This document shows positions 1 through 54,216 of a stretch of 54,216 bases of DNA, one piece after another; position 1 is the first letter of the stretch, and each line of letters opens with the position of its first letter. This DNA is from an uncultured Prevotella sp. GTDB lineage: Bacteria; Bacteroidota; Bacteroidia; Bacteroidales; Bacteroidaceae. The notes under the pieces were generated by a model. The model was not told the origin of the DNA. It ran no database searches and saw only the letters and a program-made list of their open reading frames with translations. Position numbers and translations under genes: made by a program. The stretch lies in NCBI GenBank assembly GCA_964655685.1, contig CAZZNO010000001.1, positions 1 through 54,216 on the forward strand, in the 5' to 3' direction.

Positions 1-2
1 TC

Positions 3-689
3 TCCATCTTCAAATATCTTCTCAACACCAAGCGACCGCTGATAGACAAGGTGCCGCAGTTGGACTGGCGGCGGCAGCACTATGTAGGCTTCGACCTGCC
101 AAGCGGCGATGCCACTATATATCCGCAGGTCATCATGCCGAAAAAAGGAACGCTGATAAAGCTCCCGACGAAAGGCAGAGGCAAGAACACGAAGAAAGGG
201 CCAGGCGAGGGCTACCTGTGTTGGCAGGTGCTTCGCCACAATCTGAAAGGCTTCTACGACAACGTAGCGGTTTCCGTAGGCGGACACCGCTACGTGCCTG
301 ACCTCGCCTATATTGACGAGGAGCAAGGCATATTTATCGACATTGAGAACGACGAGCCCTACGTGATGAGTTCGCGCATTCCGACCCATTACACCGGCAA
401 GGACGATGACCGCAACCGCGCCTTCACCGAGGCGGGCTGGATAGTGGTGCGCTTCAGCGAACGGCAGGACTTCAACAATGCCGCAGGAAGCCTCAAATTC
501 GTCTATGACCTAATAAAGAAGATTAACCCCACCTCGTCTATACCCTCTTGCCTTCAGAACATTCGGCCCGTCGAGTCAGAGCCACGCTGGAGCTACGACC
601 ATGTCCGGCAATTGGCGGCAGCCGACTACCGCATGACATATATGAGTAAGAAAATCGAATGGTGGCTGTACAACAGATTCTTGAGATAG
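3..689 (+). CDS. DUF559/Vsr-like PD-(D/E)XK endonuclease-domain protein, probably 5'-truncated by the window edge
   Basis: The frame is open from position 3. Motifs YVPDLAY..IDIEND, H..DDDRNRAFTEAGWIVVRFSE fit the DUF559/Vsr fold. Confidence 0.6.
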   Translation, partial: SIFKYLLNTKRPLIDKVPQLDWRRQHYVGFDLPSGDATIYPQVIMPKKGTLIKLPTKGRGKNTKKGPGEGYLCWQVLRHNLKGFYDNVAVSVGGHRYVPDLAYIDEEQGIFIDIENDEPYVMSSRIPTHYTGKDDDRNRAFTEAGWIVVRFSERQDFNNAAGSLKFVYDLIKKINPTSSIPSCLQNIRPVESEPRWSYDHVRQLAAADYRMTYMSKKIEWWLYNRFLR

Positions 690-714
690 AACGTTCGTGC
701 ATGCGCTTACGCTT

Positions 715-1830
715 TTACTTTAGCCACAGCTGCATCAGTTCGTCGTCAACATAGTATGAATCTTGCTCGCGGGAGACGATATGATATTCGAGAAGCTTTT
801 TGACTGCTGCCTGTACACTGCTTGCCGACCTCAGTTGATGCTTTTTTATGAACTTAGACGAAGTCATTTGTCTTGCAGTGCCTTCGTCGGCAATAGCATA
901 AAGTAGCTCTTTTTGAGGCAGTGTCAGCCTTGAAAGGGTTTCACTGAATTTGCGGTCGCTGTCAAGCAGCAGGGAGTTGATGACCTGGTCTACGGTCTCC
1001 ATAGTGACGGCATGTCCTTCGGCAGTAGAGTTGAAAGCACCGTGAAAAACCTTCTGCAGGTAATATGTATTGCCCTTGAAAAGCTCATAAACATGGCTTA
1101 TGACCTCGTCGTTAGTACTTTTGTTGTATCTGTCCAAAAGCTCGTGAACAAAAGGCGTGTATTTATCCAAAGGTATGGCAGAGAGATTCATGATGTCGGC
1201 ACTATTGTAGAAAGGCCTTGCACGGTTGGTAAACATCTCGTCGATTAGATGCCTCTCGCTTCCCGAAAAGATGAAGTGAGCATTATTGCAGTTTTGAATA
1301 TGAGTACGCAATACGGCTTCCATATTCTTTTCGGGGTAATAGCATATTTGTTGGAACTCGTCAATAGCCACGAGACATGGCATGTCAGCCTGCTCCAGGC
1401 ATTTGAATATTTCTTCCAAGGTGTATTGCGGTGAAGTAAGGTCACCAAGTGACAGGCTGAAAGTAGGCGTGTTGTTTATCGGGTCGTAGCCAAAATTGCC
1501 ATTGATTGACTTCAAAGTCTTTACAACCATCCGAAGCATTCTTTCACTACGATGTGCCGCCTTTTCGAAAACAGCTTTACCCAAAGCGTATGTAAACTCC
1601 TGTATGCTCGACGTCCGCAGTATGTCTATGGTAATGGTTAAGTAGTGGTCTTTGATGGCGTTTTGGTTCCAGCAAAAATCTATAAGCTTGCTTTTGCCTA
1701 TTCTGCGTGGAGCCATAAGGACCATGTTCTCGCCGCCGGTGAGGCAGCTGACAATACGTTTCGATTCTTCCCTGCGGTCGCAGAAAAACTCAGGTTTTAC
1801 CTTTCCTGTAACAATGAACGGATTCTCCAT
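715..1830 (-). CDS. AAA+ ATP-binding protein (ATPase_2/archaeal-ATPase type) with probable C-terminal winged helix
   Basis: N-terminal ENPF..FFCDRREE, Walker A APRRIGKS, Walker B VAIDEFQ, FSGS sensor and a helical C-terminus (SSVQAAVKKLLE). Confidence 0.8.
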   Translation of the reverse strand: MENPFIVTGKVKPEFFCDRREESKRIVSCLTGGENMVLMAPRRIGKSKLIDFCWNQNAIKDHYLTITIDILRTSSIQEFTYALGKAVFEKAAHRSERMLRMVVKTLKSINGNFGYDPINNTPTFSLSLGDLTSPQYTLEEIFKCLEQADMPCLVAIDEFQQICYYPEKNMEAVLRTHIQNCNNAHFIFSGSERHLIDEMFTNRARPFYNSADIMNLSAIPLDKYTPFVHELLDRYNKSTNDEVISHVYELFKGNTYYLQKVFHGAFNSTAEGHAVTMETVDQVINSLLLDSDRKFSETLSRLTLPQKELLYAIADEGTARQMTSSKFIKKHQLRSASSVQAAVKKLLEYHIVSREQDSYYVDDELMQLWLK

Positions 1831-1847
1831 GCTTTGTCTTTTGCCCG

Positions 1848-1917
1848 CAAAGTTATGAAGAATATTTCAATTATGCAAACAGAATTATTCAAATTGCATA
1901 ATTCAATTTGAATAATT
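1848..1917 (-). promoter_or_regulatory. Primary-sigma promoter of the ATPase gene overlapped by nested palindromes
   Basis: Minus strand TTTG(1879-1876)-N20-TAACTTTG(1855-1848). Inverted repeats at 1869-1878/1894-1903 and 1883-1896/1904-1917. Confidence 0.65.
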
Positions 1918-1983
1918 TGTTTACTCTGCCGCCACCTTTATCTTTCCTCCTTTTTCCTCTTTATGTTTGCCGGCATCGCAGCC

Positions 1984-2748
1984 TTATTTCTCTTCGTTAT
2001 ACGCAGTCTTCACCTTCTTCAATAGGTCAGAGGCGAAGATGAAGTCGTTGAGGCGTTGGTTGGTGGCGCCCATCACGTCGTCTTTGGTGCCTTCCCACTC
2101 TTTGCGTCCTTTGTAGATGAAGATGATGTTTTCGCCGATGCCCATCACCGAGTTCATGTCGTGAGTGTTGATGATGGTGGTGATGTTGTATTCCTTCGTA
2201 ATCTCCGACAGCAGCCCGTCTATGACGAGTGAAGTTTTAGGGTCGAGACCCGAGTTGGGCTCGTCGCAAAAGAGGTATTTGGGGTTGAGGACTATGGCGC
2301 GCGCTATAGCCACACGCTTCTGCATGCCGCCCGAAATCTCGTTGGGATATTTGTTTTCCGCCCCGTTCAGGTTTACGCGCTCTATGCACTCCATAGCCCT
2401 GCGGTCGCGTTCGCGGCTGTTCATATTGGAGAACATGTCGAGCGGGAAGCGCACGTTCTCCAACACAGACATAGAGTCGAACAGCGCCGCACCTTGGAAA
2501 ATCATGCCCATCTCGCGGCGCATAGCCACCTTCTCTTTCTTGTTCATGGTCACGAAGTTGCGGCCGTCGTAGAGTATCTCGCCCGATGTAGGCGTGAGCA
2601 GCCCTACGAGGTTGTTCATCAGCACCGTCTTGCCCGAGCCGCTCTGCCCTATGATGAGGTTCGTTTTGCCCGTTTCGAAGGTGGCGTTTATATCGTAGAG
2701 GACGGTTTTGTCCTCGAAGCTTTTCGTAAGATTCTTTACTTCAATCAT
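1984..2748 (-). CDS. mlaF: ABC transporter ATP-binding subunit, MlaF family
   Basis: GQSGSGKT, ISGGMQKRVAIARA, DEPNSGLDP. The start MIEVKN overlaps the mlaE stop (ATGA). Confidence 0.85.
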   Translation of the reverse strand: MIEVKNLTKSFEDKTVLYDINATFETGKTNLIIGQSGSGKTVLMNNLVGLLTPTSGEILYDGRNFVTMNKKEKVAMRREMGMIFQGAALFDSMSVLENVRFPLDMFSNMNSRERDRRAMECIERVNLNGAENKYPNEISGGMQKRVAIARAIVLNPKYLFCDEPNSGLDPKTSLVIDGLLSEITKEYNITTIINTHDMNSVMGIGENIIFIYKGRKEWEGTKDDVMGATNQRLNDFIFASDLLKKVKTAYNEEK

Positions 2749-3503
2749 GACAGCAACTCTGTAAGGAACACGTCGGAGAACAATATAAGCACGCTGGAGC
2801 ACACCACGGCGTTTGTTGATGCCGTGCCCACCTCAACCGAGCCGCCTTCCACGGTGTAGCCGAAATAGCTCGACACGCTGGCGATGATGAAGGCGAAGAA
2901 CAGGCTCTTGATGATACTCATCCACACAAACCACGAGTTGAAGGCGTGGTGCATGCCCGCCGTGAGATCCTCTGGCGACATCATTTGTCCTATGAATGCA
3001 GTGGCGTAGGCACCGATGATGCCCAGTGCTGACGAGAAAATCACCAGGAACGGCATGATGGTCACCAACCCCATAATCTTGGGTAGGATGAGGTAGCTTG
3101 CCGAGTTCACCCCCATGATGTCGAGCGCGTCAATCTGCTGCGTCACCCTCATCGTGCCCAGCTCCGAGGCGATGTTCGAACCCACCTTGCCGGCAAGTAT
3201 GAGGCACATTATCGACGACGAGAACTCCAGCAGCATTATCTCCCTTGTCACGTAGCCCGTCACCCATCGGGGCATCCACGGGCTCTGGATGTTCACCTTC
3301 ATCTGTATGCAAATCACGGCACCGATGAAGAAGCTTATCAGCAGCACGATGCCTATGGAGTCAACGCCGAGCTGCGACATCTCCTTCACATACCGCTTGC
3401 CGAACATGCGCATGCGCTCCGGCACCGAGAACGTGCGGCCCATCAGCATGAGGTAGCGGCCGAACGTCGTGAGGTATCTGTTGAGTAACTTTATTATGAA
3501 CAT
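2745..3503 (-). CDS. mlaE: ABC transporter permease, MlaE family
   Basis: Signature AGKVGSNIASELGTMRVTQQIDAL and multiple TM helices. ATG at 3503 chosen as start. Confidence 0.88.
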   Translation of the reverse strand: MFIIKLLNRYLTTFGRYLMLMGRTFSVPERMRMFGKRYVKEMSQLGVDSIGIVLLISFFIGAVICIQMKVNIQSPWMPRWVTGYVTREIMLLEFSSSIMCLILAGKVGSNIASELGTMRVTQQIDALDIMGVNSASYLILPKIMGLVTIMPFLVIFSSALGIIGAYATAFIGQMMSPEDLTAGMHHAFNSWFVWMSIIKSLFFAFIIASVSSYFGYTVEGGSVEVGTASTNAVVCSSVLILFSDVFLTELLS

Positions 3504-3615
3504 GCTGCAAAAGTAGCCAAAAATCAATTAAAAACTGCAATATTGAGCATAGTTTTTCGCTTTGGCAACGTTATTAATCGTTTTTTTAGTAATTTTGTAC
3601 CAAAATCCATTTCGT

Positions 3616-4635
3616 ATGACAGAACAAGCCAACATACATAATCCGTCAGAGCAGCCCGAAGCCCAGGTGCCTCAGCCTGAAACAGCAGTGCCGCAGGCGG
3701 ATACCTCAGAGCCTCAGCCCGAACCAACAGAGCTTCAGCCCGAATCCTCAGAGTCGCAGCCCTATGCCGCCCCTCAGCCCGACGTTGACAATATGTCCCC
3801 AGAGGAGGTGGACCGGCTTCTGCAAGCCAGGCTGAAACACCAGGAACTGCACACCCGTGACCTTGTGAAGCGCTACGGCAAGCGCACCGTAGCCGACCAC
3901 GTCACGTTCAACGTCAAGCAGGGCGAGATAGTTGGCCTGCTCGGGCCCAACGGCGCCGGCAAGACAACCTCCTTCTACATGACAACGGGCCTCGTACTGC
4001 CAAACGAGGGCCATGTCTACATCGACGACAAAGAGATAACCTCCTATCCCGTCTACAAGCGCGCCCGCGCCGGCATAGGCTACCTGCCGCAGGAGGCCAG
4101 TGTCTTCCGCAAGCTCTCCGTGGAAGACAACATCATGGCGGTGCTCGAAATGACAAAGCTCACCCACCAGCAGCAGCTTGCGAAGCTCGACAGCCTTATA
4201 GCCGAGTTCCGCTTGCAGAAGGTACGCAAGAACAAGGGTGACCGCCTGTCCGGCGGCGAGCGGCGCCGCACCGAGATAGCCCGCTGCCTTGCCATAGACC
4301 CTAAGTTCATAATGCTCGACGAGCCCTTCGCCGGCGTAGACCCCATAGCCGTAGAAGACATACAGCACATCGTCTGGCGCCTGAAGTACCGCAACATCGG
4401 CATCCTCATCACCGACCACAACGTGCAGGAGACTCTCTCCATTACCGACCGTGCCTACCTCCTTTTCGAAGGACGCATCCTTTTCCAAGGGCTTCCCGAG
4501 GAGCTTGCGGCAAACAAGATAGTTCGCAAAAACTATCTGTCCGACAATTTCGTCTACCGCAAGTTCCAAAGCAACGCTGAAGACCAAGCCTTCGCCGCCG
4601 AAGCACGAAAACAGCTGCTTAAGGAAATAGAATGA
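3616..4635 (+). CDS. lptB: LPS export ABC transporter ATPase LptB with P/Q/E-rich N-terminal extension
   Basis: [62 protein letters not shown]. Confidence 0.9.
3649..3783 (+). repeat. Degenerate 21-nt (7-aa, xQPExxx) coding tandem repeat in the lptB 5' extension
   Basis: About 6 units, e.g. cctcagcctgaaacagcagtg, cctcagcccgaaccaacagag, cttcagcccgaatcctcagag. Confidence 0.75.
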
Positions 4636-4668
4636 AAAAGGAAAGACCGAGGAAGCTGAACTACAGTA

Positions 4669-4778
4669 ACACTGTTCGTGTCACGCCTTGACACTGTTCG
4701 TGTCACGCCCTGACACTGTGTGTGTCACGCCGTGACATTGTGCGTGTCACGCCGTGACACAATGACTTCTACGCCGTA
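4669..4778. repeat. 22-bp tandem repeat array A (4 good units plus 1 degenerate)
   Basis: acactgttcgtgtcacgccttg / acactgttcgtgtcacgccctg / acactgtgtgtgtcacgccgtg / acattgtgcgtgtcacgccgtg; dyad gtgtcacg-c-cgtgacac. Confidence 0.9.
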
Positions 4779-4897
4779 GTAACGTTATTGTAAAATCGTG
4801 GTAAACCAATTCTAAAAGTCTTGTTGCCATGCGCCCGTGCCGTGGCAAACGCCCGTAAAGCCAAGCTGGAAGCCCATTGAATATAGTGCAAAGGTTT

Positions 4898-5470
4898 TTA
4901 TTCTGCTATTTGAGCCGCTAAAAGAGTGAGCAATATCAGCGATAGTTTGCCCAGCCTTTGCCTTAAGAAAGCCATGCCGCGTTTGCGGTGAGTCTTTACT
5001 GTCTCAATGCTCATGCCGAGCGCCTCGGCAATCTCGCTGTTGCGCATTCCCTCTATTACCTTCAACAGCACCTCACGGCTGCGAGGCGGCAGCTCGTCTA
5101 TTGTGGCAAATAGCTGGCGGTAAACCTCCTCTGTGAAGACAGTTTCGTCTTCAGGCAGCGCACCATAGCCGAGTTCCTTTTGCTTCTCGGCATACAAGCT
5201 TTCCACCTTCTTATGTTTTAAATGGTTGAGGCTTCGGTTGCGCACCGTAGAATAGAGCCATGCTGAGACGGCTTGCTCTGATGTGAACATAACCGGATGA
5301 GTGGCAAGTATGGTTATGTTTTCCTGTACAATGTCTTCGGCATCGTCCCTGTCGCCCACAATCTGCATGGCAAAATTCACCAATGCCCTATAATATAATG
5401 TGTAGAGCTGGTGGAAGGCGCAATCCTTGCCTTCGTTGAGAGCGACCACGTCAAGCGACATCGTATTCAT
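4898..5470 (-). CDS. ECF (FecI-like) RNA polymerase sigma factor
   Basis: Region 2 DAEDIVQE..WLYSTVRNRSLNHLKH and region 4 LPPRSREV..NSEIAEALGMSIETVKTH. Divergent from a fecR-like gene. Confidence 0.9.
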   Translation of the reverse strand: MNTMSLDVVALNEGKDCAFHQLYTLYYRALVNFAMQIVGDRDDAEDIVQENITILATHPVMFTSEQAVSAWLYSTVRNRSLNHLKHKKVESLYAEKQKELGYGALPEDETVFTEEVYRQLFATIDELPPRSREVLLKVIEGMRNSEIAEALGMSIETVKTHRKRGMAFLRQRLGKLSLILLTLLAAQIAE

Positions 5471-5565
5471 ATCGTTTGCAAAAATAATTATTTTTTCTAA
5501 TATTTTGTACCCACATTCTTACAATTATTTGTTTTTTTAATGTAAAAAGGTAAATAAAAGTATTT

Positions 5566-6705
5566 ATGGATTTCTCTGAACAGCAAATTGCGCGTCTTGT
5601 CCATGACCACATTCTCGGCATTACAAGTCAAGAGGATGAAAAGGTATTGCAGACTTGGCTGTCTGAAGATAAGGCTCATCGGCGGTTGTTTGACGGCCTC
5701 ATGGCGCGTGGTGACCTTGCACGCCGTTATCGGCAGTATGCCTCTGTCGACAGTGAGCGCGCCTGGAAATCGTTCAGTCGCCGAAGCCGTGAGGCTCGTC
5801 GCTTGATTTTGCTGAGGCGCATTGTAGCTGTAGCTGCCGTTGTAGCGTTGTTTGTTGTTGGAGCCGCTGTTGTATGGCAGTCGCGGCAATCGTCTGGTTC
5901 AGGCAGAACCGTTGTGGCTGAGAAAGTCAGGCTTGCCCCTGCCGTGAGTCGGGCGCGGCAGTCGTCAATCAAGGCAGGGCGACTGCAAGGTGTTGTGGCG
6001 GTTGGCGACAAGACCTACACTGTTTCTTCTCTTGAAGACTATGCTCGTATACTTGCTGAAGTGCCTGTAGACGCAGAGTCGACTATAACCACGAAGGACG
6101 GTAAGGAATACTGGTTTACTTTGAGTGACGGCACGCAGGTGCATCTCGACAACCATTCGTCGTTGAAGTATCCCGTGCAGTTTGCCGAAGGACACCGTGA
6201 GGTGGTAGTTCGTGGCACAGCATGGTTCAAGGTAGCGCCTGGCAAGTCTCCTTTCTATGTCTATACGTCTGACGGCATCATCACCGACCGCGGCACGGAG
6301 TTCATGGTTTCCACGAACGAGGATGATGGCCATACCGACGTGGTGCTCTTCGAGGGCAAAGTTGGTGTGAGCCGGAATGGTGGTGACGAGATACCGCTTA
6401 AACCAGGGCAAAAAGCAAAGCTGTCACCACGGGGCGTGAGCGTTGAGAAAGCTGATCTTGCTGTTTATCGTGCCTGGAATGAGGGCGAGTTTCTTTTCCA
6501 TGATGTAGCCCTTGGCGAGGTTATGAGCCTTGTGGGGCATTGGTACGATGTAGACGTGGAGTTTGCCCGCCAGGCATACAGCAACATGACTTTCACAGGC
6601 TCCATCGACCGTTACGGTACGCTTGACGGTTTTTTGGAGGCAGTGCGCAATGTCACAGGCCTGCCCGTGCATAAGGAAAATGACAAAGTCATAATAGGAC
6701 AATAA
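5566..6705 (+). CDS. FecR-family anti-sigma factor
   Basis: N-terminal LQTWL, one TM helix, LSDGTQVHL..SSLKYP..REV..G.AWFKV, GTEF, and a C-terminal AWNEG..WYDV domain. Confidence 0.88.
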   Translation: MDFSEQQIARLVHDHILGITSQEDEKVLQTWLSEDKAHRRLFDGLMARGDLARRYRQYASVDSERAWKSFSRRSREARRLILLRRIVAVAAVVALFVVGAAVVWQSRQSSGSGRTVVAEKVRLAPAVSRARQSSIKAGRLQGVVAVGDKTYTVSSLEDYARILAEVPVDAESTITTKDGKEYWFTLSDGTQVHLDNHSSLKYPVQFAEGHREVVVRGTAWFKVAPGKSPFYVYTSDGIITDRGTEFMVSTNEDDGHTDVVLFEGKVGVSRNGGDEIPLKPGQKAKLSPRGVSVEKADLAVYRAWNEGEFLFHDVALGEVMSLVGHWYDVDVEFARQAYSNMTFTGSIDRYGTLDGFLEAVRNVTGLPVHKENDKVIIGQ

Positions 6706-6730
6706 CCGAATAAATAACCTTTAAAAAAGT

Positions 6731-9700
6731 ATGAGAATGAAAGAAAAAGTCAAAAACATCTTGGTTCTCGCGCTCTTTGCAGTCATCTCTTTTGCCATGT
6801 TGCCACAGGCATCGTTGGCTCAAAGCCCGACAGCGAAGCGAGTTACCCTTAGTTATGACAAAGTGCCGGTGAGCAAAGTGTTTGGTGAAATACGCCGGCA
6901 GACAGGGCTCAACTACATCATGAAGTCAGGTGCCAGTGCCGAAAGTGATGTCACCGTTAATGCCAATGATGCCAGCGTGCAGAGCGTGGTGTCAGACATT
7001 TGCCGGCAGATAGGCTGCACCTATGAGATTAGCGGTGGCTATATCACCATCACCCCCAAGGCACAGGCACCTGCTGCCGCTAATGGCGGACGTACGCTGC
7101 GTGGCACGGTTGTCAATGCTGAAGGAGAGCCTTTGATTGGTGTTACCGTTGTTCCTAACAATTCTGTCAAGAATGCGGTTGTTACTGACGTGAACGGTTA
7201 TTTTACCATTCCTGCACGCAATGTAAAGTTCCCTTGCCACCTGTCTATTAAATATGTCGGCTTCGAGGAGCAGACAGTCAATGTGGCAGAAGGAAGGCTC
7301 AATCTTGGGCAGATAACCATGAAGGAGAGCGCTTATTCTCTTAACGATGTCGTTGTCATTGGCTATGGCGAACAGTCGCGCAAGTTGCTTACCGGCTCAG
7401 TGTCGGAGGTTAAAGGCGATGTCGTGACCAAGGCTACGCAAGATTCTCCTATCCTTGCCTTGCAAGGTCATGCCTCCGGTGTTTACATTGAGCAGGCATC
7501 AGGCATGCCAGGCGGTGGCTCGTCTACAATTCTTATTCGTGGCGCCAAGTCGCTGATGCAGGGAACAAAGCCGTTGTATATTATCGACGGCGTGCCGTTT
7601 AACTCCAATAACGACAACCCAGTGGGATATACTGCCACGGGAGCTTTGGGCTTGCCTGATGCGCTTGGCTTCCTGAACCCTGACGACATTGAAAGTATTG
7701 ACGTGCTGAAAGATGCCGATGCTACGGCTATCTATGGTACGCGTGGCTCAAACGGCGTAATACTTATAACCACGAAGAAAGGACAGTCGGGCAAGGTGAA
7801 AGTCAATGTCTCTTATGCCGGCACGGCGCAGTGGATAGGCAAACGACTTGACTTTGCTGACACTAATACATACCTTGACATTCGCCGCAAGGCATTTGAG
7901 GCTGACAAGTCACGTGGGTTGCTTACGGATGAAGACTATACAGCCGAGAACTTTCCCGACCTTTTGCTCTGGGACCAGAACAAGAACTATGACTGGCAGG
8001 ACATCTTGCTTGGCAATACGGCATGGGGCAATGACATAAAGGCATCTGTGTCTGGTGGCAATCGCAATACCTCATTCTTCGTTAGTGGTGGCTACTATGA
8101 CACAGGCACGCCTACTGTAGGCGATGACAAATACAAGCGTTGGAATTTAAGGAGCAACATTGCTTATCACACCGATGACAACCGTTTTAACTTGGAAGCA
8201 GGCCTTGCTCTCTCGCAAATTACACAAGATGCTGACGCCGCTGGCAGTGGCTTCGAATACCTCAACACTGCTCCTAATACGCCGCCTTATAGCGATGACG
8301 GCAGCGTGTATTGGATTCCAAACAACAGGGAATACAAGGCTCCGCTTGCCCTCCTTAATTATAAAGGTCGCAACAAGGCTACAAGCGTTACTGCCAATAT
8401 TAATGCAAGCTATCGTATTTGGGACAACCTTGTGGCAAAGGTTACTTTTGGCTACGAACACAGCAGTAGTGACCAGCAAAATCTCTATAATAGCGACTTC
8501 TACAATCCGTATTCGCCAGACAGTTACAACGAAGGGCGTTATAGGACTGAGTCTACTCAGTCGTTGAATGTTGAGCCACAGCTTACCTATAGCCATGACC
8601 TTTTCGGCGGCACAGCGACTATTCTTGTGGGCGGAACTTATCAAAGCAACGAGGAAAAGCTGCTCGTCATAGACGGAACTAATTATCCTGGTGACATATT
8701 CCTTGCTGATGCCAATTCGGCAGCGTCTATTTCTTATCATCACAACCCCACATACCAGAGCAAGATGGCGTCGTTCTTTAGTCGCTTGAGCTATAACTAT
8801 GAGAACCGCTACCTCCTGAACGCCGTTTACCGTCGTGACGGCAGCAGTAAGTTTGGTTCTGACCATCGTTGGGGCGATTTCTGGTCGGTAGGCGGTGGAT
8901 GGATTTTCTCTAATGAGAAGTTCATGAAAGAAAACTTCCGTTGGCTGAGCTACGGCAAGCTGAGGATGAGCTATGGTAAGACGGGTTCTACAAGCGGCAT
9001 TTCCGATTATCAGTATATGTCTATGTACAAGACTTCCGCCTATACATACGAGGGAAAGGTAGGCATAAAGCCCGACAACCTTGAGAACGCAAACCTGCAT
9101 TGGGAGTCTACGAAGAAGTTTGATGTAGGACTTAGCCTTGGCTTCTTTGATGACAGGCTCTTGCTGGAAGGCAGCTATTACAATGAGCGGAGCAATAACC
9201 TCCTTACAAATCTGACATTGCCTTATCAGACAGGCTTCTCGTCGATTACGTCTAACCAGCCTGCCGAGATAGAGAATTCAGGATTTGAGGTTGAGTTTAA
9301 TACAGTCAACATCAGCAATAAGGACTGGAAGTGGACGACGAACTTGAATTTCACCTTCCCGAAGAACAAGCTCCTTAAATATCCTGGATTGGAATCATCG
9401 GCTTATTCCAACACATACGAGATAGGCAAGAGTATAAATATCTTCCGCGGCTATAAATACACAGGCGTGGATCCTGAGACAGGTGTGCCCACAGTGGAGG
9501 ACGTGGATGGCGACGGAAAGATTACTTCTGCAAACGACTATCAGACGCTCGGCTCTGTTGACGCTTCTTTCTATGGCGGCTTGTCGAACACTGTAAAGTT
9601 CAAGAATTTCACCCTCGATGTGAACTTCTACTTCAGGAGTTGCAAGTATAAGCCAGGCTATTATTACAGTTTCTTCTATCCGATTGGCACGCAGTATAAT

Positions 9701-10054
9701 ATCACCAAAGACATGGCAGAAAACTATTGGACTACACCAGGTCAGTCGGCTAAGTATCCCGGGCTGACAACGCTGCTCAGCTCTGGCGACATAGGCAGGG
9801 TGTATTCACAGTATCTTGGCTATTCAGACTTTGCCTACAGCAGTGGTTCTTACCTGCGCCTGAAGAACGTTCGCCTTGCCTTTGATTTCCCGCGCAGTTG
9901 GTTGAAGTCGGCTGGCATAAGCGCTTTGCAAGTCTATGCTCAAGGCAATAACCTGTTCACCATTACCGGCTACGATTCTTACGACCCTGAGGCAGGCTAC
10001 GGTGCTGTACCTGTGACCAATTCTTTCACTTTCGGCGTAAACATTACCTTCTAA
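6731..10054 (+). CDS. SusC/RagA TonB-dependent transporter with N-terminal STN signalling domain
   Basis: Signal peptide, STN and carboxypeptidase-regulatory-like domains, PLYIIDGVP, DIESIDVLKDADATAIYGTRGSNGVILITTKKG, YLRLKNV, terminal F. Confidence 0.93.
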   Translation: MRMKEKVKNILVLALFAVISFAMLPQASLAQSPTAKRVTLSYDKVPVSKVFGEIRRQTGLNYIMKSGASAESDVTVNANDASVQSVVSDICRQIGCTYEISGGYITITPKAQAPAAANGGRTLRGTVVNAEGEPLIGVTVVPNNSVKNAVVTDVNGYFTIPARNVKFPCHLSIKYVGFEEQTVNVAEGRLNLGQITMKESAYSLNDVVVIGYGEQSRKLLTGSVSEVKGDVVTKATQDSPILALQGHASGVYIEQASGMPGGGSSTILIRGAKSLMQGTKPLYIIDGVPFNSNNDNPVGYTATGALGLPDALGFLNPDDIESIDVLKDADATAIYGTRGSNGVILITTKKGQSGKVKVNVSYAGTAQWIGKRLDFADTNTYLDIRRKAFEADKSRGLLTDEDYTAENFPDLLLWDQNKNYDWQDILLGNTAWGNDIKASVSGGNRNTSFFVSGGYYDTGTPTVGDDKYKRWNLRSNIAYHTDDNRFNLEAGLALSQITQDADAAGSGFEYLNTAPNTPPYSDDGSVYWIPNNREYKAPLALLNYKGRNKATSVTANINASYRIWDNLVAKVTFGYEHSSSDQQNLYNSDFYNPYSPDSYNEGRYRTESTQSLNVEPQLTYSHDLFGGTATILVGGTYQSNEEKLLVIDGTNYPGDIFLADANSAASISYHHNPTYQSKMASFFSRLSYNYENRYLLNAVYRRDGSSKFGSDHRWGDFWSVGGGWIFSNEKFMKENFRWLSYGKLRMSYGKTGSTSGISDYQYMSMYKTSAYTYEGKVGIKPDNLENANLHWESTKKFDVGLSLGFFDDRLLLEGSYYNERSNNLLTNLTLPYQTGFSSITSNQPAEIENSGFEVEFNTVNISNKDWKWTTNLNFTFPKNKLLKYPGLESSAYSNTYEIGKSINIFRGYKYTGVDPETGVPTVEDVDGDGKITSANDYQTLGSVDASFYGGLSNTVKFKNFTLDVNFYFRSCKYKPGYYYSFFYPIGTQYNITKDMAENYWTTPGQSAKYPGLTTLLSSGDIGRVYSQYLGYSDFAYSSGSYLRLKNVRLAFDFPRSWLKSAGISALQVYAQGNNLFTITGYDSYDPEAGYGAVPVTNSFTFGVNITF

Positions 10055-10067
10055 AATGCAGAAAACA

Positions 10068-11486
10068 ATGAAAAAACATATATTATTTCTCGTTGCGGCA
10101 TTTGCCTTGTTGTTGAGCAGCTGCAATGACATGCTTGACATTGACAACCCTACTGACAGGCTCTCGGCGGACGCGGCATATAGCAGCGTTGACGGCATAA
10201 AGGCAGCTGAAACAGGTCTTTACACTGAAAACTTTCAGAGCAACTCGCTCTATTGGCAGCTTGTAGACCTTTACTTCCCCATGTTCAGCGACGAGACAAT
10301 GTCTAATATCCTTGCCTCGTGGATTCCTTATTATTCAAACGACTATGGCCCTACTACTGGCATGATGCAGACGTTCTGGCTGAGTGCTTACAAGAGCATA
10401 TACCTCAGCAACGACTTCCTGACACGCATTAGCGGCACAACGCTCATACCCGCAGCCACGCTAAGCGCCTATGAGGGCGAGGCAAAGTATTTCCGCGCCT
10501 ATTGCTACCTGTTGCTGACGGACATGTACGGCGACGTGCCATTGGTGCTCACTAACGATTACCGCGTGGCGGCTACCCTGCCGCGCGCCCCACAGGCAGA
10601 TGTCTATGCGCAGATAGAGGCCGACCTGAAAGCGGCGCAGGAAGGATTGCATGGCTTCGGAAATCCGAAGACCCGCATAACTGAGTATGCTGCCACAGCA
10701 CTACTTGCCCGTACTTATCTCTATGAGGAAAAATGGCAGGAGGCTGCAAATGAGGCTTCGAAGCTCATACCCGTAGCCGATGGCGGCAAGGGCGAAGGCG
10801 ACTTCAAGCTGGAGACTATTGGCAAGGTGTTCAAGAGCAGCAGCGAGGAAGCTATTAGTCAGCTCAACTCCGAGGGACTCATGGGCTCTGGACGATATGT
10901 GGGCTATACAAGCATTTCCAGCCTGTGGGTGCCCAACGGTCCCGTGGCTCTGTGCCGGCTGACCGACACGCTTGTTGACGACCTGAAGGCTGATCCTCAT
11001 GACCAGCGTTTGTTGTGGATAGACTCGGTTGGTTCAGGCTCGCGAAAGTCTTATTATCCTTATAAGTATAAGAATAAAACAACCCCCGCAAGCCCTGCCG
11101 ACTACGAGTACTTCGTTTATCTGCGCCTTGCCGAGCAATACCTGATACGAGCTGAGGCTAACGCGCATCTTGGCAACACTGCCGCTGCCGTGAGCGACCT
11201 CAATGTCATACGTCGCCGTGCCGGCGTTGCCGAGCTCAGCACAGGCATGGGGCAGGACGAGCTTCTGCTTGCCATAGAGCGCGAGCGCAGGAAGGAGTTG
11301 TTCTGCGAGCAGGGCCACCGCTGGTTCGACCTCGTGCGCACAGGGCGTGCCGACGCTGTCTACAGCGCGCTGAGCTACAAGACGGGTTGGAAAAGCTACA
11401 AACGCTTGATGCCCATTCCCGAAAAGGAGATTCTCAACAACCCGAGCCTCACTCAGAACCCCGGCTATGACGACGTGAGCCAGTAG
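10068..11486 (+). CDS. SusD/RagB nutrient-binding outer-membrane lipoprotein
   Basis: Lipobox LLSSC, GEAKYFRAYCY..YGDVPL, RLAEQYLIRAEA, ERRKELFCEQGHRWFDL, QNPGY. Alternative start at 10056. Confidence 0.92.
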   Translation: MKKHILFLVAAFALLLSSCNDMLDIDNPTDRLSADAAYSSVDGIKAAETGLYTENFQSNSLYWQLVDLYFPMFSDETMSNILASWIPYYSNDYGPTTGMMQTFWLSAYKSIYLSNDFLTRISGTTLIPAATLSAYEGEAKYFRAYCYLLLTDMYGDVPLVLTNDYRVAATLPRAPQADVYAQIEADLKAAQEGLHGFGNPKTRITEYAATALLARTYLYEEKWQEAANEASKLIPVADGGKGEGDFKLETIGKVFKSSSEEAISQLNSEGLMGSGRYVGYTSISSLWVPNGPVALCRLTDTLVDDLKADPHDQRLLWIDSVGSGSRKSYYPYKYKNKTTPASPADYEYFVYLRLAEQYLIRAEANAHLGNTAAAVSDLNVIRRRAGVAELSTGMGQDELLLAIERERRKELFCEQGHRWFDLVRTGRADAVYSALSYKTGWKSYKRLMPIPEKEILNNPSLTQNPGYDDVSQ

Positions 11487-11649
11487 GTGCCGCCGCCGTG
11501 AAGGTCGCCCTGCCGACGACTTTAAGGTTAAAAAAACAAATTTATGGGCTGTAAGTTAGGTATATTCGTGATTTATAGTTAATTTTGCATTTCGTAATTT
11601 TCGAACACGAATAAAACAAGAACAATAAATAAACGAATATTCAAGCAAG

Positions 11650-13011
11650 ATGAAAGTTTCATTTGAGAATCCTGACAAGATTAATGGCCTGCTGACCATT
11701 ACTATTGAGGAGGACGACTACAAGAATGACGTAGAGAAAGAACTGAAGGAGTACCGCAAGAAGGCAAATGTGCCCGGCTTCCGCCCGGGCATGGTGCCAA
11801 TGGGTCTTATCCGTCGCCAGTATGGCAACGCCGTGAAGATGGACGTTGTGAACAAGAAGCTCGGCGAGGAGGTGAATAAATATCTGACCGACAACAATAT
11901 CAACATGCTCGGCATGCCGATGAGCTCAGAGAAGCAGCAGCCTGTAGATCTGGAGCAGCCGGCACCTTATACGTTCATGTTCGACATTGCTGTGGCTCCT
12001 GAGTTCGACATCACGCTATCTGACAAGGACAGTGTGGACTACTACGACATCACGGTAGACGACAAGCTCGTAGACCAGCAGGTGGACAACTTCGCTTCTC
12101 GCTTCGGCAAGATGGCTGATGCTGAGGAATATCAGAACGGCGACACCGTGAAGGGCGACCTGCGCGAGCTCGACGAGCAGGGCAACACCAAGGAAGGCGG
12201 GCTCACCGTGGAGGGAGCAACCATCCTGCCCGAATATCTGAAAGACGAGGAGCAGAAGAAACTCTTTGAGGGTGCCAAGCCGGGCGACATCATCACCATC
12301 AATCCTTACAAGGCATACGACGGCGGCGCACAGGTGGCATCGCTCCTGAAGGTTGACCGTGAGAAGAAGGACGACTACAAGGGCGACTTCAGCTATCAGA
12401 TCACGGGCATACAGCACTTCGAGAAGCACGCCGTAGACCAGGAGCTTTTCGACGAAGTGTATGGCAAGGGCGTAGTAAAGGACGAGGCTGACTTCCGCCA
12501 GAAGATACAGGAGGGCGTGAAGCAGCAGCTCACCACCGACCAGGACTATAAGTTCATGCAGGACTTGCGCAAGTATGCCGAGGACAAAGTGGGGCAGCTC
12601 ACTTATCCAGACTCTCTGCTGAAGCGCATCATGAAGGAGAACAACAAGGACAAGGATGACGAGTTCATCAACAAGAACTACGAGCCAAGCATCAAGGAGC
12701 TCACGTGGAGCCTCATAAGCAACAAGCTTGCTGAGCAGGCTGGCATCAAGGTGAACGACGACGATGTAAAGGCAGTGGCACGTGAGGTGGCTCGCGCCCA
12801 GTTTGCACAGTACGGCATGATGAACCTTGCCGACGAATATATTGACAATTATGCCAATGAGCTTCTGAAACAGCATCAGACCGCCCAGCAGTTTGCCGAG
12901 CGTGCCGTTGAGGAAAAGCTCTCTGCCGCAATGAAGCAGGTGGTGACACTTAATCACAAAGAGGTGTCGCTCGAAGACTTCAACAAGCTTGTGAATCCGC
13001 AGGAGGCATAA
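11650..13011 (+). CDS. tig: Trigger factor
   Basis: Ribosome-binding motif KANVPGFRPGMVP, 453 aa, strongly biased codons. Confidence 0.93.
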   Translation: MKVSFENPDKINGLLTITIEEDDYKNDVEKELKEYRKKANVPGFRPGMVPMGLIRRQYGNAVKMDVVNKKLGEEVNKYLTDNNINMLGMPMSSEKQQPVDLEQPAPYTFMFDIAVAPEFDITLSDKDSVDYYDITVDDKLVDQQVDNFASRFGKMADAEEYQNGDTVKGDLRELDEQGNTKEGGLTVEGATILPEYLKDEEQKKLFEGAKPGDIITINPYKAYDGGAQVASLLKVDREKKDDYKGDFSYQITGIQHFEKHAVDQELFDEVYGKGVVKDEADFRQKIQEGVKQQLTTDQDYKFMQDLRKYAEDKVGQLTYPDSLLKRIMKENNKDKDDEFINKNYEPSIKELTWSLISNKLAEQAGIKVNDDDVKAVAREVARAQFAQYGMMNLADEYIDNYANELLKQHQTAQQFAERAVEEKLSAAMKQVVTLNHKEVSLEDFNKLVNPQEA

Positions 13012-13022
13012 GGGAATCCCAG

Positions 13023-13074
13023 CGACCCCACCCCTGGCCACTTCTCCTTAAATGGGTGACCAGGGGTGGGGTCG
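13023..13074 (+). terminator. GC-rich hairpin downstream of tig
   Basis: cgaccccacccctgg..ccaggggtggggtcg followed by tattattttt. Confidence 0.65.
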
Positions 13075-13089
13075 TATTATTTTGAAGCT

Positions 13090-13806
13090 ATGAAACGTTT
13101 CTTTCTCTTTGTCTGTCTTTTGCTGCTGGCTCTGCGCGTTGCCGCCATTGACATAGATTCTCTGATGAATGCAGAGAAGAAAGAAATGCACCGCATACCA
13201 CGCCAAATGCTGACCTTGCAGGTGGGCTTCAACGTTGGCGACGATACGTCGGTGGCTACGGAATTGGACTACCATTATTATCCGCTTAAGTATGCAGGCT
13301 TGGGCTTCGGCATAGAGATTGACGACAACCACGGGGACGACCCGATTGTCTTTGGCAGCATGGGGGACGACGACGATACATACGATGTAGACCGCATACT
13401 GAAGGTGAACTTCCACCCCATGCTGGCATTTCGCACGCCGTCGGTATGGTTTGGGCATGACCGCAGCTGGGGAGCTATGTTGCGATGCGACCCGGGCGTG
13501 GTATTGTCGGTGCCGGCTAACGACGTGATATACGTCACGGAAAACGTGCGGCGCGACAAAGACGGTATATGGATAACGCAAAACAGGGCTATCCACAACC
13601 ACGGCGGCAAGTGGTTCTTCTGGCGTGTGCGCACGGGGCTGTCGGTGTACAACGAATCGGGAATGATAACCCTTGGCGTGAGCTTCTCAAACTATAACAT
13701 CAACTATTGCCGCAACCACATGGAAAACAACGGACACAGGCTCTACGGCCACGACTCGTTTTCACATACTGTCAGCCTGTTCGTCTCAGCGTCTTATTGT
13801 TTTTAA
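13090..13806 (+). CDS. Hypothetical protein, probable small outer-membrane beta-barrel
   Basis: Signal peptide MKRFFLFVCLLLLALRVAA, alternating beta-strand pattern, C-terminal ..VSASYCF. Confidence 0.55.
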   Translation: MKRFFLFVCLLLLALRVAAIDIDSLMNAEKKEMHRIPRQMLTLQVGFNVGDDTSVATELDYHYYPLKYAGLGFGIEIDDNHGDDPIVFGSMGDDDDTYDVDRILKVNFHPMLAFRTPSVWFGHDRSWGAMLRCDPGVVLSVPANDVIYVTENVRRDKDGIWITQNRAIHNHGGKWFFWRVRTGLSVYNESGMITLGVSFSNYNINYCRNHMENNGHRLYGHDSFSHTVSLFVSASYCF

Positions 13807-13812
13807 TATATC

Positions 13813-14295
13813 ATGAAAAGAAGCGATGTCTTAGCTGCTGTTGCAGTGCTTGCAATCATTCTGGTTGCAATGTATTATAACGCGTTTGTACTCTTTGCCC
13901 TTGTGCTTTTCTTTCCATTCCTTATCTGGAGAATTTCGAAGAAGAAAGACGCACGCTTGCAGGTTGCCCCACGCCTTACTGTCGATGAGGCTCACGCCAA
14001 ATACGGTGAACCCGACGAAAGCATAATCGTGGATGCCACGCGAGCCAATGAGGCTGCCGGTTGCATACTCGTTTACAAGCAGAAAAGGCTGTTCGTAATA
14101 GCCGGCGAGCCCGTAGGCATGGACGCCATTGCCGATGTCACAAGCTTCAACGCTGCTACGCCTTACACTGTAGGGCAGTATCAGGTGGTGCTGACCACAA
14201 CTCTCCCTGACCGCCAGTATATCCGTATAGACGCGGGGATGGACGCTGAGTGGGCGAAGGACGTAGCTATGGAGATTATTGACGCGATGAAGTAA
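13813..14295 (+). CDS. Hypothetical membrane-anchored protein
   Basis: Two N-terminal hydrophobic helices and a soluble C-terminal domain; 6 nt after the previous ORF. Confidence 0.6.
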   Translation: MKRSDVLAAVAVLAIILVAMYYNAFVLFALVLFFPFLIWRISKKKDARLQVAPRLTVDEAHAKYGEPDESIIVDATRANEAAGCILVYKQKRLFVIAGEPVGMDAIADVTSFNAATPYTVGQYQVVLTTTLPDRQYIRIDAGMDAEWAKDVAMEIIDAMK

Positions 14296-14333
14296 AGCAT
14301 CCTGCTTTACTTTTTCTTATCTCATTTCTTGTT

Positions 14334-14627
14334 ATGGCACAAAGGAAAACTTACAGATGCAGTTCTTGTGGCTATGAGGCATACGACTATGAGGGCATAG
14401 GCTTCATGCGCCAGCACATCGTAAGCGTCAGTTGTCCCGACTGCCATACGATTCAGCCCTTGGTCGTCGGAGGAATTATTGGCAGCAACGCTCCGTCGTT
14501 CAGCGGGTTGGCAGGCAGGCTTTGCCTTAACTGCGGCAGCCGGCGCATAATGCCGTGGGACCACCACACTTGCCCTAAGTGCGGGGGAGAGATGGTGTTC
14601 ACAGGAGAGAAGGAGTTTTGGACATAA
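14334..14627 (+). CDS. Small double zinc-ribbon protein
   Basis: Four CxxC motifs (CSSC, CPDC, CLNC, CPKC) in 97 aa. Confidence 0.65.
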   Translation: MAQRKTYRCSSCGYEAYDYEGIGFMRQHIVSVSCPDCHTIQPLVVGGIIGSNAPSFSGLAGRLCLNCGSRRIMPWDHHTCPKCGGEMVFTGEKEFWT

Positions 14628-14652
14628 GGTATAAGAATGAGGATATAGATAT

Positions 14653-14717
14653 TTGCGCCATATTGTCTTCCTCGGCTGACAATATGGCGCAATTGCTGTA
14701 TAGGCACAAAGGTTGCA
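14653..14717 (+). promoter_or_regulatory. 15-bp perfect inverted repeat plus sigma54-type -24/-12 element upstream of hsp20
   Basis: ttgcgccatattgtc-N10-gacaatatggcgcaa (14653-14692), then aGGCACaaaggTTGCA with GG-N10-GC spacing (14703-14716). Confidence 0.55.
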
Positions 14718-14791
14718 ACATGGCGGGTGAAGTTCGTAAGAGCTTCAAGATAAAGACAATAATAATAAAAATATAATTGGAGGTTTTAACT

Positions 14792-15232
14792 ATGTTGTTT
14801 CCAGTATTGAATGGTTGGTTTGACAATGATTTTAATGACAACTTCTTCAACAATGCACTTGCTCGCGTAAACACTACAGCTCCTGCAGTGAACGTAAAGG
14901 AAGACGCTGATAAATATACAATGGAAGTTGCCGTGCCAGGCATCAAGAAAGACTTCGTACGCATTGACCTTAACGAGGATGGCGACCTTGAACTCGCAAT
15001 AGAGAACAAGCTTGAACATAAGGAGGAAGATCCGAAGAAGGAGGAGCACAAGGAGCATTACTTGCGCCGCGAGTTTTCTTACAGCAACTATCAGCAGACT
15101 TACTCGTTGCCTGAGGATGTAGACAAAGAGCACATCGCCGCTAAGGTTGAAGACGGTATTTTGACAATCACCCTGCCGAAACTTAAGAAAGAGGAAGAAA
15201 AGAAAAACGGCAGGAAGATTGAGATTGGGTAA
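14792..15232 (+). CDS. Hsp20/alpha-crystallin small heat-shock protein
   Basis: PAVNVKE, EVAVPG, YLRREFSYSNYQQTYSLPEDVD, AKVEDGILTITLPK; GGAGG upstream. Confidence 0.92.
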   Translation: MLFPVLNGWFDNDFNDNFFNNALARVNTTAPAVNVKEDADKYTMEVAVPGIKKDFVRIDLNEDGDLELAIENKLEHKEEDPKKEEHKEHYLRREFSYSNYQQTYSLPEDVDKEHIAAKVEDGILTITLPKLKKEEEKKNGRKIEIG

Positions 15233-15257
15233 AGGCTGAAAGCCACCCTAAGCTACG

Positions 15258-15303
15258 GCCACCCCAAGCCCCTCGAAAGGAGGGGCTTGGGGTGGCTTTT
15301 TTT
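15258..15303. terminator. Bidirectional intrinsic terminator between hsp20 and the M6 protease
   Basis: 17-bp stem gccaccccaagcccctc-gaaag-gaggggcttggggtggc followed by a T run. Confidence 0.85.
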
Positions 15304-16933
15304 ACTTTACCACTTTCCTTCCGTTTCTTATGTATATGCCTTTGGGCAGGGCGTCGAGGTTTTCTCCCATATATTTTCCGTCGATGCTGTATATGCCGTT
15401 GCCGGCAGCGTCCTTTTCAGCATTGATGGAGCGGATGGCAGTTGCAAAATCGTGTATATAGTTGAACGACACAGTGCCCGATTCGTATTCGTATTTGATG
15501 TTTTGCAACGCCCTATTAGTTTTCAGTTTTGTGGTCTTTGCCGCATCGTACCAGCAGAAGTTGGGCTGAGGCTTTGCGTCGCTGAGTTCGCTGACGTTCA
15601 GAGTGTCTGGGTTAAGGTTGCCCGTGCCGGGGAACAGGTCGCCGCTGAGGCTTGTTGTATAAAGGTTGCGGTTGGCGTCGATATATGACGACAGGCTGGC
15701 TCCGTCGGCAGGCACTACAGCCATGCCAGGGAAGCCCGGCGTGTTGTTGAAGCGTGTGTTTGATGTCAAGTCTCCTGTCGGACGGTTGACGTGATAAACA
15801 AGCAACCCGTTGCCATACTGGTAGCGGTTCCATCCACGTCTTTGAATACATTCCAGCATGAAGTATTCGCTGCTGTTCTGCGGGTTTACAATCTTGTAGG
15901 CAGTTCCGCCTTTCTCTGTAGAGAGTGGCATCGATACCGACTGGTTTTCAGTCAGTTCCCGTATGTCTACCTGCCATTCCATCTCGCTTTTTTCAAAGGC
16001 GGTGTACGCGGTGGGACAGAATCCGTTGCCGCTGTATTCGCCGCCGTCCATGAGGTCCCAGTACTCCATCTCCTGGTTGTCAATATATGCTGACGAGGCA
16101 GTGGGGTAGAAGTCGGGAAAACCGAGGGCATGGCTCAGTTCGTGGCACGTAACGCCAATGCCGGTAATCATTGGTATGGTGCCCGAATTGCTTACGTTGC
16201 CATTGCTGTTGAGCTTGAACGGAGACAGTTCGCCAGCCATGCTATACCACCTGACAGACTTGCCGTTGATAGCGGCGCCGCCTGTGTTGTTCCAAGTGTT
16301 TGCCCAAACGGAGGTTCCACTGCCGCCATAGTTCTGTCCGCAGCCGGCGTAGATTATGTACACGCAGTCTATGGTCTTGCCGTCGCTGCTGAACGAAGCC
16401 GCGTCTTCTTCGCTTATCTGCCCTGAGGCGATGAGCGAGTCAACGGCATCCTTCACGAGCGAATCAGGATGCTCGTCTCTGTTATTGTCTTCATTGCTTC
16501 CTCCATAGTGGGTTTCAGCATTGTCTATGGTCACTGGCTCATAGACCTTGAACTTCATGGTAAACGCCCCGCTGCTCATGTCGTTGAAATATTGCGACAC
16601 AGAGCCGTGGTTGTATTGGTTGCCGTTGCCAAGGTTGGCTTGCGTGGTGCCGTTGAAGAACTGTTCGAATGCTTCGCGCGGACTGTTGACCGACAGCTTT
16701 ACGTCCTTAAAGTTTACGAGGATGACGGGAATGGTCACCGTGCCTGAGTGAGGCACGTAACTTTGGTTAGCTGCTATTACGTTGCTATGCCCCTTGGCTG
16801 CTGCCAAGGCAGCTTCGCGCTCCATTATCATCGACGTTCCGCATCGTCTGGGCATAATGCTTTGTGCGTCAGCATTAATGGAGAATGCAGACAAGGCAAG
16901 TATAAGAAATAAAGTGTGTAAAGCTTTAACCAT
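15302..16933 (-). CDS. M6 family (immune inhibitor A-like) zinc metalloprotease, secreted, with T9SS-type C-terminal domain
   Basis: Signal peptide, IPVILVNFKD, GSVSQYF, HELSHALGFPDFY zinc motif, WDLMDGG, C-terminal YSIDGK..LPKGIYIRNGRKVVK. Confidence 0.85.
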   Translation of the reverse strand: MVKALHTLFLILALSAFSINADAQSIMPRRCGTSMIMEREAALAAAKGHSNVIAANQSYVPHSGTVTIPVILVNFKDVKLSVNSPREAFEQFFNGTTQANLGNGNQYNHGSVSQYFNDMSSGAFTMKFKVYEPVTIDNAETHYGGSNEDNNRDEHPDSLVKDAVDSLIASGQISEEDAASFSSDGKTIDCVYIIYAGCGQNYGGSGTSVWANTWNNTGGAAINGKSVRWYSMAGELSPFKLNSNGNVSNSGTIPMITGIGVTCHELSHALGFPDFYPTASSAYIDNQEMEYWDLMDGGEYSGNGFCPTAYTAFEKSEMEWQVDIRELTENQSVSMPLSTEKGGTAYKIVNPQNSSEYFMLECIQRRGWNRYQYGNGLLVYHVNRPTGDLTSNTRFNNTPGFPGMAVVPADGASLSSYIDANRNLYTTSLSGDLFPGTGNLNPDTLNVSELSDAKPQPNFCWYDAAKTTKLKTNRALQNIKYEYESGTVSFNYIHDFATAIRSINAEKDAAGNGIYSIDGKYMGENLDALPKGIYIRNGRKVVK

Positions 16934-17083
16934 GAGCTTTTGTGTTTTAACGTGAGTTTCTTTTCCCTGCAAAGTTAATATTTTTATTTTAAACCTGCAA
17001 GAAGAAAGGCTTTTTATGGTCGGCGTATGTTTTTGCTGCCTCATTAAACGCCTTTTACAATGTCATTTAATCGTTTTAATGGT

Positions 17084-17171
17084 ATATGTTCGGCGATTGT
17101 CATGCATACGTTCGGCGATTGTCATGCGTACGTTCGGCGATTGTTATGCGTATGTTCGGCGGTTCGTTATC
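17084..17171. repeat. 22-bp tandem repeat array B (about 3.6 units) at the azlD 3' end
   Basis: atatgttcggcgattgtcatgc / atacgttcggcgattgtcatgc / gtacgttcggcgattgttatgc / gtatgttcggcggttcg. Confidence 0.9.
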
Positions 17172-17496
17172 CAACGAAAACAAACTGTACGAGCAACATA
17201 TAAACGACTGTTCCGCCGAGAATGGAAATAAGCATTTGTCTTTTCCAGGCATGGAGCAGAGCTGTGACAACGATGCCGATAAGCTCAGGCAAGCCATAAT
17301 GACCGGATGTGAATTGCACGTCTTTGAGGCAATAGATGACGAGCATTCCGAAGACTGCCGGTGGAAGCACCTTGCTCAGGTACTGTATGTAGCCTGGAGT
17401 GGTCTTTCCACGATATATGAGAAAGGGGATGAAACGGGTGGCGGCAGTGGCGACCACCATCGTGGCTATGGTTATTATTTGCTGGGTAGTAGTCAT
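17167..17496 (-). CDS. azlD: Branched-chain amino acid transporter small subunit AzlD
   Basis: [47 protein letters not shown]; overlaps the azlC stop. Confidence 0.85.
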
Positions 17497-18260
17497 TTTG
17501 CTGTTTCTTGCTGTTTGTTGTTTGGTCCTTCTTTAAACATTGGCTCAAGCTTGCCGCGTATGCCGAAGAAGACAAGCAGCATGGCGGTCATTGCCGGAAT
17601 GACGAAATGCTCTGAGCCAAAGACTATTAAGCACGCTATGGAAATGGCGATGCCGGCAACAGATGCCACGTGGTTGCGCTCCTTTAGCCATTGTTCCATG
17701 AAGATGGTGACGAACATTGCCGTCATCACAAAGTCGAGACCGCGTGTGTTGAAAGTCAGCAGGTCGCCGCAAAGCCCGCCTATGGTGGCTCCTGTGACCC
17801 AGTAACAATAGTCGAGCACCGTAACCCACAGCATGAACCAGCCGTGGTCGATGCCGTCGGGGATTTTCGCCGTATAATTTACCGAAAAAGTCTCGTCGGA
17901 CATGCCGTATATGAGAGGTATTTTCTTCCAGCCGAGCCCCTTGAACTTGTCGAGCATGGAGATGCCGTAAAAAAGATGGCGTGCGCAAATGAGCAGGGCT
18001 ACGAGGAACGACTGTAAAGGGTGAAACTGCCCCAGCAGCATTTTCACCGCAACAAACTCTACGCTCCCTGAAAAGATAGTCATCGCCATTAGCATGGGCC
18101 AATAGAAGGCGAAGCCCGACTTATTCATCAGCAGTCCGTAGGCAAGACCAAGGAACCAATACCCGGCAAAAATAGGAATGGTGAACGGGAACGCCGCCTT
18201 CAGTGCCGGCAGCCATTGGCTTCTCGCTTTGCTTCCTTTTTTCTCGTTACCCTCTCTCAT
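17493..18260 (-). CDS. azlC: AzlC family branched-chain amino acid transporter permease
   Basis: [45 protein letters not shown]. Confidence 0.88.
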
Positions 18261-18332
18261 AATCAGCCATAGCTATCCATTCTCATTTCTTCATTCTTTC
18301 CTCCCCGTTCTTCGTTTTTCACTTTCAGCTTC

Positions 18333-18893
18333 TCATCGCCCCATCTTGTCTTTCAGCGCTTCCCGGTAGGAGTGGATTATAGGGTTGTTGTCGTCTTCGT
18401 CAAGCTGTCGGAAAATCTTTTCCATCTTCTTGGCGTTCTTCTTGTCGCGCCTGCGCTGTTTGTCGAGTAGGTCGGAAAGGTTGAAGCCTATGCCTGTGAT
18501 GGGGTTTTGCAGTTCTGTTTCAATTCGGTCTGCCTTTGTCCAGCGCTTCACTGCCCTGTCAAAATCGTTGTCACGGTTGGCGTAAACCACCACTTCGCCT
18601 ATGTGGTGGTAGTCTTTTATCATAGGAATGGTGTCCTCTACCCAGCGTGCCGGTATGCGCAATGAAACGTAGCCGGTCTTGCTTATTCTCAGCGTGTCAA
18701 ACTTCTCGGGAATCCATACCTGACCTAATATATTGGTAGAATCGGCCTTGTTGAAGTCGGTCCGAACAGCAACATTGTCAAGCGGCTTGTTGGTCTCAGG
18801 GTCAAAAAGCTGGATGCGCCGTTGGGCATGTGTTGGAATGGCATGGAAGGTAACCAGTGCCACTATGATTATTATAAAGTTTCTTATGTTCAT
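18333..18893 (-). CDS. Hypothetical exported protein (carboxypeptidase-regulatory-like N-terminus)
   Basis: Signal peptide, D.ETNKPL.NV, TN..G, GY, GEVVV pattern. Confidence 0.6.
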   Translation of the reverse strand: MNIRNFIIIIVALVTFHAIPTHAQRRIQLFDPETNKPLDNVAVRTDFNKADSTNILGQVWIPEKFDTLRISKTGYVSLRIPARWVEDTIPMIKDYHHIGEVVVYANRDNDFDRAVKRWTKADRIETELQNPITGIGFNLSDLLDKQRRRDKKNAKKMEKIFRQLDEDDNNPIIHSYREALKDKMGR

Positions 18894-19071
18894 AGTTCCT
18901 CTTTTTATATCCCTTTGATATTGTTTGCAAAAGTACGGAAAAAATATTAAGGTTAGCTTGACTTGTAACAATTTAACGTTTGCAGATTTTAAAAACCCAA
19001 TATTTTTCGTGTGTACTCATAAATTATTCGTAACTTTGCAATTCAAAAGTATCAAGATATATTTTTCTACT

Positions 19072-19665
19072 ATGGCTGAGACAAAAAAGATTAAGACCGC
19101 GCTCATTTCCGTCTTTCACAAGGACGGCTTGGAGGACATTCTGAAAAAGCTTAACGAAGAAGGCGTTAAATTCCTGAGTACGGGCGGAACGCAGAAATTT
19201 ATTGAAGGGTTGGGATATGACTGTGAGAAAGTGGAAGACGTTACTACTTATCCTTCCATTCTCGGCGGACGCGTGAAAACCCTTCATCCAAAGATATTCG
19301 GCGGCATATTGGCACGCCGCGACAACGAGGGCGATCAAGAGCAGATGAAGGAGTATGGCATTCCTGCCATTGACCTCGTAATCGTAGACCTTTATCCTTT
19401 CGAGCAGACTGTGGCAAGCGGGGCTGCCGAGCAGGACATCATCGAGAAGATTGACATAGGCGGCATCTCGCTTATACGTGCCGGAGCCAAGAACTTCAAG
19501 GACGTGGTGATTATACCGAGTAAGGCTGAATACCCCGTGCTTCTGGAGTTGCTCAACAAGAACGGCGCGCAGACTGAGATAGAGGATCGTCGTATGCTTG
19601 CAGAGCGTGCGTTCGGCGTCAGCAGCCACTACGACACAGCCATCCACGAGTGGTTTGCCAAGTAA
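19072..19665 (+). CDS. purH: IMP cyclohydrolase (stand-alone N-terminal MGS-like domain of PurH)
   Basis: ALISVFHKDG, STGGT, LGGRVKTLHP, IDIGGISLIRAGAKN; ends at YDTAIHEWF with no AICAR transformylase domain. Confidence 0.85.
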   Translation: MAETKKIKTALISVFHKDGLEDILKKLNEEGVKFLSTGGTQKFIEGLGYDCEKVEDVTTYPSILGGRVKTLHPKIFGGILARRDNEGDQEQMKEYGIPAIDLVIVDLYPFEQTVASGAAEQDIIEKIDIGGISLIRAGAKNFKDVVIIPSKAEYPVLLELLNKNGAQTEIEDRRMLAERAFGVSSHYDTAIHEWFAK

Positions 19666-19728
19666 AAGGCTCGCGTAACGGTAGTCAGGAAGATTTAAGC
19701 TTAATAAACATAAACTGAATTCAGACAA

Positions 19729-20751
19729 ATGGGAATGTTTTCATTCGTTCAAGAAATAGCAATGGACTTGGGCACCGCCAACACCATTATTATCAGTGAT
19801 GATAAGATTGTTGTTGACGAACCGTCGGTGGTGGCTCTTGACCGTCGCACAGGAAAGATGATAGCCGTGGGCGAGAAGGCAAAGATGATGTATGAGAAAA
19901 CCCACGACAACATCCGTACCATTCGCCCGTTGAGGGACGGCGTTATTGCCGATTTCACGGCTTGTGAGCAGATGATGCGGGGGCTGATAAAGATGGTGCA
20001 TACGGGCTCACGCTTGTTCTCGCCATCGCTGCGCATGGTCATAGGTGTTCCGTCTGGTTCTACCGAGGTTGAGCTGCGCGCCGTGCGCGACTCTGCCGAA
20101 CATGCCGACGGACGCGACGTTTACCTCATTTTTGAGCCTATGGCAGCAGCCATAGGTATTGGCATTGATGTGGAAGCCCCGGAAGGCAACATGATTGTTG
20201 ACATTGGCGGTGGCTCTACTGAGATTGCTGTCATCTCGCTTGGCGGCATCGTGAGCAACAACTCTATACGCATTGCCGGTGATGACCTCACGAGCGACAT
20301 ACAGGAATATATGAGCCGCCAGCACAACGTGAAGGTTTCGGAACGTATGGCTGAGCGCATCAAGATACATGTAGGCTCTGCTCTTACCGACCTTGGCGAC
20401 GAGGCTCCTGAAGACTACATCGTTCATGGGCCTAACCGCATAACGGCTTTGCCAATGGAGGTGCCTGTCTGCTATCAGGAGATTGCCCATTGTCTCGACA
20501 AGACCGTGGCAAAGATTGAGAATGCCGTGCTCTCGGCTCTCGAGGCAACGCCACCTGAGCTTTATGCCGACATCGTGAAGAATGGCATTTACCTTACGGG
20601 TGGAGGTGCTTTGCTTCGCGGGCTTGACAAGCGTTTGCAGGACAAGATCAACATTCCTTTCCATATAGCTGATGACCCATTGCACAGCGTGGCAAAGGGC
20701 GCAGGCATAGCTTTGAAGAATGTAGACCGTTTCTCGTTCCTGATGAGATAG
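19729..20751 (+). CDS. mreB: Rod shape-determining protein MreB
   Basis: DLGTANT, EPSVVA, RPLRDGVIADF, VDIGGGSTE, LTGGGALL. Confidence 0.96.
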   Translation: MGMFSFVQEIAMDLGTANTIIISDDKIVVDEPSVVALDRRTGKMIAVGEKAKMMYEKTHDNIRTIRPLRDGVIADFTACEQMMRGLIKMVHTGSRLFSPSLRMVIGVPSGSTEVELRAVRDSAEHADGRDVYLIFEPMAAAIGIGIDVEAPEGNMIVDIGGGSTEIAVISLGGIVSNNSIRIAGDDLTSDIQEYMSRQHNVKVSERMAERIKIHVGSALTDLGDEAPEDYIVHGPNRITALPMEVPVCYQEIAHCLDKTVAKIENAVLSALEATPPELYADIVKNGIYLTGGGALLRGLDKRLQDKINIPFHIADDPLHSVAKGAGIALKNVDRFSFLMR

Positions 20752-20753
20752 TC

Positions 20754-21626
20754 TTGAAGAACTTAATAGAGTTTCTACAGAAGTACAACCACTGGTTTGT
20801 TTTCATTGCGCTGGAGGTCATAAGCTTTATACTCGTCTTCCGGTATAACAATTATCAAGGCAGTGTTTGGTTTACCTCGGCAAACGCCGTGTCGGGAAAA
20901 GTTCTCGCATGGGATGCCGAGGTTGAGTCGTTTTTCTCCTTGGGAAAGGTCAACAGCGAGCTCACCCAGCGTAATCTCTATCTGGAGCAGCAGGTCAGAA
21001 AACTGTCTGAACAACTTACGGCTGCCACCAAGGACAGCGGGTGGGTGCATCGCAACGAGCTTGCACTTCTGAAGGAATATCGCCTCATTCCTGCCAAGGT
21101 AGTGAGCAACAGCGTGGCTCGCCACGATAATCTCCTGACCATTGACAGAGGTTCTGCCGACGGCGTGCGCAAGGACATGGGAGTTGTTTGCGGCAATGGC
21201 GTTGTCGGCATTGTCTATCTTACGTCGCCACATTATTCCATTGTCATTCCGGTGCTCAACACCGAGTCGAATATCAGCTGCCGCATTCGTGGGCGTGGCT
21301 ATTTCGGCTATCTTCATTGGGTTGGAGGTGACATCCGCAAAGCCTATGTAGAAGACGTGCCTCGTCATGCGCGTTTCCGTCTTTATGATGAAGTGGAGAC
21401 GAGTGGCTACTCATCGGTTTTCCCACCAGGAGTGCTCGTGGGCAAGGTCATGCATGTTTACAACTCACCCGATGGCGTAAGCTATAGGCTGCAAGTGCAG
21501 TTGTCTACTGATTTCGGGCGGTTGCGCGACGTATGTGTTATCGACAACGCGCCTGTGCAGGAACGGCTCTATGAGCTTCGTGCGGCACAGGATTCGCTGA
21601 AAATGAAGGAGGATGAAAGGCAATGA
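20754..21626 (+). CDS. mreC: Rod shape-determining protein MreC (TTG start)
   Basis: N-terminal TM, coiled coil, TIDRGSADGV, GVVGIV, TSGYSSVFPPG; operon position. Confidence 0.9.
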   Translation: MKNLIEFLQKYNHWFVFIALEVISFILVFRYNNYQGSVWFTSANAVSGKVLAWDAEVESFFSLGKVNSELTQRNLYLEQQVRKLSEQLTAATKDSGWVHRNELALLKEYRLIPAKVVSNSVARHDNLLTIDRGSADGVRKDMGVVCGNGVVGIVYLTSPHYSIVIPVLNTESNISCRIRGRGYFGYLHWVGGDIRKAYVEDVPRHARFRLYDEVETSGYSSVFPPGVLVGKVMHVYNSPDGVSYRLQVQLSTDFGRLRDVCVIDNAPVQERLYELRAAQDSLKMKEDERQ

Positions 21627-22126
21627 ACATTGACTTCCTGAAACGGCTGTTGCTTTTCCTCGGGCTTTTGCTCGTGCAGGTGCTTGTGCTCAATCATGTG
21701 CATCTGTTCGGGTTTGGCACTCCGCTTCTCTACATATATTTTACGATATGCTTCCGCCGTGGTTACCCGAAGTGGGGCATACTTGTGTGGAGCTTCTTGC
21801 TCGGACTTTGCATCGACATGTTCTCAAATACACCGGGCGTGGCGGCTGCGTCAATGACGCTTGTAGGGTTGCTTCAGCCTTATGTCCTTGAACTGTTCAT
21901 GCAGCGTGATAACGAGGATGACATATTGCCATGCTTCCGTACGCTTGGCGCTACAAAATATGTAGGCTATGCTTCGATATTGACAGTAGCCTATTGTCTG
22001 TCGTTCTTTACCATTGAGACGTTCACGTTCTTCAATTGGCTGCAATGGTTGATGAGTGTTGCGGCAAGCGCGGTATTGACTTTGTTGCTTGTCTTGGTAA
22101 TGGATAACTTGAGGAGGAACTGGTGA
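21623..22126 (+). CDS. mreD: Rod shape-determining protein MreD
   Basis: Hydrophobic 167 aa with GLCIDMFSNTPG; lies between mreC and mrdA. Confidence 0.88.
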   Translation: MNIDFLKRLLLFLGLLLVQVLVLNHVHLFGFGTPLLYIYFTICFRRGYPKWGILVWSFLLGLCIDMFSNTPGVAAASMTLVGLLQPYVLELFMQRDNEDDILPCFRTLGATKYVGYASILTVAYCLSFFTIETFTFFNWLQWLMSVAASAVLTLLLVLVMDNLRRNW

Positions 22127-23973
22127 AGAACTTCAATCTTGAAAACAGGAAATACGTTATCGGCGGTGTGGCAGTGTTTATCATCGCTGTTTACATCATT
22201 CGCCTCTTTACGCTTCAGCTAATGAGCGACGACTATCGTAAAAGTGCCGACTCTAACGCTTTCCTGAAGAAGGTAGAATATCCCAGCCGCGGCATCATAC
22301 GTGACCGCAACGGCAAGCTGCTCGTCTTCAATCAGCCGTCTTACGACATTATGGTTGTCATGAACGAGGCGCGCGGCCATCTTGACACTCTCGATTTCTG
22401 TCAGACGCTCGGCATAACGAAGGAATACTTCATAAAGCGTATGGACGACATCAAGAATCCGTCAAAGAATCCAGGATATTCGCGCTTTACGCAACAGCTG
22501 TTCTTGACGCAAATTGACGACAAAAACTTCTCTGTTTTCCGTGAGAAAATGTTCCGTTTCCCTGGCTTTTACATCCAAAAACGCACGGTGCGCCAGTACC
22601 AGTATCCTTATGCGGCGCATGTCCTTGGAGAAGTGGCGGAAGTGTCACAGGCGGACATTGACGAGGATGAATATTATCAGCCGGGAGACTACATCGGCAA
22701 GCTCGGCGTAGAGCGCAGTTACGAGAAAAGCCTGCGTGGGCAAAAGGGCGTGCAGATATTGTTGCGCGATGCTCACGGGCGTGTGCAGGGACACTACATG
22801 CACGGCCATTATGACCGCCGCCCGGTGCCGGGGCGTGACCTTACGCTTGGTATTGACATAAAGCTTCAGGCTTTGGGTGAGCGTATGCTCGAAGGCAAGA
22901 TAGGCGCTATCGTTGCCATTGACCCGCAAACGGGAGAAGTGCTGTGCATGGTTTCGTCGCCAAGTTATGACCCTCGTCTTTTAGAGGGGCACAGCCGTAG
23001 CAAGTACCACAAGTTCTTGACACATGACAAGCAGAAGCCGTTGCTCAACCGTGCCATTATGGGCCAGTATCCTCCAGGCTCTACGTTCAAGACTTCGCAA
23101 GGCCTCACCTTTCTCACCGAGGGCATCATAACGCCACATACACAGTATCCTTGTCATCGTGGCTTTTATTACCGTGGACTGCATGTTGGCTGTCACAGCC
23201 ATGCATCGCCTCTCAGCATTGTGCCGGCTATAAGCACATCTTGTAATGCTTTCTTTTGCTGGGGACTTTTCCACATGATGGGCAATAGGGCTAAATACAA
23301 GAACGTAGACAATGCCATGAACACTTGGCGGGATTATATGGTTTCAATGGGCTTTGGCTATAAGCTTGGAGTGGACTTGCCTGGTGAGAAGCGCGGACTG
23401 ATACCGAATGCCATGTTTTATGACAAGGCGTACCGCGGTTCGTGGAATGGACTGACCGTAATAAGCATAAGCATAGGGCAGGGAGAAGTGAACCTCACGC
23501 CGTTGCAGATAGCCAATCTTGGCGCTACCATTGCCAACCGTGGCTATTACTATGTGCCCCATGTGGTGAAGAATGTGCAGGGCGAACCGCTCGACACCAC
23601 ATTCACGCGCCGCCATTACACCCGTGCCTCGCGGCGTGCTTATGACTACATAGTTGCCGGCATGCGTTCGTCGGCACTTGGCGGCACCTGCAAAATGCTT
23701 TCGTCGTTGCCTTTCGCAGCGTGCGGCAAGACCGGCACGGCGCAAAATCGTGGCCACGACCACTCTGTTTTCATGGGCTTCGCGCCTATGGACAATCCAA
23801 AAATTGCCATTGCCGTGTATGTAGAGAATGGCGGATGGGGTGCTGACTATGGCGTGCCTATTGGCAAGGTGCTCATGGAACAGTATATTACGGGTAAGCT
23901 CAGCGAGTCTGGTGAGCGGCTTGCTTCGGAGATGCAGAAACGAAGAATTGCTTATGGAAATGCAGACAGGTAA
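22123..23973 (+). CDS. mrdA: Penicillin-binding protein 2 (GTG start)
   Basis: RGIIRDRNG, YPPGSTFK (SxxK), SCN (SxN), KTGTAQ. Confidence 0.92.
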   Translation: MKNFNLENRKYVIGGVAVFIIAVYIIRLFTLQLMSDDYRKSADSNAFLKKVEYPSRGIIRDRNGKLLVFNQPSYDIMVVMNEARGHLDTLDFCQTLGITKEYFIKRMDDIKNPSKNPGYSRFTQQLFLTQIDDKNFSVFREKMFRFPGFYIQKRTVRQYQYPYAAHVLGEVAEVSQADIDEDEYYQPGDYIGKLGVERSYEKSLRGQKGVQILLRDAHGRVQGHYMHGHYDRRPVPGRDLTLGIDIKLQALGERMLEGKIGAIVAIDPQTGEVLCMVSSPSYDPRLLEGHSRSKYHKFLTHDKQKPLLNRAIMGQYPPGSTFKTSQGLTFLTEGIITPHTQYPCHRGFYYRGLHVGCHSHASPLSIVPAISTSCNAFFCWGLFHMMGNRAKYKNVDNAMNTWRDYMVSMGFGYKLGVDLPGEKRGLIPNAMFYDKAYRGSWNGLTVISISIGQGEVNLTPLQIANLGATIANRGYYYVPHVVKNVQGEPLDTTFTRRHYTRASRRAYDYIVAGMRSSALGGTCKMLSSLPFAACGKTGTAQNRGHDHSVFMGFAPMDNPKIAIAVYVENGGWGADYGVPIGKVLMEQYITGKLSESGERLASEMQKRRIAYGNADR

Positions 23974-25441
23974 CAGTCAAAACACAAAGTCGCAAGGCTC
24001 TATATTCAAGTCGATTGACTGGTGGACTATAGCCATCTACGTGGCATTGCTTGCCTTGGGATGGATGAGCGTCTGCGGAGCAAGCTATACGTATGGTGAG
24101 ACTGACATCTTCAGTCTTTCCACGCGTTCGGGCATGCAGATTGTGTGGATCGGGACGTCGCTTGTGCTCGGCTTTGTGCTGCTAATGCTCGACGACCGTT
24201 TCTATGACACGTTCGCTTATGTCATATATGCAATATTGCTGGCTTTGCTCTTTGCCACGATATTCAATCCGCATGACATAAAGGGTTCGCATTCATGGCT
24301 CGTCATAGGGCCTTTGCGTCTACAGCCTGCGGAATTTGGCAAGTTTGCCACGGCGCTCGCTGTGTCAAAACTGATGAGTACCTATGGTTTTGATATGCAA
24401 AAGCCAAAACATTTCTTTGCGGCTGTGGCAATAGTGGTGTTACCTATGTTTTGCATTATCGGACAGAGGGAAACGGGTTCTGCGCTTGTATATCTGTCAT
24501 TCTTCTTAATGTTCTATCGCGAAGGAATGCCGGGAAGCATCTTGTTTACGGGCGTGGCTATGGTCATATACTTTGTCGTTGGCATTAAATACGAACAGGT
24601 ATTGCTCTGGGACACTCCTACATCAATAGGCAAGTTCGTGGTGTTGCTTCTTGTGCAAGTCTTTTCTTCTGTGATGGTTTATATTTATGCACATGAGAAA
24701 GAACGCGCTTTGAAGCTATTGGTCTTTAGTTTGGGAATCACGGCAATAATGTTACTTTTCTCCGAGTTTGTCATTCCTTTTGATGTGGTGTGGGTACAGC
24801 TTGCCGTGTGTGCTTTTCTTGTTGGCTGGCTTGTCTATGAAGGACTGTCTACGCGTGTGGTCAATTATCTGCTCATTGCTCTGTTTAGCGTAGGCAGCAT
24901 CATTTTCTTCTATAGTGCCGACTATGTGCTCAATGATGTTATGGAGCCACATCAGCGTGTACGTATCAACGTTCTTCTTGGTCTTGACGACGATCTTGCG
25001 GGTGCAGGCTATAATGTCCATCAAAGTGAGATTGCCATTGGTTCAGGCGGTTTGCGCGGTAAAGGTTTCCTCAATGGCACGCAGACAAAGCTAAAGTTCG
25101 TGCCTGAGCAGGATACCGATTTCATTTTCTGTACTGTGGGTGAGGAAGAAGGATTTATAGGCTCAGCAGGCGTATTGCTGCTTTTCCTTGCTCTTATACT
25201 GAGGCTCATTCATCTTGCCGAGCGGCAACCTTTCAAATTTGGGCGAGTCTATGGTTATTGTGTGGCGAGCATATTCCTATTTCATGTATTCATTAATGTG
25301 GGCATGGTGCTTGGACTGACGCCTGTGATTGGCATCCCCTTGCCATTTTTTAGTTATGGTGGTTCATCGCTTTGGGGATTTACTTTATTGCTCTTTATAT
25401 TCTTAAGAATTGACGCTGGAAGAAATTTGGTAAGGCAATAA
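23954..25441 (+). CDS. rodA: SEDS peptidoglycan glycosyltransferase RodA
   Basis: LQPAEFGK, GYNVHQSEIAIGSGG, PEQDTDFIF, GIPLPFFSYGGSS. Confidence 0.92.
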   Translation: MEMQTGNSQNTKSQGSIFKSIDWWTIAIYVALLALGWMSVCGASYTYGETDIFSLSTRSGMQIVWIGTSLVLGFVLLMLDDRFYDTFAYVIYAILLALLFATIFNPHDIKGSHSWLVIGPLRLQPAEFGKFATALAVSKLMSTYGFDMQKPKHFFAAVAIVVLPMFCIIGQRETGSALVYLSFFLMFYREGMPGSILFTGVAMVIYFVVGIKYEQVLLWDTPTSIGKFVVLLLVQVFSSVMVYIYAHEKERALKLLVFSLGITAIMLLFSEFVIPFDVVWVQLAVCAFLVGWLVYEGLSTRVVNYLLIALFSVGSIIFFYSADYVLNDVMEPHQRVRINVLLGLDDDLAGAGYNVHQSEIAIGSGGLRGKGFLNGTQTKLKFVPEQDTDFIFCTVGEEEGFIGSAGVLLLFLALILRLIHLAERQPFKFGRVYGYCVASIFLFHVFINVGMVLGLTPVIGIPLPFFSYGGSSLWGFTLLLFIFLRIDAGRNLVRQ

Positions 25442-25490
25442 AGCAGTGTAGTCAGATAGAATTAACAATTCAAGTAGGAAAGGAAATTTA

Positions 25491-25997
25491 TTATTTGCCA
25501 TTTCGGCTAATGCTTATGCCAACATCGGCAATGCCTGGCATTATTTCACGCCGCATATTATGACGTACGGTGATGTGTAGTGAGTCACCTTCATGCAAAT
25601 TGCGCTCGGAAACTCTGTAGAGATATTGGTAGATATTTATGCCCCGACCTTTAATAGTTCCTTTGTTGTCGAAAAGGGTGCAGTTAAGAGTGTCTGCATA
25701 GGTTTTATGGATGAGGCTCGTCTTATGATTTCCTAAAGCGTTATGTTGCGTAGACACTATTGTCTGTTCCACTATAAGCGTGAGGCTCTGGTAAGGAAAG
25801 GCATTGGTAATGCGCAGCCCGATATTAGTAGCATAGCGACCACTGTCTTTCAGTGCTGGAACGTTGAATGACAATTCATCAACTTTGTCCCAACCTGCTA
25901 TTGGAGTGTGCTCATAATGATCGTATGCCTTGTTGTCATTGCATGATATACAGACAACAAGGCATGCAATCAAAACTATTATAAACGGATGTCGCAT
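25491..25997 (-). CDS. gldH: GldH-family lipoprotein
   Basis: Lipobox CISC, YDHYEH..GW, LR...FPYQSL, HNMRREIMPGIADVG; downstream of ricT as is usual in Bacteroidales. Confidence 0.75.
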   Translation of the reverse strand: MRHPFIIVLIACLVVCISCNDNKAYDHYEHTPIAGWDKVDELSFNVPALKDSGRYATNIGLRITNAFPYQSLTLIVEQTIVSTQHNALGNHKTSLIHKTYADTLNCTLFDNKGTIKGRGINIYQYLYRVSERNLHEGDSLHITVRHNMRREIMPGIADVGISISRNGK

Positions 25998-26033
25998 AAA
26001 ATAATGCATCTGAATGTCTTTTGAACAAAACGT

Positions 26034-27239
26034 TTATTCCTTGTTCTTGTTATCTTCTTTTGGCTTGCTAACAACCTTTGGCTTATTGTCAGTGTTGTTT
26101 TTTTGCCTGCTGTCAGTGGCTTTTGCTTTGTTGTCAGCAGTAGCCTTTGGCTTATTTTTCTTCTTTTTCTTTTTCTTAGCCTTATCGAATCGGCTCACAT
26201 CGGTATCGGCGAGCAGGTCGTTAGGCTTCTTTTGTTCTTTAGCTTTATCGTCCTGTTGTAAAGACAAGGGTTTCTCACCTCGTTTGTTCATAGCTATAAT
26301 CTCATAAGCACGGCTCGCCGAGATTACTTCTGTATTTGCTCCGAGGTTTTTGTCTGTAGAGTAGGTGCATAATCCAGCCAGGATGTCAGTCTTAAACAGA
26401 TGGTATTCGCCATCTTTCGTTATCAGTTTTACATCTTTGGGAGGCAATTTCCTGCTTGCCTCCATATACTCGTCTACCTCATAGTTGAGGCAGCATTTCA
26501 GTTTTGCGCACATGCCGGCGAGCTTTTGCGGGTTGAGCGAAATGTCTTGTATGCGTGCAGCATTTGTCGAAACACTGGAGAAGTTTTTCATCCAGGTAGC
26601 GCAACACAGCTCACGTCCGCATGGCCCGGTTCCTCCTATGCGTCCAGCCTCTTGCCGTGCTCCAATCTGCTTCATTTCTATGCGCACGTGGAAAGTCTCA
26701 GCAAGTACCTTTATGAGTTTACGGAAATCTACGCGTTCATCGGCAATGTAATAGAATATGGCCTTATTGCCGTCTCCTTGATATTCCACATCGCCAATCT
26801 TCATTTGCAGTCCAAGGTCTTTTGCTATTTGTCGGCTTTGTATCATGGTGTCATGCTCTCTTGACTTTGCCTCTTTGCATTTCTCCATGTCAACAGGTTT
26901 GGCAATGCGGTATATGCGCCGTATGTCATCAGGCGACTTGAGGTTTGCTTTCTTTATTTGCAATCGTACAAGCCGCCCAGTGAGTGTTACCACGCCGATG
27001 TCGTGCCCGGGATTAGCCTCCACTGCAACGATGTCGCCTTTCTTAAGGTCGAGATTGTTGACATTGTGGTAATAGCCTTTACGTGTGTTCTTAAACTGCA
27101 CCTCTACAAGGTCGGTGCTTTCAGCGTTTCCTGGCACGTCTGCAAGCCAGTCGTATGTATTCAGTTGCCGGTCTTGCCGTCCTACGCCTTCGTGATAGAG
27201 GCCGCGGCTGCAACCGGTGCATATTTTATAATCTCGCAT
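26034..27239 (-). CDS. ricT: PSP1-domain RicT/YaaT family protein
   Basis: ERVDFRKL, IGARQEA, GGTGPCGRELCC, KLAGMCAKLKCCLNYE; Lys-rich tail. Confidence 0.88.
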   Translation of the reverse strand: MRDYKICTGCSRGLYHEGVGRQDRQLNTYDWLADVPGNAESTDLVEVQFKNTRKGYYHNVNNLDLKKGDIVAVEANPGHDIGVVTLTGRLVRLQIKKANLKSPDDIRRIYRIAKPVDMEKCKEAKSREHDTMIQSRQIAKDLGLQMKIGDVEYQGDGNKAIFYYIADERVDFRKLIKVLAETFHVRIEMKQIGARQEAGRIGGTGPCGRELCCATWMKNFSSVSTNAARIQDISLNPQKLAGMCAKLKCCLNYEVDEYMEASRKLPPKDVKLITKDGEYHLFKTDILAGLCTYSTDKNLGANTEVISASRAYEIIAMNKRGEKPLSLQQDDKAKEQKKPNDLLADTDVSRFDKAKKKKKKKNKPKATADNKAKATDSRQKNNTDNKPKVVSKPKEDNKNKE

Positions 27240-27242
27240 ATT

Positions 27243-28388
27243 TTAATTTCTAAGATAAATCACCATTTCAAGTGTCATGTCGAAAAATTGAATCTTGCCG
27301 TTTGCGTTTTGTCCGATGTCACGTATCATGCGTTGAAGGCGTTGCTGTATTGGTAAAACGTTACGCTCATTGATGAAGCGGGCGAAATTCTTTGCAAAAG
27401 TTTCCTCCTCTTTGGTCATATAACAGAGGTTGGGGTTGTGGAAGTTGTAAATGAAGTTTTCCCTCACCATGCGTAGCATATACGTAAGCAGTCTTTTCTG
27501 TTTCTCCCTTCCGAATGCTGCCACGGCTTCGCTCCACTTCTTTAGTTCCCTTACATCGCGAGTGTAAGCCTTTCGCATGAGCATGACAAAGAGGTCGAAG
27601 AATTGTCGGTTCTCGTTCCCTGCATCAATTTCTTCCAAAGCTTTTAGCCAATTGCCGGCTGCTGTGCGTGCTATGCGCCTTGCATCATTTTCTTCTATAC
27701 CTCGCCGTTCTACAAGGGCTTGCTGAATGTCGAGGTCGCTTGTACGTTGCATATAGAATAGTTGTACGCGGCTACGTATGGTTTCAAGCAACTGTTCAGG
27801 CTTTTCGCTTACAAGCAGAAATACTGTTTTTTGTGGAGGTTCTTCAAGAAGCTTCAACAGCTTGTTGGCGCAAGTGAGATTCATGCGTTCCGGTAGCCAG
27901 ATAAGACTTACCTTATAGCCGCCCATGCTCGATTTCATGTTCAATTTGTGCGACAGGCGGTCGCTTTCTGCCTCATAGATTATTGCTTGTTGATTCTCGG
28001 CTTTCATCAGGGTCATCCACTGGTCCATAGAGAAGTAAGGTCCTGTTGCGAGCATCTGCCGCCATTCGCCTGCATAATCGTCACTTGTGGTTTTGTGATC
28101 GCTGCTTGAGTTCTTCGGCTTAATGACAGGGTAGGAGAACAACAGGTCTGGATGGCTCCATTTTGAGAGCATAGTTTCGGCGTTTACAATCTGTCCTTGC
28201 GTAGCAAGAAGTGACTTGCCGTTCCAACGTTCTCCGAGCAGGAATGAAGCCAAAGCAAGTGCCATTGCCATTTTGCCGCAACCTTCTGGCCCTGTGAACA
28301 TCAAGGCATGTGGTATGCGTTGTTCGTCAACGAGCCTGCGAAGTCTCGCCTTTGCATCTTCTTGTCCTATGACGTGAGTGAATTGCAT
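27243..28388 (-). CDS. holB: DNA polymerase III delta' subunit
   Basis: VIGQE, HALMFTGPEGCGK, HPDL, ANKLLKLLEEPP, TIRSR. Confidence 0.88.
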   Translation of the reverse strand: MQFTHVIGQEDAKARLRRLVDEQRIPHALMFTGPEGCGKMAMALALASFLLGERWNGKSLLATQGQIVNAETMLSKWSHPDLLFSYPVIKPKNSSSDHKTTSDDYAGEWRQMLATGPYFSMDQWMTLMKAENQQAIIYEAESDRLSHKLNMKSSMGGYKVSLIWLPERMNLTCANKLLKLLEEPPQKTVFLLVSEKPEQLLETIRSRVQLFYMQRTSDLDIQQALVERRGIEENDARRIARTAAGNWLKALEEIDAGNENRQFFDLFVMLMRKAYTRDVRELKKWSEAVAAFGREKQKRLLTYMLRMVRENFIYNFHNPNLCYMTKEEETFAKNFARFINERNVLPIQQRLQRMIRDIGQNANGKIQFFDMTLEMVIYLRN

Positions 28389-29344
28389 TATAGTATAGCC
28401 TTCAATATCGGTTCCATGCTGGCCATTGCAGATACAGTGTAAAAATGAATGTCGCAGATGCCGGCTGCATAAAGCTCCTTGCATTGCTGTGTTGTCCATT
28501 CTATGCCGAGCTGGCGTGCCTCATCGTCTGTCTTGCATTTTACGGCTTCCTTTGCCAGTTCTTGTGGCATGTCACAGTGGAATGTCTTGGGAACCTGCGT
28601 TATTTGCGTGAGCTTGCAGAATGGCTTTATGCCTGGGACTATAGGAATAGTAATGCCCATCTCACGCGCATGCTTTACAAAAGCAAAATATTTGCTATTG
28701 TCGTAGAACAGTTGGGTGACGGCATATTCTGCCCCCATATCCTGTTTCATTTTTAGATATTTCATATCCATCTCCATGTTGGGAGCTTCCTCATGCTTTT
28801 CAGGGTATGCGGCTACGCCGTAATGGAATTTCTCGCCAGGATGCTTTATTGGTGTTCCGTCTGCAAAGAACCCCTCATTGAAACGGTTTACTTGTTCTAT
28901 CAGCTCAGTGGTATGAGTCCATCCTCCTGGTGTAGCTGTATACATGCGGTCGTCTTTAGCCTTGTCACCACGCAGCAATAGAATGTTGTTTATGCCGAGA
29001 AACTGTAAATCAATGAGTTCGTACTCTATATCTTCCTTTGTTACACCAGAGCAGATGACGTGAGGGATGACAGGTACATTGTAGCGTCTTTGTATTGCTG
29101 CGGCTATAGCTATAGTGCCAGGACGGCGGCGCACGCGTAGACGCTCAAATTGTCCGTCATCAAGTTCACGGTAGACATATTCAGAGTGGTGGGTCGTTAT
29201 GTTTATGTAATGTGGTCCGAAAGTGTTTATCTTGTCGATGTTTCGAAAGAGAGTTTCCGTGCCATTGCCTTTCAGCGGTGGCAGCACCTCTATGGAGAAG
29301 CCCTTCTCGTGGTCTTTACTTGTAAGTAAATCAGTTATGTTCAT
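28388..29344 (-). CDS. metF: 5,10-methylenetetrahydrofolate reductase
   Basis: FSIEVLPP, LLRGD, GVAAYPEKH, VTQLFYD, HFYT. Confidence 0.9.
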   Translation of the reverse strand: MNITDLLTSKDHEKGFSIEVLPPLKGNGTETLFRNIDKINTFGPHYINITTHHSEYVYRELDDGQFERLRVRRRPGTIAIAAAIQRRYNVPVIPHVICSGVTKEDIEYELIDLQFLGINNILLLRGDKAKDDRMYTATPGGWTHTTELIEQVNRFNEGFFADGTPIKHPGEKFHYGVAAYPEKHEEAPNMEMDMKYLKMKQDMGAEYAVTQLFYDNSKYFAFVKHAREMGITIPIVPGIKPFCKLTQITQVPKTFHCDMPQELAKEAVKCKTDDEARQLGIEWTTQQCKELYAAGICDIHFYTVSAMASMEPILKAIL

Positions 29345-29462
29345 CGTGCGTATTATTCCATAATATAAAATTGCCTACAAAGTTAGCAAAAAAATGGCAA
29401 AGGTGTGTGCGTTATTGTGAAAAAGTGGCTATATTTGCAAGACTATTAAAAAACAAAGACTA

Positions 29463-29810
29463 ATGTTTAAGGTTAAATGTAAAAGAATTTATCTGCCGGC
29501 CGAAGAAAGTGACGGTTATCGTGTACTTGTTGATAGGCTTTGGCCACGTGGTATAAAAAAAGAGGATGCCAAGGTTGACCTTTGGGCTAAACAGCTTGCA
29601 CCTTCCACAGAGCTTAGGAAGTGGTTTGCTCACATTCCAGAGCGATTTGATGAATTTTCAAAGAAATATTTGTCTGAATTGAAGCAGAATGATGAGGTTG
29701 CGCCAATTATAGATGAGCTTCGTCATCATGAAGTTGTAACATTGCTTTATGGTGCTAAGGACGAACAACATAACAACGCCATTGTGCTGGAGAAACTGTT
29801 GCTCTTATAA
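29463..29810 (+). CDS. DUF488 (YeaO-like) protein
   Basis: KRIY, DGYRVLVDRLWPRGIKKE, APSTELRKWF, VTLLYGAKDEQHNNAIVL. Confidence 0.88.
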   Translation: MFKVKCKRIYLPAEESDGYRVLVDRLWPRGIKKEDAKVDLWAKQLAPSTELRKWFAHIPERFDEFSKKYLSELKQNDEVAPIIDELRHHEVVTLLYGAKDEQHNNAIVLEKLLLL

Positions 29811-30491
29811 TATCTCCAACAGTTGCTCGAATTGTTTTATCTTTTTCATATTTGGATGTTCGGCTTCTTCTGTTTTTTCCATTTTCCACATTAGCTTGTA
29901 GGGTATATGAATGGCGTAGCCACCGAGTTGAAGCACGGGGAGAATGTCTGACTTATAGGAGTTGCCAACCATGCAGAGATGGCTTATGTTGGTGTCGAAT
30001 AATCTGCACAGACGCATGTATTCATGGCGAGTCTTGTCTGCAACAACAACGATGTCGTCGAAGTACTTGTCAAGTCCAGAGCGATGATATTTGTTCTCCT
30101 GGTCAAGATTGTCGCCTTTTGTGAATACTACCATCTTGTATTTCTGCCTTAGCCTCAGTGCTTTGAGAGTATCTTCAATGCCTGGTAAAGGCGTAGCTGG
30201 CAATTGTAGCAAAGACTTGCCTAAGTTGATAATGCGTTTGATATTGGTATTGCTGACATTGCCTTTAGATACTTTTATGGCATTTTCGATGAGCGATATT
30301 GTAAATGCCTTACTGCCATAGCCCAGTGTTGCCATATTAGCAGTCTCTGTTTCGAATAAGCTTTTTGAAATTTCCTCACAACTACCGTAAGTTGACAGAA
30401 TGTTGCAATACTCGTTTTCAACATCATTAAAATGTCCTTGACAGTCCCAAAGAGTATCATCGGCATCAAAGGCAATAAGCTTGAAATCCAT
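29805..30491 (-). CDS. HAD-superfamily hydrolase
   Basis: IAFDADDTLW, TKGD, K, MVGNSYKSDI motifs. Confidence 0.87.
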   Translation of the reverse strand: MDFKLIAFDADDTLWDCQGHFNDVENEYCNILSTYGSCEEISKSLFETETANMATLGYGSKAFTISLIENAIKVSKGNVSNTNIKRIINLGKSLLQLPATPLPGIEDTLKALRLRQKYKMVVFTKGDNLDQENKYHRSGLDKYFDDIVVVADKTRHEYMRLCRLFDTNISHLCMVGNSYKSDILPVLQLGGYAIHIPYKLMWKMEKTEEAEHPNMKKIKQFEQLLEIL

Positions 30492-30538
30492 TATATGTAA
30501 TTTAAAATGTAATTGTCCAGTTGTGTTTATAATGCAAT

Positions 30539-31531
30539 TTATGAACTTTTTTCCAGTCCTCTTTTCCTGTATATCCAAATCTCCACAGAGTTGATGATAT
30601 TTTGCCAAAGAATATAGCAGCCAGGCCCTACAGAGCTGAGCGGGTTTAGAAAGGCTGTTGCTACCCAAATGGAAAAAGCCGTATTTTTCTGTCCGAGACT
30701 TTGCCCAGCCTCTACGGTCTTATCAAAATAGTGACCAATGAATCGGCCTGTAGCAAACTGCACTATGCAGAGCAGCAATCCCATAATGGCTATAGAAAGC
30801 AAAAAAATAACAGATGTTTCATGCCATGCTTCAGTGATATTCATGGCGGTAGTACCGGTGACCACTATTAACGAGCATCCCCATAGGTAGTAGCTCAGAT
30901 CTTTTATGTTTATTATCCAGTGGTGAAAGCGTTTGAAGCAGTGCTTTGTAATAAAAGCGAGCAGCATAGGCAGAAGCAGAACTACGCTTACTTTCCATAA
31001 TATCTCAAGGAAAAGCGGAAAGAAATGTATGTTTGCTGTGGCTTCAGTGGCTTGTGGCAGCATTGGGAAGCACAACGGGATGAGTATTGCAGAAACAAGA
31101 TTTGAAAGAAAAGTATAAGTTGTCATTTCTTCAAGGTTTCCTCCAAGTTTTGCAGTCACTACAGGTGCTGCTGCCGCGCATGGACCTATGATGCACACAA
31201 GTATTGCCTCAAGCATTACTAATGCTCTGCCTGTAATGTTAAAGCCGATGATAATTGCCATAAGGGCAAATACAAACACCGTCTGCTGTATGCATATCCA
31301 TAAATGCCATTTTACGGGCAGAAGTTTGCGGAAATCCACTTTGCAAAATGTGATGTAAAGGATGAGGAACATGAAGTCGGGCATCACATTCCCGTTGTAT
31401 GGTGCATACCACCTGCCTATTGGTTTGAGAAAAGGAACAAAATGAAACAACAGATATATGCATACGCCAGTGACCATTGCCACGGGCAATGTCCAATTCT
31501 TTAATAGTCGTATGAAAGCATTCATTGGCAT
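30539..31531 (-). CDS. Bile acid:sodium symporter (BASS/SBF)-family transporter
   Basis: About 9-10 TM helices, GPCAAAAPVVTAKLGG, GQSLGQKNT. Confidence 0.78.
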   Translation of the reverse strand: MPMNAFIRLLKNWTLPVAMVTGVCIYLLFHFVPFLKPIGRWYAPYNGNVMPDFMFLILYITFCKVDFRKLLPVKWHLWICIQQTVFVFALMAIIIGFNITGRALVMLEAILVCIIGPCAAAAPVVTAKLGGNLEEMTTYTFLSNLVSAILIPLCFPMLPQATEATANIHFFPLFLEILWKVSVVLLLPMLLAFITKHCFKRFHHWIINIKDLSYYLWGCSLIVVTGTTAMNITEAWHETSVIFLLSIAIMGLLLCIVQFATGRFIGHYFDKTVEAGQSLGQKNTAFSIWVATAFLNPLSSVGPGCYILWQNIINSVEIWIYRKRGLEKSS

Positions 31532-31634
31532 GTTATTTTACTGTGTGCAAAATTACAAAAAAAATCGAAGACAAGTACAGTATACTTACTTATCTCCGAT
31601 TATTAATATGTCTCTACTCCTATGTTAGAGCTTC

Positions 31635-33689
31635 CTATTTTTTGTTGTTTTGTTGATCTAAGGCTTTGTTCTGTTGATCTATAGCCTTTATCTTTTCACG
31701 CACCATTTGTGCGTCGTCTTTAAGTCGCTGTACCTTGCGGTTCATTTCGTCTACGAGGCTGTTACCTTTCTTACTCGAAATATTCAAGAAACCAAGGTTG
31801 TTTTCATAAGTCTTGATTTCTTGCTTGAGCGACTCATATCGGCGCATGAGGCGTGCACGCTCATTGTCAACGGCATCTTCACCCTTCTTTGCCATTCCAC
31901 GCAGGTTGTTGCGGAAGTTGTCAAGGTGACGACGAGCAGCACTGACGTGCAGGTTGTCGTATATCTTGTCCATCACATCATGATACTCCTTGTAAACCTT
32001 GTCTTTGTCGCGATATGGCACATGTCCAATCTTATTATATTCGTCCGCAAGCTCTTGTACTTTTTCCTGTACATCGTCGGCGGTGCTTTCTGCAAAATCC
32101 TTGAGTTTTGCAATGATGTCGCGTTTCTTTTTCAAGTTGTCACGTTCTTCATTGCGTGTTCCTGCATTAGCTGCATTGCGTGCTTCAAAGAAATGATTGC
32201 AGGCAGCGAGGAAGTCGTTCCATAGTTTGTCGCCATATTTCCGTGGCACAGTGCCTATAGCCTTCCATTCCTTTTGCAACTGTATGAGCTTGTCTGAAGT
32301 TGATTTCCAGTCGGTGGAGTCGGTAAGGGCCTGTGCTTGCTCAACAAGAGCTTTCTTCTTCTCAGCATTGGCTTCCAAGCGTGCTTTCACTTCCTTGAAA
32401 TACTCAGCCTTACGACCGAAGAAATCGTCACATGCGGCACGGAAACGCTGAAATATTTTCTCGTTCATTGCATGTGGAGCAAAGCCTATGGTCTTCCACT
32501 CTTGCTGTATAGCAATTATTTCCTTTGAGTGTTTTTCCCAATCGCTTGCGTTCTTGTTTTCTTCTTTTGCAATGGCTTCTGTCTTCTCACAAAGCTCTGT
32601 TTTGCGGTTGAGGTTGTCCTGCTCCATAGAACGCAGGTTCTCGAAGTGCTCCTGGTGCTTCTTGTTGATGACAGTACTTGCGTTTTTGAAGCGAGTCCAT
32701 ATTTCCTCGCGCAGCTCTTTTGCCACAGGACCGATCTCGCGATACTGCGCATGCAATTCTTGAAGCTGGTGGAAAGCACTTACCACATCAGGCTCATTTG
32801 CAAGCTTTTCGGCTTGCTCGCATAGTTTAGTCTTGGCTTCAAGATTCTTCTTAAAGTCGTATTCGCGTGCTTCTCTATTAAGATTCAGCAAGTCATAGAA
32901 CTGCTCAACGTAGAGCTGATAGTTACGCCATGTCTCACTTGATTTCTCTGGCGGAACAGGTCCTATTTCTTTCCACTCTTGTTGAAGAGCCTTGAAGTCA
33001 TTATACGACTTATTGGCTTCTTCTGGAGAGGTAGCCATGTTTTTAATCTTCTCTATTATATCTTCACGATGCTTGAGGTTGGCTTCACGTTCCTCTTGTG
33101 CTTTCTCAAAAGCCTTGGCTCGCTTTTCTTTTATGAGCTGCATGTTTGCCTTGAAGGCTTCTTCGTCATCATCAGGCAATATTTGGTACTTCTCTGGATC
33201 GCCACCGTTGGCAAGGTATTGTTTTTCTTTCTCGTCACGTTCGGCAATGTGGAAACGGTAGAAAGAGGCCTTCAGGTGATCGACTTCATCCTTATCGGGA
33301 GTCTCATCGCCTTCTGCCAATTCTTTTACGCGGTCAAGCACCTCTTGCTTTGAAGCGTAAATCTTCTTTTCTTGTTTTGGGGAATCTTCAAGAGCCTCGT
33401 CTTTAACAGGAGTCTCTACCTCTTTTTGATCTTCCTCAGCCTTGTTTTCTTCGGCTGTGGCTTCTGGCTTCTGTACTTCCTCAGTGGCCTTCGAAGCATC
33501 TGCCGCAGGTTGCTCCTTTATCTCAGGTGCCTCTGCCGTCTCTTGTTCCTTAGTTTTGGATTCCTCTAAATTAACTTCTTCGGCAACAGGTGCCTCAGTC
33601 TGCTTGTTCTCTACTTCAGCAGCAGCTTGTGGGGCTTTCTGCTCTTCTACATTACCCTGCTCGAGGGCTTTTTCTTGAGAGTCCATCAT
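31635..33689 (-). CDS. DUF349 domain-containing protein
   Basis: Repeated LQQEWK.IG.VP..LW..F..ACD.FF units and an acidic N-terminal tail. Confidence 0.85.
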   Translation of the reverse strand: MMDSQEKALEQGNVEEQKAPQAAAEVENKQTEAPVAEEVNLEESKTKEQETAEAPEIKEQPAADASKATEEVQKPEATAEENKAEEDQKEVETPVKDEALEDSPKQEKKIYASKQEVLDRVKELAEGDETPDKDEVDHLKASFYRFHIAERDEKEKQYLANGGDPEKYQILPDDDEEAFKANMQLIKEKRAKAFEKAQEEREANLKHREDIIEKIKNMATSPEEANKSYNDFKALQQEWKEIGPVPPEKSSETWRNYQLYVEQFYDLLNLNREAREYDFKKNLEAKTKLCEQAEKLANEPDVVSAFHQLQELHAQYREIGPVAKELREEIWTRFKNASTVINKKHQEHFENLRSMEQDNLNRKTELCEKTEAIAKEENKNASDWEKHSKEIIAIQQEWKTIGFAPHAMNEKIFQRFRAACDDFFGRKAEYFKEVKARLEANAEKKKALVEQAQALTDSTDWKSTSDKLIQLQKEWKAIGTVPRKYGDKLWNDFLAACNHFFEARNAANAGTRNEERDNLKKKRDIIAKLKDFAESTADDVQEKVQELADEYNKIGHVPYRDKDKVYKEYHDVMDKIYDNLHVSAARRHLDNFRNNLRGMAKKGEDAVDNERARLMRRYESLKQEIKTYENNLGFLNISSKKGNSLVDEMNRKVQRLKDDAQMVREKIKAIDQQNKALDQQNNKK

Positions 33690-33772
33690 TTCACTGTTTT
33701 AAGTTTATGACTCGGGGTTCAATAACAAATTATTTTGCAAACTTAAGCAAAAAAAACAGAACTGCCAACAAA

Positions 33773-33836
33773 AAGGCAGTTTTTTTTAGGTAGGACGAAA
33801 ACTTTTTGTACCTTTATGCCTAAAATAAACTGCCTT
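33773..33836 (-). terminator. Probable corA terminator hairpin
   Basis: Imperfect inverted repeat aaggcagttt..tagg / cctaaaataaactgcctt just past the corA stop. Confidence 0.5.
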
Positions 33837-33861
33837 CTTGTTTTGTAAACCGTATGTATGT

Positions 33862-34788
33862 CTATAGCAGACGTTTGTGTCTTAGCACAACCCAGCACAA
33901 AGCGCTAACAAAAAATGCAATGGCGAGGGTTATTATAAATCCCCAATGGCTGTTCTCCAATCCGTTTTCTACATTCATTCCATATAATGAAGCAATGAAG
34001 GTGCCGGACATCATTATTATGGAAACCGATGTGAGAGTACGCATCGTGGTATTCATGTTGTTGTTGATGATGCTTGAGTATGTGTCCATAGTTGACTCAA
34101 GTATGTCTGAGTAAATGCTTGTGGTCTCACGTGCCTGCGTCATCTCAATGTTTACATCTTCGATGAGGTCAGCATCAAGTTCGTCTACTTGCAACTTGAA
34201 CTTTAGCTTTTGCAGCAGGTTCTCATTGCCACGTATTGATGTTATGAAATAGGTCAATGAGTCTTGTAGCCTCGACAGCCCAATAAGGCTTTCGTTGTTC
34301 ACCTCGTGGTCGAGATTATGCTTGGCTTTCTCTATAAGCGCGTTTATTTGCTTTAAGCGTTTCAGATACCATACGGCAGAAGATAGGAAAAGCCGGAAAA
34401 TGAGGTCTACATAGTCGGTGAATCCAACACCTCGTTTTTGCTGATAACTGACGAAGTCAATCATCATGTTGGTTTCATAATAGCACACCGTTATGGTTAC
34501 ATCTCTTTTGTGTATAATGCCGAGAGGTACAGTCGTATATGGCGTGCGTGAGCGAATCTCCTTGACGTAGGGTATACGCAAGATGATGAGCATCCAACCG
34601 TCGTCATACTCGTATCGGGCACGCTCGTCGGTATCGCTGATGTCGCTCATGAAATAGTCGGGTATGTTGAATTTGTCTTCCAGCTCACGCTGGTCGTCGT
34701 CAGTAGGGCATGTCACCTGAATCCAGCAGCCAGGCTGCCATTCGGGGATTTGTTTTAGTTGCTTCTCAATGTTCCAGTATGTTTTCAT
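33862..34788 (-). CDS. corA: CorA family Mg2+ transporter
   Basis: Large cytoplasmic domain (DTDERAR), INNNMNTTMRTLT, YGMN motif, two C-terminal TMs. Confidence 0.9.
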   Translation of the reverse strand: MKTYWNIEKQLKQIPEWQPGCWIQVTCPTDDDQRELEDKFNIPDYFMSDISDTDERARYEYDDGWMLIILRIPYVKEIRSRTPYTTVPLGIIHKRDVTITVCYYETNMMIDFVSYQQKRGVGFTDYVDLIFRLFLSSAVWYLKRLKQINALIEKAKHNLDHEVNNESLIGLSRLQDSLTYFITSIRGNENLLQKLKFKLQVDELDADLIEDVNIEMTQARETTSIYSDILESTMDTYSSIINNNMNTTMRTLTSVSIIMMSGTFIASLYGMNVENGLENSHWGFIITLAIAFFVSALCWVVLRHKRLL

Positions 34789-34948
34789 TGCGCTAATCTC
34801 CTTGAAATTAATAATGTGTGGGGATTAGCCGCTCAAAAGGTCTAATCCTCACGCTAAAAATTGTAATTGTCCGCGTGATAATCGTCCATAAATGCTATGA
34901 ATATTGATTTGTGAGTGCAAAAGTAAGCAAAATAACCCAACTGGCAAA
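34789..34948 (-). promoter_or_regulatory. corA promoter and about 125-nt structured 5' leader
   Basis: TTTG(34948-34945)-N19-TACTTTTG(34925-34918). Segments 34842-34852 and 34792-34801 are each complementary to 34818-34829. Confidence 0.7.
34854..34889 (-). CDS. Putative leader peptide (uORF) MDDYHADNYNF upstream of corA
   Basis: ATG GAC GAT TAT CAC GCG GAC AAT TAC AAT TTT TAG, lying between the promoter and alternative hairpins. Confidence 0.5.
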   Translation of the reverse strand: MDDYHADNYNF

Positions 34949-35019
34949 ATAATTATAAGAAAAAGACAAAGGATTTTTAAAGATATAATGTAGGAACAAC
35001 ATAAAATATCCTTTTTAAA

Positions 35020-35082
35020 ATACAGGGTAATAAAGTAACTTGATTTTCCTTTAAAAAACAATATTGCTTTATTACCCTGTAT
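35020..35082 (-). terminator. Long inverted repeat downstream of pepD
   Basis: atacagggtaataaagtaa / ttgctttattaccctgtat. Confidence 0.6.
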
Positions 35083-35111
35083 ATAATGATGTGTATTTGA
35101 TCTACATCCGT

Positions 35112-36572
35112 TTACTTTGTCTTTTCTGGTATCTGCTCAAGTGTGGCTGTGAGAAGTTTCCAGAATGGCTCGGCTGTATCAATCTTGAAGCGTTCGCTTG
35201 TAGTATGTGGCGACAGGAGTGTTGGGCCAAGTGAAACAACATCCATTCCAGGGTACTTGCTCAAGATGACAGAGCACTCAAGCCCGGCATGGTCTGCCTG
35301 CACTGCTGCTTCCTTGCCAGTCTGCTCTTTATAAACTTTTTTCAGCAAGTTCAGTATTTCGCTGTCCGGGTTGGGATCCCAACCGCCGTAACTGCCGCTG
35401 AGCTCAGTCTTCATGCCAGCCATAGAGAAGCAACTTTCAAGCATGGTTGCTACATATTCCTTCATGTCTTCACGACTTGAGCGTGCAAGAATCTTGATGG
35501 CTGCCTTCCCAGCCTCTATGTCTATGATGGCTAGATTAGATGAAGTCTCCACCACTGTCGGATAGGATGGAATCATTCGGATAACGCCATTGTGGCAAGC
35601 ATAGATAGCATCCACGAGATTGTCTTGTATTTCTTCTGGGACTATCTCCTTTGGGTTGTCTACATTTTCTACGAAAAATTCTACACCGCTCTCAATTCCA
35701 CGGAATTCATCCTCTATGGCGATACGTTGTTCCTCCACGAGGTCTTTCAAGGTCTCTACATTTTCCTTTGGCAATGCAAGCACCACCTCAGCTTTAAAGG
35801 GGATAGCATTGCGCATGTTACCACCATGCCATGAAGCTAAGCGTGTATCACATTCGGCAATGGCCTTGCGTACGAATCTAACCATTTCCTTGTTAGCATT
35901 CGCGCGTCCCTCATTGATTTCCAAACCGCTATGTCCGCCACGCAAGCCTTTTAGCGTAACACGAACTGCGCATTCCTGGTCGTTGTCGGCTGGTTTGTAT
36001 TCGAGTGTTGAGGTTATGTCAATGCCACCTGCTGAGCCGATGACGAACTTACCCCAAAGCTCTGAGTCGAGGTTCATCAAAATGTCGCTGTGCAATTCGC
36101 CCTCGGGCAACTCATTGGCACCGTACATGCCTGTTTCCTCATCTCGTGTTATGAGAGCTTCTACCGGGCCGTGCTTGAGGCTGTTGTCCTCCATTATACC
36201 CATGATTGCGGCTACGCCTATGCCGTCGTCAGAACCGAGCGTGGTGCCTTTTGCATGCACCCATCCGTCTTCGATGTAAGTCTCAATGGGGTCTGTCTCA
36301 AAGTTGTGGGTTGAGTCTGGTGCTTTCTGTGGCACCATGTCCATGTGAGCTTGCAGCAATACGGTTTTGCGGTTCTCGTAGCCGGGAGTTGCGGGCTTGC
36401 GCATCACGATGTTGCCGGCAGGATCCTTGAATGCCTCTACACCAACGCGTTTAGCAAAGTCAAGCAAAAACTGCTGTACTTTTTCAACATGGCCGCTTGG
36501 ACGAGGAATTTGTGTCAAGTCGTCGAAATTGCGCCAAATGGCAGCGGGCTGTAAATTTCTGATTTCGCTCAT
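35112..36572 (-). CDS. pepD: Aminoacyl-histidine dipeptidase (M20C)
   Basis: IPRPSGH, LQAHMDMV, GTTLGSDDGIG, DEETGM, GGHSG, HAGLEC, SPH. Confidence 0.92.
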   Translation of the reverse strand: MSEIRNLQPAAIWRNFDDLTQIPRPSGHVEKVQQFLLDFAKRVGVEAFKDPAGNIVMRKPATPGYENRKTVLLQAHMDMVPQKAPDSTHNFETDPIETYIEDGWVHAKGTTLGSDDGIGVAAIMGIMEDNSLKHGPVEALITRDEETGMYGANELPEGELHSDILMNLDSELWGKFVIGSAGGIDITSTLEYKPADNDQECAVRVTLKGLRGGHSGLEINEGRANANKEMVRFVRKAIAECDTRLASWHGGNMRNAIPFKAEVVLALPKENVETLKDLVEEQRIAIEDEFRGIESGVEFFVENVDNPKEIVPEEIQDNLVDAIYACHNGVIRMIPSYPTVVETSSNLAIIDIEAGKAAIKILARSSREDMKEYVATMLESCFSMAGMKTELSGSYGGWDPNPDSEILNLLKKVYKEQTGKEAAVQADHAGLECSVILSKYPGMDVVSLGPTLLSPHTTSERFKIDTAEPFWKLLTATLEQIPEKTK

Positions 36573-36636
36573 AAGTCTTTAGTCATTATAATGAATTTTG
36601 GACAAAGATACAATATTAAATCCGAACTTCCAACTT

Positions 36637-37626
36637 TTATGCCTTCTTTTTAATAAAATTCAAGGCTATCAAGCCGAAAATGCCGAGGGCAACCACTAAT
36701 AGGGTTTGCACTGTATGCACTATCAATACAAAATAAAGGGCGTCATTGCTTGCCACACCATATAATATGAGCATAGTCTTCACGGCGAAGTGCCACGGGC
36801 CGGCACCATTGGGCGTTGGCACTATAACAGCTATAGAGCCAACGATGAAAGTCACCATGCCGCATGCCACTCCGAGATGCGAAGTAGCATCAAAGCAGAA
36901 AAATGTCAGATAATAGTGCAAAAAGTAGCAAGCCCAGATGGCAAGCGTGAAGATAATGAACTTTGGCACGTTGTGAACATTCTTTACAGATATTATGCCT
37001 GACCACAATCCAATGAACGTGTCTTTCACCTTATTATATATACTGAGTTTGCGCAGAATGAACCATACGAGCAGTATTGCCGCCGCGCCACAGATAGCTG
37101 TCACCCACCAGCCTGTGGTTGTGAACTGTGAGAATATTTGGTCAATGCGTGTGCCTGTACGGCTGAAAAAGCGGGTGAAGACTGGCAGTTGCCAAAGGAA
37201 AGTAAGTGCGGTTATCAAAGCCACGAGCAACGAGTCAATGGCGCGCTCGGTTACAACGGTGCCCAATGCTTTGGGAAAGGAAACTCGGTCCCAGCGCTTG
37301 AGTATGGCACAACGCGCAAACTCGCCAATGCGAGGTATGACAAGGCTTGATGCGTAGGATATAAATATGGAATAAACAGACACCGAACTGCGTGGATGCT
37401 CGCCTACAGGATCCAAGGTCTGCCGCCATCGCCAGCCACGGAATGCCTGCGCCAAGATGCCAAAGGGGAAGGACAGCAACATCCACCACCAGTTCATCTC
37501 ATGGAGCATTACGTGCTCAATGCTGCGAAAGTTGAAGCCTCTGTACATCCAATACAGTATGGCTCCGCCGAGAATGAGCGACAGAGCTACCTGTACTATT
37601 GTATTAAGCGCCTTTTTAAATTTCAT
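36637..37626 (-). CDS. Lysylphosphatidylglycerol synthase TM-region (flippase-like) membrane protein
   Basis: RGWRW, PRIGEFARC, GTVVTERAID, PTPNGAGPWH. Confidence 0.82.
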   Translation of the reverse strand: MKFKKALNTIVQVALSLILGGAILYWMYRGFNFRSIEHVMLHEMNWWWMLLSFPFGILAQAFRGWRWRQTLDPVGEHPRSSVSVYSIFISYASSLVIPRIGEFARCAILKRWDRVSFPKALGTVVTERAIDSLLVALITALTFLWQLPVFTRFFSRTGTRIDQIFSQFTTTGWWVTAICGAAAILLVWFILRKLSIYNKVKDTFIGLWSGIISVKNVHNVPKFIIFTLAIWACYFLHYYLTFFCFDATSHLGVACGMVTFIVGSIAVIVPTPNGAGPWHFAVKTMLILYGVASNDALYFVLIVHTVQTLLVVALGIFGLIALNFIKKKA

Positions 37627-37809
37627 ACGTTCCGCAAAATTACAAAAATGTTTTTATACAAAGGTAAGTGGAACTAAATTTTTAACACGTTAAGGAATAA
37701 AGGCTATTCGCAAAGGATGATACAAATCAATTCAACTGATTGACTATAATCAAACAGTTTGACAGAAATCAAAAATATATAGCATTCTTTATTTAGAGAC
37801 TTAAAATTG

Positions 37810-37841
37810 TTTGCGCACACAATTTAGATTTCGTAACTTTG
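37810..37841 (+). promoter_or_regulatory. Primary-sigma promoter of a small-ORF transcript
   Basis: TTTG(37810)-N20-TAACTTTG(37834-37841). Confidence 0.7.
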
Positions 37842-37992
37842 CATCGTCAAAAGACAAAGGGATGCTTTCAAAATAACATAATTCCAGTTGGCATCCAAAT
37901 ACCGCCAAATGCGGCTAGTTTGATAGAAGTGGCCACACGGTGTGGACACAAAACATTAGAGAACATTAAAAAATAGAGAAAGGAAAAAGATT

Positions 37993-38082
37993 ATGACTAT
38001 TATGACATTTGTGACAATTGCTGCAATCATGTTCGTAGGCATTTCGTTCATCGCCCTCATGCAGGACAGAATGGCTCGCTAA
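37993..38082 (+). CDS. Unannotated 29-aa hydrophobic peptide MTIMTFVTIAAIMFVGISFIALMQDRMAR
   Basis: A-rich initiation context (agaaaggaaaaagattATG), one TM helix with charged tail, own promoter, hairpins at and after the stop. Confidence 0.6.
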   Translation: MTIMTFVTIAAIMFVGISFIALMQDRMAR

Positions 38083-38187
38083 GCGAGTACCCTTCCGAGG
38101 GTTTTAAAAGTAGAATTTCAATTCATTATATGAATATTCGCCATTTTGGGGAACCATAAGTAAAACGGACATTGTGTCTTAGCAGCG

Positions 38188-38275
38188 CTTTAGTTGCGTA
38201 GCGGCAAAACTTTAATCGCATTGCGATAAAGCTTTTATCGCCTACCGATAAAACTTTAGCCGCATAGCGGTAAAA
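38188..38275. repeat. 22-bp tandem repeat array C (4 palindromic units)
   Basis: ctttagttgcgtagcggcaaaa / ctttaatcgcattgcgataaag / cttttatcgcctaccgataaaa / ctttagccgcatagcggtaaaa. Confidence 0.8.
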
Positions 38276-38354
38276 CTTGCACCGCGCACAGATATGCTTT
38301 ATGTCTTCCTGAAATGTTAAGACAATATTTATATAAGTTATTAATATCCTGATT

Positions 38355-38390
38355 GGCGGAAACTGGAATTACTTCTGGTTTCCGCCTTTC
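38355..38390 (+). terminator. Intrinsic terminator-like hairpin upstream of rsmA
   Basis: ggcggaaactggaa-ttac-ttctggtttccgcc followed by tttc. Confidence 0.6.
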
Positions 38391-38535
38391 GCGTCTATGG
38401 CTTATGCCTTTTAGTGGTAAGCTTTCATAAAAGGGCGTAATTTTATGTTTTTGCTGTGTATCTGTGCGTAAACTTTATAGAAGTGACTTTGACGTTTGAA
38501 AAAAATATATTACCTTTGTGGCATACAACATAAAA

Positions 38536-39339
38536 ATGAAGCAAGTTAGACCGAAGAAGAATCTCGGCCAGCATTTCCTGACCGATTTGAACATAGCCAA
38601 GCGCATAGCCGACACTGTGGATGCATGTCCAGACATTCCAATACTTGAGATTGGACCAGGCATGGGTGTGCTCACTCAGTATCTTGTGGAAAAGCCGAGG
38701 GAGGTAAAGGCTGTGGAAATAGATGCCGAGAGTGTACGCTATCTGCATGAACGTTTTCCTAAGCTTAAGGACAATATCATAGGCGAAGACTTTCTGCGAA
38801 TGGACCTGAATAAGGTCTTCGATGGAAGACTGTTTGTGCTGACAGGAAACTACCCTTATGATATTTCTTCGCAGATATTCTTCAAAATGCTTGATTATAA
38901 AGATCTTATACCATGTTGCACGGGTATGATACAGCGAGAAGTGGCTGAACGTATAGCTTCTAAGCCTGGTACTAAGCAGTATGGCATTTTGAGTGTAATG
39001 ATACAGGCATGGTATGATACCGAATATCTTTTCACTGTAGACGAGAATGTTTTCAATCCACCGCCAAAGGTCAAGAGTGCGGTGATACGTATGACACGTA
39101 ATGGCGTGACGGACTTAGGATGCGATGAGAAGCTGTTCAAGCGGGTTGTTAAAACAGTATTCAATCAGAGACGTAAGATGTTGCGAGTGTCCCTTAAGCC
39201 GCTTTTCGGTAAGGACAACTTGCCATCGGCTGCATTCTTTGCTGAAAGTTTGATGACGCGGCGTCCAGAGCAATTGTCTGTAGCAGAGTTTGTTGATCTG
39301 ACTAATAGGGTAGGGACCGAAATGCATGCTTTGGCTTGA
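38536..39339 (+). CDS. rsmA: 16S rRNA m6,2A dimethyltransferase RsmA/KsgA
   Basis: KKNLGQHFL, LEIGPGMG, GNYPYDISS, MIQREVAER, FNPPPKVKS. Confidence 0.95.
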   Translation: MKQVRPKKNLGQHFLTDLNIAKRIADTVDACPDIPILEIGPGMGVLTQYLVEKPREVKAVEIDAESVRYLHERFPKLKDNIIGEDFLRMDLNKVFDGRLFVLTGNYPYDISSQIFFKMLDYKDLIPCCTGMIQREVAERIASKPGTKQYGILSVMIQAWYDTEYLFTVDENVFNPPPKVKSAVIRMTRNGVTDLGCDEKLFKRVVKTVFNQRRKMLRVSLKPLFGKDNLPSAAFFAESLMTRRPEQLSVAEFVDLTNRVGTEMHALA

Positions 39340-39476
39340 AAAGGTAGGCTTTGATGTCGAAAAGAAGAGCATTGCTGCCAATAAACAGTTTTTTTGTAGC
39401 AAAAAACTTGTCTTAATGTTGTTGCTTTAAAAAAAAGTGCTTAAATTTGTACATTGGATAAATTAAACCTATATAT

Positions 39477-40037
39477 ATGATTGACGTAAAATCAACCTTG
39501 AAGAGCGCCGAGGACAAGATGAAAAAGAGCGCCAACTTTTTGGAAAGTGAGCTGTCGCGCATTCGTGCGGGCCGCGCCAATATCGCAATACTTGACAGTG
39601 TGCGTGTCAATTCCTATGGTCAGCGTGTGCCTCTCAATCAGGTGGCTGCTCTGCAAGTGCCTGATGCTCGCACAATTACCATACGCCCGTGGGAGCGTAA
39701 GGCAATAAAGGACATTGAGAAAGGCATCATGGACAGCGAGGTTGGCATCACGCCTGAGAATAATGGTGAGATGGTTATCTTGCGTATTCCTCAACCGACG
39801 GAACAGCGTCGCAAGGAACTTGTGAAGCAGTGCAACAAGATTGGCGAGTCTGCAAAGGTGCAGGTGCGTAATGTTCGTGCAGAGTACAAGGATAAACTGA
39901 AGAAAGCCATAAAGGATGGTCTGTCGGAAGATCAGGAGAAAGACGCTGAGAATGAGCTCCAGAAGGTTCATGACAAATATATTAAGCTGATTGACACTAC
40001 TCTGCAAAACAAGCAGAAGGAGATAATGACAGTATAA
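39477..40037 (+). CDS. frr: Ribosome recycling factor
   Basis: IRAGRAN, YG..PLNQVA, TEQRRKELVK, VRNVR, KEIMTV. Confidence 0.95.
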   Translation: MIDVKSTLKSAEDKMKKSANFLESELSRIRAGRANIAILDSVRVNSYGQRVPLNQVAALQVPDARTITIRPWERKAIKDIEKGIMDSEVGITPENNGEMVILRIPQPTEQRRKELVKQCNKIGESAKVQVRNVRAEYKDKLKKAIKDGLSEDQEKDAENELQKVHDKYIKLIDTTLQNKQKEIMTV

Positions 40038-40970
40038 GTGAAAGGCATCGTTGTTAAGAACACGGGCTTTTGGTACACAGTGCTCACTTCTGACGGACGT
40101 ACAGTTGAGAGCAAGGTGAAGGGCAACTTCAGACTGAAAGGCATACGGTCGACCAACCCGGTTGCGGTTGGCGACCATGTTGATATTGCTGAAAACCAAG
40201 AAGGTACTGCCTTTATAACGGCTATTGATGACCGTAAAAATTATATTATTCGTCGCTCCACCAACCTCTCGAAACAAAGCCATATCATTGCCGCAAACGT
40301 TGACCAGGCTTTTTTGATTGTGACAGTTGCCCATCCTGCGACTTCCACTACTTTCATTGACAGGTTTCTTGCTTCAGCCGAAGCTTATTCCGTCCCTGTG
40401 GTTCTCGTCTTCAACAAGACTGATTTGCTGGATAAGGAAGAATTGCATTATCAGCAAATGATGGTTGATCTTTATAAGACTGTTGGCTATGAGTGTCGTC
40501 AGGTTTCTGCCGCTACAGGCGAAGGATGTAAAGCTCTGCGCAATATGCTTGTTGATAAAGTGACTTTGTTGAGTGGCAATAGTGGAGTAGGGAAGTCTAC
40601 GTTGTTAAATCTTTTTCTGCCTGGAGCTGGTGCAAAAGTGGCTGAGATAAGTGATGCTCACGACACAGGCATGCATACTACAACGTTCTCTGAGATGTTG
40701 CCATTGCCAGAAGGTGGCTGGCTCATAGATACTCCTGGTATTAAAGGCTTTGGTTCTTTTGATATGGAACCGGAAGAGATTGGCAGCTATTTTAAGGAGA
40801 TATTCAGGTTTTCTAAGAATTGCCGCTTTTCCAATTGTACGCATACTCATGAACCAGGATGTGCCGTGCGCAAAGCAGTCGAAGAACATTATATAGCAGA
40901 AAGCCGATATAATAGCTATCTGTCAATGTTGCAAGATAAGGATGAAAACAAATATCGGGAAGCTTATTAA
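40038..40970 (+). CDS. rsgA: Ribosome small subunit-dependent GTPase A (GTG start directly after the frr stop)
   Basis: [41 protein letters not shown]. Confidence 0.95.
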
Positions 40971-40992
40971 AAAGTAAGATAGCATACAGGAA

Positions 40993-41057
40993 AAAAGCCA
41001 AGATGGTAAAGAATAATATGTGATATTCTCTCTATATATTTTACCCTCTTGGCTTTT
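40993..41057. terminator. Bidirectional terminator-like inverted repeat between convergent genes
   Basis: aaaagccaagatggtaaa / tttaccctcttggctttt. Confidence 0.65.
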
Positions 41058-41088
41058 ATTCTTTTATATTTTTTGCCCTTTCACCATA

Positions 41089-41964
41089 TTAACTGTTTAT
41101 GGTTATGGTGTATTCGCTCATGAAACTTGAACCTGGCAAAAGGTGGTTCATGAGGTAGCGGTTAGCAAAATCGCCGTTGTAGCCGTCAATGTCGGTCACG
41201 CCGTACCAAGGCTCTATGCAAACAAAAGGCGCATTTTTACCGTATGGTGACCATATGCCTACTGCCAGTGACTTGAATGTCACTATTATTGTGGGATCAT
41301 TGTTGGCATCAAGCAGTGCAACTTGGTGCAATTGGCTATGATCAAAAATGAGTGCATCGTTCTTGAATGTGCTTTCGTTGAATTTCAATATTCCGTCTTT
41401 GGTTTCAACTTCTTCGTGGCGTGAGCCGTCAAGGCATCCTGTTTCGCCGTTTATGAAACGGCGTATAGGATTTTCGGTGTCGAGTTGTAGCTTTCCGTGT
41501 ATAGGTTCGCCAGCTTTGATGTCAGGAATATTGAATGCAGGATGTCCGCCTATTTGAAAGGCAATTGGCTTGTCATCGGTGTTTTCAACATGCCATACTA
41601 CGTGTATAGTGTTTCCTGTAAGCTTGTAACTTACGGCAAGATTGAAGTGGTAAGGATATTTCTCCAATGTTTCGGCATTGTCATGTAGGGCAAAAACAAC
41701 CTGGTTTTCGCCTTTGGCAATCAGTTTGAAATCCATGTCGCGTGCAAATCCATGCCGTCCCATGTGATAATTTTTATGCAAAATATGGGCTGTGCCATTA
41801 CAAAGTGTACCTACAATGGGGAAAAGAATAGGTGAGTGTCGTCCCCAATATTTTGGATCGGCTTGCCATAGGTGCTCTTTCCCTTTGCTATCCTTTATGC
41901 TCATTAGTTCTGCCCCGTGAGGTGACACTATCACTTTTAGTTGTTCGTTTTTGATAGTTTCCAT
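41089..41964 (-). CDS. Aldose 1-epimerase family protein (LacX-like)
   Basis: HGAEL, WGRHSPILFPIVG, HGFARD, GGHPAF, FVCIEPWYG. Confidence 0.87.
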   Translation of the reverse strand: METIKNEQLKVIVSPHGAELMSIKDSKGKEHLWQADPKYWGRHSPILFPIVGTLCNGTAHILHKNYHMGRHGFARDMDFKLIAKGENQVVFALHDNAETLEKYPYHFNLAVSYKLTGNTIHVVWHVENTDDKPIAFQIGGHPAFNIPDIKAGEPIHGKLQLDTENPIRRFINGETGCLDGSRHEEVETKDGILKFNESTFKNDALIFDHSQLHQVALLDANNDPTIIVTFKSLAVGIWSPYGKNAPFVCIEPWYGVTDIDGYNGDFANRYLMNHLLPGSSFMSEYTITINS

Positions 41965-42059
41965 AGTGTAATAGTTTTAAAGCTACTGTTGGTTTGTGGC
42001 AAATTTAGCCAAGTATCCCTGGCATGTTTTGCCGGGGACACTTTTGCAGTTAAGAAGTT

Positions 42060-42500
42060 TTATCCTTCTTTCTTTTCTTCTTCGGTTTCTTCCTCCTTTG
42101 GTGCGATCAAGTCTTTGAAGTCAGTATAGCCGTTGTCTATGAGGATGTTGTACCATTGGAGCAGTTTTTTAATATCACTGTCATGCACTCTGTCACGATC
42201 ATAGTTTGGCAAGATTTCGGCAAAATAGTCGCGAAGCTCTTTGCCTGAGCTCTTTTTATAGTTTATTGATGCGTTCTTCAGATTTTCTTTTTCGCCGACT
42301 TTCACCAACACTTTCCATAGTGCTATGTCATCGGCATCTGTGTACATTGCGATGTCGCTTAGGCTTGTCACACGGTCGGTTGCAAATGCTGGCAGGCGGT
42401 GATGTGTGGCATCAATAGTTTCCACTATAAGATTCGACTTGCCGCGTGAAACCAGCTTATAAAGTCCTGGCTTGCCAGATATTGAAAGTATTGTTTCCAT
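42060..42500 (-). CDS. Conserved Bacteroidota protein (DUF5606-like)
   Basis: ILSISGKPGLYKL, SLSDIAMYT, PNYDRDRVHDSDIKKLLQWYN. Confidence 0.78.
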   Translation of the reverse strand: METILSISGKPGLYKLVSRGKSNLIVETIDATHHRLPAFATDRVTSLSDIAMYTDADDIALWKVLVKVGEKENLKNASINYKKSSGKELRDYFAEILPNYDRDRVHDSDIKKLLQWYNILIDNGYTDFKDLIAPKEEETEEEKKEG

Positions 42501-42517
42501 TTTTGATTTGTTTATTT

Positions 42518-43087
42518 TTAATTTGTTTGTAATGATTGTAGTATTTCTTTTATTTGAGTTTCAATATTATGTTGTCCGTCATTAATGATGACGAAGTCGG
42601 AGAGTTTAGCCACCTTGTCCTGTGGCCATTGCCTGTTTATCCATTCTAAGGTTTTCTCGCGTGAAATGCCGTCGCGCCGCATGACACGGTCTATCCGCAG
42701 TTGCAAAGGTGCGGTTACGCATACCACGTAATCAAACTTTATGCGCCTGTAGAAACCGCTGTCAAATAGAATAGCGCTTTCGAGCCACTCCTTGCCGCTT
42801 TGCAAGAAGTCACGTGCCACGGCAGGATGAATGGCATTATCGGCGGCTTGTTTGTTTTCTTCTGATGCAAGCAAGAATTTTGCAAGCACACGTTTCTGTA
42901 AAATGTTGCCGATATAAACGTCTTCACCTACAAGCTTTTTAAGTTCTTCTTGCAGCTGTAGGTCGGTGTAATACAGGCGTTTAGCAGCATCATCGCTATC
43001 ATAGACGCTTATGCCGAATTTGCCTAAGAGTTTACAAACGTAACTCTTTCCACTGCCGATGCCTCCCGTAATGGCTATATGCCTCAT
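42518..43087 (-). CDS. coaE: Dephospho-CoA kinase
   Basis: AITGGIGSGKS, YDSD, IHPAV, ESAILF, RVMRRD. Confidence 0.92.
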   Translation of the reverse strand: MRHIAITGGIGSGKSYVCKLLGKFGISVYDSDDAAKRLYYTDLQLQEELKKLVGEDVYIGNILQKRVLAKFLLASEENKQAADNAIHPAVARDFLQSGKEWLESAILFDSGFYRRIKFDYVVCVTAPLQLRIDRVMRRDGISREKTLEWINRQWPQDKVAKLSDFVIINDGQHNIETQIKEILQSLQTN

Positions 43088-44064
43088 TGTTGTTCTATAA
43101 GATAGTCCACTTTGTCGTTCTCAAGCCTGGCGTTTCTTGCAAGTCTTGAGTGGCTGCGTAAATAAAGCCGGCATTTGTCTGACGGGTGGCTGGCTATTTC
43201 TTTGTAATCAACAAATACTTCAAAGTCTGTTGGGTGCACTTGTCTATAAACATTTGCCCCTACACTGTACTTTACGTTGACAGTTTGTGGAAATGTACGG
43301 ATAGTGAGATTGGAAGGCTTGTTTATAGTCTTGATAAGAACCTCTTGACTCCCTTCTGTTAAAACGTCAGGGAATAGAGTGACCTTTACTGTTGCGGGAC
43401 TAATCTTTGCTCCTTCTATTTTTTTAATTTTAACTATCCGAGTTACTGTATCTTCGAAGTTGCTGATATTGAGTTGCTCGGTAGCAACGCCTTCTATTTT
43501 TGACAGCAATTCCTTACTCGCGTATACAGTTGCCATGTCTGGCGTTATCTGTATGTGGGCGAGATAGTAGTTCTTACCAGGTACAATGTTGCCACTCAAC
43601 CTTACCCTAACCCGTTTGTTTCGACCGAAATTAAAAGTAAAATTGAGCTTGTCAGCTTTAATAGCAGTTATAGCAGAAGAACTGTAGAGGCGTTGCCTGA
43701 CCATCTTTTGGATGTCGGTGGATGGTACTTGTCCCTTGCCTGCTTGGCGATTTGCATACTTTGAGAAGCTAAGTCTGATTGGGCGTAACTTGTTATAGCT
43801 TTCATAGGCAAGAATTGCAAATCCCTTGTCACGTATGGTAACCCTGACAGTGTCTGTCATGTCAGATGTCATAACGACATTTTTAGGAACTCCAACAAGG
43901 CGTATAGACACAGGAAACTCTACCTCGTAAGTCTCATTGAGTGTCATCATAAGCCAGAAAACACCACTAATGGCGAGACAAAAGAGGAAAATCAAAAACT
44001 CCTTGCCCGAAAATTCAGACAAGAAGCCTTTAAGGATGTCGTATAGCTGTTTTAGCCTATGCAT
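43084..44064 (-). CDS. YbbR/CdaR-like domain protein
   Basis: N-terminal TM (EFLIFLFCL..FWLMMTLNETYE) and repeated beta domains; between yajC and coaE. Confidence 0.7.
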   Translation of the reverse strand: MHRLKQLYDILKGFLSEFSGKEFLIFLFCLAISGVFWLMMTLNETYEVEFPVSIRLVGVPKNVVMTSDMTDTVRVTIRDKGFAILAYESYNKLRPIRLSFSKYANRQAGKGQVPSTDIQKMVRQRLYSSSAITAIKADKLNFTFNFGRNKRVRVRLSGNIVPGKNYYLAHIQITPDMATVYASKELLSKIEGVATEQLNISNFEDTVTRIVKIKKIEGAKISPATVKVTLFPDVLTEGSQEVLIKTINKPSNLTIRTFPQTVNVKYSVGANVYRQVHPTDFEVFVDYKEIASHPSDKCRLYLRSHSRLARNARLENDKVDYLIEQQ

Positions 44065-44380
44065 TAGGCTGGCCCTGGGCAACATCTTGGAATACGGTGC
44101 CCTTGTCAACGGTGATTACCACACCGTGTGCTATCTCAACGTCAACGGTGTTCTTTGTCTGGTCAATACGCTTTACAGTGCCATATATGCCACCGCCTGT
44201 AACGACTTTTGAACCTTCTTGCAGAGAGTTCTGAAATTCGCGTATTTTCTTTTGTCTCTTCTGCTGTGGTCTTACCATGAAAAGCCACATGATGACGAAG
44301 ATGGCAATAAGCATGAAAATCATGCCACCGAAGCCACCACCACCCTGTGCTGCTTGAGCAGCTAAAACTAATGATGTCAT
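44057..44380 (-). CDS. yajC: Preprotein translocase subunit YajC
   Basis: FMVRPQQKRQK, VVTGGGIYG. Confidence 0.92.
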   Translation of the reverse strand: MTSLVLAAQAAQGGGGFGGMIFMLIAIFVIMWLFMVRPQQKRQKKIREFQNSLQEGSKVVTGGGIYGTVKRIDQTKNTVDVEIAHGVVITVDKGTVFQDVAQGQPNA

Positions 44381-44399
44381 AACTCTGATGTTTTTTTAT

Positions 44400-45563
44400 T
44401 TATTGTTCTGTTTGTTGTGTCATTTGCTGATTTGCTGGCTCTGTTTGTTCTCCGTTGTTTTGTTGTGTCTCGTTAGTCCGAGGCCTGTGAACAAACCTTG
44501 TAGGGCCATTGTATTCTTGTCTTTGCTTGTTGTATCCGCCACGTTGATTATAATTGTTGCGGTTGAAGCTCTTGTAGCCATTTGCATTGTCGTAGCTACG
44601 GCGAGAATTTTCTTCTTTTTTCTCTACGCGTGGTGGCATTTCCTTCAACATCTTGCCAGTAGATATAAGGTGCCGTGCTATAGCATCAAGCATTCCGTTT
44701 ATATATCCTCCGCTTTTTGGAGTGGAGTATTTTTTAGCCAGCTCTACATATTCGTTAATGGTGACTTGCACCGGGATGTTGGGGAATGTCAGCATTTCGG
44801 CTATGGCTATTTGCATTATGACAATATCCATATATGCAAGCCTTGAAAAATCCCAGTTGTGCGAAGCCTCGCTCATGTAATGCTGGTAGTCGGATGCATT
44901 AAGAATTGTGGCGCGAAATAGTTTTCGTGCAAATTCCCTGTCATCTTCATCTTTATATTCTGGCAGCAGCTCTTGATTGCCTTTTTCCTTTGGGTCGAAG
45001 CGCTTGATGGTCTTGATGACAAAAGTGTCTACCACTTCTTTGTCGTCATTCCAATAGAGGCTCGTGTCCTCGAGCAAAGTATCGAGATCCGTGTTTTCCT
45101 CAATCAGCTGCTTGTAAAGCTTGCGCCATACTTCGCGGTCTTCTTCATAGTCGCCCTCCGGTGTTGCCATGTAGTCTTTGTAAGTCTGGCTTTGCTCTAT
45201 TTGGTTGCACAGCTTGCGTACGAAGTCTGCATTGTCGCTCCATGACAATTTCTTGTCCTCATTGAAGCTATTAAGCATCTTGTTTTCCTCAAGTTGCGAA
45301 GCAAACTTGTTGAAAGCAAATTTCTTTGATGGTGCATCCTCTCCTGACAACTTAGCCCGCTGTTCCAGTGTCTCATACCGTGAGCGTTCCTCACGAGTTA
45401 CAGCCACTATTAGGTCAAGGAGGTAGTTGTAAAGGTCGTAAGCCTTGGACAGACTGAGAAACAGTTCTTTTTCTGCTATCTCAATGTTTTTATTTCCATT
45501 CTGATAGTATGCGTAGGTAAGCTGAACTATCTTGGTACGTATCAAATCACGATTGATCATCAC
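44400..45563 (-). CDS. nusB: Transcription antitermination factor NusB (Bacteroidota long form) with low-complexity tail
   Basis: MINRDLIRTKIVQ, NWDFSRLAYMD, VTINEYVELAKKYSTPKSGGYINGMLD. Confidence 0.9.
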   Translation of the reverse strand: MMINRDLIRTKIVQLTYAYYQNGNKNIEIAEKELFLSLSKAYDLYNYLLDLIVAVTREERSRYETLEQRAKLSGEDAPSKKFAFNKFASQLEENKMLNSFNEDKKLSWSDNADFVRKLCNQIEQSQTYKDYMATPEGDYEEDREVWRKLYKQLIEENTDLDTLLEDTSLYWNDDKEVVDTFVIKTIKRFDPKEKGNQELLPEYKDEDDREFARKLFRATILNASDYQHYMSEASHNWDFSRLAYMDIVIMQIAIAEMLTFPNIPVQVTINEYVELAKKYSTPKSGGYINGMLDAIARHLISTGKMLKEMPPRVEKKEENSRRSYDNANGYKSFNRNNYNQRGGYNKQRQEYNGPTRFVHRPRTNETQQNNGEQTEPANQQMTQQTEQ

Positions 45564-45664
45564 TCAAACTTGTTATGTGTAGGCATTATTCAGCTGCAAA
45601 AGTAGTAAATAATCCCCTATAAAGCAAAAAAAGCATGGATAAATCTTTGTTTTTTTTATTAATC

Positions 45665-45740
45665 TTTGTGTAGACGGAATAAAATCAGTAACTTTGCATC
45701 GCTTTTCAGATTGGGAAAAGTATTTCCAGTGTGATGGCGA
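45665..45740 (+). promoter_or_regulatory. rplY promoter and 5' leader hairpin
   Basis: TTTG(45665)-N20-TAACTTTG(45689-45696); imperfect hairpin at about 45699-45740. Confidence 0.55.
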
Positions 45741-45773
45741 ATTAATCAATCATTTAATTTAGAGTAACACATT

Positions 45774-46409
45774 ATGAAAGAAATTGAGATTTCAGGTAAG
45801 AAGCGTGAGACCCTTGGCAAGAAAGCTTCTAAGGCTCTGCGCAAGGAAGGCTATGTGCCATGCAACCTTTATGGTGAGGCAAAAGATGAGAATGGCAAGC
45901 CAGTAGCCCTCGCTTTCGCATCATCTTTTTCAGAGCTGCGCAAGCTCATTTATACACCCCATATCTATGTGGTGAGGCTTAAGATTGATGGTCAGGACCA
46001 CACTGCCATCATGAAGGAGATACAGTTCCATCCTGTTACCGATGCTCCTTTGCATGTTGACTTCTATGAAATTAACGAGGAGAAGCCTATCACAATTGGT
46101 ATTCCTGTTAAGCTCAACGGTCTTGCACAGGGTGTTCGCGATGGCGGTCGTATGAACCTTTCTATCCGTAAGATTAACGTTACTGCTCCTTACCAGCAGA
46201 TACCTGAGCACCTCGATATTGACGTGACAGCCCTGCGCCTTGGCAAGAGCATCAAGGTTGGTGAGCTTTCATTCGAAGGTCTTGAGCTGGCTACAAGCAA
46301 GGATGTCGTTGTTTGCTCAGTCAAGATGACACGTAACGCTGTGGCTTCTGACGCTACGGCTGACGCTGATGCAGCAGCAACAGATGCAGCAGCACCTGCA
46401 GCAGAGTAA
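45774..46409 (+). CDS. rplY: 50S ribosomal protein L25/Ctc
   Basis: GKKASKALRKEGYVPCNLYG, KEIQFHPV, HVDF, Ala-rich tail. Confidence 0.95.
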   Translation: MKEIEISGKKRETLGKKASKALRKEGYVPCNLYGEAKDENGKPVALAFASSFSELRKLIYTPHIYVVRLKIDGQDHTAIMKEIQFHPVTDAPLHVDFYEINEEKPITIGIPVKLNGLAQGVRDGGRMNLSIRKINVTAPYQQIPEHLDIDVTALRLGKSIKVGELSFEGLELATSKDVVVCSVKMTRNAVASDATADADAAATDAAAPAAE

Positions 46410-46433
46410 TCTCTTTTTAAGAATTAATCAGTA

Positions 46434-46513
46434 AAGGAGCTAAGGGAGTTAAAGGCTAATGCTTTACCGCTATATAGGTTTAGCAGGCAGGTCTTTTACT
46501 CCTTTAGCTCCTT
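46434..46513. repeat. REP/MITE-like inverted-repeat element between rplY and pth
   Basis: aaggagctaagggagttaaag .. cttttactcctttagctcctt; arms built from 9-nt subrepeats around a 38-nt core. Confidence 0.6.
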
Positions 46514-46542
46514 GTCTTTTCTAAACGCTTTGAAAAACGGCT

Positions 46543-47124
46543 ATGGATAAATACTTGATTTGCGGTCTTGGCAACCCAGGTGATGAATATGCTGGAACAC
46601 GACATAATACAGGGTGGATGGTTGTTGATGCCTTTGCTAAAGCAATGGGAGCCGAATGGAAGGACAGACGCTATGGATTCGTTGCCGAGACCTCGCTAAA
46701 GGGGCGCAAGATTTTTTTGTTGAAGCCTACTACGTTTATGAATCTTTCGGGCAATGCCGTTCGCTATTGGCTCAATGAGGAGAAGATAGCGCAGGAGAGG
46801 TTGCTTGTCATAAGTGATGATGTGGCGTTGCCTCTTGGTGAATTCCGCCTTAAGAGCAGTGGCAGCAATGGCGGTCACAATGGTCTTGGACATATAATGC
46901 AACTAATAGGTCAGGATTTCGCTCGCCTGCGCATTGGTATAGGTAACGAATATCCGCGAGGTGGGCAAATTGACTGGGTGCTTGGACATTACTCCGATGA
47001 AGACATGAATGTGTTACAGCCCACCATAGACCTTTCGGTAGACATTATCAAAAGCTTTGTGTTGCAAGGCATTGACAATACAATGAACCAGTACAACAGT
47101 AAAGGGAAAAAGGCAAAAAAGTAA
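46543..47124 (+). CDS. pth: Peptidyl-tRNA hydrolase
   Basis: GLGNPG, TRHNTG, KPTTFMNLSG, GGHNGL, RLRIGIG. Confidence 0.95.
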   Translation: MDKYLICGLGNPGDEYAGTRHNTGWMVVDAFAKAMGAEWKDRRYGFVAETSLKGRKIFLLKPTTFMNLSGNAVRYWLNEEKIAQERLLVISDDVALPLGEFRLKSSGSNGGHNGLGHIMQLIGQDFARLRIGIGNEYPRGGQIDWVLGHYSDEDMNVLQPTIDLSVDIIKSFVLQGIDNTMNQYNSKGKKAKK

Positions 47125-47155
47125 AAGATTAAAGAGATAGAAAACTAAAAGGCAA

Positions 47156-47593
47156 ATGAGCGATAATATTCCAAAAATGCCAAAATATGGTGAGTCTGCC
47201 CGTATTGACAAGTGGCTGTGGGCAGCTCGCATATACAAGACTCGTTCTTTGGCTGTTGAGGCAATTAAGAATGGGCGTGTTACTATAGATGGCGTAAATG
47301 TAAAACCGAGCCGAACTATAAAGGCAGGTGAGACAATAGATGTAAGAAAGCCGCCGATAACCTGCTCGTTTAAAGTCATAGCCTGCATAGAAACCCGTGT
47401 AGGTGCAAAGCTTCTGCCTCAAGTATATGAGAATGTGACTGACCCGAAGCAGTATGAGATACTGGAGATGAGCCGCATATCCGGTTTTGTTGATCGCCAA
47501 CGTGGTACAGGGCGTCCTACAAAGAAGGAGCGTAGAGCTTTGGACAATTTCATAGAGCCGGCTATGTTTGGCTGGGATGATGACGACGAATAG
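47156..47593 (+). CDS. hslR: Ribosome-associated heat shock protein Hsp15 (S4 domain)
   Basis: RIDKWLWAARIYKTRSLA, GTGRPTKKERR. Confidence 0.9.
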   Translation: MSDNIPKMPKYGESARIDKWLWAARIYKTRSLAVEAIKNGRVTIDGVNVKPSRTIKAGETIDVRKPPITCSFKVIACIETRVGAKLLPQVYENVTDPKQYEILEMSRISGFVDRQRGTGRPTKKERRALDNFIEPAMFGWDDDDE

Positions 47594-47689
47594 CTTTGGA
47601 AGTATCTTTTATAATGAGCTGTTCTTTCGTTGTCATAAAGTTTTAATGTAGTTTTGTATGTAGTGTAGTTACAAACTTATTTCAGCATG

Positions 47690-47734
47690 AACCAACGTAA
47701 AAGGCCGGACGAGCGCCGGCCTTTTACGTTGGTT
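47690..47734. terminator. Bidirectional terminator
   Basis: 19-bp perfect stem aaccaacgtaaaaggccgg / ccggccttttacgttggtt. Confidence 0.85.
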
Positions 47735-47766
47735 TTGTATATCTGTCTTTGTGGCTTTATAGCTTA

Positions 47767-50736
47767 TTACCTTGGGCCGCCGAAGCCGCCTCCGCGTGGT
47801 GGTCTGCCACCACCAAATCCACCGCCAAATCCTCCGCGTGGGCCACGGGGACCGTTACCCGGTCCGAAACCAGGACCTCCACGCATGTCACGTCTTGCGT
47901 CTCTGCCACCAAACAGGTTAAGGCGATAGTTGACGTGGAGCATTACATAGCTGTTGATTGAGTTGTATTCTGTATCGCTTCGCATTGATGCCGATATGCT
48001 GCGGCTCAGGTTGCTTTGGTTGTGCAACAGATCGTAGAACTGGAGCATCACCACAAGTGGGCGGCCTTTCAGGAAGCTTTGCGAGATTTGCGCATTCCAT
48101 ACCAGCTCGTTGGTATTTAGTGAGTTGTCGGTGTATCCACGGCGTGAGTTCATATTTATGTCTGTAGAAAGGGTTGTGCCCCACGGTGCTGTTGCGTTGA
48201 TGCTTCCACCATAGCTATACTGCCAGATGTTTGAATTTGAAGTTGGTTGCAACTTGTTTTTTGAGTGGCGGTAGTTAAAAGCCCCGTTCAGCTCTATTTC
48301 CAGCCAACTGTTACGATAGCTTCCTGCAAACCTGTCTGACACGCTCATGTCTCTTGTCGTGTTTTTCAGTGAGCTGGCGTTACGTTGCAATGATATATAA
48401 CCTACGTTGTTAGAATAGTTGAAATTTGCAAAGTTGTTGATGTTAAAGTAGCCTGCGCTGTCAAGTGGAGTATTGAACATCAACATTCCGCCCATATTCC
48501 AGTTTCCGTTGATATTTTCTGGCCTTGTCAGTCTTCCACCCGTAGTCTCATCGTATGTCACCATATTGCTTATAGAGTTGCGCGTATTGCTGTAGTTGAA
48601 GGCGGAGGCAATGGTTCTCATAGTCTTTTCGAAAGTCTTATTGAACCAGAAGTTGAGGTTCTGGGTGAATGAAGGCTTCAAACCAGGATTACCAGTGGAT
48701 ATGTTCAGAGGGTCGCTGTCGTCGGTGATGTCAAGGAGCTGGGTTATGCTTGGCTGCGATGTGTTAGCGCGGTAGTTGATTCGCAGGTCGCTTTGCTTGT
48801 CGAAACGGTAGCGGAAATCGAGGGTAGGAGTGATGTTAGTGACCGTGCGAGTGGTGTCGACGGCAACGCCTTGATAGTTTTGCACGTAGTGCGAAATCTG
48901 CGGCTGTAACATTACGCCCGTGTTTAGTTGCCATTTAGTCCGAATCATACGGAACATCAGCTCTATGTCGTGACGATAGTTTTTATATTCAGAGAAACGA
49001 CTGAGATCAGTGTCGAGATAGTCTTCGTATGGATGTTCCAACCTGTTGAGAAATTCGTTCCAGCTACGGTATGCAGGTGTAAGCCCGGCGAAGAAATCCT
49101 CACCAAGGTTTGAGAAATCGTAAGTAGAACGGTCGCTCTTGCTGTAGCTATAGTTGAAGCGATAGCGCAGTTGCAGGAATGTGGCTCTCCATAGAGGCTC
49201 GCTGTATGTTGTTTGGAGTGTATAGCTCCAGTTCTTCGATGGCGCCAAGTTGTAGCGGTTCGTCTGGTATGTTGAATCTTGTCCGAGGATGTTTTGTAAC
49301 TGGTACAGACGCACGTTGTTAGTTGAGAAAGAGTTTGATTTGGAATCGCTGTAATTTACGTCGGCACGCAATGTAACATTACGTCCTTTGCTGTTGAGCT
49401 TGCGGTTTAATTGGAGCATTGCGCCAACGCTGTTGCTCTTTGAATAGCTTATGCTGTTGGAGCGATTCGAGTTTACTATTATGCTGTCAGCACTGAGCAG
49501 AGCCAACGCTTCTGTTGACAGTGGGTCTGTGACCCATTGGTATGGGTCGCTGTTGAATGAAGCGGAAGTGTTGGCAGACAGTCCGTCTGACTTGTTGATA
49601 GTGAAATTAGGCCTGAACATGATGTTTGTCATGGAGTCAGGAGTCCATTCCACCCTCGCTCTTGCTTCAAAACGGTCAGAGCGTGAGTAGTTTTGGTTGA
49701 GGCTGTTAGAGAAAGAACCAACAGTACTGACATAGTTTTCTCTGCTGCTTTTCGAGCGTGTATCGCCGTCGCTGTGGTTCCATCTCACGCTTCCGTCCAG
49801 CTTGAGCGTATCTTTTATCTCATAGTTGAAGTTTAGACCTGCCATCTTTGAAGCATTGAGTCCGTTTCGTCCACGCCCAAAGCCTCCGCCACGTCCACCG
49901 AAGCCCATATCGTTTACGTTGTTGGCGTTGCCCATTCCCATTATACGCGCGTTGCTGTTCATGTAGCCTCCGAACACACGTGCGCTGTAACGGTCTTTTG
50001 TGCCAACTGCTGCGTCAGCATTTGCCATAATGCCTTTGTTCATGCCAGGCTTTACACCGAAATCGAGCACAGTCTGCTCATCACCGTCATCAATGCCGGT
50101 AACGCGTGAGAGGTCACTCTTTTGGTCGTATGCTTTTACCCTTTGTATGATTGACGTAGGAATATTCTTTATGGCAGTTTTTGTATCGCCTGTCATGAAT
50201 TCCTTTCCATCAATCATGATTTTCTTTACTTCTTTTCCGTTTATGGTAATCTTTCCATCGTCGTCGACTTGTGCTCCGGGAAGTCGCTTTACGAGTTCCT
50301 CAATGGTAGAGCCCTCCGGCGTGCGGTAGGCTGCCGCATTGTATACGAAGGTATCTTCTTTTAAAACCACCTTTTGTGCTTGTGCCGTGACAGTTGCTTC
50401 CTTTAGCATTATAGCATCGCTTGACATGGCAATCTGTCCCAGCCTGAGGTTTTGGCTTCTGTCCATTTGCACATTGCGGGTCGTGGTAGTATAGCCGACA
50501 CTTGACATCTTTAGGATGTAGCGTCCCGCAGCTGGAGCTTGTATAACAAACTTTCCGCTGTCGTTTGACAATGCACCAACGACAAATGTAGAGTCTTGCT
50601 TCAGCAACTGCACAGTTACCAATGGCATGACTTCCTTTGTACTCTTGTCGATAAGTGTGCCGGAAATCTCTCTTTTTTGTGCTATTGCCATTACCGATGA
50701 AATCATCAGCAAGGCAATAAGTAACGTTTTCTTCAT
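47767..50736 (-). CDS. TonB-dependent-receptor-like outer-membrane beta-barrel protein with N-terminal carboxypeptidase-regulatory-like domain
   Basis: Signal peptide, DTFVYNA, ELVKRLPG..DGKITINGK, GNPGLKPSF, Gly/Arg/Pro-rich C-tail. Confidence 0.8.
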   Translation of the reverse strand: MKKTLLIALLMISSVMAIAQKREISGTLIDKSTKEVMPLVTVQLLKQDSTFVVGALSNDSGKFVIQAPAAGRYILKMSSVGYTTTTRNVQMDRSQNLRLGQIAMSSDAIMLKEATVTAQAQKVVLKEDTFVYNAAAYRTPEGSTIEELVKRLPGAQVDDDGKITINGKEVKKIMIDGKEFMTGDTKTAIKNIPTSIIQRVKAYDQKSDLSRVTGIDDGDEQTVLDFGVKPGMNKGIMANADAAVGTKDRYSARVFGGYMNSNARIMGMGNANNVNDMGFGGRGGGFGRGRNGLNASKMAGLNFNYEIKDTLKLDGSVRWNHSDGDTRSKSSRENYVSTVGSFSNSLNQNYSRSDRFEARARVEWTPDSMTNIMFRPNFTINKSDGLSANTSASFNSDPYQWVTDPLSTEALALLSADSIIVNSNRSNSISYSKSNSVGAMLQLNRKLNSKGRNVTLRADVNYSDSKSNSFSTNNVRLYQLQNILGQDSTYQTNRYNLAPSKNWSYTLQTTYSEPLWRATFLQLRYRFNYSYSKSDRSTYDFSNLGEDFFAGLTPAYRSWNEFLNRLEHPYEDYLDTDLSRFSEYKNYRHDIELMFRMIRTKWQLNTGVMLQPQISHYVQNYQGVAVDTTRTVTNITPTLDFRYRFDKQSDLRINYRANTSQPSITQLLDITDDSDPLNISTGNPGLKPSFTQNLNFWFNKTFEKTMRTIASAFNYSNTRNSISNMVTYDETTGGRLTRPENINGNWNMGGMLMFNTPLDSAGYFNINNFANFNYSNNVGYISLQRNASSLKNTTRDMSVSDRFAGSYRNSWLEIELNGAFNYRHSKNKLQPTSNSNIWQYSYGGSINATAPWGTTLSTDINMNSRRGYTDNSLNTNELVWNAQISQSFLKGRPLVVMLQFYDLLHNQSNLSRSISASMRSDTEYNSINSYVMLHVNYRLNLFGGRDARRDMRGGPGFGPGNGPRGPRGGFGGGFGGGRPPRGGGFGGPR

Positions 50737-50776
50737 CTTGTAGATTATTCCTGAATTTGTGATCTTTTGCTATATT

Positions 50777-50801
50777 GACGCTTGAAAAGCCTGCTGGTTT
50801 A
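50777..50801 (-). promoter_or_regulatory. Possible ECF-sigma promoter (AAC-N16-CGTC) for the beta-barrel gene
   Basis: Minus strand taAACcagcaggcttttcaagCGTC about 40 nt upstream of the ATG; no clear TAnnTTTG seen nearby. Confidence 0.3.
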
Positions 50802-50976
50802 AGTCACTTTTAGAAAATTAACAAATAAATAAGTCTATCTTGTTTTGCACACTACGTGTGCATTTTGAGCAATGGACAAAATCTTAGTGTTAAAAAGTTA
50901 CAATTTCTATGGACGCACATGGTTTTATTAAAGCTTTATTCTTATTTTTGCAGTGAACGTTTAGTATGGAGTTATT

Positions 50977-52041
50977 ATGAAGCAGAGAGTTATTATTTCA
51001 GAGAATTTGGCAACTGATTTGGCTTTGGCTATATCCGAATGCGAGCATGATCGTATATTTATTTTGACTGACGAAACGACCAAGCGTTTTTGTTTGCTGG
51101 TTATAAGTGGTTTCATTGGCTTGCGAGATGCTTATGTCATTACTATCGGAACAAGTGATACAGAGAAGAATATAAAGTCGCTAATGCACGTTTGGCGTGA
51201 GCTGGAGAAAGGCAACGCCACGCGCCATTCGTTACTAATAAACCTTGGAGGAGGTATGGTGACTGACCTTGGAGGTTTTGCGGCTTCAACATTCAAGCGT
51301 GGCATAGATTTCATCAATATCCCGACTACATTGCTTGCGATGGTCGACGCATCGGTTGGAGGCAAGACAGCCATCAATTTTGATGACTTGAAAAACGAGA
51401 TAGGAGTTTTCAATGATGCCAAGTTTGTTATCCTTGACACTGAATTTCTGCGCACACTCGATGAGAAGAACCTGCGATCAGGCTATGCAGAAATGCTGAA
51501 GCATGGGCTTATATCAAACGAGCACAACTGGGCTGAACTATTAAACTTCAATCTTGCAGAGCCTGACTTAAAGCATTTGCAGCAGATGTTGGCAACGTCG
51601 GTGCAGGTTAAAGAGCGCATCGTTGAGAAAGACCCTATGGAGAAAGGCATCCGTAAGGCTTTGAATTTTGGGCATACTTTTGGCCATGCCTTTGAAAGCT
51701 ATTCGCTCTTGCAATATGACAAGACCGGCAAGGAACCTATCCTTCACGGTTATGCTGTGGCTTATGGCATTGTCTGCGAATTATATTTGTCAGCCATCAA
51801 GGCAGGTTTCCCCACTGACAAGATGCATCAGACGGTACGGTTCATTCGCGACTACTATGGGCAGTTTGCCATTTCATGCAGCGATTATGATGCGCTTATT
51901 GACCTTATGCATCACGACAAGAAAAACATTGGCAATACTATAAACTTCACGTTGCTCAGTGACATTGGCGGCATTCACATCAACCAAACTGCAACGGTAG
52001 ATGAAATAAAAGAATGCTTCGATTTCTACAGGGAAGGGTGA
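50977..52041 (+). CDS. aroB: 3-dehydroquinate synthase
   Basis: LGGGMVTDLGGF, PTTLLAMVDASVGGKT, KNEIG, LNFGHTFGHA, HGYAV. Confidence 0.95.
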   Translation: MKQRVIISENLATDLALAISECEHDRIFILTDETTKRFCLLVISGFIGLRDAYVITIGTSDTEKNIKSLMHVWRELEKGNATRHSLLINLGGGMVTDLGGFAASTFKRGIDFINIPTTLLAMVDASVGGKTAINFDDLKNEIGVFNDAKFVILDTEFLRTLDEKNLRSGYAEMLKHGLISNEHNWAELLNFNLAEPDLKHLQQMLATSVQVKERIVEKDPMEKGIRKALNFGHTFGHAFESYSLLQYDKTGKEPILHGYAVAYGIVCELYLSAIKAGFPTDKMHQTVRFIRDYYGQFAISCSDYDALIDLMHHDKKNIGNTINFTLLSDIGGIHINQTATVDEIKECFDFYREG

Positions 52042-52078
52042 AATAGCAAGAGAGTCTGGATTGGAAGTTCAATAGCAG

Positions 52079-53041
52079 CTAATCAGAGACCCTCTTAATC
52101 TTTCCAGTCTCTGTCATTGGTATCTTGTCAACGTGCTTGTATCGCCGTGGAACCCAGTATTTTGCCAGGGCGTTCATGCATATTTCCTCAACCTCTGCCA
52201 TATCTGTGGCTTCGGTTATCAGCATGACCGCCTCGCCGAATTTCTCATCAGAGGTTTTCGTTATTGCAAACGGTGCGCGTAGGAATGGCTTCAAAGCCGC
52301 TTCCACTTCCTCTATTTGGATTTTTATGCCGCCCGAATCAATAACATTATCCTTGCGGCCAAGCACGCGGAATTGCTTCTTGCCGGTCTTGGGGTTGGTG
52401 CGCATTTCCACGCGGTCATTGGTAATCAACTGCCCGTCGTGCACTAATGGGGCATCAATTATCAGGCAGCCGTCCGGTGTTTGGGTTACCTTTACGCTGT
52501 CGAAAGGCGTGTACCATTGGCTTGCCTCACTGCCGTTTACCCGTCTTAAGGCAATATGCGATAGGGTTTCGGTCATGCCATATGTACTCCAAACATAGTT
52601 TGGGAAGTCGCGCAGTTTGTGTGCAAGCCTGTCATCGATTGCCCCACCGCCTATTATCAAGTGCTTTATTTGACTTAAAAGCTTTCTTTCACGGTCTACT
52701 TTCAAGGTGTTGTAAACCTGCAACGGCACCATTGCTGCGAATACTGGAGCTTCGCTGAGGGATGCAAGAGGGTTGCCCGAAGGCTTGACGCTTATCAGCT
52801 TAAGTTTTCTCTCTATGCTTCTCACGACCACCATCTTGCCTGCTATATAATCTAAAGGCATACATAACAAAGCAGTATCGCCAGGCTTAAGACCGAGAAA
52901 ATCGCAGGTTATGCGGGCAGAGTTCAGCATTTTCTTTTTCTCTACCCACATGGGCTTAGGCTTACCCGTAGAACCGCTGGTGTGTACCAGCAACCTGTCG
53001 GAACCGTTTTCCCATTCGTCAAGAAATTCTTCAAGTGTCAT
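52079..53041 (-). CDS. menE: O-succinylbenzoate-CoA ligase (short Bacteroidota form)
   Basis: TSGSTGKPK, YGMTET, GRKDNVIDSGGIK, TETGKI; follows menC. Confidence 0.85.
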   Translation of the reverse strand: MTLEEFLDEWENGSDRLLVHTSGSTGKPKPMWVEKKKMLNSARITCDFLGLKPGDTALLCMPLDYIAGKMVVVRSIERKLKLISVKPSGNPLASLSEAPVFAAMVPLQVYNTLKVDRERKLLSQIKHLIIGGGAIDDRLAHKLRDFPNYVWSTYGMTETLSHIALRRVNGSEASQWYTPFDSVKVTQTPDGCLIIDAPLVHDGQLITNDRVEMRTNPKTGKKQFRVLGRKDNVIDSGGIKIQIEEVEAALKPFLRAPFAITKTSDEKFGEAVMLITEATDMAEVEEICMNALAKYWVPRRYKHVDKIPMTETGKIKRVSD

Positions 53042-53077
53042 ATATACGTTTTGTCCTTTCTTTTACACTTCTTTTCT

Positions 53078-54112
53078 TCATGCCTGATTAGCTTTATACC
53101 AAAGCTTGTCGCCTTTTATTTCCAATGGCATGTCTATATTGTCTTTGTACAAAAGCCCCGTGCCAAGCCCCTGTGGCATTGTTATGTTTGGTCCATAGAC
53201 AGAAGCGCAAAAATGAGCAATTGCATTTAGTCCGACATTGCTTTCCAATGCGGACGTTATCCATGAGCCTGTTCCGCGTTCCTTGGCAAGCTTTATCCAT
53301 TCGCTGCATCCCTTCATGCCCCCGTGCAGGCTTGGCTTTAGCACAATGTAAGCTGGTTTTATTTCGTCTAAAAGACGTACTTTCTGATCTATTTGGTTTA
53401 CGCCGATAAGTTCTTCGTCAAGGGCTATAGGCAATGGTGACTCACGGCATAGACGTGCCATTTCTTTCCATTGATGCTGCTTTATTGGCTGCTCGATGGA
53501 ATGGATGTCATACTTAGCCAATGCTTCAAGCTTTTGCATTGCGTCTTTTGGCGAGAAACCGCCGTTGGCATCAACGCGCAATTCTATTTGTTCTTTGCCA
53601 AAATGATTGCGGATAAACTTGACAAGCTCAAGCTCTTTGTCAAAATTTATAGCCCCTATTTTCAGTTTCACGCAGTGGAAACCAGCCTTTAGCTTTTCCT
53701 CAAGTCTGACGTACATTTCCTCGAATGTTCCCATCCATACAAGTCCGTTTATAGTGATGCCTTCTGCGCCTCGGGCGAAAGGAGTGTCGGACAAGGCTGT
53801 GCTTCCACCGGCATCAAGCTGGGCAAAAGCCGTTTCCAAGCCGAACAAGACAGACGGATAGGGACGCAACATCTCATAAGGTATGCCTTCTGTTTGCTCT
53901 ACAAAAGCGCACGCCTTATTTAGGACAGCTTCGTACCGCTCTTGCGGCATGGCATCGCAGCTGAGGTCGGGCAAGACAGAGCATTCGCCTACGCCCCTTA
54001 TCCCGTCTTTCTCTATGGTGACATAGTAAGACAGATGCGTAGTGTAGACTCCACGGGAAGTGCCTGCCGGTTGCTTGAAATGCAGGAGACGGGAAGTAAA
54101 TGATGCTTTCAT
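53078..54112 (-). CDS. menC: o-succinylbenzoate synthase (enolase superfamily)
   Basis: KLKIG, RVDANG, EQP, ALDEEL, LKP, SALES, QGLGTG. Confidence 0.88.
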   Translation of the reverse strand: MKASFTSRLLHFKQPAGTSRGVYTTHLSYYVTIEKDGIRGVGECSVLPDLSCDAMPQERYEAVLNKACAFVEQTEGIPYEMLRPYPSVLFGLETAFAQLDAGGSTALSDTPFARGAEGITINGLVWMGTFEEMYVRLEEKLKAGFHCVKLKIGAINFDKELELVKFIRNHFGKEQIELRVDANGGFSPKDAMQKLEALAKYDIHSIEQPIKQHQWKEMARLCRESPLPIALDEELIGVNQIDQKVRLLDEIKPAYIVLKPSLHGGMKGCSEWIKLAKERGTGSWITSALESNVGLNAIAHFCASVYGPNITMPQGLGTGLLYKDNIDMPLEIKGDKLWYKANQA

Positions 54113-54128
54113 ACAAAATAACTCTTTA

Positions 54129-54216
54129 GACAAAGTAACAAAGTAGACATATATTCTTGCATTAATTTTTTGGACAAAGTAACAAAGTAGACATATATTC
54201 TTGCATTAATTTTTTG
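54129..54216. repeat. Exact 44-bp tandem duplication running to the window end
   Basis: gacaaagtaacaaagtagacatatattcttgcattaattttttg at 54129-54172 and 54173-54216. Confidence 0.92.

Follow-up and report, generated by a model that had tools for sequence, protein, structure and literature searches.

In Escherichia coli, the ribosome becomes unstable when acidic residues immediately follow fMet, and the effect grows at low Mg2+; MgtL exploits this destabilisation to switch mgtA (bioRxiv 10.1101/2021.02.02.429294; PMC11282234); bulky residues can offset the effect (bioRxiv 10.1101/2021.02.02.429294). In the mgtL leader, which is marked by an EPDP motif and Rho termination, completed translation of the uORF represses the Mg2+ importer, and low Mg2+ favours abortion (PMC11282234). 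The short mgtQ uORF of Salmonella sits in a PhoP-driven operon, after mgtC and before mgtB. Its Asp2 and Glu5 impede uORF translation, and alternative stems, one of which overlaps the uORF, hide or expose the ribosome-binding site of mgtB; control is translational, and the efficiency of uORF translation is inverse to transporter output (PMC8092293). In E. coli and Salmonella, the corL-corA leader joins a uORF with few acidic residues to a two-state, Rho-dependent leader, and here too uORF translation is inverse to corA expression (PMC11552253). The 'corA motif' is reported only from Gammaproteobacteria (PMC6429828). The M-box, a metal-binding aptamer that mostly controls a terminator, precedes corA and MgtE-fragment/Nramp operons (PMC4072509).

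The window, i.e., the whole 54,216-nt stretch of DNA analysed here, carries ahead of a corA-family gene a leader whose short uORF begins with Met-Asp-Asp (the MDD leader). As in mgtL, acidic residues follow straight after fMet (Asp2-Asp3 in 86 uORFs, within the first six codons), and completed uORF translation would repress a Mg2+ importer, with low Mg2+ favouring abortion. The preliminary description of this locus had set the peptide apart from MgtL for its lack of Pro; this contrast falls away, since MgtL senses Mg2+ via N-terminal acidic residues and Asp2-Asp3 is invariant here. The two do differ in that the MDD core is DD, with no required Pro, and in that the helices of the MDD leader cover the corA start region. 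With mgtQ the MDD leader shares a short uORF whose second residue is Asp and, in our folding models, alternative stems, one over the transporter initiation region, between which the position of the ribosome chooses; translational control, with uORF efficiency inverse to output, would be a further likeness. In contrast to mgtQ, it has a promoter of its own, its trigger would be a ribosome at the stop codon, its target is mostly CorA, and its host phylum generally ignores SD sequences. It resembles corL in having a uORF and a two-state leader before corA, and in the inverse relation proposed between uORF translation and corA expression, but not in acidity or, probably, in Rho dependence. Its host phylum, Bacteroidota, separates it from the corA motif. 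The target set is similar to that of the M-box, but the conserved part is a reading frame; a classical amino-acid attenuator has a U-tract terminator and a biosynthetic operon, whereas the MDD leader lacks a recognisable terminator and stands before transporters.

No sequence match was found between the MDD leader and mgtL or mgtQ. The Rfam search of the window gave eight chance-level hits, all far under the gathering scores and none to the M-box, and the search of six related loci gave no hits. The preliminary description had recognised no Bacteroidota element of this kind, and neither Rfam nor the literature searched brought one to light: no Rfam match came near a gathering score, and no paper found described a corA uORF from Bacteroidota, although such a uORF might already be listed in catalogues of small proteins or of structured RNAs. 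A term search of PMC13000453 met no mention of corA. The MDD leader would operate like mgtL and mgtQ and is a member of neither, nor of the corA motif or the M-box.

The features of the locus are collected in Table 1. The preliminary description had placed the promoter, the uORF, the three segments and corA at positions that all agree with the minus strand base for base, and had proposed two mutually exclusive helices, 1:2 and 2:3, which indeed share segment 2. The two upstream boxes form what we take to be a Bacteroidota-type promoter (-33/-7 consensus), from which a transcription start near 34912 is predicted. A -7 box precedes the uORF start codon by 110 nt or less in 78 of 86 orthologous leaders, 59 of which have it at a distance of 24-31 nt; the transcript therefore probably includes the uORF. 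One RNA run (0.07 share) gave two contig pieces, both inside corA, with the leader outside their coverage. A long AT-rich inverted repeat (35017-35081) lies past a pepD-like dipeptidase gene (35112-36572, minus strand); it is probably the terminator of that gene, insulating the corA promoter.

Table 1. Coordinates of the MDD leader and its target gene in the window
Feature	Position	Strand	Remarks
-33 box TTTG	34945..34948	-	read from the sequence
-7 box (TAnnTTTG) TACTTTTG	34918..34925	-	19-nt spacer from the TTTG box
uORF MDDYHADNYNF-stop	34854..34889	-	ATG at 34889, TAG at 34856-34854; likely sensor
Segment 1	34842..34852	-	one base past the uORF stop; would be masked by a terminating ribosome
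Segment 2	34818..34829	-	strand common to helices 1:2 and 2:3; covariation
Segment 3	34792..34801	-	overlaps the corA initiation region; SD-like GGAG at 34801-34798
corA-family transporter gene	33862..34788	-	308 aa; ATG at 34788, three bases past segment 3

The duplex energies of the two helices are similar (-11.2 kcal/mol for 1:2 and -11.8 kcal/mol for 2:3). Folded alone, the leader is of modest stability (z -2.2; 4 of 200 shuffles equally good); the case rests on the conservation of the uORF and on covariation. Two features absent from the preliminary description were observed in the window: the uORF is able to pair with the beginning of segment 1, and a local hairpin (~34812-34793) partly covers segment 3, even in the 1:2 state.

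Orthologues were fetched by their corA protein, regardless of any uORF. This gave 96 loci, namely 27 loci and 69 of 101 family matches (the 29 best, the 20 most distant and 20 intermediate ones); in three the corA start could not be resolved, leaving 93. The preliminary description had proposed looking for a conserved MDD-type uORF upstream of corA, and one was present in 86 of these 93 orthologues, ending 52-107 nt ahead of corA, a count that overstates independence because the genomes are related. The background in the window's own genome, with start codons chosen mechanically, was 1 in 777 long ORFs with free upstream space, the single case being corA itself; the looser pattern M[DE][DE] occurred at 3 of the 777. 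The closest relatives are Prevotella, Segatella and Hallella, and all named relatives with the element are Bacteroidota, a few mixed bins aside. No MDD uORF was found at three Firmicutes corA homologues. One of these phylum members, Peptoclostridium acidaminophilum (L319), has a 23-codon MDPET uORF 160 nt ahead of corA, followed by an inverted repeat, which by its sequence appears to be an MgtL-like acidic/proline start unrelated to the MDD uORF. We conclude that the element is real and conserved, and that a regulatory role is very probable.

Seven of the 93 resolved orthologues lack an MDD uORF. In one of them (L026) the uORF appears in reverse orientation, flanked by long inverted repeats and adjoining a run of N; this is probably an assembly artefact, and possibly an invertible segment. 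At another locus (L275) the position of the uORF upstream of corA holds MND and then an immediate stop, possibly a decayed or minimal uORF.

The 86 uORFs, a set selected on MDD and thus all starting with it, are 8-22 codons long. Codons 3, 4, 5 and 7 change synonymously or conservatively: the Asp3 codon is GAT in 61 and GAC in 25, and position 7 is Glu or Asp in 60 of 86. Together with a variant that starts MED (L278), this mixture of Asp3 codons and the acidic position 7 suggest selection at the level of the peptide. Position 4 is Tyr in 75 and position 6 is Ala in 64 of the 86. Residues 4-7 are wholly different in Bacteroides-type leaders, such as the MDDSNPR uORFs of Bacteroides finegoldii and Phocaeicola massiliensis. 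That of Parabacteroides distasonis reads MDDSIP and that of a Flavobacterium MDDYYSE; since these uORFs diverge past residue 3, the universal core is Met-Asp-Asp. The uORF of the window contains no Pro, which among its relatives is found at position 5 in 14 and at position 6 in 10 of 86.

Some positions are constrained at the nucleotide level. Codon 2 is GAC in all 86 uORFs, and Ala6 is GCG in 64 of 64, though GCG makes up 12% of the Ala codons here; codon 6 is mostly NCG, with Ser there being TCG in 7 of 8. The rare codon CGA was observed at codon 7 in Bacteroides-type leaders, and the tRNA set of the genome is incomplete, no tRNA-Ala being found. Such constraint would be expected if the leader responded to a signal other than Mg2+ (translation stress, Asp-tRNA supply, or Mn, Co or Zn), or if it were a protein-binding site with an incidental peptide. 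A transport result points the same way: one tested MgtE-fragment-linked Nramp carried mainly Mn (PMC4072509). Nevertheless, we consider this very unlikely. GAC at codon 2 is explained because GAT there would make an out-of-frame AUG; ordinary Asp codons ahead of G are ~40% GAT, and a uORF starting MDDD (L024) reads GAC GAC GAT, as avoidance of such an AUG predicts. AUG is depleted near start sites in Bacteroidetes (PMC7797042). Furthermore, the frame, start and stop of the uORF are preserved throughout, and the uORF is tied to types of Mg2+ transporter, not to Asp biosynthesis.

For the analysis of covariation 51 leaders were aligned: 49 of the 60 most similar to that of the window, drawn from a pool of 98 non-redundant leaders and with 11 left out as poorly alignable, and two divergent ones added by hand. 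Helix 2:3 is paired in 89.6% of the cells (slid controls 18-49%, maximum 48.7%) and shows two-sided changes at 9 of 10 pairs, in 54 cells; 0-1 of 500 shuffles, which take no account of the relatedness of the leaders, reach this. In helix 1:2, 77.5% of the cells are paired and 35 have two-sided changes (0 of 500 shuffles), but 138 of 500 shuffles match it in the number of pairs with such a change. The preliminary description had named covariation in both helices as something to look for, and the alignment argues strongly for helix 2:3 and moderately for helix 1:2. The helix between the uORF and segment 1 was rejected as a conserved fourth element: it is pairable in 77% of the cells, and its covariation is not above shuffles (27-70 of 500).

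The effect of the ribosome was modelled by treating it as an unpaired block, with the cost of opening corA from -16 to +3 as output. Moving the ribosome from codon 3 to the stop raised this cost by a median of 4.3 kcal/mol in the 86 leaders (-0.4 with shuffled spacers); the rise exceeded 2 kcal/mol in 61 leaders, and 56 of 86 exceeded all 20 shuffles. Against a switch, the cost fell by more than 1 kcal/mol in 6 leaders, and the change was under +2 in 25. Whatever the length of the uORF, the rise was confined to its last one or two codons. It depends on the footprint assumed, with medians of 4.8 and, for a shorter footprint, 2.3 among 85 distinct leaders. The leader of the window is a weaker example because its local hairpin likewise covers segment 3: the rise is 2.9 kcal/mol with a 15-nt mask (reached by 2 of 20 shuffles) and below 1 with an 11-nt mask. 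Among 23 divergent leaders picked by hand, 19 exceeded all 20 shuffles, and the divergent leaders that switch include Flavobacterium-type leaders without an SD and two of three MgtE_N leaders. No modelled switch was seen in L035, L036 and L072.

These results suggest that the MDD uORF and the two mutually exclusive, covarying helices form a ribosome-operated Mg2+ switch on corA translation, a reading to which we assign a probability of roughly 0.6. With enough Mg2+, ribosomes would pass the acidic start, reach the uORF stop and unwind segment 1, whereupon segment 2 would pair with segment 3 across the corA initiation region (off). At low Mg2+, the short acidic peptide would destabilise the 70S ribosome that carries it, which would fall off or pause within the first few codons, as on MgtL; helix 1:2 would then persist, with the corA start freer (on). 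We speculate that the rare NCG codon 6 may extend the risky window. Mg2+ is proposed as the signal because the uORF is linked to several types of Mg2+ transporter (corA, MgtE_N-Nramp, rsmA-corA and CNNM). By analogy, the best reading of the MDD start is a sensor based on destabilisation of the ribosome by acidic residues, working like mgtL and mgtQ. A counterpoint is the frequent Tyr4 (75 of 86), a bulky residue. The genome of the window encodes bL31, and an EttA search gave two ABC-F matches, both under the family cut-off.

The same RNA switch could also be driven by stable arrest of the ribosome on an MDDYxA/E peptide sensing Mg2+ or another cation; the parked ribosome would block pairing of the uORF with segment 1 and keep helix 1:2. 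The strong bias at residues 4-7 of Prevotella-type uORFs is in keeping with arrest, as is the pairability of the uORF with segment 1, although the missing covariation of that helix speaks against it, and so do the wholly different residues 4-7 of Bacteroides-type leaders. In the models, naked RNA was more closed than early-masked RNA by over 1 kcal/mol in 27-31 of 85 leaders, as arrest would require, but overall the two were nearly equally open (median difference 0.1-0.3). We regard stable arrest as unlikely. Drop-off is favoured over it because only DD is invariant, because masking the early codons leaves the RNA hardly more open than when it is naked, and because a parked ribosome would cover the downstream main AUG in the -7 and +22 overlap layouts described below. 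The switch proposed in the preliminary description, with a ribosome at the uORF stop favouring 2:3, is thus borne out by covariation and by the modelling of 86 leaders, in which the flip is delayed until the final one or two codons; of its stalling upstream of the stop, the resulting 1:2 state stands, and a stable stall fits the comparative data less well than drop-off does.

A further alternative is transcriptional: finished uORF translation would expose the RNA to Rho-dependent termination, and hiding of the corA start would be secondary. Enterobacterial corL and mgtL act through Rho (PMC11552253), and a terminating ribosome is brief, so a decision taken during transcription might fix the state more easily. 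However, the best-conserved helix, 2:3, sits right on the initiation region, and the spacer between uORF and corA is short (52-107 nt) and largely paired. An intrinsic terminator was not found either, with no terminator-like site in the leader and five consecutive T in only 10 of the 86 spacers. Control mainly by Rho is therefore judged distinctly unlikely, although Rho might still come into play once translation is blocked. In the switch that we favour, the output is probably translational, with Rho as a possible second layer, as in corL.

The corA product matches PF01544 (E 1.8e-49; 169 bits against a cut-off of 27) and is under the TIGR00383 equivalog cut-off. It carries the GMN signature, as do all 55 full-length orthologues, and Mg2+ uptake by this CorA is inferred from the family and this signature. 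It is the only CorA found in the window's genome (92.5% complete), in which no MgtE was found. An SD-like word precedes 61 of the 93 corA orthologues, compared with 32 of 777 genes of the own genome and none of the 86 uORFs; a conserved GGAG or GGAGG of this kind is unusual for Bacteroidota, and ahead of corA or MgtE_N it is very strong in leaders of the Bacteroides type and in the MgtE_N leaders. As a rule, the ribosomes of Bacteroidetes disregard SDs, which are retained mainly at some ribosomal-protein genes (PMC7797042). The word at corA may either recruit ribosomes or only serve helix 2:3, and leaders without it still switch in the folding model. It may be read by destabilised ribosomes with a freed anti-SD.

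The MDD uORF is not confined to the corA layout of the window. A pattern scan of GTDB gave at least 120 matches; among the 120 listed, 113 lie ahead of corA (111 by motif and two by BLAST), three ahead of an MgtE_N-type gene, two run into the start of the rsmA gene that heads an rsmA-corA operon, one is at a contig end and one inside a gene. A looser pattern at order level (301 genomes) gave 27 matches, of which 11 are leader uORFs, nine at corA (including that of the window), one at rsmA-corA and one at CNNM-CBS-CorC; the remaining 16 are inside genes or without a neighbouring gene. At phylum level 15 of 401 genomes matched; among the three matches inspected, two uORFs (L181 and L183) are ahead of corA, and the third match (L178) is the same place as L047. 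Among 30 corA loci at class level, 13 have the standard layout, six an overlap layout and 11 no uORF.

Three loci (L194, L195 and L151) carry an MDDYPA uORF and a switch-like leader ahead of an MgtE_N/CBS gene, which is followed by an Nramp gene in both loci that were extended (NrmT-like). Elsewhere this arrangement of MgtE fragment and Nramp is controlled by M-box riboswitches (PMC4072509); no Rfam riboswitch was found in L134. The pair need not carry Mg2+, because one such Nramp carried mainly Mn, as cited above. In L047, L079 and L103/L197 an MDDYHAD uORF overlaps the start of rsmA, beginning 22 nt before its AUG in the +1 frame, and these rsmA-corA operons encode a CorA of a distant clade. 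Copies of rsmA also lie near corA in the window (38518-39339, plus strand) and, in L101, immediately ahead of the leader.

A 41-codon MDDYHAE uORF (L054:1501-1627, plus strand) stops one base before the AUG of a CNNM-CBS-CorC gene; the uORF stop adjoins the AUG, so control would be of the opposite sign, as suits an exporter. In this leader the modelled switch is absent until the ribosome is close to the stop. A general link to CNNM exporters was discarded, since the uORF is present at only one of 18 loci (none of the 17 other homologue loci of the family).

In the family f205 (L291, L342-L357), at all 17 loci with upstream DNA, the start codon of corA is preceded at exactly 7 nt by another AUG, with 14 starts reading MDDD and the others MNDD, MNND and MDHD; in f233 (L329 and L330) it lies 7 nt before the corA AUG in both loci and reads MEDD. 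From this upstream AUG runs an acidic, out-of-frame ORF that is 26-51 codons long, its acidity being partly forced by the Met-Ile start of corA itself, and no AUG at -7 was found in 12 corA loci of other families. In a CorA tree (a quick method, without a reliable root and with a very long outgroup branch) the -7 overlap group forms a separate subclade. The layout is a candidate for a structure-free abort-and-reinitiate or +1 frameshift switch.

It is conceivable, though we hold it only tentatively, that Met-Asp-Asp serves Bacteroidia as a minimal and portable sensor of Mg2+ in place of M-box riboswitches and is joined to several output layouts: i) the 1:2 / 2:3 helix switch ahead of importers (CorA and MgtE_N-Nramp); ii) a structure-free overlap, with the uORF AUG 7 nt (corA, f205) or 22 nt (rsmA-corA) upstream in the +1 frame, in which an aborting ribosome would be handed to the main start and a successful one would run on out of frame; and iii) stop-start coupling of opposite sign ahead of the CNNM exporter.

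No description of how Mg2+ uptake is adjusted in Bacteroides, Prevotella/Segatella, Parabacteroides or Flavobacterium was found in the literature searched, and corA is the sole Mg2+ importer found in this genome, among CorA and MgtE. The element can be tested in genetically tractable Bacteroides or Flavobacterium, and abort-and-reinitiate control could be examined directly in the 7-nt overlap layout. The SD-like word conserved at corA is relevant to the role of the SD in a phylum in which ribosomes usually disregard it. If our reading is true, destabilisation of the ribosome by an acidic nascent peptide would sense Mg2+ far outside the enterobacteria, and the motif would shrink to two aspartates across hundreds of natural variants.
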